Assembly (NCBI GenBank): GCA_031414955.1
Contig: JANOQV010000208.1
Span: forward strand, 1 to 64,000
Source: Pedosphaera sp.
GTDB taxonomy: Bacteria; Verrucomicrobiota; Verrucomicrobiia; Limisphaerales; SIBH01
Direction of reading: 5' to 3'
Length of the DNA: 64,000 bases
A program made the translations under genes and the position numbers. The notes beneath the pieces are model-generated. The model was given only the letters and a program-made list of their open reading frames with translations, was not told where the DNA came from and ran no database searches. Below are positions 1 through 64,000 of the stretch, piece by piece (positions within the stretch are counted from its first letter, which is position 1; the number at the start of each line of letters is the position of its first letter).

Positions 1-57
1 CGGCAGCCCATTTTGCCGCCGGCCCCAATGAGGGTGATGGTTTTCATTTTTGGTGAA

Positions 58-1089
58 TCAGAAAATTTCCACGGCGCGATTTTCCCGCGCCGAATCGTAA
101 GCCGCCTGCACGAGCTTCAAGGTTTTCAAATTGTCCTCCGCGCTGGTCTCGGGCGCGGTGTTGGTTTGCAACGCGTGCAACAAATCCCGATGACAGGCCA
201 CGATGCTCGAATGCACCAGCGCGTAGCGCGGGTCGGCCCACGCAAACTCCGGCGGCGGGCAGCGGCGCGTCTCGGTGCCGCGGCCGGTCGTGACGCGCAG
301 CCAGCAGTCAGGGGCGAGTTCCACGGAGCCGAGTCCACCTTCGACGTGGATGAAGGTCTCGGGGAAACGGTCGTGCTCCACGCGGCTGGCGTAGCTGAGA
401 TTCACCACCACGGTCGCGCCGGACTGCATCCGCAACAGCACCGTCGCCACGTCCTCGCCCAAGATGCCGGTGCTGATCTGCTGCGTGTGGCAGCACAGCG
501 AGGCCGCCTCGCCGAAAAGAAACCGCGTCACATCGAGAAGGTGACTGCCCATGTCGGTGAGGATGAACTGCTCCAGCGTCTTGAGGAACGGCTGGTTCTC
601 GAAGACGGGAAAGCTGTTGCAGAAATCAATCCGCGCGCGGAACACCGACCCGATCACGCCGGAGTCCAAGACATTTTTCAGTTCACGAATGGGCGTCTGC
701 CAGCGCCAGTTCTCATGCACGCTGAACGGCACCTGTTCCAGCGCGCACGCCGCGATCATCTGCTCCGCCTCGGCGAGGTTCGGAGCCATCGGCTTCTGGC
801 AAATGACCGGCGTGCGATAAGCCGCCGCGAGTTGCACGAAACGGCTGTGCGTGTCCACATCGGTGATGACGTCGAGAAAGTCCGGCTGCTCGCGCTGAAT
901 CAATTCCTCCGCATCGTCATAAACCGCCGGCACGCCGAATTCCTGCGCCAGCGCCCCGGCCTTCGCGCGGGTGCGGTTGTAGAGCGCCACGCACTTCGCG
1001 CCCGGCACTTCGCGCCACGCGGCCAGTTGGTAGCGCGCCCAGAAGCCGGTGCCGAGAATGGCAAAGCGAAGTTGCTTCATCATAAGCAT
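58..1089 (-). CDS. Gfo/Idh/MocA family oxidoreductase, D-apiose dehydrogenase (ApsD)-like
   Basis: GxGxxA Rossmann start (ILGTGFWA), CQKPMA, HENWRWQTPI, GEDVAT, FPET and DNLKT motifs; downstream of a GH140 gene. Confidence 0.85.
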   Translation of the reverse strand: MLMMKQLRFAILGTGFWARYQLAAWREVPGAKCVALYNRTRAKAGALAQEFGVPAVYDDAEELIQREQPDFLDVITDVDTHSRFVQLAAAYRTPVICQKPMAPNLAEAEQMIAACALEQVPFSVHENWRWQTPIRELKNVLDSGVIGSVFRARIDFCNSFPVFENQPFLKTLEQFILTDMGSHLLDVTRFLFGEAASLCCHTQQISTGILGEDVATVLLRMQSGATVVVNLSYASRVEHDRFPETFIHVEGGLGSVELAPDCWLRVTTGRGTETRRCPPPEFAWADPRYALVHSSIVACHRDLLHALQTNTAPETSAEDNLKTLKLVQAAYDSARENRAVEIF

Positions 1090-1244
1090 GGTAAACGTGC
1101 GGCCGTGCTCCTCTGCTGACTAGAACGATCAGTTCGTTCTCTAGGCGGATTTTTCTGCACGCCCCGGCGTTTGGCCGCCCTGGCGTGTCCAGTCCCTGGA
1201 GTCAGCAGCAAAGCGGCACCCATTGGTTCCGTTGCCGGCCCGGC

Positions 1245-2666
<1,422 letters not shown>

Positions 2667-2721
2667 GCCTTCCGCCGAATTCGCGCGCTAGGACAAGGCA
2701 GAGGGAAATGTTGGACGAAAT

Positions 2722-3678
2722 TTATTTCACCGCCTCGGCGCGAAATTCCTTGGGCGTGCGGCCAAAGGCGCGCTTGAAGCGTTTGTCGAAATAGCTCTGA
2801 TCCGAGAAGCCCGAAGCGTCGGCGATGTCCGCGATGGAGCGATCCGTCTCGCGCAGCAGACGCGCGCCGTTCGCCAGACGGACATGGTTGAGATAGGCCA
2901 CGAGGGTCATGCCCGCCACCTGCTTGAACGTCTTCATGAACTGCGGGGGACTCATCCCAACCAGCCGGGCCGCCGCACTCACGGGAAGTTTTTCGGCCGG
3001 GCGCGCGTTGATGTGATCGAACAGTTTCTTCAACCGAAGCGAACGTTCCTGTTGCCGCATGAATTCCCACTTCAACACTTCCGACGCGCGGAAATGCGCC
3101 GCCAGATGATAAAGCACCTGGAGCAGAAACGCCTTGGAGCCGGCCTGATAAAAGGGCCGCGTAGCCCCCGCGAAATAGCATTCCAACAACCTGGCCAGGG
3201 ACGCATGCACGGCCGGCGCATTCACATCACCGGCGCGCAGAACATGGGGACGACGTTCGACTTTGGAATAGAACGGAAGCAAGAACGCGTAGTCGTGAGA
3301 GGGGGAACCCAGGCTGTAGACGAATTCCGGGAGAAAACTGATCACCACCACGCGCGTATCAAATCCGGGAAAATCCACGACGTGATGCAGTTTGAGGTTG
3401 TCCACTACGAGCAAATCGCCGCGCTGCAATTCCACCTCCTGATCGCCCATGCGGAAACAGGCCGGGCCATCGAGCGGCAGGAAAAGTTCCAACCGATCGT
3501 GCCAGGTCGCACCGCGCGTATGCCTTTTGGAGGTGTAGTGAAAGAGTTTGATGAGGAGCGGGAACTCTTCATGCATCGCCACCGCGTAATGCCCGCGCCC
3601 ATCGAGCTGGGCGGCGATGTTGTGCGGTTCAAAGTTGAACCCCGCCGCCGTGCCAAGAAGTGTCTGCAATTCTTTCAT
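2722..3678 (-). CDS. AraC family transcriptional regulator with cupin sensor domain
   Basis: N-terminal WHDRLEL cupin-like region; C-terminal HTH IADASGFSDQSYFDKRFKRAFGRTP. Confidence 0.9.
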   Translation of the reverse strand: MKELQTLLGTAAGFNFEPHNIAAQLDGRGHYAVAMHEEFPLLIKLFHYTSKRHTRGATWHDRLELFLPLDGPACFRMGDQEVELQRGDLLVVDNLKLHHVVDFPGFDTRVVVISFLPEFVYSLGSPSHDYAFLLPFYSKVERRPHVLRAGDVNAPAVHASLARLLECYFAGATRPFYQAGSKAFLLQVLYHLAAHFRASEVLKWEFMRQQERSLRLKKLFDHINARPAEKLPVSAAARLVGMSPPQFMKTFKQVAGMTLVAYLNHVRLANGARLLRETDRSIADIADASGFSDQSYFDKRFKRAFGRTPKEFRAEAVK

Positions 3679-4136
3679 TTTTGCTGCCCCGCCCCCCTGG
3701 GTGTGGTCATCAACTTAAGGAACGTATTTTGACCATCGTCCTCAGCATTTGACTCCGGGCCGCTGAAGGGTGCTGGCGCGGGCGAGAGTCTCCGAACTTC
3801 GAGGCCGATTCAACTGCCCGCACTGTCCGCCACGATTTGCGAACGGTGGTGGCTTCCATCTGGAGTGCGCGGTTGAAAGAAAGCCACCGGTTTGAAACTG
3901 ATTGGGGGCAGATGAAATCAACGCCATGCCGGGCCTGCGCCCGGTTCACCCACGGGTGGTTCCGAACATGGTTCAGGAACGGTTGGCTGTGTTTGGGCCA
4001 GCGGTGGGCCTGCGAAATGCGGCCATGATGCACCCCAAGGTGTCCCCCGGCCGGGAATCGGTTTGCTTTGGGAGCCGTTTCCGGGCACGGTAGCGACCGT
4101 AATGGCGCGACGAGACAGTTCCCCGAGAGTAGCAGC

Positions 4137-7076
4137 ATGATCGCTTTTTTCTACCGACTGGGCGTCACGGGTCTTCCCTTGGTCGGAGTGTTGGTGGTCC
4201 TTTCATGCTTCAATCCCCCGACCAAAGCCGCGGCCCAGCCGGCCAACCTCGCGGCCGGTCGCGGGCTGTTTGTCGATGTGCCCGCGCCGGCCCTGCGGGT
4301 AAACCTCGCGGCCAGCGTCTCGCGCCGTCGCGTGGTGACTGTGGACATCACGGCGGTGCGCTCGCTGAGGTCGGTGCAGGCTCGGCTTCCGTTCAACCTG
4401 TTTGCCGATGCGGCCTATGAAGGAGTGGTGGAGCAGGTCGTCGACCGGGGACCGGATGAGTTTACGCTCCAAGGCAGCCTGAGCGGGCAGCCGTTTTCCT
4501 CCTTCACCCTCTCAGTCAAGGCTGACGTCGCGGTGCTGAACGTGCGCACCACCGATCGTGGCCTGTTCCAACTCCGTCATCTGGAGAACAGCTTTTACGA
4601 CGTGCGGCAGATCGACGAGAGCCAGTATCCGCCTTGCGGGAATGAGGCGAAGCATTCCATCTCCATCCCGGCCAGGGCTGGAGAGCCTGTCCAAGGTGCC
4701 AAGAGTGGCGGTGGCCCGGCGGCGGACAGCGGCGCGATCCTCGACGTGCTGGTGGTTTACACCGCGCAGGCCCGCAACGCCGCCGGTGGCACGCCGTCCA
4801 TGCAGGCGCTGATCAATCTCGCCATCGACGAATCCAATATGGCGTATCAGCAGAGCTTGATCACACCCCGGCTAAGGTTGGTGCATCAGCAGGAGGTCAG
4901 CTACACGCAGTCCGCGACCTTTGACACCGATCTGAACCGCCTGACCACGCCCGGCGACGGCCATCTGGACGAGGTTCACGCCCTGCGCAATGCCTACGGC
5001 GCGGACATGGTCTGCCTGTTGATCGACAACAGTCAGTACTGCGGCCTGGCCCATGTGATGACGAGCCTGTCGCCTGGGTTCGAGGGCAGCGCGTTTAGTG
5101 TGGTTCACCAAGGATGCGCGACGGGCTATTACTCCTTCGCGCACGAGCTGGGACACAACATGGGTTGCAACCATGACCTCGCCAACTCGGCCGGCTCGGG
5201 ATTGTATGCTTATTCGTATGGCTGGCGGTTCACCGGCAATGACGCCAACGAATACCGCACGGTCATGGCGTACGCGCCAGGCACGCGCATCCCGCGCTTC
5301 TCCAACCCGGGCGTGCTCTATCAAGGTGTGGCCACGGGCGTGGCCACGAATCTCCCTAACGCCGCGCACAACGCGCTGACCATCAATAACTCGGCCTTCA
5401 CCATCGCCAATTTTCGCCCGTCGGTCGGGCCTTGTATCTTTGTCCTCTCCTCGGTGAGCACAAATATTTCCAGTGCCGCCGCGACCGGGACGTTTACCTT
5501 TAGCACTGCCTCCAATTCCTGCACTTGGACCGGCGTGACCCAGAGCGCGTTTATCTCGCTGGTCGGGGCCACCAACGGCACTGGTAACGGCTCGCTCGCC
5601 TTTGCCGTGCTCACGAACAACGGCACCACCGCGCGCACCGGCTCCATCTCCGTGGCTGGACAGTTCTTTACCGTGGTGCAGGCGGCTTACGCCGTTCCAC
5701 TCGCGGTCGCGCTTGATGTCCCCGGCACCCTCTGGTCCACCAGCGGCAGCGCCAACTGGTTCGGCCAGCCCGGCACCACTCATGACGGTGTTGATGCCGC
5801 CCAGAGCGGCGATCTCAACGGCCGGGAGACAAACTATCTGGAGGGCATCATCAGTGGTCCCGGCAACCTGGGTTTCTGGTGGAAGGTTTCTTCGGAGGCG
5901 AACTATGACTTCCTGAGTGTTTCCGTGGATGGGGGCGTCTCGAATGAGATTTCGGGCAACGTGGACTGGACCTACGTCACGCTGCCGCTCTCCTCCGGCC
6001 CGCACACGGTCCGCTGGACATACCGCAAGGACGAAACCGTGGACGCGGGCGCGGATGCCGGCTGGGTTGATCAAGTCCAGATGCCGCGCCGTGATTTCAA
6101 AATCCTGGCCCTGACCAACAGCGCGACGGTCCTCAACCACACCGCTGTGACCGGCGATGACCGCGGCGGCATGGCCGCGTCCTCGACTCATGTGTTCTAC
6201 ACGGGCGACAGCGCCACAGCCCGCTTCAGCCTCTTGGATTTGACGGGCGGCACCGGTCTAGGGCCAAGCTACGACGGCCTGATCAGTGATCTGCAAACGG
6301 AGACGGTCTATCTGCTCGCCAGCAACAATGTCCCGGTGAGCGGTTCCAATTTCACCGGCACGGCCAATCGGTTGCTGGAACTCACCGCCACCGGAACTTT
6401 GAGCGGAGGTTTCATTCCGCTCTCCCAGCCCATCCCGCTCGGCGGCACGCGCGGGGGCACGCAGTCGGGCCTCTTTTCCGGCTATGGGCAGATCGTGCTG
6501 CACAATCGCACCCACGTCTTCAGCATCGCGCTGCCCTCGGGATTGGTGAACGAACTGGGCCCGCTGGCCGAGCCGGCCCATGTGCTCTCGGACAGTTGGG
6601 CCTATTGGGGCGTGGCGGAGTATTTCAGCAACTCGGTGTATCTGGCTTACGTGCGGAACTCCACCGGCATCTACCGGATGCGGGTGCAGGATGGAACCAG
6701 CAACGCGGTGGCGGCCTTCGCGAACCTGGGCGACATGGCCAGTTTTACCGTCTCCGTGCCGCGCAGCCGCTGGTATTTCCATCACGAGACGGCCTCGCAA
6801 TTCAGCGGCGCGGGCGAAATCATTGGCTATGCCGGGGCGCGTTTCGCCCCGGTGCCGAGCGGTTACTTCGTGGTCGGCAGCACGGTCTGGAGCAACAACG
6901 CCGTGCGGGTGGAATTTCGCGGGCCGCCGCTGACCGCGGCCGTGGTGGAATTCTCCTCGAACCTGACAAGCTGGCTGCCGATCGTCACGAACGTGATCAA
7001 CACCAACGGCGTGCTGCGCTATACCAACTCAGCGCCGGGCGCATCGCACCGAATTTATCGCGCGCGCGTGCCGTAG
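4137..7076 (+). CDS. Secreted M12/reprolysin-like zinc metallopeptidase, multidomain (BACON-like and other beta domains)
   Basis: HELGHNMGCNH zinc motif, Met-turn TVMAY, PPCG cysteine-switch-like motif, signal peptide; start placed at ATG 4137. Confidence 0.85.
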   Translation: MIAFFYRLGVTGLPLVGVLVVLSCFNPPTKAAAQPANLAAGRGLFVDVPAPALRVNLAASVSRRRVVTVDITAVRSLRSVQARLPFNLFADAAYEGVVEQVVDRGPDEFTLQGSLSGQPFSSFTLSVKADVAVLNVRTTDRGLFQLRHLENSFYDVRQIDESQYPPCGNEAKHSISIPARAGEPVQGAKSGGGPAADSGAILDVLVVYTAQARNAAGGTPSMQALINLAIDESNMAYQQSLITPRLRLVHQQEVSYTQSATFDTDLNRLTTPGDGHLDEVHALRNAYGADMVCLLIDNSQYCGLAHVMTSLSPGFEGSAFSVVHQGCATGYYSFAHELGHNMGCNHDLANSAGSGLYAYSYGWRFTGNDANEYRTVMAYAPGTRIPRFSNPGVLYQGVATGVATNLPNAAHNALTINNSAFTIANFRPSVGPCIFVLSSVSTNISSAAATGTFTFSTASNSCTWTGVTQSAFISLVGATNGTGNGSLAFAVLTNNGTTARTGSISVAGQFFTVVQAAYAVPLAVALDVPGTLWSTSGSANWFGQPGTTHDGVDAAQSGDLNGRETNYLEGIISGPGNLGFWWKVSSEANYDFLSVSVDGGVSNEISGNVDWTYVTLPLSSGPHTVRWTYRKDETVDAGADAGWVDQVQMPRRDFKILALTNSATVLNHTAVTGDDRGGMAASSTHVFYTGDSATARFSLLDLTGGTGLGPSYDGLISDLQTETVYLLASNNVPVSGSNFTGTANRLLELTATGTLSGGFIPLSQPIPLGGTRGGTQSGLFSGYGQIVLHNRTHVFSIALPSGLVNELGPLAEPAHVLSDSWAYWGVAEYFSNSVYLAYVRNSTGIYRMRVQDGTSNAVAAFANLGDMASFTVSVPRSRWYFHHETASQFSGAGEIIGYAGARFAPVPSGYFVVGSTVWSNNAVRVEFRGPPLTAAVVEFSSNLTSWLPIVTNVINTNGVLRYTNSAPGASHRIYRARVP

Positions 7077-7804
7077 CCGGCCATCAGTTCGAGCATCGAG
7101 CGCACAGCGGAATCGAGCCCGGTGAAGAGGGCGCGGCTGATGAGGCTGTGTCCGATGTTCAACTCGACCAGGTGCGGCACGCAAAAAAGCGCGGGCAAAT
7201 TTTCGTGGCTCAAACCATGCCCGGCATTGACCTGTAAACCCAACCGATGCGCCAGTTCCGCCGCCGCGACCAGACGTTGCAACTCCTGCTCCCGGGCCGC
7301 CAGGTCGTGGAAATGGTCCGCAAAAGCACCGGTGTGGAGTTCGATAAACTGGCTGCCGATCCGCGCGGCGGCCTCCACCTGGGCGGGGTCCGGCGCGATG
7401 AAAAGGCTCACCTCGATGCCGGCGGCATTCATGCGCAGGCGTGTCTCCCGCAGCGGGTTCCACTGACCCGCCGCATCCAGGCCGCCCTCGGTGGTGACCT
7501 CCTGCCGGCGCTCGGGCACGAGGCAGACGATGTGGGGTTTGAGTTGCTCGGCGATGGCCACGATTTCCGGCGCGTTGGCCATTTCCAGGTTCAAGCGGGT
7601 CCGGATGGATGCACGCAGTTTCCAAACATCACGGTCTTGAATGTGCCGGCGGTCTTCGCGCAGATGAGCTGTGATGCCGTGGGCGCCGGCCTGTTCGCAT
7701 CGTAGCGCCGCACTGATGGGATCTGGCTCGCCTCGGCCAGTGCCGCGATAGCGCGCTTCGCGCAGCGTGGCGACGTGGTCGATGTTGACACCGAGTTGGA
7801 GCAT
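7055..7804 (-). CDS. pdxJ: Pyridoxine 5'-phosphate synthase
   Basis: MLQLGVNIDHVATLREAR, HLREDRRHI, VTTEGGLD, VNAGHGL, ELNIGHSLI; true start is ATG 7804 inside the longer ORF. Confidence 0.97.
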   Translation of the reverse strand: MLQLGVNIDHVATLREARYRGTGRGEPDPISAALRCEQAGAHGITAHLREDRRHIQDRDVWKLRASIRTRLNLEMANAPEIVAIAEQLKPHIVCLVPERRQEVTTEGGLDAAGQWNPLRETRLRMNAAGIEVSLFIAPDPAQVEAAARIGSQFIELHTGAFADHFHDLAAREQELQRLVAAAELAHRLGLQVNAGHGLSHENLPALFCVPHLVELNIGHSLISRALFTGLDSAVRSMLELMAGYGTRAR

Positions 7805-7806
7805 TC

Positions 7807-9384
7807 TTACTTCGTTGGGCGGGCTCGCGCCGCGCTGGGGGAGGGATACAGGCCGAAGGCCGGGAAGCTGGAGGAATCCAGCCAGCGGGTCAGTGTCGCC
7901 AGCTCGAACGAGGTCAGTCCCAGGGTGGATTTGCGCACCAGCGTCATTTGTGTCGGCGAGGTGGCGCGCAACTCCGTGGCGCTGTCCCCCAAATGCGAAC
8001 TGACCTCGACCTGCCAGCGCTGACTGACGAGGTTGGTCGTGCTGATGGGCCGCTGGGTGCCGATTTCGGAGATTTGGTAGAGCTGCCGCCAACTCGGCAA
8101 ACGGAACTGGCTCGATTCCCAATCGTAAAGCACGAGATCCTGGCCTCCCCTGAGTTGCGCGAACAGTTCCGAAGGAGGTTGGCGCCTGGTTTTCGTCAAC
8201 GGGAACAGGCTCAGCGTGAGAAACTCGGTGTTTCCATCCCGGCTCTGGAACAGCGAGGGCACCGCCATCGGCAGCCCGGACCACACCAGTTCCTGGCGGG
8301 CCGGATTCCAGTCCACGTTCCCCTGCAATTTGGTGCCCAGGGTGCGATGCACTTCGGCGCGCAGTCGCGCCGCGATGGCGGGCAAACGGTTGGTCACGTT
8401 CTGCGCCGGCGTGGTGTAACAGAACTGGAAGGGCAAATCGCGGTTGCCCCAGCCGCAGACCTGGCTGGGGATCGGCGTCCAGCCGGTGTTGTGAATGACG
8501 GGCAAGGCGTCCAGAACTCCCGCCACGCCTCGCACCACCGTGAAATCCATGATTCGATCGGACATCAGGTTGGTCGGAATCTGCCACGGCTCGCTCTTCC
8601 ATTGGTGGGGCTTGGGAAAATCCAGATGAACCAGGGTGCGCACGAAATCAGCGCGGTTGCTCAGGGAGAAATGTGCCGTCGGCAGGTTGTTGAAGTATTC
8701 CAGCCAGGGGATGCGGCCCTTGAAGTGCGCCAGGTTCGCATTCCCTTCGAGCCAGGCCCCGGCGGGCCGGTTGGACTTAATGCGCGCCACCAGGTTGGAT
8801 TCGACGTTTGCGGCGTCCTGCCCCACGGTCAACGTGCTCCAATCTCCCGCGCGACTGAGTCGAATCGAGAAGGCTCCCGCCTTGGACAGCTCCCAACCGC
8901 TGCGTCCGGCCAGGTTCAGGGTCGTCGGATCGCCGAGCTTCCAACCGGCCAGCACCTGGCGGAGATTTTTATCCCAAGCCTGCGCCCGCGCTTCGGGCAG
9001 TCGGACGGCGAGGGAAAACACGGGCGTGGCCCGCCAGTCGAGGTGGGATTCCCGAGCCAGCACGTCTTCAAACACCGGACGGAAAAGCGCGGCCTGATCG
9101 GTGGCTCCCTTGGGGAGCGCATTGCTCAACCAGAAAAACGGCAGGCGGGAAAACCGGTCGAGGGCCAGGTTGCGCAGGTCGGCCGAGGATTTCAGTTGCC
9201 AGACCTCGCGCAGTTTGGCCGCGTCCGGACTCTGGAGCAGGTTGTCGCTGCCGACGAAATGAGCCTGGAGGATTAGATCCTCGCCGGTCATCCGGCGGGC
9301 CGCACCCTGCTTGGTGAGATCATTGTTGCAACCGGCGAGCGCGAGAGCGGCGACGACGGCGAGCAGGCTGACAAAAGTTTTCAT
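7807..9384 (-). CDS. Hypothetical lipoprotein
   Basis: Lipobox LALAGC after hydrophobic stretch; 525 aa; ends 2 nt before pdxJ. Confidence 0.75.
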   Translation of the reverse strand: MKTFVSLLAVVAALALAGCNNDLTKQGAARRMTGEDLILQAHFVGSDNLLQSPDAAKLREVWQLKSSADLRNLALDRFSRLPFFWLSNALPKGATDQAALFRPVFEDVLARESHLDWRATPVFSLAVRLPEARAQAWDKNLRQVLAGWKLGDPTTLNLAGRSGWELSKAGAFSIRLSRAGDWSTLTVGQDAANVESNLVARIKSNRPAGAWLEGNANLAHFKGRIPWLEYFNNLPTAHFSLSNRADFVRTLVHLDFPKPHQWKSEPWQIPTNLMSDRIMDFTVVRGVAGVLDALPVIHNTGWTPIPSQVCGWGNRDLPFQFCYTTPAQNVTNRLPAIAARLRAEVHRTLGTKLQGNVDWNPARQELVWSGLPMAVPSLFQSRDGNTEFLTLSLFPLTKTRRQPPSELFAQLRGGQDLVLYDWESSQFRLPSWRQLYQISEIGTQRPISTTNLVSQRWQVEVSSHLGDSATELRATSPTQMTLVRKSTLGLTSFELATLTRWLDSSSFPAFGLYPSPSAARARPTK

Positions 9385-9468
9385 TGGCTGCGCTTACTTG
9401 CCAGAGGAACCACTGATTGGCAACTCCGCTCTTGGTCGCGCGTCCCACCGGGGTGCAGCCCGCCGGGC

Positions 9469-11403
9469 TTACCCCACATCCACCCGCGCCACGGCGTAGG
9501 GCGCGAGTTTGAGTTCGATTTTGCCGGATATGGAGGTCACGGATTCGCCGAGCTCGGCGCGAAACTTCTCCGGCGCGAGCATTGCGGCCGCCGTGTTCGC
9601 CGCGTGTAACTGCTTGACCCGCGCCTGGCAGGTGCCGGTTTTGATTTTGATTTCCTGTTCCTCGGGCAAAAGGTTCGCCACCAGGATGCGCTTGCAGTTC
9701 TGGGCGTCGAGCAGCGTGAGCGCCTCGACCTGAAGCGGGTGCGTGGATTGCGTCGGGAGCACGCGGTTGAACCCGGCCGTTTCGGCGAGCGCGAGATACA
9801 TTGGGAAGACCGCGCCGGGCCGGGACGGAAATTGCGCCGGCAAAGCGGATCCATGCGCCCCTTCCATCAAGCCGCGCCAGCCGGTCGTTTCAAAGTAAGT
9901 CGCGCTGTGAACGTGCGGCGAAAGCGCCAGCCGCGAAAGATGCGCCACCGTCCAGACCGCGCCGAACAGGGACATCTGCCGCGGGTCCACGTCGCCCGGT
10001 AACTGCCCCCCCGACAAGTCATCCGGCCCGGCCGGCACCTTGTGCCAGGGGCGTAACGTGATGGGTGACACGACCACCTGCTGGGGCGAAATGGTCTTCG
10101 CGCTCTCCACCGTCTCGAGGATGTCGGCGATGTTCTCAATCATGGTGCGCGGATCGCGCAGGTGAACTTGAGGCGTGTTCGGATAACAGGGCAGGGCGGT
10201 CGAATCCACCGGCGGGCGGTTGCGATTGAACTCGGTGAAGAACGGCGCCGCCCCCGCCGCGACGAGTATCTGTGCGCCAAAGGCCGAGAGCCGCTGCCGG
10301 GCCAGCTTCACCACCTCCGGCGGCGCGATGCTCTGGCCCTGCTGATAAACGATCCAGAGCGACACCTCGGGGCGCACCAGTTCCAACTCGCGCGAGAACT
10401 CAGCGAGTTCCGTTTCAGGATTCGCGCCCAGATGCAGCGCGCATTGCAGCGAGAGGCGCAGTTGTTGGGCCTGGGCCGAGGCCGCGCGCAGTTCCGCCTG
10501 CCAGTCGTGGGCGAACGTGACATCGCCGCGCAGATGCGTGAACTGCAAGGCGCGCAACCGCTCCGCCTCCAGTTCACTCAAGGGCTGCCCATGCTTCGCC
10601 ATGCGCACCCCCAGCGCGGGCCGGGCGAGCACGGGCGTGGTGAGAATGGAGAGTTGCGCGCCGCGCCCCTGGTTGACTGGCAGCACCTTCTTCTGGCCCG
10701 GATTGAGCAGCGTGAGCGTAACCTGGTGGCTCACCCGGTCGCCGGACCGCACCGCCACCGGTTTGGGTAAATCCTGCGGCGTGCTGTAAGTCTTGAACGA
10801 AGTGTCCCCGTAGTTGCGCTGATCCTCCGTCTCGAACGCTTCGCCCTCGAAACGAATCTCCGCCTGCACGCCGGCCGCGACCTCCTGGGTGAGGGCACGC
10901 ACATCCTTGAGCGGCTGCCAGGGCGCGATGTTTTTCGGAAAGGAAGTTTCTTCACGCGTGCCATCGTGGTGTTCCAGCGTGATGGCTTTCCCGGCGCATT
11001 CAGCGATGGGATGCAGCACGCAAAGGCCGATGCGGTTGCGCCGGAACTCCGACTTCGCCTCGCCCTCGAACGAAAATGTGACCCGGCCGCGGGCGTCCCC
11101 GCTCACGGAGCCTTTCCACGCATAATGCACTTCGCGCTCGCGGCACTCGACGTCGAACGTCAGATCGAAGGCGTCGGCGCGCACCTCGCTCTGCAAGTTC
11201 GAGACCTGCCAGGCGATGGTGTTCCAGTTCTGGTCGCGCACCACCGCATAAACGCTGCGGATGATCTCGTGATCCCCGAGGCGCACGTAGCGGAGGAAGG
11301 CGTTGTCCGGCTCGAAAAGCATCGTCAACGGCCCGGCGCGCAGATGGAGCGGCGCGGGCGGCAAGGTTTCGTGGCCGTAGAGCAAAACATTCTGGTTCGA
11401 CAT
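9469..11403 (-). CDS. D-apionate lactonase (ApnL)-like protein
   Basis: LLYG..LRAGPL..LRYVR..VRDQNWNT, RNRIGLCVLHP, FETEDQRNYGDTSFKTYS, DPRQMSLFGAVWT resemble the ApnL family. Confidence 0.65.
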   Translation of the reverse strand: MSNQNVLLYGHETLPPAPLHLRAGPLTMLFEPDNAFLRYVRLGDHEIIRSVYAVVRDQNWNTIAWQVSNLQSEVRADAFDLTFDVECREREVHYAWKGSVSGDARGRVTFSFEGEAKSEFRRNRIGLCVLHPIAECAGKAITLEHHDGTREETSFPKNIAPWQPLKDVRALTQEVAAGVQAEIRFEGEAFETEDQRNYGDTSFKTYSTPQDLPKPVAVRSGDRVSHQVTLTLLNPGQKKVLPVNQGRGAQLSILTTPVLARPALGVRMAKHGQPLSELEAERLRALQFTHLRGDVTFAHDWQAELRAASAQAQQLRLSLQCALHLGANPETELAEFSRELELVRPEVSLWIVYQQGQSIAPPEVVKLARQRLSAFGAQILVAAGAAPFFTEFNRNRPPVDSTALPCYPNTPQVHLRDPRTMIENIADILETVESAKTISPQQVVVSPITLRPWHKVPAGPDDLSGGQLPGDVDPRQMSLFGAVWTVAHLSRLALSPHVHSATYFETTGWRGLMEGAHGSALPAQFPSRPGAVFPMYLALAETAGFNRVLPTQSTHPLQVEALTLLDAQNCKRILVANLLPEEQEIKIKTGTCQARVKQLHAANTAAAMLAPEKFRAELGESVTSISGKIELKLAPYAVARVDVG

Positions 11404-11610
11404 GCGGCGTGTTTCTAGCGAGGCCATGGCAACGCGGCAATGGAAATGCCCGCCTTGTCGGGAGCGCGCCCGCCTCGTCTCCGCTCCCCCCGGCGCGGCC
11501 AGGGATGAGAAACTTAAAGACGAGCGGGCGCTCTGTCGCTATGACGCGGAGGCCATGGGCGTGAATCACCAGCTATCAAACCGGAGCCGTGCGGTTTCAC
11601 CGGCGGAGGA

Positions 11611-13410
11611 ATGATTCTTCGCCAGCCACACCCCGCCAAATCCATGAATGATTGTGCCGTGAAGCCTCGCCCTTCCGGCGGGTGCGCCCGCCGCACCGAT
11701 GGGCTTTGGCTGGGGGCCATTTCGCTGGCCCCGTTGATCTTGTTGTTTCCTTTGGGCGGCGGGTATGGCCTCGACTGGCCGTGTCATCACTGGCTCGTGG
11801 CCTACTTCGGCGAGTTCTTCCAAGCCCATCTCCGATTCCCGGACGTCCTCCACACCGGGCAACTGGCCGGAATGCATTACCCTGTGTTCTACGGTTTTCT
11901 CCTCTATCCCGCGCTGGGGATGATCAGCGCCGTCACCGGTCCGGAGCTAGCCGTTCGAGCGGCCGTCCTGGCCGTGTTGCTCCTGCAATCCAGGGAAGTC
12001 TTTCGCCTGACCCTGCTGGCCAGTCAGGAACGCGCGTTCAGCTTCGTGGTCACGGCCGCAGTCGGTTGGTCCACTTACGCGCTGACCAACTTGTACCATC
12101 GCGCCGCGCTGAGCGAATTCTTCGCGGTGGCGCTGCTGACGGGCGCGTTTTGCGTGCTGGTCAGAATGTTCTTGTTTGAATCTGGACGTGGGCACCTTGG
12201 TTCGCCGCTGGCCGGAATGCTTTTCTTCATTGGGGCGGCGGGCGCGCATCCCATCACGGCGACATTTGGAGCCATCGGCCTGGCGGCGGTGGTGGGTGTG
12301 CTGCTCCCCTTCAGCCGGGACCGGCTGCGGCTGGCCGGCTCGCTGGGATTGGCCGCCCTGGGGATAGCCGTGGCGATGAGCCCCTGGCTCTATGCGGTGC
12401 TTAAATTTGGCCCGGGGCTGGCCGTCGCGGACGGCCAGCCGATCACCTATGGCAGCTCGGATGTGGACTCCTGGGCGGGGCGGCTCATGCCGTTTCCGTA
12501 TGACGCCCGCATGGTGGCGGGACGGACTGTCGCCGCGGAGCAAGTGCCTTATCTCGAGACCCAGATCAGTTCGGCGCTGCTCCTCTGCGCGCTGGGCCTA
12601 TCAGCGGGAGTGCTGCGGAGCTTTCGACGGGGGGAGCCGCTGTCCCTCCGGGCGCGCTCCCTGGTGATGATCTGGCTTGGGTTCTTCTTGCTGCTGGCCA
12701 TCTCCGTGCTGCCGGCGCTCGGGCACTTGCTACCCGCCTTCCTTCAAAACCTTCAATTTGCCTACCGGTTGGTTTCCTATCTCAATTTCGGTTTGCTCCT
12801 CGTCATTGTCGTGGCCCGCACCCTGACTCCGGTTGCTGGATCGTTCCGGTTGCACTCGTGGCTGCTCGGCGGCGCGTTCGTGCTCGCCGCGTCTGGTCTG
12901 GTCATCAAGCTTTGTCATGTGGAAGCGATCCGAACCCCCAACACCCCGGATCGGATGACCTGGCGGGGAGATCGCGTGCTCGAACTGCCGGATTACTTCT
13001 ACGGTTGGCGGGCCTACGCCTTGACGGCGGACACGCCGCTGAACTTTCCGCCCGCCGACCCGGTGTCCCTGCCGTTGGGCCAGGGCCGAAATTTCGGCCG
13101 AGTACAACCGCTCACCGTGCGGCTGGCCCAGGCCACGAATCTCCAAGTGCGAATCCAACCCTTTCCCTGGAACCGCCTGAGCGTGGACGGTCATCCGGTC
13201 ACGTCGGTCGAGTGCCGACGTCAGGCCGGCGGCATTACCATCTCAATGACTCCGGGCGAGCATGTGATTACCTATGCCTGGCAACCGGATGTCGCCTGGG
13301 TCTGGCTCACGAATGCCTCCCGTGCCTTCATCGCCCTGGGACTGGCCCTGGCGCTGGCGAATCAGATCAGGCTTTGGGTGTGGGCCACGCGCGGGCGGCG
13401 TGCCTGCTGA
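11611..13410 (+). CDS. Multi-pass membrane protein, GT-C/YfhO-like glycosyltransferase
   Basis: Many hydrophobic helices; DWxxH, YPVFYG, RAALSEF, LQFAYRL, FPWN motifs; start uncertain. Confidence 0.65.
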   Translation: MILRQPHPAKSMNDCAVKPRPSGGCARRTDGLWLGAISLAPLILLFPLGGGYGLDWPCHHWLVAYFGEFFQAHLRFPDVLHTGQLAGMHYPVFYGFLLYPALGMISAVTGPELAVRAAVLAVLLLQSREVFRLTLLASQERAFSFVVTAAVGWSTYALTNLYHRAALSEFFAVALLTGAFCVLVRMFLFESGRGHLGSPLAGMLFFIGAAGAHPITATFGAIGLAAVVGVLLPFSRDRLRLAGSLGLAALGIAVAMSPWLYAVLKFGPGLAVADGQPITYGSSDVDSWAGRLMPFPYDARMVAGRTVAAEQVPYLETQISSALLLCALGLSAGVLRSFRRGEPLSLRARSLVMIWLGFFLLLAISVLPALGHLLPAFLQNLQFAYRLVSYLNFGLLLVIVVARTLTPVAGSFRLHSWLLGGAFVLAASGLVIKLCHVEAIRTPNTPDRMTWRGDRVLELPDYFYGWRAYALTADTPLNFPPADPVSLPLGQGRNFGRVQPLTVRLAQATNLQVRIQPFPWNRLSVDGHPVTSVECRRQAGGITISMTPGEHVITYAWQPDVAWVWLTNASRAFIALGLALALANQIRLWVWATRGRRAC

Positions 13411-13510
13411 TTTCTGCTCGTGCGGAAGCGATGGTGGCCTGGCCAGTTCCGATCTGGATGGCCTGGAATTCCCTTCCCGAACTTCATCGGGTGTGAGAAA
13501 AATCCCGGCG

Positions 13511-14122
13511 ATGAAAATGAAACTCCCGCTCTATGCCGTCGCTCTCGCGGCCATCCTTTTCAGCGGATGCATCGTGCAGAGCCTCCATCCGCTCTTCATG
13601 GAAAGGGAATACATCTCCTACCCGGGCCTGGTCGGGACGTGGGTTCAGATGGACGGGGAAAAAGAACAGGGCACCTGGATTTTTGGGGTGGTAAGCAATC
13701 GTTACCTACTGACGCACACCGATGAGGGGGGCAGCAAGGCGACGTTCATGGTCACGGCGGGGCGGCTCGGCACAAACGTATTTCTCAATACCGTCCTGAA
13801 CGAACCGATGGTCGCCGGCCAACCGACGAAGTGGAATAGTTTTGCCGCTTGGCACATAGTGCCGACCTCGGCCTTTTTCAAAGTCCGCACGAACGAGCAT
13901 GGGTTGACTCTGACGGGAATGAATCTGGAATGGCTCGACGAACAGTTGCCTCAGAATCCCAAACTCATCGGCCACGTTTACCGTCCGGTGGGCGATGGCA
14001 CCTCTTTTCCGCTCCTGACCGCCCCGACGAAAGATTTGCAGAAGTTCGTGGCGCAGTACGCTGACGACGCCAAAGTTTTCAAGGACGAAGTCAAACTCGT
14101 GCCCAAGAAGCCGGCCAAGTAG
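13511..14122 (+). CDS. Hypothetical lipoprotein
   Basis: MKMKLPLYAVALAAILFSGC lipobox followed by SLHPL...LVGTW. Confidence 0.75.
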   Translation: MKMKLPLYAVALAAILFSGCIVQSLHPLFMEREYISYPGLVGTWVQMDGEKEQGTWIFGVVSNRYLLTHTDEGGSKATFMVTAGRLGTNVFLNTVLNEPMVAGQPTKWNSFAAWHIVPTSAFFKVRTNEHGLTLTGMNLEWLDEQLPQNPKLIGHVYRPVGDGTSFPLLTAPTKDLQKFVAQYADDAKVFKDEVKLVPKKPAK

Positions 14123-14125
14123 GGA

Positions 14126-14473
14126 TTACTTCGAGCGCGTCACGCGCACGGAGACATGGCGGGCTTCGGGGATGATGAACTTCTTCACCTCGACCGTGAC
14201 CCCGCGCGGGCCGAAGTCTTCCAGGACCATTTGCGCAACGTCCACGGCCAGCGTCTCGATCAGCTTCCAGTGGACGCCCTCCCCAAAGCCGCGCAGCCGC
14301 TGGCTCACGGCAAAATAATCGATGGTCCCGCCCAGTTCGTCCTCCGTGGCGGCGGAGTGAAAGTCGTGTTCCATCTCCACCGTCAGCAGCAATCGCTGCG
14401 GTTGGGCGCGTTCTTCGTCCGGCACGCCGACGCAGTAGAAGACTTCGAGGTCCGTGATGGTGATGGTGTCCAT
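14126..14473 (-). CDS. folB: Dihydroneopterin aldolase
   Basis: MDTITI..GVPDEER..QRL..TIDY..LIETLA..VEVKK; 115 aa. Confidence 0.92.
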   Translation of the reverse strand: MDTITITDLEVFYCVGVPDEERAQPQRLLLTVEMEHDFHSAATEDELGGTIDYFAVSQRLRGFGEGVHWKLIETLAVDVAQMVLEDFGPRGVTVEVKKFIIPEARHVSVRVTRSK

Positions 14474-14529
14474 GAGTGTGTGGTGGTTAAAGTGTTTGCC
14501 GAAAAAAGTTCTCGATTAAGCCGGAGCGG

Positions 14530-14627
14530 GTAGGGCGTCGCTGTCCCCAGCGCGCCGCTGTGAGGTGTGAGCCAGTTCGAGAGGTTTCCCCCGACTCCGG
14601 CGCGGCGCGTTGAGGGCGCCGCGCCCT
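14530..14627. repeat. REP-like inverted palindrome pair
   Basis: GTAGGGCGTCGCTGTCCCCAGCGCGCCG ... CGGCGCGTTGAGGGCGCCGCGCCCT. Confidence 0.6.
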
Positions 14628-14644
14628 TCCTTGTGCTTGGCGAT

Positions 14645-15718
14645 TCATGATTCCTGTCCCGCCAGTGCCTCCAGCAAAATCCTGGTCGGCTGGTTCAATT
14701 CCATTCCCAGCGCGGCCGGCAATGGCACCCAGCGGAACTCCTGCGCTTCCTCGTTCAGGATTACGTCGAGGGGTTCCAGGGCGCGGCAGCGGTAATTCAA
14801 CAGCACAAAATGAGCGTCGCGATAAAACTCCTTCGAGCCGATGCAGTCCTGCACCAGGACGAACTCGACCTCGCTGATCTCGAGATTGGTTTCCTCCTTT
14901 AACTCGCGGTGCAGCGCGTCCACGCACGGCTCGCCGAGATGTACCTTGCCGCCGGGAATGCCCCACCGCCCGGACCACTTGTGGGTGCGGACCATGAGCA
15001 CGTCGTGGGTGCGCGGATGGAAAATCGCCGCGCCCACCGTCACGATGGGGAAGCACGGAGGCGCCCCCGCACCGTTCACGGGCTTCAACTCCAGGTTCTG
15101 CCGCGCGAGCAGTTCGCGCAGTTCCCCGAGATGCTCGACGATCAGGTCGGGGCGGGCGGCGCGCAACTGGGCGAGGTTGTTGTAGCCCGTGAGCACGGCG
15201 CAGGAATGGACGCCGCCATGCTGCGCCGTCTCGATGTCGTGCTGCATGTCGCCGACGAAAACTGTTTCGTCCGCCACCAGGTGCTGCTCGGCCAGGAGGG
15301 CGTGGATCTTTTCCCGTTTGTCCCAGACGCCGACGAACGCCTCATCAATGAACTCCGCGAAGGCCGCGGACTCGGCCTGCGCGCTCCAGTGGTCGGGATG
15401 CACGCTGCTCAACACGAACGTGCGGAGCCCGCGGTCGCGGCAGAATTTCAGGAACTCGCGCGCGTGCGGCAGCGGCGTGACCGAGTCCTGACATTCCTTG
15501 AACCGTCCGTGAAACCAGCCCTCCAGTTGCTCGAGCGGGACGTGGGGGAGGAACTTGTCGTAAAACTTTTTGAACGGCAGGCAAAACTCCGCGCGAAATT
15601 CCTCCAAGGTCAGCTCGGCCAGGCCCGCCTGCTGGAAGACATGATTCGTCGCCTCCCACACCGCCGGGAGATCATCCACCAGCGTCCCGGACCAATCGAA
15701 GATGACGTTGCGAATCAC
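14645..15718 (-). CDS. HAD phosphatase-NUDIX hydrolase fusion
   Basis: FDWSGTLVDD (HAD motif I), FVGDMQHD (motif IV); Nudix box GGKVHLGEPCVDALHRELKEETNL; GTG start after TACACT. Confidence 0.88.
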   Translation of the reverse strand: MIRNVIFDWSGTLVDDLPAVWEATNHVFQQAGLAELTLEEFRAEFCLPFKKFYDKFLPHVPLEQLEGWFHGRFKECQDSVTPLPHAREFLKFCRDRGLRTFVLSSVHPDHWSAQAESAAFAEFIDEAFVGVWDKREKIHALLAEQHLVADETVFVGDMQHDIETAQHGGVHSCAVLTGYNNLAQLRAARPDLIVEHLGELRELLARQNLELKPVNGAGAPPCFPIVTVGAAIFHPRTHDVLMVRTHKWSGRWGIPGGKVHLGEPCVDALHRELKEETNLEISEVEFVLVQDCIGSKEFYRDAHFVLLNYRCRALEPLDVILNEEAQEFRWVPLPAALGMELNQPTRILLEALAGQES

Positions 15719-15900
15719 CGCGCGAGTGTAGGGCAAGCAGGGGCGATGGCAATTGCCGGACGTTCTTGTTCACCAAATCTCGCGGCCTGATCGCTGCATC
15801 CATCAATTGAGCGCGGTGGCCCGACGACGGATGGTTCTGAAGGGCGAGGCCACTTATCGAACTGTGGGTGCGGCGCGCGCGCCCCGACTGTAATAGCCAG

Positions 15901-15933
15901 AAAGCCGCCCGGCGAAATTCGCCGGACGGCTTT
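15901..15933 (-). terminator. Probable intrinsic terminator downstream of the collagen-repeat gene
   Basis: AAAGCCGCCCGGCGAAATTCGCCGGACGGCTTT hairpin with short A and T flanks. Confidence 0.6.
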
Positions 15934-16017
15934 GTGATTATACCAGGAGCGGGCTTTGGGCCCGGACGGTCCTCGGCGCTTAACCAGCGCCCACCGTCCG
16001 TCGCGGCCCGTCGGTTT

Positions 16018-17739
16018 TCACTGGTTGAACGTCGAGGTGACAAACCCAGTCCAGAAATAGTCGCCCGCGGCCCGGGAGATCGAAACCTCGGTCTGTTCGT
16101 TGGACAGGTTGTAGGTATCGCCAAACTGGCAACGGAAAAACACGACCCCCTGAGCGTCGGTGAAGACAGGCACGGTGCCACCCGCCGGAGGATTGGCCAC
16201 GTATTGATAGGAGTTCACGCTCGCCCCGGCGCTGGTCATGCCCATGGCGGCAATAGTAATCTCGCCCGGGTTGGCTTCGTACCGCAGGAGGAAGCCGCCA
16301 TTGCTGCCATCCCGTTCCAAGGTTCCTTTGTTGAAGCGTGCGATGACCTGGTTCGCAGATGTGCTCACAGATCTGATTCGGCGCGTGACCAGACCATTGG
16401 GGCGATCCGGTGGTTCGGAAGTGCCGGTGCCCGACCCTTGGGCCACCAGTCCGGGGAGGCGGACATTGCCGTCCGCATTCCAGGACAGAGCCACTCGCTC
16501 GCCAGTGCCGACGGTGCCCAAGCCGCCCCCACCAAAGCCAAACAGCATCGGGCCATCGGGTGCGAAGCCCGCGAAAGCTTTGCCGCCGCCATACCAGCCG
16601 AGACCGTGGTTGGGATCAGTGCCGCCGCGCAACCAGAGGTTGAAGTCATTGATGCGCACGTCACCTTCGACATCCAGCTTGCTCTCCGGTCCGGACGTGC
16701 CGAGGCCGACGTTGCCGTCGAGCGAGATGATCATGCGTTGAGTGATCGGCTGGCCCGGCCCGGCCTTGGTGTAAAAGGTCAGATATCCTTGGCCGTCATC
16801 AAACGACGAGGTGATCGCGCCTTCGCCGTCCCCGGAATTGTACTGAAGGCTCATCCCCGTGAAGTTGGCCGTGTTGATGCCAATGTCGCCTTGGACGATC
16901 ACCTTGCCACTGTTGCGAGAGACGTTGCCCGCCGCCGCCGTCCACAGCCCGACGCTGGCATCCAGTTTAGCCGCCGTTACGGCCCCGTTGGCGAGTTTCG
17001 CCGTGGTTACGCTGCCATCGGTGATGGTGGCGACGCCGGCCGGCCCCTGAATACCTTGAATTCCCTGCGGGCCTTGCGGGCCTTGCGGACCTGCCACCCC
17101 GTTCGCTCCCGTGGGGCCGGCCGGACCAGCCGGGCCAGCGGGACCAGCAGGACCAGCAGGACCAGTGACCCCGGACGCTGAAGTCTCGACCTCGAGGAAC
17201 GCCGGATACGCGACCGAGGTGCCTTCCTTCGACCCGATCGTCAGGCTGCCGCCGAGGGCAGCGACGGCGAATCCGAAATTATTGGCTCCGTTGCGCCAGG
17301 CGACGACTTGAGCCGTCACATCCACGACCACGAACTGCCGGCTGGCCACCTGCGCCGCCGGAACATTGACCAGCGGGGTGGGGGAGTAGACCGGCGCCAA
17401 CACGGTGACGGTGGACTCATGCCAGTCGCTGGTTACGGGGTGAATTGCCAGCTCGCTCGGAATAGTCACGGTCTTGACGTAAAACGTCAGCCGGGCACGG
17501 GTGATGTTGGCCCCGGTGATTGAGGCCGGCAGATCGGCCAGGTCAAAACGCAGGAAGGCCCGGCGCGTGGAAGAAACTGTCAGCGTCGTGGCCTTGCCCC
17601 CGAGCGCCGTGATCGAACCCAACGATGTGGAGGCTATGTCTTCGCCCACTTGCAGGAGCGCCGCCTGCCCGGTCAGCTCAAAGGCGAGCGTGGCCACCGC
17701 CAGCCACGCGAGGAAGGATGGTTTGGTTTTGTTGCTCAT
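16018..17739 (-). CDS. Secreted DNRLRE-like domain protein with collagen G-X-Y repeat and fibre-like repeats
   Basis: Signal peptide; RAFLRFDL...SKEG...PAFLEV; (GPA)n(GPQ)n tract; [16 protein letters not shown] and GNVGLGT motifs. Confidence 0.75.
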
Positions 17740-17998
17740 AGGATTGGTGTTTTTTGGGATTTTTTTAGATGTGTTGGAACCGTTACGTGCAGGAAACGAA
17801 AATTGCCGGATTCGTGCCAGCGCAAAATATGTTTTTTTTGGCAGTTTGAGCGGACGCCGTTGGAAGGAGTGAGGCTCAAATCATCGCAGTCTTCCCTGGG
17901 GCGCGGGTTTGAGCCACAGCCCCTGGAGTGATGCCCCCCGGCCGCGCACCGGAGTGTTTTGACTCGCAATGTCGCCGCGAACCAGAGAGATAAACCGC

Positions 17999-19963
17999 AT
18001 GGGTTCAGCCAAAAACGAGCTTGAGACAAGTGTTCACGCGGCTTTCCGCGCCATACCGCTGCATCCGCTAACGGACGGCAATCCCTTGCGGCTGTGTGTC
18101 ATGGTTCGCAATCGCCCGGACCCCGTGGCCGGAAATTTCGTGCTCTTGCTCGACCTGGCCGAGGCGTCGGTTTTTCTCGGCTGTATCGCGGATGCCGAGG
18201 GTCAGGTTTGGGACTGGATCGAGCTTTGGGTTCAAACACCGGACAAATTGCAGACCGGCCTGGCGAACTTGCGTGAGCATCTGTCGAACGATGTGCTCGA
18301 TGAACGCTGGACCAAACTTTGCCGGACCTTCTCCGAAACCGACCCTGAAAGCACCCTGGCCACGGGCTGGGAGGCAAAGCACCCCGCGCCCATTTTTCTC
18401 CAGGCCGCCTTGAATACGGCCGTGCCGGCGCTGGCCCGTGGCAGCGGCCGGCGCTGGCTGCTCTGCCAGGACGACACTCGATTGCGCGCCGCCGGGTTGC
18501 CGCCCTACAGCACTTCGCTCTTCCGCTACTGGCAGGAGGAAGGCGCGGAAAAGTCGCCGCTCGTGCCGGTGGGAAACGGCGCGCCCGAAAACGATCAGAC
18601 CCAGCCGGTCGCCGCCGCGTTGCAGGATGCGGACCAGTTGCTGCCTTTCAATCCGCACTGCGGGCTGACCATGGCGCGTTCCTTCGCGCCCATTCCGTTC
18701 GAGGATTATCTGGGGATTCTCAGCGGACGATCCTGGGCGGGCGTGGAGCCGGGTGAATCGCCCTTCGTCCTGGGTGGCCCCTACCGTGCCCTGGTCAGTG
18801 CCGACGCCGTGCAGCAGAGCGGCGCGCATCTGTTTTTGGGTGCGCACGGTCGCGCCGGGCGGCTGCTTGAAACCTTCCACCTGAAGCTCCAACTGTTGGC
18901 CGACACCGTGAGTGCGGTTCGGGAGTTTGTGCGCCGGCAGCAGCTTCCCTTTCTGAACCTGGCGGCGGACAGCTTCCGGGTGAAGCTGAACTCGACCGGA
19001 GCCGGCTTGCCGTTCCTGTGGACGGCTCAAACCTTTCTGGCCCGGCCCAGCCAGGCCTTCGCGCTGCCCGTGGAAACGAGCGACTTTCGCTACTTCATCC
19101 CCGCGCGGGCCGGCACCGCCTCGGTCTATCTGCCGGAGGGTGCCGGGCAGCCGCAGCAAGGCACGGGCACGGTGCGGTTGCGCAAGGTCGTGCCGCCCGA
19201 ACGCGGCCTGACCACCATCGAAGGCACGCTTGTTTTTCAGGACCGCATCTCTGTTTCGCAAAACGATCTGATTTGGATCCGGCTCCTGGTGCAAAACACC
19301 CGGGTGGACCTTTATGGCCACCTCTACTCCTCGGAAGGACTGGCCCAGGGCGAAGCCCGCTTTCGCACCGTGCCGCAGAAACTGCCCGAGGCCACGATTC
19401 AGGCGTTGCGCGCTGCGGAAGGTGTTTCCTTCGCCCGCACGGCCTTCGACATCGTGCCCCTGATGAGTTCGCCCTGCGACTTGTATTCCCTGGGCGTGCT
19501 CGCCACGCGCGCCTTGCTCGTGAATGAGGACACCACGCTGGCCGTGGCCCTCGACGAGATGTTGAGCCTGGCCCGCCAATTGCGCGTCGATCACGACCCG
19601 GCGCAGGAGCTGAAATGGCGCGTGCGCCGCCTGCTCGAACAGGACGGTCGCTGGATGGAATCGCTCGGGCCGCACCGGCTGTTTTGGAACGGCGTGACCC
19701 CGGCGGAAGCGGCCGCGATCCTTCCTTTGGAACTCTGGTGCGAAGCGTTGGGCATCATCGCCCGCCTGTTTCCGGGGATGGGACCGGACAGCATTTGTCG
19801 CGACTTTGGCGACGCGCCTTCGCTGGCGCTCGAGGCGGTTTTCGACAGTGCGGTGGAGGATTTGGCCCGGTTGCTCCGCCGCTCGCGCAGCCTGATTGTG
19901 ATCGACTGGAAGTTCAACCGCGAGATCCACGGCGTGATCAGCGGCTTCCTGGAGAAAACCTGA
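17999..19963 (+). CDS. Hypothetical protein with degenerate protein-kinase-like C-terminal motifs
   Basis: About 654 aa; SPCDLYSLGVLA resembles kinase subdomain IX; 18 nt upstream of the sheath gene. Confidence 0.65.
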   Translation: MGSAKNELETSVHAAFRAIPLHPLTDGNPLRLCVMVRNRPDPVAGNFVLLLDLAEASVFLGCIADAEGQVWDWIELWVQTPDKLQTGLANLREHLSNDVLDERWTKLCRTFSETDPESTLATGWEAKHPAPIFLQAALNTAVPALARGSGRRWLLCQDDTRLRAAGLPPYSTSLFRYWQEEGAEKSPLVPVGNGAPENDQTQPVAAALQDADQLLPFNPHCGLTMARSFAPIPFEDYLGILSGRSWAGVEPGESPFVLGGPYRALVSADAVQQSGAHLFLGAHGRAGRLLETFHLKLQLLADTVSAVREFVRRQQLPFLNLAADSFRVKLNSTGAGLPFLWTAQTFLARPSQAFALPVETSDFRYFIPARAGTASVYLPEGAGQPQQGTGTVRLRKVVPPERGLTTIEGTLVFQDRISVSQNDLIWIRLLVQNTRVDLYGHLYSSEGLAQGEARFRTVPQKLPEATIQALRAAEGVSFARTAFDIVPLMSSPCDLYSLGVLATRALLVNEDTTLAVALDEMLSLARQLRVDHDPAQELKWRVRRLLEQDGRWMESLGPHRLFWNGVTPAEAAAILPLELWCEALGIIARLFPGMGPDSICRDFGDAPSLALEAVFDSAVEDLARLLRRSRSLIVIDWKFNREIHGVISGFLEKT

Positions 19964-19981
19964 GCCAGCCCCAGGACCAGC

Positions 19982-21385
19982 ATGCCGCCACGCTTTTCCC
20001 TCGGTTCCATTGAGTTGAGCGCAACTCCGCGCCGCCGCCCGGACGGAGGGGCAGGGGAGGGCGGCCTGGTTTACCGGATCATCGTGCTGGGTGATTTTGG
20101 CGCCGCCAGTGTGGAGCGGCCGCGCCTTGGACGGCCGGTGCGCGTGGACTTGGATACTCTCGAGACGGTGTTCGCTCAGTTCTCCGCGCGGATTGAATTG
20201 GCTTGGGGGGATGGATCGCTGGTCTTGCACCCGCGCACGATTCAGGATTTGCACCCGGATCATTTATTTCAACTCCCCTGCTTCGAGGCCTGGCGGCAGT
20301 TGCGCGCGCGCCTGGCCGACGCCCGCTCGTTTCACGCCGCCTTGCCTGAACTTCACGGGCTGGTTCCTCCGGCCCCAACCGCCCCACCAAACCCGGGCCA
20401 GAAGGAAAGCGACGATGAGGTGCTCCAACGTCTGCTGGGCCGTCCACGCACGACCAACCCCAGCCCGGTCGAGTCTTCGACCGTGCAGGTCTTGCTGCGC
20501 GAAGCCGTGGCCCCCAACCTTGCCCAGGCCAATGCGGCCGAGCAGGCGGCGGCCATCGCCTCTCTGGACCGGCTCATCAGTGGGCGCATGAATGAACTGC
20601 TGCACCACCCCCGCTTTCAAGCTCTCGAATCGGCTTGGCGGGGCATCGACTTCCTGGTGCGCCAGATCGAGTTGGATGACTCCATCGAGTTGCAGCTCTT
20701 CGATCTGCCCGCCGATCAGTTGCGGGCCCGGGCTTTCCATCAGTCCCTCGCCTCGGACCTCGCCTCGCCCTTCGTGCCGCGCGGAGGCTGCGCCCTGGCG
20801 CTCGGCCTCTTTTCCTTCGGCCCCAACCGTGAGGACGCCCAAACGCTCGGAGCCATCGCGGATGAGGCGCAAAAACTCGGCGCGCCGTTTATTGCCGCAG
20901 CGGAGACCGCCATCCTCGAACAGTGGCGCCTGCCGGAGACCAGTTTTCCGGAGGAGTGGCGGCAATTGCGTGCGCGACCGTCCGCACGCCTGCTCGCCCT
21001 GGTCGCACCGCGTTTCCTGCTCCGACAGCCCTACGGAACCAGCAGTGATCCGATCGAAAGTTTTACCCTCGAGGAAATGCCGTCGGCGGTGGCCGAACAT
21101 TATCTTTGGGGCCACCCGGCTTTGATCGCCGGGATCCTGCTCGCGCAGTCGTTTGCCCAGAGCGGTTGGGAGATGCAGGGGAATGAAATCACCGAACTTT
21201 CCGGTTTACCCCAGCATAGTTATCGCGAAGGCGGCGAATCAAAACTGACTCCCGCCGCGGAGCGTCCCCTGGGCGATGAAGCGGCGGAGCGGTTGGCGAC
21301 CCTGGGCTTCTCCTCCCTGGTCACGCCACGGAGTTCCGACTCTGTCCGGCTTCGTCTCCAGCCTCTCGGGCACGCCCACCTCTGA
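19982..21385 (+). CDS. Type VI secretion contractile sheath protein, TssB(VipA)-TssC(VipB) fusion
   Basis: N-terminal IIVLGDF..RVDLD..QDLHPD (TssB-like); LDRLISGRMNELLHHPRFQALESAWRG, PFIAA, EEWRQLR, PRFLLRQPYG, YLWGHP (TssC-like). Confidence 0.8.
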   Translation: MPPRFSLGSIELSATPRRRPDGGAGEGGLVYRIIVLGDFGAASVERPRLGRPVRVDLDTLETVFAQFSARIELAWGDGSLVLHPRTIQDLHPDHLFQLPCFEAWRQLRARLADARSFHAALPELHGLVPPAPTAPPNPGQKESDDEVLQRLLGRPRTTNPSPVESSTVQVLLREAVAPNLAQANAAEQAAAIASLDRLISGRMNELLHHPRFQALESAWRGIDFLVRQIELDDSIELQLFDLPADQLRARAFHQSLASDLASPFVPRGGCALALGLFSFGPNREDAQTLGAIADEAQKLGAPFIAAAETAILEQWRLPETSFPEEWRQLRARPSARLLALVAPRFLLRQPYGTSSDPIESFTLEEMPSAVAEHYLWGHPALIAGILLAQSFAQSGWEMQGNEITELSGLPQHSYREGGESKLTPAAERPLGDEAAERLATLGFSSLVTPRSSDSVRLRLQPLGHAHL

Positions 21386-21496
21386 TGCACATTCGCCTGG
21401 GCGTGGCGGGCAACATTCGAACGGAACGCCCGCTGCCAGCCGGAGCTTCTCGCCCGTCCCATCATCGCCGGGAATTGGGCGGCCAGCCCTCGGCTC

Positions 21497-23293
21497 TTAC
21501 TGGGCCACGACGCGGTAGAAAGTAGGCGAGCCCTGGGCGGGCACTCGGAACTCCAGCCCGCCGTCCGCCGCCGTCGTGTTCGTCGCCACCGGCCACCAGT
21601 CATCAAGATTCATCGTTTGCTCCAACGCATAGGCGCGGCCTTCTTCGGCGGTCCCGGTGATGAAATTTGTGCCGTCGGCTTCACGCCGGATCTGGAGCCG
21701 GGGTCCAACGCCCCCCGGCCGGTTGAAGGTGAGGTCGCCGCCGTAATTGGTCCCGGCCTGGTTGTAAGCCACGATGCGGAAGTGATAGGTGGCATCCGAA
21801 GTGAGCGGGTAGAGGAAGGCGGACACCGGTACGCTGGAGGTGCCGGCGGGCACGAGCGGCCCGGCGAGGATGTTGCCATAGCTGGCGTTGGTTCCCCATT
21901 GGAAATAGACCGTCGTCTCGTCGTTGTTCGGCATGACCGTCCCCCGCAAGTAGGCGTAGGGATGGGCAAGTGTCGGTGGGCTCGCGGGCAGCACGGTGGC
22001 CGGAGTCGTGGTGGCCAAGGGTGCTCCGAGCAGGGAAACGAAGGTCGTATCACTGCCGCGAACCACGCCCGCCGCATTGCTGGCCGCCACGCGGAAATGA
22101 TAAGTCGCGCCCAGGGCCAGCCCGCCGATGGTGTGAGCCACGTCGATGAAGGCCAGTCCGCCTCCGATGTTTTGGCCGGGCGTTTTGTTTCCGTAGTTGG
22201 TGGTGCTCCCCCAGTCAAACCAGGCTGAAGCCAGTGGTCCGTGGGGATTCACCGTGCCGCGCAAGGTGGCGAAACTGATCGCGTGCAACTCGGCATTGGT
22301 CGTGAAGACGAGGGGCGGCAGATACAAGGGAGTGGTGAACACGCGATCCAGGCCGAGGGAGAAGGCGCTGCTGGCATTGGTGGCCACGGCGCGGAAGTGA
22401 TAGGTCGCGCCGGGCACGAGATTGTTTAACGCGGTGAGAATGGGTCCGAAGCTCGTGCCGGCGGGAAGCACTACGAAGGGCGTGGTGTTTCCGTAGTTGG
22501 TGGTGAGACCCCATTGGAAGGCCGCCGTGGCCAAATAGCCGCCGGGGTTTACGCTGCCGTGCAGCGTCGCGGCGTTGGTGGTGAGGACGGCGGCGGGCGT
22601 GGTGGTGGCGGTGGGCAGTAGCCACTGGAGCGTGGTGAAGACGGAATCCGCGCCGCGCGCCAGGCCCGCGCTGTTCGAGGCCACCACGCGGTAATGATAG
22701 GTGCGGTTGGCCACGAGGTTGGTGATGAATTGCTGCACCGGAATCTTCACCCCCACGGCCGCGAGCGGTTGCGTGGCGGTGGTGGCGGTGTAATTCGTGT
22801 TGGTTCCCCATTCGAACCAGACGGCGGAAGCCAGGCTGTTCGGGTTGACCGTGCCGAGCAGCACGGCGGTGTAGGCCGTAAGGTTGGTCACGATGCCGCC
22901 CGAGGGCGTAGGTGGACCACTCGGCGTGGTGGCGAAAATCATGTCCGCGCCGAGGGCCGCGCCGACGCTGTTCGTGGCCACGATGCGATAATGGTAGGTC
23001 GTGCCAGGCTGGAGTGGGATGAGTTGCAGAGTCAGTTCGCCGTCCCAGTAATCAGGCAGGTTGAAGCCAGACGCGGCCACCGTCAGTTCGTAGTTCGTGG
23101 TCTGGCCCCACTGGAAACGAGCGTGGGTGGGAAGATCATTGGCCCCCACCATCGCCTTCAGGCTGGCCCGGTCGCTGGAAACACTCTGTGGGGGCAGGGT
23201 CACGGCCGAAGGGGCCGCCGCGTGCGCTGTCAGCGCCGCCGCAGCGATGAGGAAAGCTGCCGTACGCAGCGCTAGAACCTTCATGCCGGCCAT
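21497..23293 (-). CDS. Secreted fibronectin type III repeat protein (5 repeats)
   Basis: Five copies of GTVNP...F(E/Q/D)WG.T.NYG...YH(Y/F)R.VA.N; signal peptide. Confidence 0.82.
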   Translation of the reverse strand: MAGMKVLALRTAAFLIAAAALTAHAAAPSAVTLPPQSVSSDRASLKAMVGANDLPTHARFQWGQTTNYELTVAASGFNLPDYWDGELTLQLIPLQPGTTYHYRIVATNSVGAALGADMIFATTPSGPPTPSGGIVTNLTAYTAVLLGTVNPNSLASAVWFEWGTNTNYTATTATQPLAAVGVKIPVQQFITNLVANRTYHYRVVASNSAGLARGADSVFTTLQWLLPTATTTPAAVLTTNAATLHGSVNPGGYLATAAFQWGLTTNYGNTTPFVVLPAGTSFGPILTALNNLVPGATYHFRAVATNASSAFSLGLDRVFTTPLYLPPLVFTTNAELHAISFATLRGTVNPHGPLASAWFDWGSTTNYGNKTPGQNIGGGLAFIDVAHTIGGLALGATYHFRVAASNAAGVVRGSDTTFVSLLGAPLATTTPATVLPASPPTLAHPYAYLRGTVMPNNDETTVYFQWGTNASYGNILAGPLVPAGTSSVPVSAFLYPLTSDATYHFRIVAYNQAGTNYGGDLTFNRPGGVGPRLQIRREADGTNFITGTAEEGRAYALEQTMNLDDWWPVATNTTAADGGLEFRVPAQGSPTFYRVVAQ

Positions 23294-23429
23294 TTGGATT
23301 GTGTGTATCTCACCACAACGAAGCGGGGCCGGGAAGCGGGAAGTGACGATTCTGTGAAATTTTCCAGACCGACGGCTGTCGTGCCCGGCCCGGCCTCGAT
23401 CCACCCGGCGGAGCGATGAGCCTGCCCCC

Positions 23430-23471
23430 GAACTTTGAACCTTGAACTTTGAACGGTTGAACCCTGAACTT
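23430..23471. repeat. Heptamer tandem repeat (TGAACnn-type) upstream of mutS
   Basis: GAACTTTGAACCTTGAACTTTGAACGGTTGAACCCTGAACTT. Confidence 0.8.
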
Positions 23472-23484
23472 CGCCCCGCGCAAA

Positions 23485-26061
<2,577 letters not shown>

Positions 26062-26106
26062 AGAACAAGTACTCGCGTGATTCGCGCCTTGCGATATGCT
26101 GAACGA

Positions 26107-26403
26107 GTGAAAGCGAAGACCATCAATTACCCGCACCTCACGAGCAGCCCGCGGATCGCGAACGGTGTTCCTATCATCAAGGGGACGCGCATCGCTGTGC
26201 GAACGATTGCCGGCTACTACCAGCTCGGTCTGTCGCCGGATGAAATTTTGCAAAGCCTGCCGCATCTCACTCAGTCCCAGCTTCACGCGGCGCTGGCTTA
26301 TTATTTCGATCACCAGAAGGAGATTGATCGCGACCTCAAGCGCAATTCTGACATGGAGCGGTGGCGCAAGCTGGCTGTCCCGCCCCACCTGGCCGCCGCC
26401 TGA
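26107..26403 (+). CDS. DUF433 family antitoxin
   Basis: PRIANGVPIIKGTRIAV...EIL..PHLT..QLHAALAYY; GTG start after TATGCT. Confidence 0.88.
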   Translation: MKAKTINYPHLTSSPRIANGVPIIKGTRIAVRTIAGYYQLGLSPDEILQSLPHLTQSQLHAALAYYFDHQKEIDRDLKRNSDMERWRKLAVPPHLAAA

Positions 26404-26408
26404 TTCTC

Positions 26409-26747
26409 ATGTCTCCGCGTCTCTTGCTGGATGAGGACGTTCACGCGGTTCTCGCCACGGCTTTGCGAAAGCGGGGTTACGACGTGGTCCACGTCCTGGA
26501 GGAAAAGCGCCTCGGTTTGCCTGACGAAAGCCAGTTGCTCCATGCGACCGCCCAAGGCCGTTGCCTGATGACTTTCAACGTGGGTGATTTCGTTCAACTC
26601 CACAACCGATGGACAGGCAGCGGGCCTGGGCACGCGGGCATCATCGTGTCCAAGCAACTGCCTGTCGGGGAAACGCTCCGCCGACTTTTGGTCGTGCTGC
26701 AAAGCGAAACTGCTGAATCCATGAACGGGCAGGTCAGGTTTCTATAG
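26409..26747 (+). CDS. DUF5615 family PIN-like toxin
   Basis: LLLDEDV...LRKRGYDV...GLPD..LL..A..GRCLMTFNVGDF...HAGII. Confidence 0.88.
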   Translation: MSPRLLLDEDVHAVLATALRKRGYDVVHVLEEKRLGLPDESQLLHATAQGRCLMTFNVGDFVQLHNRWTGSGPGHAGIIVSKQLPVGETLRRLLVVLQSETAESMNGQVRFL

Positions 26748-26766
26748 GGCCGGGAGCACATCGGCG

Positions 26767-26794
26767 TTGACGCTTCCCGCTCGCTTCCTACACT
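26767..26794 (+). promoter_or_regulatory. Sigma70-type promoter of acs
   Basis: TTGACG-N16-TACACT, 9 nt before the ATG. Confidence 0.6.
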
Positions 26795-26803
26795 CGCCGC
26801 CCT

Positions 26804-28807
<2,004 letters not shown>

Positions 28808-28885
28808 AGCGGCCGGAAGACGGGAGGAAAAATGTCCGCTCGCTGGGCTTGACCCGCAGGACTCCGAATCTAGTCTGCCGGACAT

Positions 28886-29710
28886 ATGAACCCGGCTCCC
28901 TCCCGAGCTTCCGATCGTCGCGGCATCTCCACCAGGCTGGCGCTCCTGATCATTGGCGCGGCCCTGTTCCTTTCCCTGCTCCTGATCGTTGGCGTGTTTG
29001 TCGCCTGGCGCGTTTTCCAACCCGTAAATCGTCCGGACAACGTTGCCCAGTCATCGCCCGAGCCCACGCCATCCGCCGTCGTCCCTTCAGGACCAACAGA
29101 ATTGCCAGTGAACGTCGCCAAAGACTTTCAATTTGTGAAGAAGGGTTGGCCCATGAAACTATCCACCGGCCAGAGCAACCTGCCACGCTGGTCCACCCGG
29201 CCGCCGGCCCATCTCAGGAAACCGCCCAGCGCGGAAGGCGAGGTGCTTTACGTCACGCTGCCCCTGGGCAACGTGCCCGAGGAACAAATTTCCGTGGCCA
29301 TGGTGGGCGGAGAGCAACTCTATTTCGACGACAACGGCAACGGGGATTTTTCCGATGATGCCGCCCCTTGTCCCAAACTTTCCTGCAACCGCACCTTCAG
29401 CGTCGCCGTGCAGGCCCAGGATGGAACCATCAAGCACCGCCCCTACTACGTCTGGTTTTGGTACATCGCCACCCAGGGAGCGCCGCGCTTCTACAGTGTC
29501 GGCCACTACACCCGGGATTTGCGCATCGGCACCGAGACTTTCCCGGCCGTGGTGTTCGAGCAGAAAAATCACAGCGCCCTGCTCCGCGACGACGGGCTCT
29601 GGATCGACCTCAACCGCGACGGTCAACTCACCAAGGAGGAACACTTCATGGACGGCGATGTGTTTACCTTAAATGGCCAGCCTTACAAGCTGGCCCTTCA
29701 ATCCGACTAA
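28886..29710 (+). CDS. Hypothetical membrane-anchored protein with DxNxDG-type motifs
   Basis: Single N-terminal TM helix, Pro-rich linker, DDNGNGDFSDD and DLNRDGQL. Confidence 0.7.
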   Translation: MNPAPSRASDRRGISTRLALLIIGAALFLSLLLIVGVFVAWRVFQPVNRPDNVAQSSPEPTPSAVVPSGPTELPVNVAKDFQFVKKGWPMKLSTGQSNLPRWSTRPPAHLRKPPSAEGEVLYVTLPLGNVPEEQISVAMVGGEQLYFDDNGNGDFSDDAAPCPKLSCNRTFSVAVQAQDGTIKHRPYYVWFWYIATQGAPRFYSVGHYTRDLRIGTETFPAVVFEQKNHSALLRDDGLWIDLNRDGQLTKEEHFMDGDVFTLNGQPYKLALQSD

Positions 29711-29791
29711 GCAGACCGCACGCTCGAAGTCTTTGGCGCGCCGGCCTGCTCAGTTCGATGGAGGAGCAGTCCATTTCCTGCCAGCCCGGAA

Positions 29792-31351
29792 CTAGACCCC
29801 CCGACACTCCAACTCCACCACGCTCACGGAGCGGGCGGGGAAACGCCACTTGAGGGCGTCGCCGGCGGGCAGCGCGTGTTCGCGCGGCTTGAAGACGTCC
29901 GGGTTGATGGGGCTGATTTCCTGGCGCAGGTTCTCGGGGGAGATTTCCAGCACGCGTCCGCCCGTGGCCACGAAGCCGTCCACGACGAAACTCGCCTCGG
30001 TGGTGCCGGAGAAATTCTTGTTGGCCACATGCAGGAACATTTTGTCGCCGGTGCGGCTCGCGCAAATGTCGAGGCTGGCGGGCGCAGATTTCACGGTCAC
30101 GCCCTGCGCGCCGTTGTGCCGCTTGAAGAGGCGCATGACCGCGCCCACGGGCAGGAGATAGCTCACGCCACCGGGCACCTGGTGGATGATGGCGTTGGTC
30201 GTCCAGCGGTTGCCGTTGAAGTCGGCGGCGGTGGAAATCTTCACCTTGTCGCCGTGACGCTGGAAGAGGTTCATGACGCGCGCGTGATACACGCCGGTCA
30301 GCCACTCGGCGAGAATGGGGTTGGAGTTGTGCGGCTGGAGGCTGAGATGCCCCTCGGTGATGGCGATGCCGTGTTTGGAATTGCGTTTGGCCAGCGCGTC
30401 TTCGAGCGCGAGCAGCTTGTCCTCGATGCGCGGCTTGATGAGTTCCATCAGTTCCTCCCACGCGCGCTCGGGCTGGGCCTGGTAAAGGTTGCCGCGCAGC
30501 ACCGTGTCCTTGCGCATGGGCTGCTGGCCCATCATGTGAACGGCGACGTATTCGAGATGCTCACCCGCGCGGTCCACGAGATCGCCGGCCCAGCCGTTGT
30601 CGCCCCAGCCGATGAGCTTGAGTGACCGGTCGCGCTCGTGCATGGCCTTGGCGAAGTCGATGGTCGTGGCGATGGCGTCATCTTTCTTGAAGACGGCATT
30701 GCCGTAGCTGGTCTCATTGCCGAGCTGCCAGATTTTGAGATTGAACGGCTCCGCAGCACCGTTGCGTTTGCGTTCGGCGTGGTCAGGATCGTTGGTGTAG
30801 CTCACCCAATCAGCGGCTTCACGCGCGTCGCCGGTGCGGTTGCCCTGGGGCGTGTTCGCGTAACGCTTCTCTCCGTCGCCGAGGAAATTCACGCAATACA
30901 TCGGCTCGGTGTTGACGCGCCGGCAGTAGTCCACGAACTCGTGCGTGCCCACGCGATGCGTCTCCCAGCCGCCCCAGACGTAGTTGCGATACGGCGGGCG
31001 CTTCGCGGCGGGGCCGACGCCTTCGCGCCACTTGTAGTAGCGGCTGAGGAGACCGCCGAAGCGCATCATGCCGGGCGCGAGATCTTTCGTGGTGTCGATG
31101 AAGTCCTTGCGCCAGTCGTCGCGATTGTAATCCCACGACGCCTCGACCGACGAGTCGGTGACGCCGAGCGGCTCCATGAACTGCATGTAGAGATGCGGCG
31201 AAATGTCGAAGAGCGGCCTGGGGTCGATGACGATCGCGCTACCGGTGCCGGCGGCTGCGGCAGCCTGCGCGCGGGCCAGCGTGTGGATTTTGGAAATGGC
31301 CGTAACCACGGTGGCCGCGGCGACACGGGAAAGGAATTGTCGGCGTTTCAT
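29792..31351 (-). CDS. Alpha-L-arabinofuranosidase (GH51-like), Tat-exported
   Basis: KRRQFL Tat motif; QFMEPLG, MRFGG, YKWREGVGP, GTHEF, AADWVSYTN, WQLGNE. Confidence 0.85.
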   Translation of the reverse strand: MKRRQFLSRVAAATVVTAISKIHTLARAQAAAAAGTGSAIVIDPRPLFDISPHLYMQFMEPLGVTDSSVEASWDYNRDDWRKDFIDTTKDLAPGMMRFGGLLSRYYKWREGVGPAAKRPPYRNYVWGGWETHRVGTHEFVDYCRRVNTEPMYCVNFLGDGEKRYANTPQGNRTGDAREAADWVSYTNDPDHAERKRNGAAEPFNLKIWQLGNETSYGNAVFKKDDAIATTIDFAKAMHERDRSLKLIGWGDNGWAGDLVDRAGEHLEYVAVHMMGQQPMRKDTVLRGNLYQAQPERAWEELMELIKPRIEDKLLALEDALAKRNSKHGIAITEGHLSLQPHNSNPILAEWLTGVYHARVMNLFQRHGDKVKISTAADFNGNRWTTNAIIHQVPGGVSYLLPVGAVMRLFKRHNGAQGVTVKSAPASLDICASRTGDKMFLHVANKNFSGTTEASFVVDGFVATGGRVLEISPENLRQEISPINPDVFKPREHALPAGDALKWRFPARSVSVVELECRGV

Positions 31352-31475
31352 GGTGATTGATTTCAGGCAGCGAACACGAAACGGCGCAGGCTGTCCATGT
31401 TCGCAATCCACCTTTCTGCGGCCAAGGATTCGCTGATGGTCCGCCATCCCGCCGCCTCCATTTAGCGAACTGGCC

Positions 31476-31877
31476 TCAACGTGGCTCCGGTCGTTTTTTG
31501 GCTGGTGCAACCTTGAATTCCCGAATGGTCAGTTCGGCAAAGGGAAAAGTCTTAGGATAGGACACGATGGTTTCTTTCAAGTAGCCGCCCACCCCGCCGG
31601 ACTCGTTCAACTGGCGCAGTTTGTCCCAGACGGTTGGAGGTACATGGGAGTAGCGGTAAAATTTTTCCGTCTTTCGGCTCACGAACCGCACGGTCAACTG
31701 CTTTGTCTTCGCGTCGTAGCGTCCCAGGTCGATACAGCTTGAGGCGAATGTCTCAAATGTCCACGGTTCCGCGCCGGCCTCTGGAACTTCCGCCGCCCAC
31801 CCCGGCCGCACCGGCCATAAAAAAGGCAGGCTCAAAATTGAGCCTGCCTTCGCGAGAAACTGACGGCGACCGATCAT
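31476..31877 (-). CDS. KTSC domain protein with Tat-like signal
   Basis: GRRQFL; SSCIDLGRYDAKTKQLTVRF...YRYSHVPPTVW...GGY. Confidence 0.7.
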   Translation of the reverse strand: MIGRRQFLAKAGSILSLPFLWPVRPGWAAEVPEAGAEPWTFETFASSCIDLGRYDAKTKQLTVRFVSRKTEKFYRYSHVPPTVWDKLRQLNESGGVGGYLKETIVSYPKTFPFAELTIREFKVAPAKKRPEPR

Positions 31878-32242
31878 TTCACCGGAGCGTCCTTCTTGGG
31901 TGTGAGGGCCGGTTTCGGTCCGAGGCGAACGGAGACAAGATTCAGTTTCTTGTCGTCGCCTTCGCGATAGGCCCCGCCGACTTCGTCGTCAGCTTTCGCG
32001 TCCGCCAGCGTGGCCGGTTTGTTGTCCTTCATGAAGCGCGTGGTGGAGGTGACTTGGAACACGCGTTCGCCGACTTTGATGGTCTTGGCCTGTTGATCCA
32101 CGGCGGCGATTTTTCCGTTGAATGGAACCGCCCGCCCGGGCGCTGCCTTCTGCGCCGCCGGCTTGGCGTCGGCGGCGGCGGCGGGCAATGTGGTGCAGGC
32201 GGCCAAGGCCGCGACCGTGAGTGCGAGGATGAGTTTTTTCAT
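31874..32242 (-). CDS. Small secreted protein (OB-fold-like)
   Basis: Signal peptide; PFNGKIAAVD..AKTI..GERVFQVT..KPATLAD. Confidence 0.75.
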   Translation of the reverse strand: MKKLILALTVAALAACTTLPAAAADAKPAAQKAAPGRAVPFNGKIAAVDQQAKTIKVGERVFQVTSTTRFMKDNKPATLADAKADDEVGGAYREGDDKKLNLVSVRLGPKPALTPKKDAPVK

Positions 32243-32487
32243 GGTTCTAGTTTGGGCTTTGATTTTTCCCGTGGAGGTTTTGCCTGAACGGTTACGGGAC
32301 TGCTACCCATGTGGTCTCAGCCTGGCAAGCGCAATTTATCCTCCATTTTTCCGGGAGGCAACGGACCCGCGCCGCCGTGAAACGATGAGCCGGACTTGTT
32401 TCCTGTGCTTGGGCCGAGAGCGCGCGACCACGAAGATGGCAACACCTTCACGAGGCACCCGGTGGAAGGCGGGCCTGAAACATCCCG

Positions 32488-32516
32488 TTGACGCTCCCCA
32501 GCCTTCTCCCCACACT
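32488..32516 (+). promoter_or_regulatory. Sigma70-type promoter upstream of the phosphoglycerate mutase gene
   Basis: TTGACG-N17-CACACT. Confidence 0.5.
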
Positions 32517-32585
32517 TCGACGGCCTGCGACCCAGGCGCGTTGTTTCTTAACCCTGAACTGGAAACTGGAACTCAATTTGTCTCT

Positions 32586-33809
32586 ATGAAACTCGACAGC
32601 GTTTACTCGAATCTCACCATCAAGACGGGGGCCAAAATGGTCCTGGTGGTCATGGATGGGGTCGGCGACATCGCCACCAAACAAAGCAGCTACCTCACCC
32701 CGTTGGAAGCCGCCTACACCCCGCATCTCGATGCGTTGAGCAAGGACTCGGCGCAAGGGCGCATGATTCCCGTGGCCCCCGGCATCACGCCCGGCAGCGG
32801 CCCGGGGCATCTCGGTCTGTTCGGCTATGACCCGCTGGAATTTCAAGTCGGTCGCGGCGTCATCGAGGCGCTCGGTCTCGGCTTGGAATTGAAGGGTGGG
32901 GACGTGGCGGCCCGGGCCAACTTCTGCACCTTGAATGCCAAAGGTCTGGTCACGGATCGTCGCGCCGGGCGTATCCCCACCGAGAAGTGCGAGGAATTGT
33001 GCGCATTGCTGGCCAGCAAGATTAAGAAGATCGGCGACACGCAGGTCATCATCAAGGCGGGCAAGGAGCACCGCTTTGTGGTCATCTTCCGCGGCAAGGG
33101 ACTCGAAGGTCCGCTCACCGATTCCGATCCGAACCGCGAAGGATTGCCCATCGCGACGGTCAAGCCGACGAACGCCAAGTCGTTGAAGCAGAAGAAAGCC
33201 GCCAAGCTCGTCGCCGATTTCTACAAGCTTGCCCTGCCTTTGCTGGCGAAGCAGCAGCCGGCGAATGGTTTCCTGCTGCGCGGCATTGCCCACCAGCCGG
33301 AGATTCCGACCTTCGAGGAGCGTTACCAGATGCGGCCCGCCGCCATCGCGGTGTATCCGATGTACAAGGGACTGGCGCAACTTGTGGGCATGGCGAAGAT
33401 CGAAGGGCCGCAGACGATTCGCGAGCAGTTCGAGCGCTACGTGGCCGAGTACGCGAACTACGATTACTTCTTCATTCACTACAAGTACACGGACAAGTAC
33501 GGCGAAGACGGCAACTTCGCGGCCAAGAAAAAAGCCATCGAGGAACTGGACGCCGCGCTGCCCGTGCTCTTGCAGAAGAAGCCGGACGTGCTGGTGGTCA
33601 CCGGCGATCACTCCACGCCTTGCGCGATGAAGGGCCACTCCTGGCATCCGCAGCCGGTGCTGATCCACTCCGCCATCTGCGGATCAGACAAGCTGGACCG
33701 CTTCACCGAGACGGGCGCAAACCTCGGATCACTGGGCGTCTTCGAGGCAAAATTTCTCATCCGCCACATGCAGGCCAACGCGAAGATGTTCGACAAGTTT
33801 GGCGCGTGA
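32586..33809 (+). CDS. apgM: 2,3-bisphosphoglycerate-independent phosphoglycerate mutase (ApgM type)
   Basis: MDGVGD, TPLEAA, PGSGPGHLGLFGYDP, GRGVIEA, DRRAGRI, TGDHSTP, HSWHP. Confidence 0.92.
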   Translation: MKLDSVYSNLTIKTGAKMVLVVMDGVGDIATKQSSYLTPLEAAYTPHLDALSKDSAQGRMIPVAPGITPGSGPGHLGLFGYDPLEFQVGRGVIEALGLGLELKGGDVAARANFCTLNAKGLVTDRRAGRIPTEKCEELCALLASKIKKIGDTQVIIKAGKEHRFVVIFRGKGLEGPLTDSDPNREGLPIATVKPTNAKSLKQKKAAKLVADFYKLALPLLAKQQPANGFLLRGIAHQPEIPTFEERYQMRPAAIAVYPMYKGLAQLVGMAKIEGPQTIREQFERYVAEYANYDYFFIHYKYTDKYGEDGNFAAKKKAIEELDAALPVLLQKKPDVLVVTGDHSTPCAMKGHSWHPQPVLIHSAICGSDKLDRFTETGANLGSLGVFEAKFLIRHMQANAKMFDKFGA

Positions 33810-33880
33810 AGCGGGCTGGTGGCACCGCGACCAGGCCGCCTGCCGCGTCCTGGTCCGGCCCCGCACCGGCATCTTGGAAG

Positions 33881-34609
33881 ATGGACAAACGAATCGCATT
33901 GGTTACGGGAGCCAGCCGGGGCATCGGCCGGGCGGTGGCGGTGGCGCTGGCCGGGGCCGGTTGCCATGTGCTGATCAATTTCCGCAGCCGACAGCCGGAC
34001 GCGGAAGAAACACTGTCCCTCGTCCAGCGCGCCGGCGGCACCGGCGAGTTGTGCCCCTTCGATGTCGCCGACGCCGCGGCCAGCGCGCAGTCGTTGGAAC
34101 AGGCGCTGCAAGTTCATCAGCGCATCGACATTCTGGTCAATAACGCCGGCCTCCGGCGTGATGCGTTGCTTGTCTTCATGAAGCGTGAGCAGTGGGCCGA
34201 GGTCATGGCCACGAATCTCGACAGCTTCTTCCACGTCACCCAGCCCGTCGTGAAACAGATGGCGCTGAACCGTTGGGGCCGGGTCGTGACCGTGGCCTCC
34301 ACCGCCGGGCAGACCGGGCTGGAGGGGCAGGCCAATTACGCGGCGGCCAAGGCCGGCGTCATCGGCGCCTCCAAGTCGCTCGCGCGCGAGGTGGCCAAAC
34401 GCGGCGTGACGGTCAATGTGCTCGCACCCGGATTCATCGAGACGGAAATGACGGCCGGATTGCCGCGCGAGCAGCTCAAGACACAGATCCCCGCCGGTCG
34501 CTTCGGCCAGCCCGAGGAAGTCGCGGCCGCCGCCGTGTTCCTGTGCTCGGAGGCCGCGGCCTACATCACAGGCGCGGTGTTGAACATCAACGGCGGCGTT
34601 TACACCTGA
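33881..34609 (+). CDS. fabG: 3-oxoacyl-ACP reductase
   Basis: TGASRGIG, NNAG, GQANYAAAK, PGFIETEM. Confidence 0.9.
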   Translation: MDKRIALVTGASRGIGRAVAVALAGAGCHVLINFRSRQPDAEETLSLVQRAGGTGELCPFDVADAAASAQSLEQALQVHQRIDILVNNAGLRRDALLVFMKREQWAEVMATNLDSFFHVTQPVVKQMALNRWGRVVTVASTAGQTGLEGQANYAAAKAGVIGASKSLAREVAKRGVTVNVLAPGFIETEMTAGLPREQLKTQIPAGRFGQPEEVAAAAVFLCSEAAAYITGAVLNINGGVYT

Positions 34610-34610
34610 C

Positions 34611-35603
34611 ATGGCGGCCAGCGATTCATCATCCGGCCACTGGTCGGGCACCGGCCAACTGCGCGGCGGCACGCGCGGCATCTGGTTTTTCCTCACCGCG
34701 CTGCGCATCCTGGGCCTGCGCCTGACCTACGCGCTCTGCGTGCCGCCGGCGATTTACTTCTCCTTCGTCTCGCCGGACGTGGGGGCCACCATGGATTACC
34801 ACCGGCGCATTTTCGGCGCGGTGCCGTGGTGGAAGCGGCGCTGGCTGGTCTTCAAACACTTCCTCAGCTTCGGCCACGCGCTCATCGATCGCACCGCGAT
34901 TCTGGCCGGCCACACCAGCAAATTCTCCTTCACCTTCGACGGTGAAAATCATTTGCGCGGCGCGGTCAAGGAAGGCCGGGGCGTGCTTCTGCTCACCGCG
35001 CACATCGGCAACTGGGAGGCCGCCGGCATGCTGCTCTCCCGCCTCGAAGTGCCCATCAACGTGACTGGCTTCGACAAGGAGACGGCCGAGATCCGCTCCC
35101 TGCTCAGTCAGGCTTCCAAGGCCAAGTTCCGCCTCATCCCGCTGACCGGCGGACCGACCGACGCCATCCCGCTTGTCGCCGCGCTCCGCCGCGGCGAAGT
35201 GGTGGCCATGCTTGGAGATCGTTCCTACGGCAGTCCCTCTGCCAGCATTCCTTTCCTGGGCGGCGCGGCCCCGTTCCCCATCGGCGCTTATGTGCTCGCC
35301 TCCATCGCTGGCGCGCCGCTGGTGCCCGTGTTCAGCCTGAAAGAAGCGGGCGGCCACTACCGCTTTTTCGGCTTTCCGCCGCAACGTCCGCAATTGCCGA
35401 ACCATGATCAGCGCGACGCCTATCTGCGCGAGTGCGCTCAGAAATTTTCGGCCAATCTCGAATCGGTTCTCCAACGTGATCCGTTGCAGTGGTACAATTT
35501 TTATCCGTTCTGGAATCCGCCCCCGTTGCGGAGCGCCCCCGCTCCGTTCGGCGGAAACCCAACGCCCTCCGCTCGCGCCCGCGCTGCCTCAACTCCGCGC
35601 TGA
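34611..35603 (+). CDS. Lysophospholipid/LpxL-like acyltransferase
   Basis: TAHIGNWE, MLGDR, FLGG.APFP.G, PLQWYNFYPFW. Confidence 0.85.
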   Translation: MAASDSSSGHWSGTGQLRGGTRGIWFFLTALRILGLRLTYALCVPPAIYFSFVSPDVGATMDYHRRIFGAVPWWKRRWLVFKHFLSFGHALIDRTAILAGHTSKFSFTFDGENHLRGAVKEGRGVLLLTAHIGNWEAAGMLLSRLEVPINVTGFDKETAEIRSLLSQASKAKFRLIPLTGGPTDAIPLVAALRRGEVVAMLGDRSYGSPSASIPFLGGAAPFPIGAYVLASIAGAPLVPVFSLKEAGGHYRFFGFPPQRPQLPNHDQRDAYLRECAQKFSANLESVLQRDPLQWYNFYPFWNPPPLRSAPAPFGGNPTPSARARAASTPR

Positions 35604-35606
35604 ACC

Positions 35607-36017
35607 ATGCCGGTCGCCATTGAAACCCTTCTCCCCCATCGCTCGCCGATGCGCTGGATCGATGAACTGGTCGAGTTCACGGATACGACCGCCGTCTCCA
35701 GCGCCTGCTTTTCGGCGGATCATTTCGCCGTGGCGGATGGAGCCGTCCTTGAAACCGCGCTGGTCGAGTGCGTGGCCCAGACTGTTGCCGCCGCGCAGGG
35801 CGCGCGGGCCAAGGCCGGCGGTCCATCCGGCCCGCCCGCTGGTGGCATGCTGGCCGCGGTTTCCGGCTTCCGCGTCACCTCGCGTCCGCCCTGCGACCAG
35901 ACGTTGCGCATCGAGGTGTGCGAGGTGAAACGCTTTGGCCCCATGCTGCTCGTCGCCGGTACGGTGACTTGCGCCGGGCAAGTCGTGGCCTCGGGAGAAC
36001 TGACGTTGTATGCCTGA
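35607..36017 (+). CDS. Hotdog-fold 3-hydroxyacyl-ACP dehydratase-like protein
   Basis: LLPHRSPMRWID...ECVAQTVAA. Confidence 0.8.
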   Translation: MPVAIETLLPHRSPMRWIDELVEFTDTTAVSSACFSADHFAVADGAVLETALVECVAQTVAAAQGARAKAGGPSGPPAGGMLAAVSGFRVTSRPPCDQTLRIEVCEVKRFGPMLLVAGTVTCAGQVVASGELTLYA

Positions 36018-37185
36018 GCCTCGCGCGACGGATTTTCCAGCCGTGGCCATGGTGGGATGCGGCGCGAACACCGCCCTGGGCGCGGGGTTGGGACCACTGC
36101 GCGCGGCCTTGCGCGCCAACCGTAGCGGCCTGCGCCACTGCGAGCAGTTCAACTCGCCGCGCTTTCAATCCAGCATCGCCGGAGAGGCTTCGCGAAATTG
36201 CGACGCAACCGCCGATGACCCCGCGTTTGAACTGGCAGACACAGCCTTGCAGGAAGCGCGCGCTCAGGCCGCCGACGTGCTCGAAGCCATCCCCGCCGCC
36301 CGCCGCGGCCTGGTGCTTTCGACCACCAAGGCCAACATCGAGGCGCTGGAACGAATCGCGGACCATCGTCCCTGCTCCGAGGCTGCGCGCCGCCATTTGC
36401 AGGCGGATCAGCTCGCCGCCGATCTGGCCGTGGCGCACGACGCGCAAGGGCCGGTGCAAACCATCTCCGTCGCCTGCGTCTCCGGTTTGGTCGCGCTCCA
36501 ACAAGGCGCGAAATTAATCCAACGCGGGGTGGCCGACGCCGTACTCGTCGTGGGCGTGGATCATCTTTCCGCTTTCGTCGTCGCCGGATTCACCTCATTG
36601 AAGGCCATCGATCCCCTCGGCTGCCGCCCCTTCGATCGCGACCGCTGCGGATTAAGTCCGGGCGAAGCTGGCGCGGCCATCGTGTTGATGCGCGCGGATC
36701 GTGTGACCCGCCCGGCCATCACCTTGCGCGGCTGGGGCACGAGCAATGACGCGAATCACATGACCGGCCCTTCGCGCGATGGTTCGGGGCTGGCCCTGGC
36801 GGTGCGCTTGGCTTTGCAGGGCGCGCAGTTGCAACCGGCCGACATTGATTACGTCAACGCCCACGGCACCGGCACGCCCTACAACGACGCCATGGAAGCG
36901 ATGGCCTTGCGCACGGTTTTTGGCGCAGCCTGTCCTCCGGTCAGCGGCGTGAAAGGGATGCTTGGCCATACCCTCGGGGCGGCCGGCGTGGTCGAAACCA
37001 TTCTCTGTGTGCTCGCGATGCAGGAGCGTCTCCTGCCCGGCACGCCGAGGCTCGGCACGCCGGCGGACGACATGCCGCCCAGTCTCGTGCGCGAGCCACG
37101 CGCGGCGACGCGGCTCCGGCATGTGCTCAAGCTCAACACCGGCTTCGGCGGTTTGAATGGCGCGCTCATTCTCAGCCATGAATGA
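36010..37185 (+). CDS. Beta-ketoacyl-ACP synthase (FabB/F-like)
   Basis: Catalytic Cys in SVACVSG, His in NAHGTGT and GHTLGA; GFGG. Confidence 0.9.
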   Translation: MPEPRATDFPAVAMVGCGANTALGAGLGPLRAALRANRSGLRHCEQFNSPRFQSSIAGEASRNCDATADDPAFELADTALQEARAQAADVLEAIPAARRGLVLSTTKANIEALERIADHRPCSEAARRHLQADQLAADLAVAHDAQGPVQTISVACVSGLVALQQGAKLIQRGVADAVLVVGVDHLSAFVVAGFTSLKAIDPLGCRPFDRDRCGLSPGEAGAAIVLMRADRVTRPAITLRGWGTSNDANHMTGPSRDGSGLALAVRLALQGAQLQPADIDYVNAHGTGTPYNDAMEAMALRTVFGAACPPVSGVKGMLGHTLGAAGVVETILCVLAMQERLLPGTPRLGTPADDMPPSLVREPRAATRLRHVLKLNTGFGGLNGALILSHE

Positions 37186-37723
37186 CCCGGTCATTACTGC
37201 TTCCAGCTTCGTGACCGCCGCCGATCTGCCTGGCGCGCGGCTCGGATCTCGTTTTGGCCGGATGGATCTGCCCAGCCAGTTGGCCCTGTTGGCGGTGGAG
37301 AACCTGGGCGTAAATTTCGACGCCTTCGCGCGCGACCGCATCGGCATCTGCCTCGCGGTGCGCGGCGGATCGCTTGCCACCGATGTCGAGTACTGGAGCG
37401 GACGCGAGGCGGCGGGCGGTCCCAGCCCGATGCTCTTCACTTACACTTTGCCCAGCGCACCCATCGGTGAGATCGCCATCCGCCACCGGTTGACCGGCCC
37501 GGACCTTTGCCTGATTGGCGACGGCACCGCGGCGCTGGCCGAAGCGCGCGACTGGTTTCGGCGGGGGGAAGTTGACGGCTGCCTCTGCGTGGTCTGCGCC
37601 GCCATCACGCCCGCCACGGCGGAGGTGATTCAAAGCCAGCCCGTGGCCGAGGCCCGGGCGTTTTTCCTGCAACGCCATGGAACAGGAGTGCCTCCTGAAC
37701 CCGGGGTGGGTCGGAGCCGGTAG
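37178..37723 (+). CDS. Truncated ketosynthase / chain-length-factor-like protein
   Basis: RFGRMD..SQLA, PSPMLFTYTLP..GEIAIR; short, lacks the His motifs; overlaps the KS stop. Confidence 0.75.
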   Translation: MNDPVITASSFVTAADLPGARLGSRFGRMDLPSQLALLAVENLGVNFDAFARDRIGICLAVRGGSLATDVEYWSGREAAGGPSPMLFTYTLPSAPIGEIAIRHRLTGPDLCLIGDGTAALAEARDWFRRGEVDGCLCVVCAAITPATAEVIQSQPVAEARAFFLQRHGTGVPPEPGVGRSR

Positions 37724-37834
37724 AGCGGGCCAGGACGGGAGGTCCAAGGTTGCTTCTCCAAATTCCAGCCCTGATCTCCAGCCCCTCAGAGCATTTTCTT
37801 GCCAACTTGCGATTCATCTACATCTTCAACCCCT

Positions 37835-38824
37835 ATGCCAGGGTCAGCCAAAGCACCGCCCGTTCAGACCATCCGGTCGGAACGTGCGCCGGCTTTTAGT
37901 GAGAAGCCGGCGTGGGCACCCGTCGGCGCTGGTTGGAGCCAGTTGCATGGCAGCTATCAGGATTTGGGCTTCAGCTTCGAGTGGCACGATTTCACTCCTC
38001 AGAAGCCCGTGGACTGGGGGCGCAGCTTCCATCCCGGCAGCATCGAGATTTGTCTGAACCTTGCCGGGCGCGGCCGGGTGACCGATGGCTCGCAGGAAAT
38101 GATTTTCTCGCCGCTCACGGCCGGCTTCTACCGGCAGGGCGCATCCAGGCTCTCGGCCAGCCGGGAGCCGGATGGGCGGCATCAGTTCCTGACTGTCGAG
38201 TTGTCGCCGGATTTTCTCCGCGCCCACCTGGCGGCGGACGATGCGAATCTGCATCCGATGGCCCGTGAAGTTCTCGAAGGCGGCGAATCCGTCTTCATGT
38301 CCGAGATCATCCGCCTGACGGCGGAGCAACAGCAGTCTGTGAGCAGCCTGCGCCATCCGCCGGTCTTCGCCAGCGCGCAACGCATCTGGTACCAGGCCAA
38401 GACTTTGGAGGTGATGGCGGCGTTTCTCTACTGCGCGCCCGCCGGCAAGGAGTTTTTTTGCCAGCGCCAACAGCGCGTGAGTCAGGACCGCGTCGAACGT
38501 GTCATCGCCATCCTGAAGAAGAACCTCGCCGAGCCGCCGACCCTCGAAGCACTGGGCACGCAGGTGGGTTGCAGTTCGTTTTACCTGAGCCGCATTTTCT
38601 CCCAGCAGATGAGCAAGACCATTTCGCAATATCTCCGCCAGTTGCGCATGGAGCGGGCGGCGGAGTTGCTGCGCGATGGCAAACTCAACGTGACCCAAGT
38701 GGCGATGGAAGTGGGCTACTCCAGTTCCAGCCACTTCAGCGTGGCGTTCCATGAGACGTTCGGCTGTTGCCCGGGACTTTATCCGCTGGCCACGCCCACC
38801 CAGCGCACCAGACAAAAACGCTGA
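37835..38824 (+). CDS. AraC family transcriptional regulator (paralog 1)
   Basis: GFSFEWHDF, SFHPGSIEICLNL, VGCSSFYLSR, VGYSSSSHFS..FHETFGCCPG. Confidence 0.92.
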   Translation: MPGSAKAPPVQTIRSERAPAFSEKPAWAPVGAGWSQLHGSYQDLGFSFEWHDFTPQKPVDWGRSFHPGSIEICLNLAGRGRVTDGSQEMIFSPLTAGFYRQGASRLSASREPDGRHQFLTVELSPDFLRAHLAADDANLHPMAREVLEGGESVFMSEIIRLTAEQQQSVSSLRHPPVFASAQRIWYQAKTLEVMAAFLYCAPAGKEFFCQRQQRVSQDRVERVIAILKKNLAEPPTLEALGTQVGCSSFYLSRIFSQQMSKTISQYLRQLRMERAAELLRDGKLNVTQVAMEVGYSSSSHFSVAFHETFGCCPGLYPLATPTQRTRQKR

Positions 38825-38863
38825 CCTGCCCGTCGTTCGTAGGTGCCCGGCCCTTCTTGAATC

Positions 38864-39502
38864 TCAACGCTGCCGCCAGGTCAGCGCGGTGTTGTGGCTG
38901 GTCTGATCGTAGGCGCGGCCGGCATGGAATCCCGCCACGGATTCCCGGTAGTGGGCAATGGTGAGAAGATGCTGGCCGCTCTGGTCTGATTGGAAGCGGA
39001 TGAAGCCTTCCGCGTCGGCGGTCAGTTCCTTCTCTTTCTCATCCGGCGTGCGCAGCGTGGCTTTCAGTCCGCCCAGCGGCCGGCCGCGAAAATAGACTCG
39101 CACCTCACCCGGCTTCCCGGTCGGCACCAGATCAAACGTGAGCATCGGCTGGCCCGCGCCCGCGCCCGCCGGCTGCCAGCGCGCGTAGAAGTGCGGCTTG
39201 CGGGCCGCGCGCACGGTGAAGATGGATTCACACCCGGCCACATTGGTGGGCGAGGCGTTCACCATCAGGAAATGGTTTGTCTTCTTCGGTGAATCGAGGA
39301 GCGCGGGCGCATTCGTGCCCGCGACCGTGAAGGCCGACGGCGCAGTGAGGCTGTCGAGATGCCCCGGCGACTTCTCGAAATTCCCATCCGGCTCGGCGAA
39401 GCGGATGACAAGCTGGCCATCCATCGGTTCGATCCAGACGGTGTGGGCGAAGGTGTGGGTGACCAGCAACAGCGCGGTGAGAGAGGCGAAGAAACAGTTC
39501 AT
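38864..39502 (-). CDS. Secreted DUF4198-like protein
   Basis: Signal peptide followed by AHTVWIEP; LVP..G...VYFRGRPL; TADAEG.I.F. Confidence 0.65.
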   Translation of the reverse strand: MNCFFASLTALLLVTHTFAHTVWIEPMDGQLVIRFAEPDGNFEKSPGHLDSLTAPSAFTVAGTNAPALLDSPKKTNHFLMVNASPTNVAGCESIFTVRAARKPHFYARWQPAGAGAGQPMLTFDLVPTGKPGEVRVYFRGRPLGGLKATLRTPDEKEKELTADAEGFIRFQSDQSGQHLLTIAHYRESVAGFHAGRAYDQTSHNTALTWRQR

Positions 39503-39516
39503 GAATGAGTGACGGT

Positions 39517-39680
39517 AAAAAATTCCAAAACTCAAAATCCAAATCCCAAACAAATCCCAGGATCCAAAATTTCAAACTCCCCCGGCGCGGGATGAATCGA
39601 GCGTCCCGAGGCGGCGGCAGCGATTGGATTTTGGACCATTGGAATTTGTTTGGAGTTTGGGATTTGGGATTTGGAGTTTC
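39517..39680. repeat. Inverted pair of heptamer tandem arrays (AAATCCC/GGGATTT)
   Basis: CCAAA-rich arm 39517-39580, GC-rich spacer, TTTGG-rich arm 39624-39680. Confidence 0.8.
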
Positions 39681-39682
39681 GG

Positions 39683-40741
39683 CTACTGGGCCACAACGGT
39701 TCCGGGAGCAACCACACTCACCGCCCGCGCCGATTCCGTCGGCGTCAGCAATTCCAAATCCGCCCGCTTCTCCTCGCCCTCGCCGCCGAGCACGATGAGT
39801 TGCGTCGCGCCGGCCGTCACCAGCCTGTGCGAAAGGCGCGGATGCTGCACCCGGCCCACGATTTCCCACGCGCTTCCGTCCGCGGCGAGCCGCAGCAAGT
39901 CGCCTTGAAAGGCATTCGCGTAAATGCGTCCGCCCTGCGCGATGGCCGAGCAACTGAAGCCCTTGTGTTTGCCCGGCGGCAGTTCCGGCCCCTTCGACCA
40001 TTGGCCGGTGGCGGTGTCAAAAATCTCCACGGCCAGCGTCGTCGCGTTGTCACTGTCCATGCCGCCGATGCAGTAGAGGCGCGCGCCTTGCGCGGCGAGC
40101 GCGAGGGCGCGGCGTTGGAACGGCTGCGGAAATTCCCGCCAGCCCGCGCGCGGATTCTTGAGATCAAAGACCAGCGCGTTCGCCGGCCACGCCGGCTTGT
40201 TCGTGCCGCCCGCGAGTTGCCAGCCGCCCGCCACGTAAACCTTGTCCCCCAGCACGGCGGCGTCGTGGCTCGAACGCACCGCCGGCAGCGGCGTTAGGTT
40301 TTCCCATTGCCCGCGCTTTGGATCGAAGCGCTGGAAGTGCGCGGTGGAAAACAAATCCTGTTTCGCGCTCGCGGCATTGCGCGCCGCCATGCCGCCGATG
40401 CGATAGACCGCGCCTTGATGCGTGACCAGCGGCAATCCCTGCGAGGGCGCGGCCCCGGGCAATTTCTCCCACGCACCGCCGTCGCTCAGGCGCAGCCGGT
40501 GAAAACTGCCGCTGACCATCTCCGCCGAATACTCATGGCGCTCACCCTTGTGCCCCCCGAAGACGTAGAGCCAGCCCTCGGCGGTAACAGCGCCAAAACT
40601 GGTCACCGCCTCGGGCATGGGCGCGAGGGTCGCGGGCAGCTTGGTTTGTGGCGTGGCGTCTGAGACCGGCCCGGTCGAGCAGCCGAACGGCACGATGGCG
40701 GCCCCGGCCAGCATCAGAGTGATAACAATTTGCATCTTCAT
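39683..40741 (-). CDS. Kelch repeat lipoprotein
   Basis: Lipobox-like PFGC; LYVFGG, VYRIGG, VYVAGG, LYCIGG repeats with downstream W. Confidence 0.85.
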   Translation of the reverse strand: MKMQIVITLMLAGAAIVPFGCSTGPVSDATPQTKLPATLAPMPEAVTSFGAVTAEGWLYVFGGHKGERHEYSAEMVSGSFHRLRLSDGGAWEKLPGAAPSQGLPLVTHQGAVYRIGGMAARNAASAKQDLFSTAHFQRFDPKRGQWENLTPLPAVRSSHDAAVLGDKVYVAGGWQLAGGTNKPAWPANALVFDLKNPRAGWREFPQPFQRRALALAAQGARLYCIGGMDSDNATTLAVEIFDTATGQWSKGPELPPGKHKGFSCSAIAQGGRIYANAFQGDLLRLAADGSAWEIVGRVQHPRLSHRLVTAGATQLIVLGGEGEEKRADLELLTPTESARAVSVVAPGTVVAQ

Positions 40742-40750
40742 TTGCCGACA

Positions 40751-40874
40751 AGGCTAGCGTGACGAGCGGTCCCGCGCTTTCGGAAGGTTGCGGAAGGTTG
40801 ACGCGATCTTGCGCAAGCCTCCGCCAATAAATGGCAAGCGAACGAAAGCGGACTGGACGGCACCGGCCTACGCT
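40751..40874. promoter_or_regulatory. Divergent promoters, each with a GCAAG-N16-GCAA(G/C) direct repeat (putative AraC sites)
   Basis: Minus strand GCAAG 40812 / GCAAC 40791, -10 TAGCCT 40756; plus strand GCAAG 40813 / 40834, -10 TACGCT 40869. Confidence 0.7.
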
Positions 40875-40880
40875 GCCGGG

Positions 40881-41708
40881 GTGAAAGAGTCGCCAAAATT
40901 GAGGCCGGCGGGGTTCACCCTGATTGAACTGCTGGTCGTCATTGCCATCATCGCCGTGCTGGCCAGCCTGCTGCTGCCCGCGCTGGGCCGGGGCAAGCAG
41001 CGCGCGAAACAGATCAATGAACTGAACGCCGCGCGGCAGTCGATGATCGCCTGGCAGCTTTACGCGGACGACAATGAAGACCAGGTGTTGCCCGGCTACA
41101 CTTCGCAGGTTGAGGCGATTGATGATCAGGGTAACACGCTCGGCAGCCCCATTCGTGACCGCTACCCGTGGCGGCTCGCGCCTTCGCTGGCCAACAACTT
41201 CCACTGCATCTACGTGAACGAGTCACGGCGGTTTCTCGAGGAAGCGGAGTCGATGTCCCACGCGGACTACGTTTACCGCGCCAGCCTTTATCCGAGCCTT
41301 GGATACAACACCGTGTTCCTTGGCGGTGATGAGGCGAAGTTCAATCCCGCGCTGGCCGCCGCTTCCTTCGGCACGGACTGGCTGGTCACGCGCACGTCGC
41401 AAATCCAAAGGCCCAGCGACTTGATCGCGTTCGCCTCTGCGCGCTCGAAACCCGGCGGCACGCGCGATGAGGCGGGTTACTACGCCGTGCATCCGCCGTA
41501 TCTCGTCACGCACCAATGGGACGCGGCGTTCTCCACCGCCCGTCCGCCGGAGAAATTTGGCTACGTGCATCCGCGCTGGAGCGGGCGTGCGGTCACGGCG
41601 ATGACGGATGGCCATGCCGAGTCGTTGAATCAGACCGAACTTCAGGACATGCGCCACTGGGGCAACACGGCCGACCGGCCGGACTGGACGATCCGGGCGC
41701 TGCCGTGA
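40881..41708 (+). CDS. Prepilin-type N-terminal cleavage/methylation protein (DUF1559 / H-X9-DG-like)
   Basis: GFTLIELLVVIAIIAVLASLLLPAL; YADDN; C-terminal RWSGRAVTAMTDGHAE. Confidence 0.88.
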   Translation: MKESPKLRPAGFTLIELLVVIAIIAVLASLLLPALGRGKQRAKQINELNAARQSMIAWQLYADDNEDQVLPGYTSQVEAIDDQGNTLGSPIRDRYPWRLAPSLANNFHCIYVNESRRFLEEAESMSHADYVYRASLYPSLGYNTVFLGGDEAKFNPALAAASFGTDWLVTRTSQIQRPSDLIAFASARSKPGGTRDEAGYYAVHPPYLVTHQWDAAFSTARPPEKFGYVHPRWSGRAVTAMTDGHAESLNQTELQDMRHWGNTADRPDWTIRALP

Positions 41709-41710
41709 GG

Positions 41711-42001
41711 AACTCCAAACTTCAAAATCCAAACCGAAGCGCGATGTTCGTCGGCTGCGGAGTGCGCGCTGGCTTGCGCCGGCGACAAGGTGCCGGTGGA
41801 AAAGGAGGTGACAAGTCACCGCACTCCACCTGCTCCGCGCAACTTGAGACATGGCGTGCCTCGCGGCAGCGTCTGAAGCACGGTCGATGCACCGCCGCCT
41901 GCTCCGATTCCTTCCCGCGCCAATCGCACAGCCGGCAGTTGGAGTTTGGTGTTTGGGATTTGGAGCTTGTTTGGATTTTGGGATTTGGAGTTTGGAGTTT
42001 T
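41711..42001. repeat. Heptamer array arms enclosing a REP-like palindrome pair
   Basis: CCAAA arm 41711-41733; GGAGTGCG...CGCACTCC at 41759-41827; TTTGGAG/TTTGGGA arm 41938-42001. Confidence 0.7.
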
Positions 42002-42015
42002 CCCCACTGTGAGCC

Positions 42016-43038
42016 GTGAACCGTGAACCGCAGTCCCGCCGAAAGCTCGACCTGCGGGCGGACGGAGCGCCACCCACGGCGGAACCGTTTGGCGAAGCCG
42101 CAGCCTGGCGCAGCGTGGGCGCGGGCTGGCGTCCGCTTTTTGGCAGCTATCGCGAACTCGGCTTCAGCTTCGAGTGGCACGACTTTTCCTCCGCGAAACC
42201 GCTCGACTGGGCGGCGAGCTTTCATCCCGGCAGTCTGGAACTGTGCCTGAACCTGGAAGGCACCGGACGCATCGTGAGCGACGAAGGCACGACCGAACTG
42301 CCGCCGCGCGCCTGCTCCTTCTATTTCCAAGGCGAGCCGCCGCTGGCTGCCTCGCGCCGGGCGGGCGAGACACATCGTTTCATCACCGTGGAATTCGCGC
42401 CGGATTTTTTGCGGAAAAATTTCGCGGATCAGGAATCGATGCTGCACGACACGGTGCGAGCGGTGGCCCGGGGTGAAGCGCGCGAGTCGTTCGTGCAGAT
42501 ACCGGGCCGGCTCACAACATCGCTGGTGCAACTCGTGGACAGCCTGCGGCATTGCCCCGTGTTCACACCCGCCCAGGGCGTGTGGTTCCGCTGCAAGGCC
42601 ATCGAAGCCGCCACGCACGTCCTCTTTCGTCCGCCCGGCGGGGACCTCTTCTGCACACGCACCCAGCGTGCTTCGCGCGAGCGCGTGGAGAAGGCGCGGG
42701 AAATCATCCGCCAGCGACTGGCCGACATGCCCTCGCTGGAAGAGCTGGCGAAGCTGGTCGGGTGCAGCCCGTTCTACCTCAGCCGCCAGTTCTCGCAGGA
42801 GACGGGCCTGACCATGCAAAAGTTCGTCCGCCAGATTCGCATGGAGCGCGCGGCGGAACTGCTCCGCACCGGCCAGTGCAACGTGACCGAGGCCGCGCTT
42901 GAAGTTGGCTACAACAGCCTGAGCCATTTCAGTTCCGTCTTTCACGAGACGTTTGGCTGCTGCCCCGGACTGTTCCCGCTCAGGACGCCGGCGCAGGGTG
43001 GTGGAAGTGCTCGCGCCGCGAGCACTCCGCCCGCGTAG
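42016..43038 (+). CDS. AraC family transcriptional regulator (paralog 2)
   Basis: Same motifs as 37835-38824: GFSFEWHDF, SFHPGSLELCLNL, VGCSPFYLSR, FHETFGCCPG. Confidence 0.92.
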   Translation: MNREPQSRRKLDLRADGAPPTAEPFGEAAAWRSVGAGWRPLFGSYRELGFSFEWHDFSSAKPLDWAASFHPGSLELCLNLEGTGRIVSDEGTTELPPRACSFYFQGEPPLAASRRAGETHRFITVEFAPDFLRKNFADQESMLHDTVRAVARGEARESFVQIPGRLTTSLVQLVDSLRHCPVFTPAQGVWFRCKAIEAATHVLFRPPGGDLFCTRTQRASRERVEKAREIIRQRLADMPSLEELAKLVGCSPFYLSRQFSQETGLTMQKFVRQIRMERAAELLRTGQCNVTEAALEVGYNSLSHFSSVFHETFGCCPGLFPLRTPAQGGGSARAASTPPA

Positions 43039-43142
43039 AGCGGGCGGATCGGACTGGACAGGCGCGTTGGCCAGTCTGTTGCGCCGCTCTGCGCTGCGCG
43101 GCGGCTCGCAGCGCGAGCCGTTCCACCTCGTTGGTTGTGCGG

Positions 43143-44924
43143 CTACGGCGTTGCGCGCACGCGGTAGAAGCGGTTCGTCGTCGCGCCAGAAGTGTCGCGC
43201 CAGAGGGCGGTGCCGGATTCGAGTTCGAAGACGGGGGCGTTGGTCAGGGTCAGCCAGCTTTGGAAATCACCGGTGTATTCGAGGGCGTACGTCCGGTGCG
43301 CGGCGTGCGGAAAACGCAACGTGGTCGTGTCACCGTCGCGTGTCATGGAGAGGATGCGCAGCGCGTTCGTGGCGTTTGACGGATTCGTGCCCGCGCGGAA
43401 CTCCTTGAGGTTCGACGCGCCATCGGCGTCGGAGTCCGCCGCGCCGTTGCCGGTGAGTCCGTTCAACTGAAACAGTTCCCAGTCATCAGGCAATCCGTCC
43501 GCGTCCAGATCGCCCGCGCCCGACACGACGCCATCAATCTCCAGCCGCGTCGGGTTGAGCACCGCCTCGTTGAAGTGCGTGACAAAATCCGGGTAGCTCG
43601 GCCCACCGAACTGCCCGCCGCTGAGGTGCAGCGAGGAAACCATGAGGCGCAGATGGCCGGTGTGCAGGGCGGATTGCACGTAGGCCAGCACGAACGGATC
43701 GGCGAGGTTGAGATCGAAGGTGATCTTCGCGCCCACCGGCACGAGCTGGCCGGGCGCGACGTTGGTGGTCTGGCCGACGGCGAAGGGCTGCACTTCAAAG
43801 CGCGGAAAGGCGGCGTTGGTCTTGCCGACATTGTTGCCCACATCGACGAGCGTCCCGTTGGTGGACCAGCCCGCTGCAAAAGCGTTGCGCTGGCCCGGCG
43901 CGTCGGAACCAAGGAGCGCGCATGGATCGAAAGTCACGGCGTTGAAGCCGTTGCGGTAGCCCGCGCCGAACAGTTCCACAGGGCGACCGGCATCGCTGTC
44001 GGTCACGTACGAAGGATGATTCGTCTCGAAGTAGGTGAAGAAATGATCATGCGTCGGATCGTAGATGAAGATGTTGCCGCGATTGATGGTGAGCGTGACG
44101 CGGGCGCGGGTGAGCAGATAATTCGCCGGGCCGCGATTGGTCGGCAGCAGCAGGCCCGTGTCCCAGCCGATGAGGTGCTGCGCAAGGCGCGTGTCCACAC
44201 CCGAGTCGTCGCCGAAGACGCCGAAGGTTGACCCTGCCGGACGATCGCAGGGCGCGGCGTTGTTGGCATACATCCAGCGCTCGATGACGGGTGCGGTGTC
44301 GTTGACGTGAAACGGCTGGGTGAACAGCAGCATCGAGTTGGTCGAAGTGTCGAGGGTGAGTGAATCGAAGCTCGTGCTCGGACCCGCCGCGTGGAACGCG
44401 ATGACGAAGGTGCTGATGTTCGATCCGGTCAGATTCCACTGCCACAGCGAGGACACGGTCGCGCCGAGTCCCGGCTGGTTGCCACGATTCAGTTCCACGC
44501 GTGGCAGCGGCGCGAGCGTGTGCGTGCCGAACTCGTTCGTGAACGAGAGTGTCATGGAGTTGTAATCCAGTTCGGTTCCCAACGTACGGGTTTGCAACAC
44601 CACGGTGCCGAGTGTGAACGGCGTGGCGTTGCTCAGCGTGAACGCGCTTGTCCCGTTGAGGTTGTAGATGTTGCCGCTGCCGGTAAGGAAGGCGGTCGGG
44701 CTGGTCTGCGTGAGCAGGGCGCCGGTGGTGGCTCCGGGCTTGTCCGGCAGATTGCCGGGAGCGCCGACCGCAGTGGAAAATGTTTCCCAGTAGCCCGCCT
44801 GGCTTTTCGCCGAGCCGCGGAAGGGGGGCACGATGAAGCCGTTGGTGCCGGCGCGCAGCGGAAGAGTGGCGAGGCACACGCCCACGGCGACGAGCAAAGG
44901 AACGAAAGCGAACTTCAATTTCAT
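43143..44924 (-). CDS. Secreted hypothetical protein with DxDxDG repeats and a terminal FYRV domain
   Basis: Signal peptide MKLKFAF...; DLDADGLPDDWE, DSDADGASNLKEF.AGTNP; ends NRFYRVRATP. Confidence 0.8.
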   Translation of the reverse strand: MKLKFAFVPLLVAVGVCLATLPLRAGTNGFIVPPFRGSAKSQAGYWETFSTAVGAPGNLPDKPGATTGALLTQTSPTAFLTGSGNIYNLNGTSAFTLSNATPFTLGTVVLQTRTLGTELDYNSMTLSFTNEFGTHTLAPLPRVELNRGNQPGLGATVSSLWQWNLTGSNISTFVIAFHAAGPSTSFDSLTLDTSTNSMLLFTQPFHVNDTAPVIERWMYANNAAPCDRPAGSTFGVFGDDSGVDTRLAQHLIGWDTGLLLPTNRGPANYLLTRARVTLTINRGNIFIYDPTHDHFFTYFETNHPSYVTDSDAGRPVELFGAGYRNGFNAVTFDPCALLGSDAPGQRNAFAAGWSTNGTLVDVGNNVGKTNAAFPRFEVQPFAVGQTTNVAPGQLVPVGAKITFDLNLADPFVLAYVQSALHTGHLRLMVSSLHLSGGQFGGPSYPDFVTHFNEAVLNPTRLEIDGVVSGAGDLDADGLPDDWELFQLNGLTGNGAADSDADGASNLKEFRAGTNPSNATNALRILSMTRDGDTTTLRFPHAAHRTYALEYTGDFQSWLTLTNAPVFELESGTALWRDTSGATTNRFYRVRATP

Positions 44925-44931
44925 GCCGCGC

Positions 44932-45089
44932 ACCGTAGCGGACTTGCGCCGCGCGCCGCTCCCGGTTCGTTGCCAAAGGTTTGCGGAGTCTTGCACGCGC
45001 CGGCCTCCGCGAGGCGGAACGGAGGATCGCAAGCCACCGCTAAGAAATCGCAAGCCAACGAATGCCGGCCTGCGCGCCCTGGGTAGGAT
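44932..45089. promoter_or_regulatory. Divergent promoters, each with a GCAAG-N16-GCAA(G/C) direct repeat (putative AraC sites)
   Basis: Minus strand GCAAG 44994 / GCAAC 44973, -10 TACGGT 44937; plus strand GCAAG 45029 / 45050, -10 TAGGAT 45084. Confidence 0.7.
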
Positions 45090-45096
45090 GTCCGGT

Positions 45097-45936
45097 ATGA
45101 AATTGAACCGAGACACCATCAGAAACATGACCGGGACGCTGGTCCTGGCCGTTTGCGCAACCCTCATGCCCCGGGCCTCCGCCAACGAACGGATTTTCAC
45201 CTACAGCTACGAGCCGGAAACAATTCCCCAAGGCGTGTTCGAGGTGGAGCAGTGGGCGACCTGGCGGGCCGGGCGCAACGCCGCCGTCGGGCAGCAGGAC
45301 TACTCCCGTTGGGTCTTCCGCACCGAATTTGAATACGGCGTGACCGACAACTACACCGTGGCCCTCTACGTGAACGAGCAGTACGAGAGCTACCGCCATC
45401 CGGCCACGGGCGAGAAGACGCGCGACCTTTCCTGGAAGGGCTTTTCGCTGGAGAACAAGTACATGGTGCTCAATCCGGCCACCAAGCCCGTGGGACTCTC
45501 CCTGTATCTGGAGCCGACCTACGACGGCGAGAACATGGAACTGGAGCAGAAGATCATCCTCGGTCAGCGCCACGGCGACTGGAAGTGGGCGCTCAACTTC
45601 ACTCACGCCACGGAGTGGGAGCATCATTTCACGGAGATGAAGGGTGAAATCGAAATCACCGCCGGCCTCGCTTATGCCCTGGGCAAAAACTGGTCCATCG
45701 GCCTGGAGGCGCGGAACCACAACAATCTGCCCGAGTATGAAAAATGGGCGAACAGCGCGCTCTACCTCGGCCCGGTGATCAATTACCGCCACGAAAGATG
45801 GTGGGCCACGCTGACCGTGATGCCGCAGATCTGGGGTGAGAATTTCCACCCGGAAAATCCCGACCGCAACCGCAACCTGGATCTCAAGAGCCACGAACGT
45901 TGGAACTCACGGCTCATCGTCGGGGTTTCCTTCTGA
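45097..45936 (+). CDS. Putative outer-membrane beta-barrel/porin (DUF6662-like)
   Basis: Signal peptide; FTYSYEPET.P.G..E.EQW; EFEYGVTD; amphipathic strands; terminal Phe. Confidence 0.78.
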   Translation: MKLNRDTIRNMTGTLVLAVCATLMPRASANERIFTYSYEPETIPQGVFEVEQWATWRAGRNAAVGQQDYSRWVFRTEFEYGVTDNYTVALYVNEQYESYRHPATGEKTRDLSWKGFSLENKYMVLNPATKPVGLSLYLEPTYDGENMELEQKIILGQRHGDWKWALNFTHATEWEHHFTEMKGEIEITAGLAYALGKNWSIGLEARNHNNLPEYEKWANSALYLGPVINYRHERWWATLTVMPQIWGENFHPENPDRNRNLDLKSHERWNSRLIVGVSF

Positions 45937-46214
45937 TGCGTGGTTTTCGGTTCAGGTGCTGTGTTCTCGCCGCCTTCGCTCTGTGCATGGTCAGGGCGGA
46001 GGCGGTCGATTTGCCGCCGAGCAAGCGGACGACGGCGCAGGATCTTTACAACGTCAAATGCGCCAAGTGCCACAAGTTCTACGACCCGGCGGCGTATTCG
46101 GAAAAGGACTGGGAGCTGTGGATGCGCAAGATGAGCCGCAAGTCGAAGCTCAAGCCGGATCAGGAAGCATTGCTGCGGCGCTACCTCGGCGAGTTTCGCG
46201 GCCAGGGCAAGTAA
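45936..46214 (+). CDS. Small c-type cytochrome
   Basis: Signal peptide; CAKCH heme motif; distal Met (WMRKM); TGATG coupling to the porin gene. Confidence 0.78.
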   Translation: MRGFRFRCCVLAAFALCMVRAEAVDLPPSKRTTAQDLYNVKCAKCHKFYDPAAYSEKDWELWMRKMSRKSKLKPDQEALLRRYLGEFRGQGK

Positions 46215-46233
46215 CCCGTCCGGCCCGCGCTGC

Positions 46234-46944
46234 TTACTGGAGCATCCGCCGCCCCAGCCGCCGCATCTTGTGCCGGGTGCGGAAGGCCTTCACTTTCACC
46301 GCCGCGATGGAGATCCCCAGCAACTGGCTGATCTCCTGCGTGGAACGACACTCGAGGTGCAACAGGACCACGATCCTTCGCTCTTGCGGCTGGAGGCGGG
46401 CCAGCATCAGGTCCACCACTTCGCGGGCATGATTCATTTCCTCCTCGCCGGCGCCGGGGGTGGAGGTTTTCTGCACGACGGCCTCGTGGTCTTCGCTCAG
46501 TTCACTCATGGACCATTCGGGCCGGATGGACTCGTGGGCGATCTGACTGAGCGAAGTGTTGACCGCGATGCGCGCCACCCAGTGCTCCAACGGTACCGCG
46601 CCGGAGAACTGGTGCAGGTGGCTGAAGATTTTCGCGAAGACGGTCTGGACCAAGTCTTCCTCGCTGGCCCAGCGCGGGAGCCGGCAGCGGACGCACTTGA
46701 GGATGATGGGTCGAAGATTGTTCACGAGGGAACAGGCCGCCTGCTCGTCGCCGCGACGCACCCGGTCGAGCAATGCGGCCTCGTCCAGCAGGCGGTCACA
46801 GAGCGTGGCTGTTTCCGTGCGCGGTTTGGAGAGGACTTCCGGCCGGCCACCCGGACGGACGGCCCGTCCGGTAACGGGGCCACGACCGTGGGCCGTTTTC
46901 GGGCTGGCACTTCTGGCCTTCAGGCCGTTCGGGGCTGTTCTCAT
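46234..46944 (-). CDS. ECF RNA polymerase sigma factor
   Basis: EEDLVQTVF..W..RIAVN region 2; STQEISQLLG.S..AVKV..FR region 4. Confidence 0.88.
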   Translation of the reverse strand: MRTAPNGLKARSASPKTAHGRGPVTGRAVRPGGRPEVLSKPRTETATLCDRLLDEAALLDRVRRGDEQAACSLVNNLRPIILKCVRCRLPRWASEEDLVQTVFAKIFSHLHQFSGAVPLEHWVARIAVNTSLSQIAHESIRPEWSMSELSEDHEAVVQKTSTPGAGEEEMNHAREVVDLMLARLQPQERRIVVLLHLECRSTQEISQLLGISIAAVKVKAFRTRHKMRRLGRRMLQ

Positions 46945-47100
46945 GAGCTTTCATCACAACATGCGCCAGGGTTCCGGGGAGTCCGCCAGAAAAAGTGCGC
47001 AAAGTTGGTTTGCGGCAGGGGATGACCTTGGGCGGGGCCGGGAACCAGCAGGGAATGGCCGGCGGCTCACGCGGGGAAGAGTGAGCCGAGGCCGTCTCCA

Positions 47101-47180
47101 TCTTTTGCCGGCAAATCTTTCCGCCCTGAAATTCCGCAGATTCCAGGAGCGATGGCAGAAAGATTTGTTGGCCGGAAAAT
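47101..47180. repeat. Imperfect inverted repeat (REP-like)
   Basis: TTTTGCCGGCAAATCTTTCCGCC ... GGCAGAAAGATTTGTTGGCCGGAAAA. Confidence 0.55.
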
Positions 47181-47231
47181 GGGAGGGGGAGTGAGGTCTT
47201 GGCACTGCACGGGTTCACCGCCCGATGTCGG

Positions 47232-50200
47232 CTAACGATTTGGCTCCACGACCACGGCCCGGTCTTCCACCGCGTCAATCTCCGCGAGCGTCGGCGCCCG
47301 AAAAATCCGCAGACCGCCCGTCCTCAACGTGGAACTGGTGCCCGCGACCAGGGCGCGTCCGTCCGGCGAAAAGGTCAGCGCCCGCAGTCCTCCGCCCAGT
47401 CGCGTGATGGTCAGCAGTTCCTGCTGTGTCGGCACGTTCCAGAACTTGAGCGTGCTGTCGTCGCTGGCCGAGGCGAGCGTCGTGCCGTCGGGCGAAAAGG
47501 CCACGGTGTAAACGCTTTGCTTGTGTCCCACCAGCGTGCCGATGAGCGCGGCGGTGGCCACATCCCAGAGGCGAATGGCGTCATCCTGGCAGGCCACGGC
47601 CAGCCATTTTCCATTGGGAGAAAAGCCCGCCGGCAGGCCGCTGGAGCCGGCGACATTGGGCGGCGGGTCCACCACCAGATTGGTGCGAAGCGAACGCGTG
47701 GAAACATCCCACAACTCGATGCCGCCTTCGCGTTGGAAAAGCGCGAGCGTGCCGCCATCGCCCGAGAACAGCGCCCGCCCTCCTTCGCTCTCGACCGTGA
47801 GGTTGGTGCCGCGGCGCACGTCCCACCAGCGCAGTCCCTCCTCGCGCCCGCCGGTGACGAGCGTCCGTCCGTCCGGCGAGAGCGCGAGGGTGTTGAACGG
47901 CTGGCCGCCGCCGTGGAGCAGATTCGTCGTGCGCGTCGCGGTGTTGAGCAGCCTGAGCGTGCCGTCGAATTGGGCCGTGGCCAGGGTCTTCAAGTCCGCG
48001 CTCAACGCCACGGTCGGCGGCGGCGGCTGCCCGCGAAAACCAGGCCCGCCAAAACCACGGGGCAAATCGAGCGGAAATTCATCCACGATGCTGCCTGCCT
48101 TGAGGTCGAGGAAGAGCACGCTGTTCTGCCGGCTCAAGGCCGCCAGCAGCGCGCTGTTGGTCGAGAACATCAGCGGCACGCGCGCGCTGGCAAATTCCTC
48201 GTCGATGGGCTGCGGTTCTGTGGGCCACAGTTTCACGCCGCCGCCTTTCGCGCCGCTCACGAGGTGCCGGCCGTCGGCCGAAAAGGCAACGGCCAGCACT
48301 TCGTTCAAATGTCCGTGCAGGGTGGCGATGCGCTGGCGTTTCTCAAAGTCCCAGAGCCGGATCGAGTAATCCATGCTGGCCGTGGCCATCGTCCGGCCGT
48401 CGGGCGAGAACACAATGCTGGTGATGCCGCCGGTGTGGGCCGGATTCTCCGCGTCGCCGGGCATCACGTCCACCTCCGCGCCCGTCGCCGCGTCCCAGAT
48501 GCCGAGCACAAACACGCCATGCTCGGAGGGGGTGTTGCGCGCGGCAATGATCCATCGACCGTCCGGCGAGAAGGCGAGGGCGCGATCGTTGCGGAATCCA
48601 AACCGGCGCAGGAACAGGTTGGTCGAACCTGCCAGCAACACCTTTTTGGTCGCATCCTTCATGTTCCAAACCATCAGCCCGGAGCCGTCCCGTGAGTCGG
48701 CGACCATGCTTCCGCCATCCGGCGAGATGCTCAGGGGCGACGTCGCCTCCGGCAAAGTCAGAACATTGGTCCAGCCCGCAGTGTCCCACACCCGCACGCC
48801 TTCCCGGCCGCCAGTGGCCAGCCGGGTCGCGTTGGAGGACAGCGTCATCGGGCTGGAACTTCCGGGCAGCGACTGGCGTTCCGTCCAGTCGGCCACGCTC
48901 ACGAGGCGGACGCCGCGGAAATCCGCCGCGAGCAACGTCTGCCCGTCGGGCAGGAAGGCCAGCGAGGACGCGCCACGCTTGAGGCTGGCCACCAGGGTTT
49001 GGTTGCGCGCGTTCCAGATGTTCACTTTGCGCTCCAGTCCCACGGCGAGGAATTCCCCTGACGGCGAGAGGGCGACGGACTGCACCGACTCGTCCTGCGC
49101 GGGGAATTCAAGATGCGCGTCGCCGCGCGTCAGTTGCCAGAGGTAACGCCAGGCAAAGCCGCGCAAGTCCGGCTCGCCGGGCTTGGGCCGGTGCTTGTTC
49201 AGCAATTGCACCGCGCGCCCGTAATTGCCGGCCTGCCGCGACTGCTCCGCGAGATTGATGTCGGCCACGTATTCGTTGAGCCGCGCCGAGGCCCGCTCGC
49301 GCTCGGCGCGCTGGCGCAGTCCGGCCTCACGGGCTTCGCCGCCCTGCGCCTGGCGTTCCGCGCGGGTCGCCCGTATGGCCAGCCAGGTGCTGATCACACT
49401 GGCGGTCAACAGCGTGAAGGTGATGACCGCCGCCGCCGCCACGGCACGTTGATGGCGGCGCAGAAGTTTCTGGAGCAGATAAACATTGCTCGGGGGACGG
49501 GCCAGCACCGTGTCGCCGTCGAGGAAGCGCTGCACATCGGCGGCGAGATCGTTGGCCGTGGCGTAACGGCGCGTGCGGTCCTTCTCCAGGCACTTCATCA
49601 CAATCCAATCCAGATCACCCCGCAGCGCATGGATCAGCCGGGGCGGCTCGGTGCGGCGGCGCTCGGCGGTGGCCGTGAGGTCGGCGCTGATCATCGTGGA
49701 GAGCCGGTTCGAGGGCCGGGCCGGCTCCTCCTCACGGATTCTTTTGCGCACGCCCTCCAGCCCGAGCGCCATCAGCTCGCGCGGATCGAAGGGCGTGGTG
49801 CCGGTGAGCACTTCGTAGAGCAGCACGCCCAACGCGTAAACGTCGCTGCGTGTGTCGATGTCGAGTCCGCTCATCTGCGCCTGTTCGGGACTCATGTAGG
49901 CCGGCGTGCCGATGAAGGACTGAAACTCGGTGAACAGCGTCTTGTCCGTGAGCCTTTGCCCGTGCGGAAGCATCTGGGTGGCCTTGGCGATGCCGAAGTC
50001 GATCACCTTGGGCACGGCCACGTCATCGTGCAGCGTGACCAAAATGTTCGAGGGCTTGATGTCGCGGTGGATGATGCCTTTCTGGTGCGCGTGCTGAATC
50101 GCCTGGCAGACCTGGATGAACAGTTGGAGGCGCTCTTCGGTGGTGAGGTTGTTCTCGTCGCAGTATTCGGTGATGCGCACGCCGCGCACCAGTTCCATGA

Positions 50201-50717
50201 CGAAGTAAGGGCGGCCGGTCTCGGTCGCCCCCGCGTCGAGCACATGCGCGATGTTCGGATGCTCCATCATGGCCAGCGCCTGCCGTTCGGCCTCGAAGCG
50301 CGCGATGACCGACTTGGTGTCCATGCCGAGCTTGATGATCTTCAGCGCCACGCGGCGACGGACCGGCTCTTCCTGTTCGGCCATGTAAACGATGCCGCAT
50401 CCGCCTTCGCCGATTTTCTGAAGCAGCTTGTAACGACCGATGCGGTCCCCGGCCTTCTCCATCGAAGCCAGCATTTCGGCCCCGATGGGGATGGTGCTGC
50501 CCGGTGTCCGGTCGAGCATGGCCGGCGTGGCGAGGAAATCACCCACCTGCTCATGCTCGCGCAGCAACTCCTCCACTTCGGCGCGCAGGTTCTCGTCGCC
50601 ACCGCAGACCGTGTTCAGGAATGCGGCGCGTTCACCCGGCGAGCGGTCGAGCACGTCCATGAACACCTCGCGCGCGCGGGGCGCGGGATTGGTCTGGGCG
50701 TCGGGCTTCATCGGCAT
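47232..50717 (-). CDS. Serine/threonine protein kinase with WD40 repeats
   Basis: [40 protein letters not shown]; many GH...FSPDG...WD repeats. Confidence 0.95.
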
Positions 50718-50805
50718 TCAGTCTAACAAGCGCAAACCAAAGGGAAAGTCCGCCCCGAGAGGGCAGGGCAGGGCAGGCGCATCTAATTTCGCGGTGTTTC
50801 GCACG

Positions 50806-50915
50806 AAAACCCAATTCCCAAATAAATCCCAACGCCCCAAATTCCAAAACCAGGCGTTCGCACCCCCATGGGAGTTTGGAATTGAGAGCTTATTTGGGAT
50901 TTGGATTTTTGGTTT
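50806..50915. repeat. Inverted pair of heptamer tandem arrays
   Basis: CCAATTCCCAAATAAATCCCAA...CCAAATTCCAAA and GGGAGTTTGGAATTG...TTTGGGATTTGGATTTTTGG. Confidence 0.75.
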
Positions 50916-51095
50916 TAGCCCGTGGAACCAAACATTTTGATGCGTCGGCCCGGGGGGCAGGGGAGGCCGGAGCCAGTGCGAGCGTGTCCGGTCAAGTCGT
51001 GGCCCGGCGCGCTGAGGACAGCGACACCCGACTCACGCTGGAGTGTTTGACCGTGACGGAACGGGCCGGGACCGGAGCCGGCCGGCTTGAAGCTC

Positions 51096-52454
51096 TTACA
51101 CCTTCGGCAGCTTCCACGGCGCGCGGTATTCCTTCGTCGTCAGCTTGGCGGCCTCGGCGTCGCCCACGATCACTTCCTTGACCGGGTCCCATTGAATCTT
51201 GCGTCCGGTGCGGATGGCGATGTTGCCGAGATGACAGACGGTGGCCGAGCGGTGGCCGATGGCTACGTCGCAGACGGGAGGCTTGCGGGTCTTGATCGAG
51301 GTGAGCCAGTCCTGATGATGCTGCGTACTCTTGTGCAGACGCACATCGCCATCCTGGATCGGCGTCTCGAAAACATTCTCGGGCCACACGCGGATCACGC
51401 CGCGGTTGACGTAGAGCAGTCCCTTCTCGCCCTCGAAGATGCAGCCGGTGAAGTCGGTCTTGCCGTCGAGGATTTCCATGGCCTGCTCCTTTCGCTCGGG
51501 GATGAGCGCCGCCACCTTGGGCACCGGGCTTCGGCATTCCACCACCACGCCGTTGGCATACTTGTAAGTGATGGCGAAGGCCGACGGCACCTCGAAGCGC
51601 TTCTCGGGATCGAAGTCGCCCTGGCCCGTAATCTCGACCGGGCCGCTGTCATCCATGCCCAACGCCCACTGCGTGATGTCGAGATGATGCGCGCCCCAGT
51701 TGGTCATCTGGCCGCCGGAGTAATCCCAGAAGAAGCGGAAGAAGTAGTGGACACGCTGTTTGTTGTACGGCCGATACGGAGCCGGCCCGAGCCACATGTC
51801 ATAATTGAGTTCCGAGGGCGGCGTGCCGTCCGCCGTGAGCGGGTCTTTGGTCCAGTTCACGCCCACCAGGCCGACCAGCACGCGCTTCACTTTGCCGATG
51901 CGTCCGTTGCGCACGTATTCCGCCGCCTGGAGGAACTTGGCCTCGGAGCGCTGCTGGCTGCCGCACTGCACGATGCGTTTCGTCTTCCGCGCCGCGCGCA
52001 CCAGCGTCTTGCCTTCCTCGATGAAGAGCGTGAGCGGCTTCTCGCAATAGACATCCTTGCCTGCCAGACAGGCCTCGATGCTCGGCAAAGCGTGCCAGTG
52101 ATCCGGCGTGGCCACGAGCACGGCGTCGATGGACTTGTCCTCCAGCAATTTGCGGTAATCGGAATACACGGTGGGCTTGCGCGTGGTGGACTTCTCGACC
52201 AGCGCGGCGGCGGTGGCGGCGTGAGTCGTGTCCACATCGCACACGGCCGCCACATTCTTGATGATGGCGCGCATGTTGGCCAGGCCCTGCCCGCCGGTGC
52301 CAATGATGCCGACGCGGACCAACTCGCTCGGGTTCTGGCCGGTGGCGGCAAGGGTCTTGTTCAGGAAAATGTTGGGCAAGGCGAGGCCGGCACCGACCCC
52401 GAGCGACGTGGTGCGCAGGAACTGACGACGATTCAAAGATGTTGGGACTTTCAT
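51096..52454 (-). CDS. Tat-exported Gfo/Idh/MocA oxidoreductase
   Basis: NRRQFL; GTGGQG, ATPDHWH, YCEKP, GSQQRS, WLGPAP, DYSGGQMTNWGAHHLD. Confidence 0.92.
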   Translation of the reverse strand: MKVPTSLNRRQFLRTTSLGVGAGLALPNIFLNKTLAATGQNPSELVRVGIIGTGGQGLANMRAIIKNVAAVCDVDTTHAATAAALVEKSTTRKPTVYSDYRKLLEDKSIDAVLVATPDHWHALPSIEACLAGKDVYCEKPLTLFIEEGKTLVRAARKTKRIVQCGSQQRSEAKFLQAAEYVRNGRIGKVKRVLVGLVGVNWTKDPLTADGTPPSELNYDMWLGPAPYRPYNKQRVHYFFRFFWDYSGGQMTNWGAHHLDITQWALGMDDSGPVEITGQGDFDPEKRFEVPSAFAITYKYANGVVVECRSPVPKVAALIPERKEQAMEILDGKTDFTGCIFEGEKGLLYVNRGVIRVWPENVFETPIQDGDVRLHKSTQHHQDWLTSIKTRKPPVCDVAIGHRSATVCHLGNIAIRTGRKIQWDPVKEVIVGDAEAAKLTTKEYRAPWKLPKV

Positions 52455-52576
52455 GCGTCGGTTATCTGGCGTCGGCCGGCGGCTGTCAATCAACCGACGG
52501 TGCCGTGTTACGTGCCCCGTAAAACAGGAGCGATCAGGGCTGGCGCATCTCAATCGGCGCGCCACGAGTCTCCGAA

Positions 52577-52722
52577 ACCTCAAACCTCAAGCACCAGAAA
52601 ACCCCAAAACCCAAACCCCAAGCACCAGAGAAACCCCAAGCTCCAAACTTCAAAGCGCCCCGGAGCCTCCAGGCCATCGGGCCAGTCGGAGCCGCCACCG
52701 CTTGGATCTTGGGGTTTGGGGT
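52577..52722. repeat. Degenerate heptamer arrays, inverted arms
   Basis: AACCTCAAACCTCAAGCACCAGAAAACCCCAAAACCCAAACCCCAAG... and TTGGATCTTGGGGTTTGGG. Confidence 0.65.
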
Positions 52723-52792
52723 TGATCAGATGCGTCGGCCCTGACTTCCGCCCAGACGACCGGTTCTACCAGGCCGGAAATGGCCGCGAATG

Positions 52793-52823
52793 AAAAAGCC
52801 ACGGGCACTTTCGCACCCGTGGC
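52793..52823 (-). terminator. Intrinsic terminator after mscL
   Basis: GCCACGGG/CCCGTGGC stem with A5 on the + strand (U-tract on the - strand). Confidence 0.7.
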
Positions 52824-52883
52824 GGTCGAGTTCTCCCAGCGGCTCGACGGAGCGGCACTCCGTCGAACCGTGGGTCTGATGGA

Positions 52884-53321
52884 TTAACCGCGCTTGACCA
52901 GGGCGTCGCGGATTTCCGTGAGCAGCTTTTGATCGGCCGTAGGCCCAGGAGCGGGAGCCGGTTTGGCTTCCTCCTTCTTCCGCGAGGCGTTCATGGCCTT
53001 GATCATCAGGAAGATGATGAAGGCCAGGATGGTGAAGTTAATCGCCACGGTGATGAAGTTGCCGTAGGCGAAGACGGGGCCGAGCTTTTTCGCATCGACC
53101 AGGGCCGGCCACTGGTCGCCGATTTTTACGATCTTGTCCGAGAGCGGAAAGTAGATGTTGCTGAAGTCCGCTTTGAACGCCTTGCCGACGAGCGGCATGA
53201 TGAGGTCGTCGATGACCGAGGTGACAATCTTGCCGAAGGCACCGCCGATGATGACACCGACGGCGAGGTCCACGACGTTGCCCTTCATCGCGAACTCTTT
53301 GAACTCTTTGAGCATGCTCAT
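52884..53321 (-). CDS. mscL: Large-conductance mechanosensitive channel
   Basis: [28 protein letters not shown]...LLTEIRD. Confidence 0.97.
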
Positions 53322-53365
53322 AATGTTTTTTTCAGGCCGGGGTTTGGTTTCGGGGTGGCGTCAAA

Positions 53366-54187
53366 TCAGAACTTCGCGCCAATGGCCGCGACCAGCTTGA
53401 GGTCGTTGTTCTTGCGGCCAGAGGCAGGCTCGTTGTCGTAATTGTCCTGAATGTAGGTGAGCAGGCTGAAGGTTTTGTTCAAGGCCGCTTCCGCGCCAAT
53501 CTCAAAGTTGATCAGGTAATTGCCAAAGCGATCGACCTGCGGCAGGAACTCGAGCGTCTGCCACATTTTCACGGAGTCGTTGAACTTGTGCTCGAAACGC
53601 TCGGCCACGCGGAGGGTGGCATACAGGTCGGTATTGGCGTCCGCGCCGCTGGTCCTTTGGAGGATCACGCCCGGGCCGACCTCGAAGCTTAGGCGTGTGT
53701 TGGGTTTTTTGATGAAATAGTAGCCAAGACCGGGGCTTAACGCGATGCGGTAGCTGATGTCGGCAATGTCGTCATGCAAGCCATCCAGCCGCACGTAGCC
53801 ATAAAGCTGCTCGTTGAAGAGCCGGTTATACTGGAAGAACGCGTGCATGAAATTGGCGTTCTTGGTCGTGGTGTCGGTCTTTTGCAGGGTGACCGGATCA
53901 CGTTTGGAGGTGGTGGTGCTTTCGCCGTAGGCGGCGTCCCCGCCAAAGGAGATTTCGTTCTGCGGGCCTTTGCGGGACATCTTGGCGGCGGCGGTGAAGA
54001 GCAGGTTCTCGCTGTTGCCACGAGTCAAGGTGAGACCGGCGGAGGCGATGCCTTCCCAGGGGGAATTGGTCTGGATAACCGGCGGAGCGGCATCGGCGGC
54101 GAGACCGGCCGGGCTGGAAACGCAAATCGCGAGGGCGACCGCGCATCCGGCGGCCAGGGTTCGGTTGAGGAACTTTAATTTTGTCAT
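53366..54187 (-). CDS. DUF481 family outer-membrane beta-barrel protein
   Basis: Signal peptide; WEG..AG.TLTRGNSE; GLGYYF; YDNEPA; terminal GAKF. Confidence 0.82.
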   Translation of the reverse strand: MTKLKFLNRTLAAGCAVALAICVSSPAGLAADAAPPVIQTNSPWEGIASAGLTLTRGNSENLLFTAAAKMSRKGPQNEISFGGDAAYGESTTTSKRDPVTLQKTDTTTKNANFMHAFFQYNRLFNEQLYGYVRLDGLHDDIADISYRIALSPGLGYYFIKKPNTRLSFEVGPGVILQRTSGADANTDLYATLRVAERFEHKFNDSVKMWQTLEFLPQVDRFGNYLINFEIGAEAALNKTFSLLTYIQDNYDNEPASGRKNNDLKLVAAIGAKF

Positions 54188-54455
54188 TTGTTTTTGTTTT
54201 TTGGTTTGGGTTGGAAAATCCAATTGGAGCCGGCCCAGTTCAACGTGAGGCCAGCCGGCTTGATTGGCTTGCGACCTTCCGAGGAGGGCAAGGACGATCA
54301 GCCGGACCAACTAAAAATCGTGAACTCAAGTGATACATTCAGGCCCTAATGCTTAGGAATTAGGGCGATTTGATACTAAGCGCGGAATCAGCACGCCAGT
54401 AAAATCTCCGCCCGAATCTGGTCGAAACCAATCTCGCCCACGCCGGACAGGGCGC

Positions 54456-54484
54456 TTGACCCTGCCAGGGTCGTTGCCTACCCT
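54456..54484 (+). promoter_or_regulatory. Sigma70-type promoter of tig
   Basis: TTGACC-N17-TACCCT; GAAAGG SD-like sequence before the GTG. Confidence 0.55.
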
Positions 54485-54566
54485 CCGCCGCTCGACTGGG
54501 CCTGACGCAGTTCCGCGACCCGGATTTCCAGCGAGTTTCTCAAATGAATCGGAAAGGTTGTTTCCT

Positions 54567-55886
54567 GTGAATGTGACCGTTGAAAATCTTGGCCCCTGCA
54601 AAAAACTGCTGCGTTTCGACATCGACGTGGCGGCGGTGAACACCGCCTTTGACGAAGTCGCGAAGGATTATCAGAAGCAGGCCTCCCTGCCTGGCTTCCG
54701 TCCCGGCAAGGCCCCCAAGGACATGGTCCTGAAGAAATACCAGACCGAGATCGAGGGCGAGGCCAAGCGCAAGCTCATGGGCGACCACTACCGCAACGCC
54801 ATCAAGGAGCACAAGATTGAGGTCGTGGGCTATCCCGACGTGGAGGAAATCCAGTTCGGCAAGGATCAGGCCATGCAGTTCGCCGCCACCATCGAGACCG
54901 CGCCGGACTTCACCCTGCCCGAATACCGCAGCCTGGACGCGAAGCGCGAGAAGCGCGCCGTGACCGACGAGGACATCGAAAAGGCGCTTAAACTCCTCGC
55001 GGACCGCGTGTCGAATTTCAACAAGGTCGAGCGCGAGGTGAAGGAAGGTGATTTCGTGGTCGTGAACTATACCGGCAGTTCCGAAGGCAAGCCGCTGGCG
55101 GAGATTGCTCCGGCGGCCAAAGGCCTGACCGAGCAGAAGGGCTTCTGGGTTGAGGTCAAACCGGACAGTTTCATCCCCGGTTTTGCGCAGCAGCTCATCG
55201 GGGCCAAGGCCGGCGACAAGCGCACGGTCAATGTGGATTTCCCCGCCGACTTCGTGACCCCGGAGCTGGCCGGCAAGAAGGGAACCTACGAGGTCGAAGT
55301 CACGGAAGTGAAGGAGAAGGTCGTGCCCGCCATCGACGATGCCTTTGCCAAGACTTACGGCGCGGACAACTCTGGCGCGCTCCGCGAAGGGGTGCGCCGT
55401 GATCTCCAGAACGAGCTGAACACCAAGCAGAGCCGCAGCGTGCGCGGACAGATCGTCAAGAAGCTCCTCGACCAGATGACGGTTGAGTTGCCCGAGACGC
55501 TCGTCTCGCAGGAGACGCGCAACGTCGTTTACCAGATCGTGCAGGAGAACCAGCAGCGCGGCATCAGCAAGGAGGCCATCGACTCGCAGAAGGATCAGAT
55601 TTACGCCGCTTCGCAAAACACCGCCCGTGAGCGCGTCAAGGCCAGCTTCGTCTTCCAGAAGATTGCCGAGAAGGAAGGCATCCGCGTGCAGCCCGAGGAA
55701 GTGAACGCCCGCATCTACACCCTCTCGCAGCAATACCAGATGGCCCCGGATAAGTTCGCCAAGGAATTGGAGAAGCGGAACGGCCTCTCTGAAATCTGGG
55801 GCCAGCTCCTGAACGAGAAGGTCATCGATTTCCTCCAGCAAAACGCGAAGATCGAGGATGTGGAGCCTACGGCAGCGCAGGCGTAA
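54567..55886 (+). CDS. tig: Trigger factor
   Basis: LPGFRPGKAP signature; FKBP-like FIPGF...G...V.FP domain. Confidence 0.95.
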   Translation: MNVTVENLGPCKKLLRFDIDVAAVNTAFDEVAKDYQKQASLPGFRPGKAPKDMVLKKYQTEIEGEAKRKLMGDHYRNAIKEHKIEVVGYPDVEEIQFGKDQAMQFAATIETAPDFTLPEYRSLDAKREKRAVTDEDIEKALKLLADRVSNFNKVEREVKEGDFVVVNYTGSSEGKPLAEIAPAAKGLTEQKGFWVEVKPDSFIPGFAQQLIGAKAGDKRTVNVDFPADFVTPELAGKKGTYEVEVTEVKEKVVPAIDDAFAKTYGADNSGALREGVRRDLQNELNTKQSRSVRGQIVKKLLDQMTVELPETLVSQETRNVVYQIVQENQQRGISKEAIDSQKDQIYAASQNTARERVKASFVFQKIAEKEGIRVQPEEVNARIYTLSQQYQMAPDKFAKELEKRNGLSEIWGQLLNEKVIDFLQQNAKIEDVEPTAAQA

Positions 55887-55910
55887 CCGTTTTTTCCTTT
55901 CACAGACTTT

Positions 55911-55938
55911 GGCGTCGGTGCGAGCCGGCGCTTTTTTT
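55911..55938 (+). terminator. Intrinsic terminator after tig
   Basis: GGCGTCGG-TGCGAG-CCGGCGC followed by T7. Confidence 0.75.
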
Positions 55939-55942
55939 CTGC

Positions 55943-56050
55943 CGGAGCGCGGGTTTTCAACCCGCAGCAACGTGAAATGTAGAGTGTTGTTTGGGAGTTC
56001 TTCGGCTCGAACCTTGCGAACCTTGCTGCGGGTTGAAAACCCGCGCTCCG
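55943..56050. repeat. Perfect 28-bp inverted REP pair
   Basis: CGGAGCGCGGGTTTTCAACCCGCAGCAA at 55943-55970 and its exact reverse complement at 56023-56050. Confidence 0.88.
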
Positions 56051-56104
56051 AGGAAAAATCTTTCTCCTTTGTCCCGCCTGGAGTCGCTGCTTCAATTTTC
56101 GCCG

Positions 56105-56809
56105 ATGCGAAACCCAATCATTGTTGCCCTGGATGTTCCGACGGCCGAGCAGGCCATCGCGCTGGCGCAAGAAGTTGCGCCCGCGGTCGGCGCGTTCAAG
56201 ATCGGTCTGGAACTGTTCACCGCCGCCGGGCCGGACATCGTGCGGAAAATCCGCGCCACCGGCGCGTCCGTGTTTCTCGATCTCAAGTTCCACGACATTC
56301 CAAACACCGTGGACAAGGCCATCGCCTCCGCCGTGCGCCTCGATGTGCAGATGATCACCATCCACACCGGCGGCGGGTTGACGATGATGCAGGCGGCGGA
56401 GGAATCCGCGCAAAAGACCGCCGACCAAGCGGGCCTGAACGCCCCGCTCATTCTCGGCGTGACCGTGCTGACCAGCATGGAGTCGAGCGACCTCGAAGGC
56501 GTGGGCGTGACGGCGGTCGTCGGCCACCAGGTCGAGCGCCTGGCGCAACTCGCCGCCCGCGCGGGCCTGCGCGGGCTAGTTTGCTCGCCGCTCGAAGTCG
56601 CAGGCTTGAAACAAATCCTTCCCGCCCACATGCAATTCGTCACTCCTGGCATCCGCACTGGTGCGGACGCGGCCGGCGATCAAAAACGCACCTTGAGTGC
56701 GAAGGAGGCCATTGAGGCTGGCTCAACCTGGCTGGTAATCGGCCGCCCGATTTACGCCGCACCGAACCCGCGCGCGGCGGCGGAGAAGATTCGCGATTCG
56801 CTTCAGTAG
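56105..56809 (+). CDS. pyrF: Orotidine-5'-phosphate decarboxylase
   Basis: IVALD, FKIGLELF, FLDLKFHDIPNTV, VTVLTS, TPGIR, DQKR, VIGRPI. Confidence 0.97.
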   Translation: MRNPIIVALDVPTAEQAIALAQEVAPAVGAFKIGLELFTAAGPDIVRKIRATGASVFLDLKFHDIPNTVDKAIASAVRLDVQMITIHTGGGLTMMQAAEESAQKTADQAGLNAPLILGVTVLTSMESSDLEGVGVTAVVGHQVERLAQLAARAGLRGLVCSPLEVAGLKQILPAHMQFVTPGIRTGADAAGDQKRTLSAKEAIEAGSTWLVIGRPIYAAPNPRAAAEKIRDSLQ

Positions 56810-56862
56810 GTAGTTCGCCTCGCGCTGCGAGGCGAGGAGTCGCAGCGCGACCCCTTCCACCT

Positions 56863-58029
56863 TCACGCCAGCCCGCGCTGGCGCAGTTCCTTCAACGTCC
56901 ATTCGTATTCCGCCACGAGCTGATCCACCACGCTGCGGTTCTTCATCTCCGGCGGCATCACTTCCCAGGTGTAGGTCTCCATCTCAAGGTGCGAGCAGAG
57001 GGTTGGATCGGCGGCCAGCGCGTCCATGACTTTCAACAAATGATCGGCCGTGGTGTTGAACAGCGGCGTGGGCGGGCAATGGAGCGGAACGTGGAAATGG
57101 ATGCGCCACTCGGGAGGTGGGTTGAGAGTTGAGAGCTGAGAGTTGAGCGCATCATCCAGATCGCGATAACGCGTCAAGGTGGCGTTGGCGCCGCGCTCGA
57201 TGACTTGATGAAAATAAACCGGCTCGCAAAAGCCCCGCAGCGCGGCGCGGGTCTCCGCGTTCGACAGTACCTTGAGCGCAGAGCTGAAATGCAGCTTGCT
57301 CACCCGGACGTCATGCTCGTGAAAGCGCGCCAGCACATTGGCCGGTCGCTCATATTCCACCGCCAGATGGCAGGTGTCGTAGTTCACGCCCAAATGGTCA
57401 CGTATTCGCGAGTCACCTGGATGCTCGTCGCGAAGTTGATCGAAGAACATCGTCGTCTCGGAGCTGGTCTCCAGATAGCAGAGCGGCTCCGGCTCCAGCC
57501 CGAGATGCAGCTTGCGTCCAGTGCGCTGGCTCACGCGCGCAATATGCTCGACCGTCCGCCACACGTTGTCGCGGATGGCCTGCACCTGCGCCTGGCTGGT
57601 GACGAATTCCTTGTACGAACCCGGCACCGTGCTGACGCTGCCCTCGACTCCCTCGGGCACGATCTGCGCCAGCAAATCGAACAGCAGGTTGGTGTATTCC
57701 ACGCGCGAGTCGGTCGTCCAGTCCGGCTGATAAACCTGCTCCTTCACCCGTGTGCCGTGGAACTTGCCGTAGGGAAATCCGTTGATGGTGAAGACGTAGC
57801 AATTCTCCCGGTCCAGCCAGCGGCGAAACTCCGTGAGCGTGCCGGCGTCGCTCAACTCCCGGGCCGCATCCGCCCCGAGCCGCAAGCCGATGGCGTAAGG
57901 CTTCCCCTTCGACACGCGATCCCGCACGGCCAGCGTGTATTTCTGGAGCGTGTCGAAGGTCTGCGCCCACGACTCGCCGCGATGGATGTTCGTGCAGTAG
58001 GCCAGGTGCAGTCCGTGATTCAATTGCAT
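56863..58029 (-). CDS. eboE: Metabolite traffic protein EboE (TIM barrel)
   Basis: LAYCTNIH.GESW, FTINGFPYG.FH..VKE.VY.PDW, LEPEP, YDTCHLAVE, EWRIHFHVPL, HLEMETYTW. Confidence 0.9.
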   Translation of the reverse strand: MQLNHGLHLAYCTNIHRGESWAQTFDTLQKYTLAVRDRVSKGKPYAIGLRLGADAARELSDAGTLTEFRRWLDRENCYVFTINGFPYGKFHGTRVKEQVYQPDWTTDSRVEYTNLLFDLLAQIVPEGVEGSVSTVPGSYKEFVTSQAQVQAIRDNVWRTVEHIARVSQRTGRKLHLGLEPEPLCYLETSSETTMFFDQLRDEHPGDSRIRDHLGVNYDTCHLAVEYERPANVLARFHEHDVRVSKLHFSSALKVLSNAETRAALRGFCEPVYFHQVIERGANATLTRYRDLDDALNSQLSTLNPPPEWRIHFHVPLHCPPTPLFNTTADHLLKVMDALAADPTLCSHLEMETYTWEVMPPEMKNRSVVDQLVAEYEWTLKELRQRGLA

Positions 58030-58071
58030 GGCGGGAATTAACCACGCGAGGACGGCGCGGCAGAGAAGATT

Positions 58072-58623
58072 CTACGACATCGGTGCGCCCACATTGATTC
58101 CGCGCTCCAGGCAATAGGCCGCGTTCGCCACGTACTTGTCGGCCCAATGCTTCAGCCCGGCGCGCTCCTCCGGTTTGAGCGGGCGAATGATCTTCGCCGG
58201 TGCGCCCATGACGAGTGAGCCGGCGGGAATCGTCATGCGCTGCGTGACCAGCGCCTTGGCCCCGATCAAGCACTGCTCGCCGATGACGGCACCGTCGAGG
58301 ATCACCGCGCCCATGCCGATCAGGCATTCATCGCCAATGGTGCAGGCGTGAACGATGGCCGAGTGCCCGATGGTGACGTAATTGCCGACCAGGCAGGCGT
58401 AGTCATCCGCCAGATGCAGCACCGCGTTGTCCTGGATGTTCGTATGATGGCCGACGACGATGCGGTTGATGTCGCCGCGCAACACGGCGTGATACCAGAC
58501 GCTGGAGTGGTCCCCGAGCGTGACGTCGCCCACGACCACGCCGGTCTGGGCGATGTAAACGCCCTGGCCCAGCGTGGGCTTGCGGGCGAGGAAAGTGTCG
58601 AGCTGTTTGTGCAATTCACTCAT
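58072..58623 (-). CDS. Gamma carbonic anhydrase family protein
   Basis: VGDVTLG..SSVWY.AVLRGD, NIQDNAVLH, VTIGHSAIVH hexapeptide repeats. Confidence 0.92.
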   Translation of the reverse strand: MSELHKQLDTFLARKPTLGQGVYIAQTGVVVGDVTLGDHSSVWYHAVLRGDINRIVVGHHTNIQDNAVLHLADDYACLVGNYVTIGHSAIVHACTIGDECLIGMGAVILDGAVIGEQCLIGAKALVTQRMTIPAGSLVMGAPAKIIRPLKPEERAGLKHWADKYVANAAYCLERGINVGAPMS

Positions 58624-58704
58624 GGCGCAATGGTGCGCGAGTTTCGCGCCGGGCCGTGCGGTGGCGAGGAGAAAACACAGCTCAAGGGCCTGTGGCCCAA
58701 ACCT

Positions 58705-58814
58705 CGGAGCGCGGGTTTTCAACCCGCCGCCAGCCAGTCGGGTCGGCCCGCGCCAGGAAATCATGGACGTTCCGACAGGTCGGGCGCGGCTGCGGAATGC
58801 CAATCCGCGATCCG
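58705..58814. repeat. Further copy of the 55943 REP with a degenerate partner arm
   Basis: CGGAGCGCGGGTTTTCAACCCGC at 58705-58727; GCTGCGGAATGCCAATCCGCGATCCG near 58789-58814. Confidence 0.7.
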
Positions 58815-58860
58815 GGCAGGCCGCGATGATTTGGGCCACACGCCCTCAAGTTGCGCTCCG

Positions 58861-59036
58861 CAGTATATCGATCCGGGCCTCGATGCACCGAGACTTGTGA
58901 CCGCGCATCCGTGGCAAAACTATGAGCACCATCCATGAACTGGACGCGGTGGCCCTGCTTACGCTGGAGGATTCCCAAGTGCGCCCGCTGGACACCCCGC
59001 GACATTCCCCACGCGCGCGAGTTGGACCACGCGTAA
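58861..59036 (+). pseudogene. Remnants of a DUF6883-like C-terminus and an internally deleted, frameshifted DUF4926-like gene
   Basis: YIDPGLDAPRLVTAHP, then ATG 58922 MSTIHELDAVAL/LTLEDSQVRPL and, in the +1 frame, TPRDIPHARELDHA*. Confidence 0.6.
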
Positions 59037-59043
59037 GGCAGGT

Positions 59044-59208
59044 TCAAGAACTGGACGGCTTTGGATCGCCTCCATAGAAAAGTCGCATCCCCTCGTCGCG
59101 GAGTTTCTTGCGTTCGGCCTCGGTTAGCTTGTTGCTGCGGGCGCGGAGTGCCTCGGCCTGGGCGTTTCCGGGTGACTTCTTCGGCTGGGCTGGCCTCGCA
59201 GTTTTCAT
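59044..59208 (-). CDS. Small basic hypothetical protein (54 aa)
   Basis: MKTARPAQPKK...NKLTEAERKKLRDEGMRLFYGG; plausible helical composition. Confidence 0.5.
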   Translation of the reverse strand: MKTARPAQPKKSPGNAQAEALRARSNKLTEAERKKLRDEGMRLFYGGDPKPSSS

Positions 59209-59264
59209 GGCAGGCTGTGTCGCACACGGAACTGGCGGTGTCAAAGATGGCGTGGATCAATGCC

Positions 59265-59339
59265 GTGAGCGTGCCGCCAGCGTCCCGCTGGCCCTGGGCG
59301 GAGGAAGGAAGGCCAGCAGGATGCTGGCGGCACGTTCAC
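59265..59339. repeat. REP-like inverted pair overlapping the ECF stop codon
   Basis: GTGAGCGTGCCGCCAGCGTCCCGCTGGCC ... GGCCAGCAGGATGCTGGCGGCACGTTCAC. Confidence 0.75.
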
Positions 59340-60040
59340 CCTTTCGCCAGCACTTCGACCAAGTAGCGCAACTCCATGTCCACATCTCCGCCCTCGTCCA
59401 CGGTCTGCGCGATCTCGGCGCGGATGACATCGCGAAATCGTTTTCTCAGGCGGTGAATGGCGACTTTGATCGCGCTCTCGCTCAGGCCGAGGCGCGTAGC
59501 GGCTTCGGCTTGCGGCAGCAACGCCGCGTCGCCCACCAGCCAGGGCTTGAGCACGGTGAATTGTTCCGCCTTGTCCGCGCCCGCGAACTCGGCGGCGAGG
59601 GTTTGCAGCGCGCGGTCCATCACGGCCAGCGCCCACTCGCGGTCGAAGAGCGTGTCGTCCGGCGTGCTGGTATGGTCGGCCACTTGCAACGCGGGCTGGG
59701 TGTCGGTCTGTGCGTCGAGTGATTCCGGCGCGACGCCGCTGCCGCGTTTCTGGCGATGTTCGCGGTCGCGCTGGTCGGCGAGGAAATGTTTCACCGCGCC
59801 GAGCAGGTAGGAGCGGAAACGCCCGCGTCGCGGGTCCGCCGCGCCGAGTCCGCCGCCCGCCAGCAGGCGCGCGAAAAATTCCTGCGTCAGTTCGCGCGCC
59901 GCATCCTCCTCGCGCCCCTCGCGGCGCAGGAAGCGGAAGACGGGCTGATAATACGCCTCGCACAACTCGCTCAACGCCCCGCGCGCCTCGACGCTTTCGC
60001 CCCGCGCGCGCAGGACGAGCGTCCAGCGCGTGGGGGCGAT
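59336..60040 (-). CDS. ECF sigma factor (kinase-associated PVC type), start missing or uncertain
   Basis: TRWTLVL, LCEAYYQPVF, A.ELTQEFF, RGRFRSYL, KRGSG, FDREWA, IKVAIHRLRKRF; no in-frame start near the conserved N-terminus. Confidence 0.8.
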   Translation of the reverse strand: MAPTRWTLVLRARGESVEARGALSELCEAYYQPVFRFLRREGREEDAARELTQEFFARLLAGGGLGAADPRRGRFRSYLLGAVKHFLADQRDREHRQKRGSGVAPESLDAQTDTQPALQVADHTSTPDDTLFDREWALAVMDRALQTLAAEFAGADKAEQFTVLKPWLVGDAALLPQAEAATRLGLSESAIKVAIHRLRKRFRDVIRAEIAQTVDEGGDVDMELRYLVEVLAKG

Positions 60041-60137
60041 GAGTGCTGAACTGGCTTCAACTTTTACGGCTTGAACAATCTCGGTGAAATGGCTCCAATG
60101 CCACGCCTGCACAACAGCAGGTTGAAATGGAATCACC

Positions 60138-61088
60138 ATGAAAACACTGCGCTGCTTCTTTCTTCTGTTGGCGTCATTGACCGGAGTGCGCCAATGCCTC
60201 GCGGCGGGTGCCAATTTCGGAATTCAAGTTGAGCGAGCGGTCAAAGTCAGCTTCCAGACCCAGCCGGGAAAATTCTACCAGCTTCTGCGTTCCCCATCGG
60301 TCGGCCCAACGGTTTGGACAAAGCTAGGCGACCCGATTCTAGGCGACGGACTCAGGTACGACGCCGGCTTTTTAACCGGGAGCAATGTTCAGGCTTTTTT
60401 CAAAGTCCAAGAGGTCGGTCCAACCAACGGCCTGGTCCTCTACTATCCGTTCAACGGCAACGCGAATGATGACAGCGGATACAGCAACAATGGAATTGTC
60501 AGCGGCGCTACGCTCGGCACGAATCGCTTTGGCGTGGCCGGCAATTCGTATGCTTTTAAGGCGACAGGCTCCTATCCGCTTTGGGTCGGGGATACGATCT
60601 CCACTGCGAATACCAACGGGTTCCCCACTTCCACAGCCGACGTGAGCGTTTCCATGTGGGCGAAGCTTTCCCTCATCGGGCCTGATTACCATCTGCTCTT
60701 TGCCAATAGAGAGAACAACCAGTTCCAATTGGGAATCGGAGTCTTCACTGGCACCAACTCGCCCATTGAGTTTTACAGCGGCTTCGGCCTCACGGCCCCA
60801 AGTCTTCAGACAGCTCCATTGGGTTGGAGCCTGGGCCAGTGGTACAACATTCAGCTTACCCGTTCCGCAAATCTCGTGACGATCTATCGTGACGGCGTTG
60901 CACTGGCTCAAGGAATCGTGGCCACGGGGAATGAAGCGGCCCCGGCCAAACTGGTTTTGGACTTCGGCTGGCGAACTTTGCCAGGAGCTGGAAACCATCC
61001 ATTGTGGGGTCAGTTGGACGATATTTTCCTCTACAACCGCGCCCTCAGCGGTGCCGAACTGCAAACCTTGTTGAACTTGCAAGAGTGA
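60138..61088 (+). CDS. Secreted LamG-like jellyroll protein
   Basis: Signal peptide; GLVLYYPFNGNAND.SG, NRFG, GQLDDIFLYNRALS. Confidence 0.88.
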   Translation: MKTLRCFFLLLASLTGVRQCLAAGANFGIQVERAVKVSFQTQPGKFYQLLRSPSVGPTVWTKLGDPILGDGLRYDAGFLTGSNVQAFFKVQEVGPTNGLVLYYPFNGNANDDSGYSNNGIVSGATLGTNRFGVAGNSYAFKATGSYPLWVGDTISTANTNGFPTSTADVSVSMWAKLSLIGPDYHLLFANRENNQFQLGIGVFTGTNSPIEFYSGFGLTAPSLQTAPLGWSLGQWYNIQLTRSANLVTIYRDGVALAQGIVATGNEAAPAKLVLDFGWRTLPGAGNHPLWGQLDDIFLYNRALSGAELQTLLNLQE

Positions 61089-61136
61089 CTGAAAGGAAAA
61101 GGCGTTTCCGACTCTGAGGGGTTCACCCTTTCCGGC

Positions 61137-61946
61137 CTAACGTACTGTTATGGTCGCGCTGAGTTCAGATAAGTGTGATTCAAAATCGTGAAGTAGTGCA
61201 TCCGCTGAGAATGTTGCCATGTCTGCCTCGACCCACTTCAAGAAGTCGCGAGCGATGAGGAAAAAAGACCACCAAGCAACTTCTAACGGGAGCCGCCAAT
61301 CCTCGGGTGTGATGAACTCACCCAGCTCCTTACTGCCGCCGAGATTCTTGCGGTAAAGGTTGCCTGCCTCAAAATTCGTATGCGTGTATGCGGAAAGAAG
61401 AATGTAGAACCGGTACAGGTGTGGCCCGTCGATGTCCTTGAGCATCTCCCAAAGTTTCGGTGCCTGCTTTGGAAGAGAGTATCCCCGCTCGGAAAGGAGC
61501 TTTGAAATGGCGGCATCGAATCGAGCGTATGTCTCATGGCGGCGTCCATAGGCCGCCGCAGCGTCTTTTGGTGTGTGCTCGCTGCGCTCCAACTTGGAGC
61601 AATGCTCTATCGCAGAACGAAGATGCAGAACCCATCGCACCTCTCGTTCATACGGGTCAACGGGGTGGAGCATCCACCGGGCGCGAACGCTGGCCTCAAA
61701 GACTGCACGAGAGACAACAATCGCGGATGGAAGTAAAACAAGGTCGTGGCGGGCCAACTGGCATACCGACTCCAAGTGGCGAATCAGAAGCTTCATGATG
61801 GTGTAAGTCTCCGTCTCAGCTTCGAAACGGCGAATCGTCCCTCGAATCGTGTCGAGGCTCGCCAGATACCGCTCAATGAGCAAGTCGGAGTCGTCGCAAA
61901 GCGCGAGGACTTCCTTGGTTGGTGGCTGGACGATGGAATTGGTCAC
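61137..61946 (-). CDS. DUF5677-like hypothetical protein
   Basis: SRAVFEA and Y.FY..LSAYTH (RxxxE...YxxxSxxxH pattern). Confidence 0.7.
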   Translation of the reverse strand: MTNSIVQPPTKEVLALCDDSDLLIERYLASLDTIRGTIRRFEAETETYTIMKLLIRHLESVCQLARHDLVLLPSAIVVSRAVFEASVRARWMLHPVDPYEREVRWVLHLRSAIEHCSKLERSEHTPKDAAAAYGRRHETYARFDAAISKLLSERGYSLPKQAPKLWEMLKDIDGPHLYRFYILLSAYTHTNFEAGNLYRKNLGGSKELGEFITPEDWRLPLEVAWWSFFLIARDFLKWVEADMATFSADALLHDFESHLSELSATITVR

Positions 61947-61967
61947 GCGACGGAGCGGCCCAGACGA

Positions 61968-62285
61968 TCAAGATTGCTGAAGAACGCCGCGATATTTGTG
62001 AAGGCTGCCAGAGAGAATCGTGAGTCCTCGGTTCTGGTTCTCCGGAGAGGAGTAATCGTAGCTTTTGCCCGGTTCGAGAGTCAGGTCGCATCCAAACGTG
62101 ACGGTGTCAAAAGAATACCTCTCAGGTTGTGGAGGGCCATCGGCGCGCAATGCTTCCTCTACGCCGGGAAATATGCCAGCAGGTGTTATGGTTGCGGGAG
62201 GCGCGGGATGGACTTTGAAGTCATTGAGGTGGTAATCTTGTCCGTTGATTCGGATTCGATGCTGACTGGTTAAATCTGTTGCCAT
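61968..62285 (-). CDS. Hypothetical protein
   Basis: 105-aa ORF in an AT-richer tract, co-oriented with its neighbours. Confidence 0.55.
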   Translation of the reverse strand: MATDLTSQHRIRINGQDYHLNDFKVHPAPPATITPAGIFPGVEEALRADGPPQPERYSFDTVTFGCDLTLEPGKSYDYSSPENQNRGLTILSGSLHKYRGVLQQS

Positions 62286-62415
62286 AGTATTTTCTATTTT
62301 TTGGATTTGGAGATAACTCGCCAATGGAAATTCGACAGCGATTTGGGGTTCAGCCCGGCAGTGAAACAGTCAGGGAACGTGGTCATTTTCCGCATTTTCG
62401 ATGTTTTTCCAGCAA

Positions 62416-62667
62416 AGCCACCGTTTCCGGCCCGATGGATCGTATTCCCGTGACTGTAAAACGGCATTTCACGGTCGCGGTCTGCCTCGCCGCTGTCGCG
62501 GGAGAGACTCCTACGGTCGTGAAATGGCATTTCATTGTCGCTAAATCATGCCCAATAGTCATGTAACCACATTCCATGCCCATAAAACGGCTTCCCACGA
62601 CCGATTGGCGGCAAACCACGACCCCGGAACTGAGTTCCACGGGCACGGATTTGCCGTCCGTGGTCAT
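62416..62667 (-). repeat. Array of about 12 degenerate 21-nt repeats (also read as the 94-aa ORF 62383-62667)
   Basis: Minus-strand units such as GCGACAATGAAATGCCATTTC, GCGACCGTGAAATGCCGTTTT, TCGGTCGTGGGAAGCCGTTTT, ATGGGCATGGAATGTGGTTAC in exact 21-nt register. Confidence 0.7.
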
Positions 62668-63087
62668 TTAACTGGACGAACTGCTGCTCGAATCGCTGCC
62701 GGAAGACGACGAGGAACTGCTGTTTGACGAGGACGACGAGCCGCGTTTGTTCGCCCCGGTCACGTTCTTGCGCGTGTTGAGGACTTGTTTGCCTTCGGCG
62801 GTCTTCTTGCCCATCGCGCCGGAGAGCAGGTCCACGGCGTCGCTGAAAGTCGTGTAATTGTTCGTGGCCGAAAGCTCGAAGGCTTTCTGCGAGTTGGTGA
62901 GGGTGGTGCGCTGGTTGTCGCGCGCGGTTTTCTTGGCGAACACATCGGCACGAATGCCGGTGAGGCTCGTCTTGACGGTGGCGGACGTGACACCTTTGGC
63001 CGTGATGGCGGCGGTGTTGTCGTCGATGAACTTGATGAGGGTGTCGAGGGAACCCAGGAACTCTTCGGGATCAGGTTGAAATGCCAT
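62668..63087 (-). CDS. Hypothetical helical protein with poly-Ser tail
   Basis: 139 aa, strong GC3 codon bias, GAAAG before the ATG; ends GSSSSSNSSSSSSSGSDSSSSSSS. Confidence 0.8.
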   Translation of the reverse strand: MAFQPDPEEFLGSLDTLIKFIDDNTAAITAKGVTSATVKTSLTGIRADVFAKKTARDNQRTTLTNSQKAFELSATNNYTTFSDAVDLLSGAMGKKTAEGKQVLNTRKNVTGANKRGSSSSSNSSSSSSSGSDSSSSSSS

Positions 63088-63196
63088 AAATGTCTTTCGT
63101 GTGCGTTGGCGGGAAGCTGACGATTCGGCGAAAGGCGGGCAAGCTCAAAAGTGCCTTCCATTTTTCGGAGCGGTTAGGTCAATCTTTTCGCGCGCC

Positions 63197-64000
63197 ATGA
63201 AATCCCGTCCACGCCTCTACTGCTTCAACTGGCCGTCGAACTTCGGCGGGGCGGACACGAAGTTTGTGCATCTGCTTTTGCTGCTGCATCGGGACTTTGA
63301 AATCACCGTCTGCCCGAACCGGCGCGAACAACTCCTGCAACTCGGCTGGCGGAAATTCCTGAAACGTCTCGGCGTGAAGGCCGCGATGCTGGATGACCTG
63401 CCGCAAAAACTTTCCGGCTGGGCGCTCTCGCTCTGCAATGGCGGCTTCTGGAAAGACGGCCTCGGCGTGGAGTGCAAACGGCGCGGGCTGAAAGTGGCGT
63501 GGTCGAGCGAGATGATGTGGCATCACGGCGGCGAATGTGGCGCGGCACAGTGGGGACTCATCGACCGGGTGCTGTTCGTTTCCGAGGCGCAGCGCGCCGT
63601 GCTCGCGGACGGCTATGGGAAATGTCCGTGGGCCATCACGGGGAATTACATCGAGCCAAGTTTCTTTCCCTTCTCGGAACGAGTCCGGGCGAAAGATGCG
63701 CCGCTCGTCATCGGCAGGCTCTCACGGCCTGACCCCGCGAAGTTCCCGCCGGACTTCCCGGAGTTTTACGAATCGCTGGACGGCAGGAAGAAGAACGCGA
63801 CGAAGTTCCGTGTCATGGCGTGGAGCGAGCAAATGCGGGACGTGTACAAAACTCACCGCTTCGATGCGCGCTGGGATTTGCTGGAGAAGGAAACGGAATC
63901 GCAAGTGGACTTCCTGCACTCGCTCGATCTGTTCGTGTACTCGCTCGGCCCAACGTTTCGCGAGTCGTGGGGGCGTTCGACAGTGGAAGCGATGCTCACC
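63197..64000 (+). CDS. Glycosyltransferase (GT-B, GT4-like), runs off the window end
   Basis: ATG 63197 open to the end; FGGADT, FVSEAQ, IGRLSR..PAK, DLFVY..ESWGRSTVEAM (EX7E); absent from the ORF track because no stop is reached. Confidence 0.85.
   Translation, partial: MKSRPRLYCFNWPSNFGGADTKFVHLLLLLHRDFEITVCPNRREQLLQLGWRKFLKRLGVKAAMLDDLPQKLSGWALSLCNGGFWKDGLGVECKRRGLKVAWSSEMMWHHGGECGAAQWGLIDRVLFVSEAQRAVLADGYGKCPWAITGNYIEPSFFPFSERVRAKDAPLVIGRLSRPDPAKFPPDFPEFYESLDGRKKNATKFRVMAWSEQMRDVYKTHRFDARWDLLEKETESQVDFLHSLDLFVYSLGPTFRESWGRSTVEAMLT

What the first reader, a model, noticed from the sequence alone, without database searches (positions are those of the whole stretch)
62383..63087. Small helical protein followed directly by a hypervariable 21-nt repeat array
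Seen: the TAA of the 139-aa ORF abuts (TAAATG) twelve units that keep exact 21-nt register with no indels, consensus roughly RYGRYCRYGGRANNNNNNTYY. No two units are identical, and differences at the conserved positions are mostly transitions. One frame is open (ATMKCHF, ATVKCRF, MGMECGY heptads). Another gives a more regular D-x-G/E-x-x-F-x heptad broken by a stop. Inference: register is conserved more than protein sequence, so this may be a non-coding array (21 nt is two DNA helical turns) or RNA paired with the upstream protein, or a diversifying locus. It lies just upstream of AT-richer accessory genes. It is not CRISPR, since there is no repeat/spacer alternation.
Basis: partly seen in the sequence, partly recalled or inferred. 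Interest (0 to 1): 0.8.

Follow-up and report, generated by a model that had tools for sequence, protein, structure and literature searches.

The report
Helical protein with 21-bp DNA array
A small unknown protein, predicted to form a rod-shaped pair, is followed in every intact relative by a strictly spaced, loosely palindromic 21-base repeat array that looks like a row of DNA docking sites; what the pair does is unknown.

Summary
The array is real: 12 units of 21 nt (62416-62667), lag-21 identity 0.44 against 0.25 in shuffles. It is part of a conserved module: 14 of 14 full-length homologous loci with downstream DNA carry a 21-nt array, each with its own, mostly palindromic consensus. The protein family (443 clusters at 50% identity) has no Pfam, NCBIfam, PHROG or fold match. 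It is predicted to be an antiparallel homodimer with basic end helices. Tests favour a DNA-level element: no codon periodicity (1 of 40 arrays), no hairpin covariation, no strand bias. It is not hypervariable: two related arrays differ by 5.2%, like their flanks. A weak trace of coding in the gene's frame remains. The same genome holds 27 such arrays, many beside other unannotated helical or fn3-like genes, and almost none at periods 10-11, 19-20 or 22-23. This scan noted similar arrays upstream of fn3 genes on other DNA; here they lie downstream of a stand-alone helical gene without a sigma-54 promoter. Best reading: a phased binding array for a polymerising dimer, possibly the neighbouring protein. 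Binding is not shown. My searches found no paper describing the module.

The parts
62668..63087 (-). Gene of the 139-aa protein: a helical domain of about 112 aa plus a Ser-rich tail; predicted antiparallel homodimer
   Evidence: ORF; hexamer coding score +0.41, GC3 0.81; AlphaFold pLDDT 92.5, helices 7-23, 25-30, 35-92, 97-110; dimer score 0.74 against 0.00; 443 clusters at E<=0.001
62668..62751 (-). Low-complexity Ser-rich tail and stop codon (Pro- or Ser-rich in relatives)
   Evidence: sequence
62416..62667 (.). Array of 12 degenerate 21-bp units with a two-fold symmetric consensus
62383..62667 (-). Open 94-codon frame across the array, in frame with the gene; probably not a gene
   Evidence: hexamer coding score -0.16; no Pfam match at cut-off; peptides of homologous arrays are unrelated
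61968..62324 (-). 118-aa ORF after the array; doubtful
   Evidence: coding score -0.11; no family match
61137..61946 (-). DUF5677/DUF6988 gene; accessory neighbour, not part of the conserved module
60138..61088 (+). LamG-domain gene; accessory neighbour
   Evidence: PF13385, E 1e-14
63197..64000 (+). Glycosyltransferase-like gene, divergent from the helical gene; ends at contig position 64234. A paralogue follows the second copy of the module on contig C292
59336..60214 (-). ECF sigma factor gene; left border of the roughly 4-kb accessory block

Best explanation
The gene and the array form a small accessory cassette that is inherited together. The array works as double-stranded DNA: a row of weak, two-fold symmetric sites at a fixed 21-bp spacing. 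Shown: coupling to the gene family, fixed period, symmetric consensus, no codon or hairpin signature. Inferred: a symmetric, elongated protein dimer polymerises on it, one dimer per 21 bp, with dimer axes and dimer-dimer contacts falling on the two dyad axes 10.5 bp apart. The first candidate is the neighbouring helical protein, whose predicted dimer carries a basic helix at each end. Many weak sites in phase would tolerate degenerate units and let the consensus drift, while the protein's length holds the period. The likely outcome (least certain step) is a local nucleoprotein scaffold that limits transcription through the cassette or organises this DNA. I put about 0.7 on 'non-coding phased DNA element' and about 0.4 on the whole statement.
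For: Coupling: 14 of 14 full-length loci with downstream DNA have the array; 0 of 200 shuffles reached the score in the 13 measured, and the 14th is. Period: the mean autocorrelation of 39 arrays peaks only at 21, 42, 63 and 84. Symmetry: significant in 11 of 13 family arrays and 22 of 39 overall, although consensuses differ; conservation is mirrored between arms (rho 0.29, p 0.001). DNA rather than RNA: Watson-Crick pairs 1958 against 1972 expected, G-U 377 against A-C 418; unit-order shuffles give mean z -0.02 and -0.10 on the two strands in 36 arrays. Not ordinary coding: 1 of 40 arrays shows a 3-nt conservation period; 414 stops against 389 in dinucleotide shuffles. Constraint: changes between related arrays fall in the less conserved columns (p 0.097 and 0.0098). 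Protein: homodimer score 0.74, best of 3 controls 0.00; that mark was reached by 20 of 30 solved pairs and 1 of 23 single chains; runs agree in at least 98% of contacts, pLDDT at least 93. K94, K100 and R106 are conserved; the last helix plus 14 residues has a median net charge of +4.5 in 72 of 95 members that could be measured. My rough estimate from the contact list (1.5 A per residue) puts the two end helices 60-75 A apart; 21 bp is about 71 A.
Against: No DNA binding was tested. The domain has no known DNA-binding fold and its overall charge is near neutral (median +1). The window's closest full-length relatives (46% identity) have a different array consensus, which would need fast co-evolution or shape reading. 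The same kind of array flanks other helical and fn3-like families whose homology to this one is not shown (hhalign probability 3-10%), sits upstream in some and downstream in others, and occurs without such a gene in 11 of 22 loci examined (some at contig ends). A second helical family has an array at only 11 of 23 loci. Arrays change about as fast as flanking DNA. The frame of the upstream gene has fewer stops (20, 54, 35 in 22 loci; p 0.006-0.015, post hoc). The distance estimate was made without coordinates.
Confidence: 0.4

Rival explanations
1. The array is a phased DNA element, but it is read by another protein (a neighbouring XRE regulator or a host nucleoid protein), or it is a nearly neutral minisatellite that grows by whole units and hitchhikes in the cassette.
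For: XRE-family HTH genes lie beside L002, L153, L155 and L172. Unit identity falls with distance in the array, 0.545 for neighbours to about 0.43 at 9-11 units, as expected from local duplication. Substitution rate equals that of the flanks. Gene-less arrays in the genome are paralogues of gene-linked ones. An IHF-like motif (consensus recalled) is slightly enriched at array ends, 26 of 86 against 16 +/- 4.
Against: No XRE gene lies in the window's block. Neutral slippage does not explain one period across unrelated consensuses, mirrored conservation, or 14 of 14 coupling.
Confidence: 0.25
2. The array is, or was, translated as a heptad-repeat extension or partner peptide, by stop read-through or coupled re-initiation in the frame of the helical gene.
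For: TAA-ATG junction with an open in-frame run in the window. The gene's frame is open from stop to array end in 6 of 13 loci against 1 and 4 for the other frames, and has the fewest stops in 22 loci. Synonymous share is 0.31 against 0.26, third-position deficit 0.04 +/- 0.016. One database protein, P0021, runs from two helical domains into heptad repeats. 21 nt is 7 codons.
Against: The signal is about a tenth of a coding heptad control (deficit 0.31, synonymous share 0.68; the second control was not significant, so power is limited). Peptides of different loci are unrelated. L027 against L028 shows no synonymous bias in any frame while the gene does (4 of 5 changes). In the 13 family loci alone the frame effect is not significant (p 0.09), and 18 arrays upstream of genes show none (p 0.73). 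The window frame scores -0.16 as coding.
Confidence: 0.17
3. The array acts as RNA in the 3' region of the message, bound unit by unit by the helical protein (autoregulation or an RNA-protein particle).
For: No terminator-like site on the gene strand between gene and array; the gap from stop to array is 0-52 nt in 9 of 13 loci. The window array folds at z -3.2 against dinucleotide shuffles.
Against: No arm covariation, no G-U excess, no strand preference, and no dependence on unit order; no Rfam match. Related arrays lie upstream of their genes. No RNA contig was seen on the array (contigs cannot show absence).
Confidence: 0.13
4. A diversifying locus (target or donor of directed mutagenesis or recombination).
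For: Units within an array are only about 41-55% alike.
Against: Orthologous arrays differ no more than their flanks; no reverse transcriptase or recombinase among the 8 ORFs scanned; a contig of run X2 is identical (contigs drop rare variants).
Confidence: 0.03

Closest known systems
Plasmid centromeres (parC of R1 and pSK41 with ParR; type Ib sites with ParG or omega)
   Same: A row of tandem, partly inverted sites beside a gene for a small dimeric protein that coats it (PMC5016525, passages read).
   Different: No NTPase gene in the block, no ribbon-helix-helix or HTH match, chromosomal accessory site, far more degenerate units, no plasmid match.
Replication-origin iterons (R6K, RK2, P1; recalled)
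   Same: Period of about two helical turns.
   Different: Iterons are near-identical direct repeats beside a Rep gene; here units are about 41% alike and palindromic, there is no Rep match, and there are 27 arrays in one genome.
H-NS-like proteins (H-NS, MvaT, Lsr2, Rok)
   Same: Helical domain proposed to chain through two alternating two-fold contacts into a filament on DNA in accessory regions (PMC6936261, passages read).
   Different: No separate C-terminal DNA-binding domain; a Q/RGR motif in only 3 of 72 members; the target would be a GC-rich phased array, not AT-rich DNA; only a dimer was modelled.
21-bp arrays upstream of fn3-domain genes
   Same: Period, degeneracy, palindromic units; 10 such gene-upstream arrays lie in this genome.
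   Different: Here the array is downstream, the protein lacks fn3, and no sigma-54 promoter is seen.
TIGR-Tas arrays and type III toxin-antitoxin RNA arrays (recalled)
   Same: Small protein gene plus a repeat array.
   Different: No Nop-domain or RNase match, a period of 21 rather than about 36, no RNA-structure signature, no repeat-spacer alternation.

Membership tests
Plasmid partition system (parC/parS + CBP + NTPase) | Tandem repeat site next to the genes | tested here: met
Plasmid partition system (parC/parS + CBP + NTPase) | Motor NTPase gene (ParA, ParM, TubZ) in the cassette | tested here: not met
   8 ORFs around the array scanned in Pfam; gene map of the block
Plasmid partition system (parC/parS + CBP + NTPase) | Centromere-binding protein with RHH or HTH fold | tested here: inconclusive
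   no Pfam match in 95 members; model is all-helical without strands; fold searches gave only generic matches
Iteron replication origin | Rep initiator gene nearby | tested here: not met
Iteron replication origin | Near-identical direct repeats | tested here: not met
   mean unit identity 8.7 of 21, symmetric consensus
Iteron replication origin | Supports autonomous replication | not testable with these tools
   needs a bench test
H-NS-like proteins | Helical N-terminal dimerisation domain | tested here: inconclusive
   homodimer predicted; no homology to H-NS found; higher oligomers not modelled
H-NS-like proteins | C-terminal DNA-binding domain with AT-hook-like motif | tested here: not met
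   protein ends in a Ser-rich tail; Q/RGR in 3 of 72 members
CRISPR array | Identical repeats alternating with unique spacers; cas genes | tested here: not met
Structured ncRNA array (type III antitoxin, TIGR-like) | Base pairing kept by covariation on one strand | tested here: not met
   Rfam
Structured ncRNA array (type III antitoxin, TIGR-like) | Transcript processed into unit-length RNAs | not testable with these tools
   only assembled contigs were available
Sigma-54 enhancer array | -24/-12 promoter between array and gene | tested here: not met
   consensus recalled; two or fewer mismatches upstream of 1 of 13 family genes, after 0 of 13 family arrays and 0 of 10 gene-upstream arrays of this genome
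Diversity-generating retroelement | Reverse transcriptase and template/variable repeat pair with adenine-biased changes | tested here: not met
   no RT among the 8 ORFs scanned; ordinary substitution rate; adenine bias itself not tested
Heptad-repeat protein gene | One conserved frame with synonymous bias | tested here: not met
   a weak residual trace

The most novel reading that the evidence does not exclude
A widespread, undescribed class of two-part cassettes in which a rod-shaped helical dimer, alone, tandem-fused or joined to an fn3-like domain, acts as a molecular ruler that polymerises on its own 21-bp palindromic array, each cassette with its own drifting sequence code. One genome would carry a dozen or more orthogonal protein-array pairs: a new kind of DNA-binding fold and chromatin-like scaffold.
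Probability: 0.3. Interest if true: 0.85.

Novelty: categorically new. Interest (0 to 1): 0.62.

Why it matters
It links a family of several hundred protein clusters with no annotation to a precise DNA feature, and that makes the family testable: a 112-aa domain and a 252-bp array are enough for binding, footprint and structure work. If the protein reads the array, this is a new DNA-binding architecture in which protein length sets the period and natural pairs may be orthogonal. If it does not, there is still a common class of non-coding arrays, fixed at period 21, that annotation tools misread as small ORFs. The stand-alone protein removes the fn3 domain and the sigma-54 promoter as necessary parts, which narrows the explanations offered in earlier notes.

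Tried and rejected
Family libraries: no match at cut-off in Pfam, NCBIfam, PHROGs or PDB sequences. Fold searches: no Foldseek match at E<=0.001 in PDB or viral libraries; VIA best Z 7.7 (50-58 residues) and 5.3, generic helical hairpins; this does not show the fold is new. The Atlas gave unnamed Bacteroidota clusters at 0.95 and DUF6261 at 0.79, a lead only. Homology between this family and the second helical family: not shown, although predicted helix order is similar. Longer fused forms: none found by the word search (weak evidence); tandem doubles exist. Viral, phage and plasmid collections: no match. The search for related loci in genome contigs found nothing. 400 genomes across the phylum: no match with A4. 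Rfam: nothing at the gathering score. A 7-nt or 10/11-nt sub-period: absent. IHF-like flank motif: weak, and 3 mismatches at the window's array. RNA evidence: run X8 has one 158-nt contig on the gene and none seen on the array; shares of 0.05-0.15 in other runs are no evidence of habitat. The excess of open frames is expected from periodicity and was not used. Dropped before the array statistics: L197 (N runs), L189 (irregular register), L028 (near copy of L027; kept only) and arrays under 120 or 160 nt. The 11 partial matches (L212-L222) have no array; four look like gene fragments and seven are weak matches with unrelated ends. Papers: searches gave no paper; others gave listings that did not describe this module by title or abstract start. 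The preprint 10.64898/2026.09.22.753630 (outline, abstract, passages) has no mention of fibronectin, 21 bp, 21 nt or Verrucomicrobia in its main text; its supplements were not seen. Subscription journals are mostly not covered.

Full report
OBSERVATION. The feature is real. Twelve 21-nt units run from 62667 to 62416 on the minus strand, directly after the stop of a 139-aa ORF. Lag-21 identity is 0.437 against 0.251 +/- 0.027 in shuffles, and it is the strongest lag-21 stretch of the window. Tandem Repeats Finder misses it because units share only 8.7 of 21 bases on average. The consensus is two-fold symmetric (p 0.003). Transitions make up about half of the changes, not most.

PROTEIN. The ORF scores as a real gene (+0.41). 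A profile of 15 domains finds 443 clusters at 50% identity. Two of the ten members looked up are named as Verrucomicrobiota hypothetical proteins, and the Atlas points to unnamed Bacteroidota clusters. No family library or solved structure matches. The model has four helices, one of 58 residues. Two copies are predicted to pair antiparallel about residue 63, the first helix of each packing on the far end of the other: score 0.74, best of 3 controls 0.00; that mark was reached by 20 of 30 solved pairs and 1 of 23 single chains; contacts agree at 98% or more and pLDDT is at least 93. This supports a dimer and does not show it. Tandem-fused doubles in relatives fit it. The last helix is basic and holds conserved K94, K100 and invariant R106.

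COUPLING. In 401 genomes of the order, 21 match the family profile, 10 of them at full length. Adding two near-identical metagenome loci, 15 full-length loci were held. One ends at the contig edge; the other 14 all carry a 21-nt array after the stop, including a paralogue on contig C292 of this genome. The gap is 0-52 nt in 9 of 13 loci and longer in the rest, several of which show palindromic REP-like inserts by eye. The 11 partial matches have no array. None of the 13 other genomes of the family matched (completeness 57-96%). The window's copy lies in a block of about 4 kb between a Ser/Thr kinase gene and an ECF sigma gene. These two genes abut in G005 and G008 and probably G011, and are separated by other inserts in G006; G007 also has other genes at this site.

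A WIDER CLASS. This genome holds 27 non-coding-like arrays of period 21 and 91 of period 7, but 1 of period 10 and none of 11, 19, 20, 22 or 23 under the same filter. Of 22 loci mapped, 11 adjoin other unannotated genes that look helical or helical plus fn3-like: 10 with the array upstream, 1 downstream. That reading is by eye except for one fold and one Atlas search. A second helical family has arrays at 11 of 23 loci. A DNA pattern alone gave at least 124 stretches in many phyla. Of 80 fetched, 41 are long arrays; 4 of the 80 lie by a homologue of one of this genome's helical-fn3 genes, and about six more lie by similar-looking genes by eye; none matched the present family's profile. Earlier notes of this scan describe the upstream, fn3-linked form.

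CODING, RNA OR DNA. Conservation has no 3-nt period in 39 of 40 arrays; one coding control was clear and a second was not. Stops are not depleted overall. Between L027 and L028 the array differs at 18 sites without synonymous bias, while the gene has 4 synonymous changes of 5; the flanks differ at a similar rate, so the array is not hypervariable. A residue of doubt remains: in 22 downstream arrays the gene's own frame has 20 stops against 54 and 35 (p 0.006-0.015, post hoc, related loci; p 0.09 for this family alone), with a third-position effect about a tenth of the control, and no such effect in 18 upstream arrays. For RNA, the window array folds well (z -3.2), but this follows from the palindromic consensus: arms do not covary, G-U does not exceed A-C, and unit order does not matter on either strand. 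What persists across loci is the period and, in 11 of 13 family arrays, the symmetry. The consensus itself drifts and tracks protein similarity only loosely (Mantel r 0.41; shared descent suffices). Changes between close copies tend to spare the conserved columns.

MECHANISM. These properties are those of a row of sites on double-stranded DNA for a two-fold symmetric protein. A symmetric array of period 21 has two dyad axes 10.5 bp apart. A chain of rod-shaped dimers, one per 21 bp, would place its internal axes on one and its dimer-dimer contacts on the other. A rough estimate from the contact list puts the two basic end helices 60-75 A apart, against 71 A for 21 bp (inference; no coordinates). 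Against this: binding is untested, close relatives have different consensuses, other protein families share the arrays, and gene-less arrays exist. I give 0.7 to a non-coding phased DNA element and 0.4 to the full model. The rivals are another reader or a neutral minisatellite (0.25), translation in the gene's frame (0.17), an RNA element (0.13) and a diversifying locus (0.03).

KNOWN SYSTEMS. It would work most like a plasmid centromere with its binding protein (PMC5016525, passages) or an H-NS-like filament (PMC6936261, passages), but it fails membership of both: no NTPase, no separate DNA-binding domain. It also fails the tests for iterons, CRISPR, structured RNA arrays, DGR and sigma-54 enhancers (see Membership tests). 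Eight literature searches for the module found no description; the library lacks most subscription papers, and the supplements of the one relevant preprint were not seen.

VERDICT. A real, conserved and apparently undescribed gene-plus-array module of unknown function, with a clear and cheap test. Interest 0.62.

Noticed in passing
whole genome G000; window 39520-39679, 41939-42000, 52575-52653: 91 non-coding-like arrays of period 7; 3 of the 4 four-helix-bundle (PF05635) genes have a 7-nt run within 400 bp. A parallel gene-plus-repeat class; why only periods 7 and 21 occur is unexplained.
   Followed up: partly
L153 2049-2510, L154 2464-2925, L165 870-1364; after the arrays of L013, L014, L018, L026: A small gene family starting with Met-Pro-Phe-Asp-Pro or similar, with a weak tail-collar match (phrog_1800, E 0.008) or collagen-like repeats, often follows the helical gene and array.
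   Followed up: partly
L013, L026, L153, L154, L174; proteins P0031, P0088, P0125: Short Trp-rich N-terminal repeats precede the helical domain in several unrelated array-linked families.
   Followed up: no
window 60214 to contig position about 64250: The kinase-ECF sigma junction is an insertion hotspot in this genus: different inserts in G000, G006 and G007, none in G005 and G008.
   Followed up: partly
window about 55943-56051: A dispersed repeat of about 110 bp with dozens of copies in G007 and G008; similar short copies lie near window 58130 and 58680.
   Followed up: no
L002 1020-1140, L012, L191, L198: REP-like palindromes with CCCTCTCCC arms lie next to several arrays.
   Followed up: no
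G000 C213:30039-30384 and C119:22317-22662: Two arrays 96% identical without indels in different contexts; other pairs (C58/C127, C136/C130, C280/C184) are 70-81% alike, so arrays are copied within the genome.
   Followed up: partly
L004 (G308), L154 (G000 C58), L018 (G015): Helical genes with an in-frame TAG while the array is intact.
   Followed up: no
protein P0021: Two helical domains running in frame into heptad repeats that look like a translated array; a single record.
   Followed up: partly
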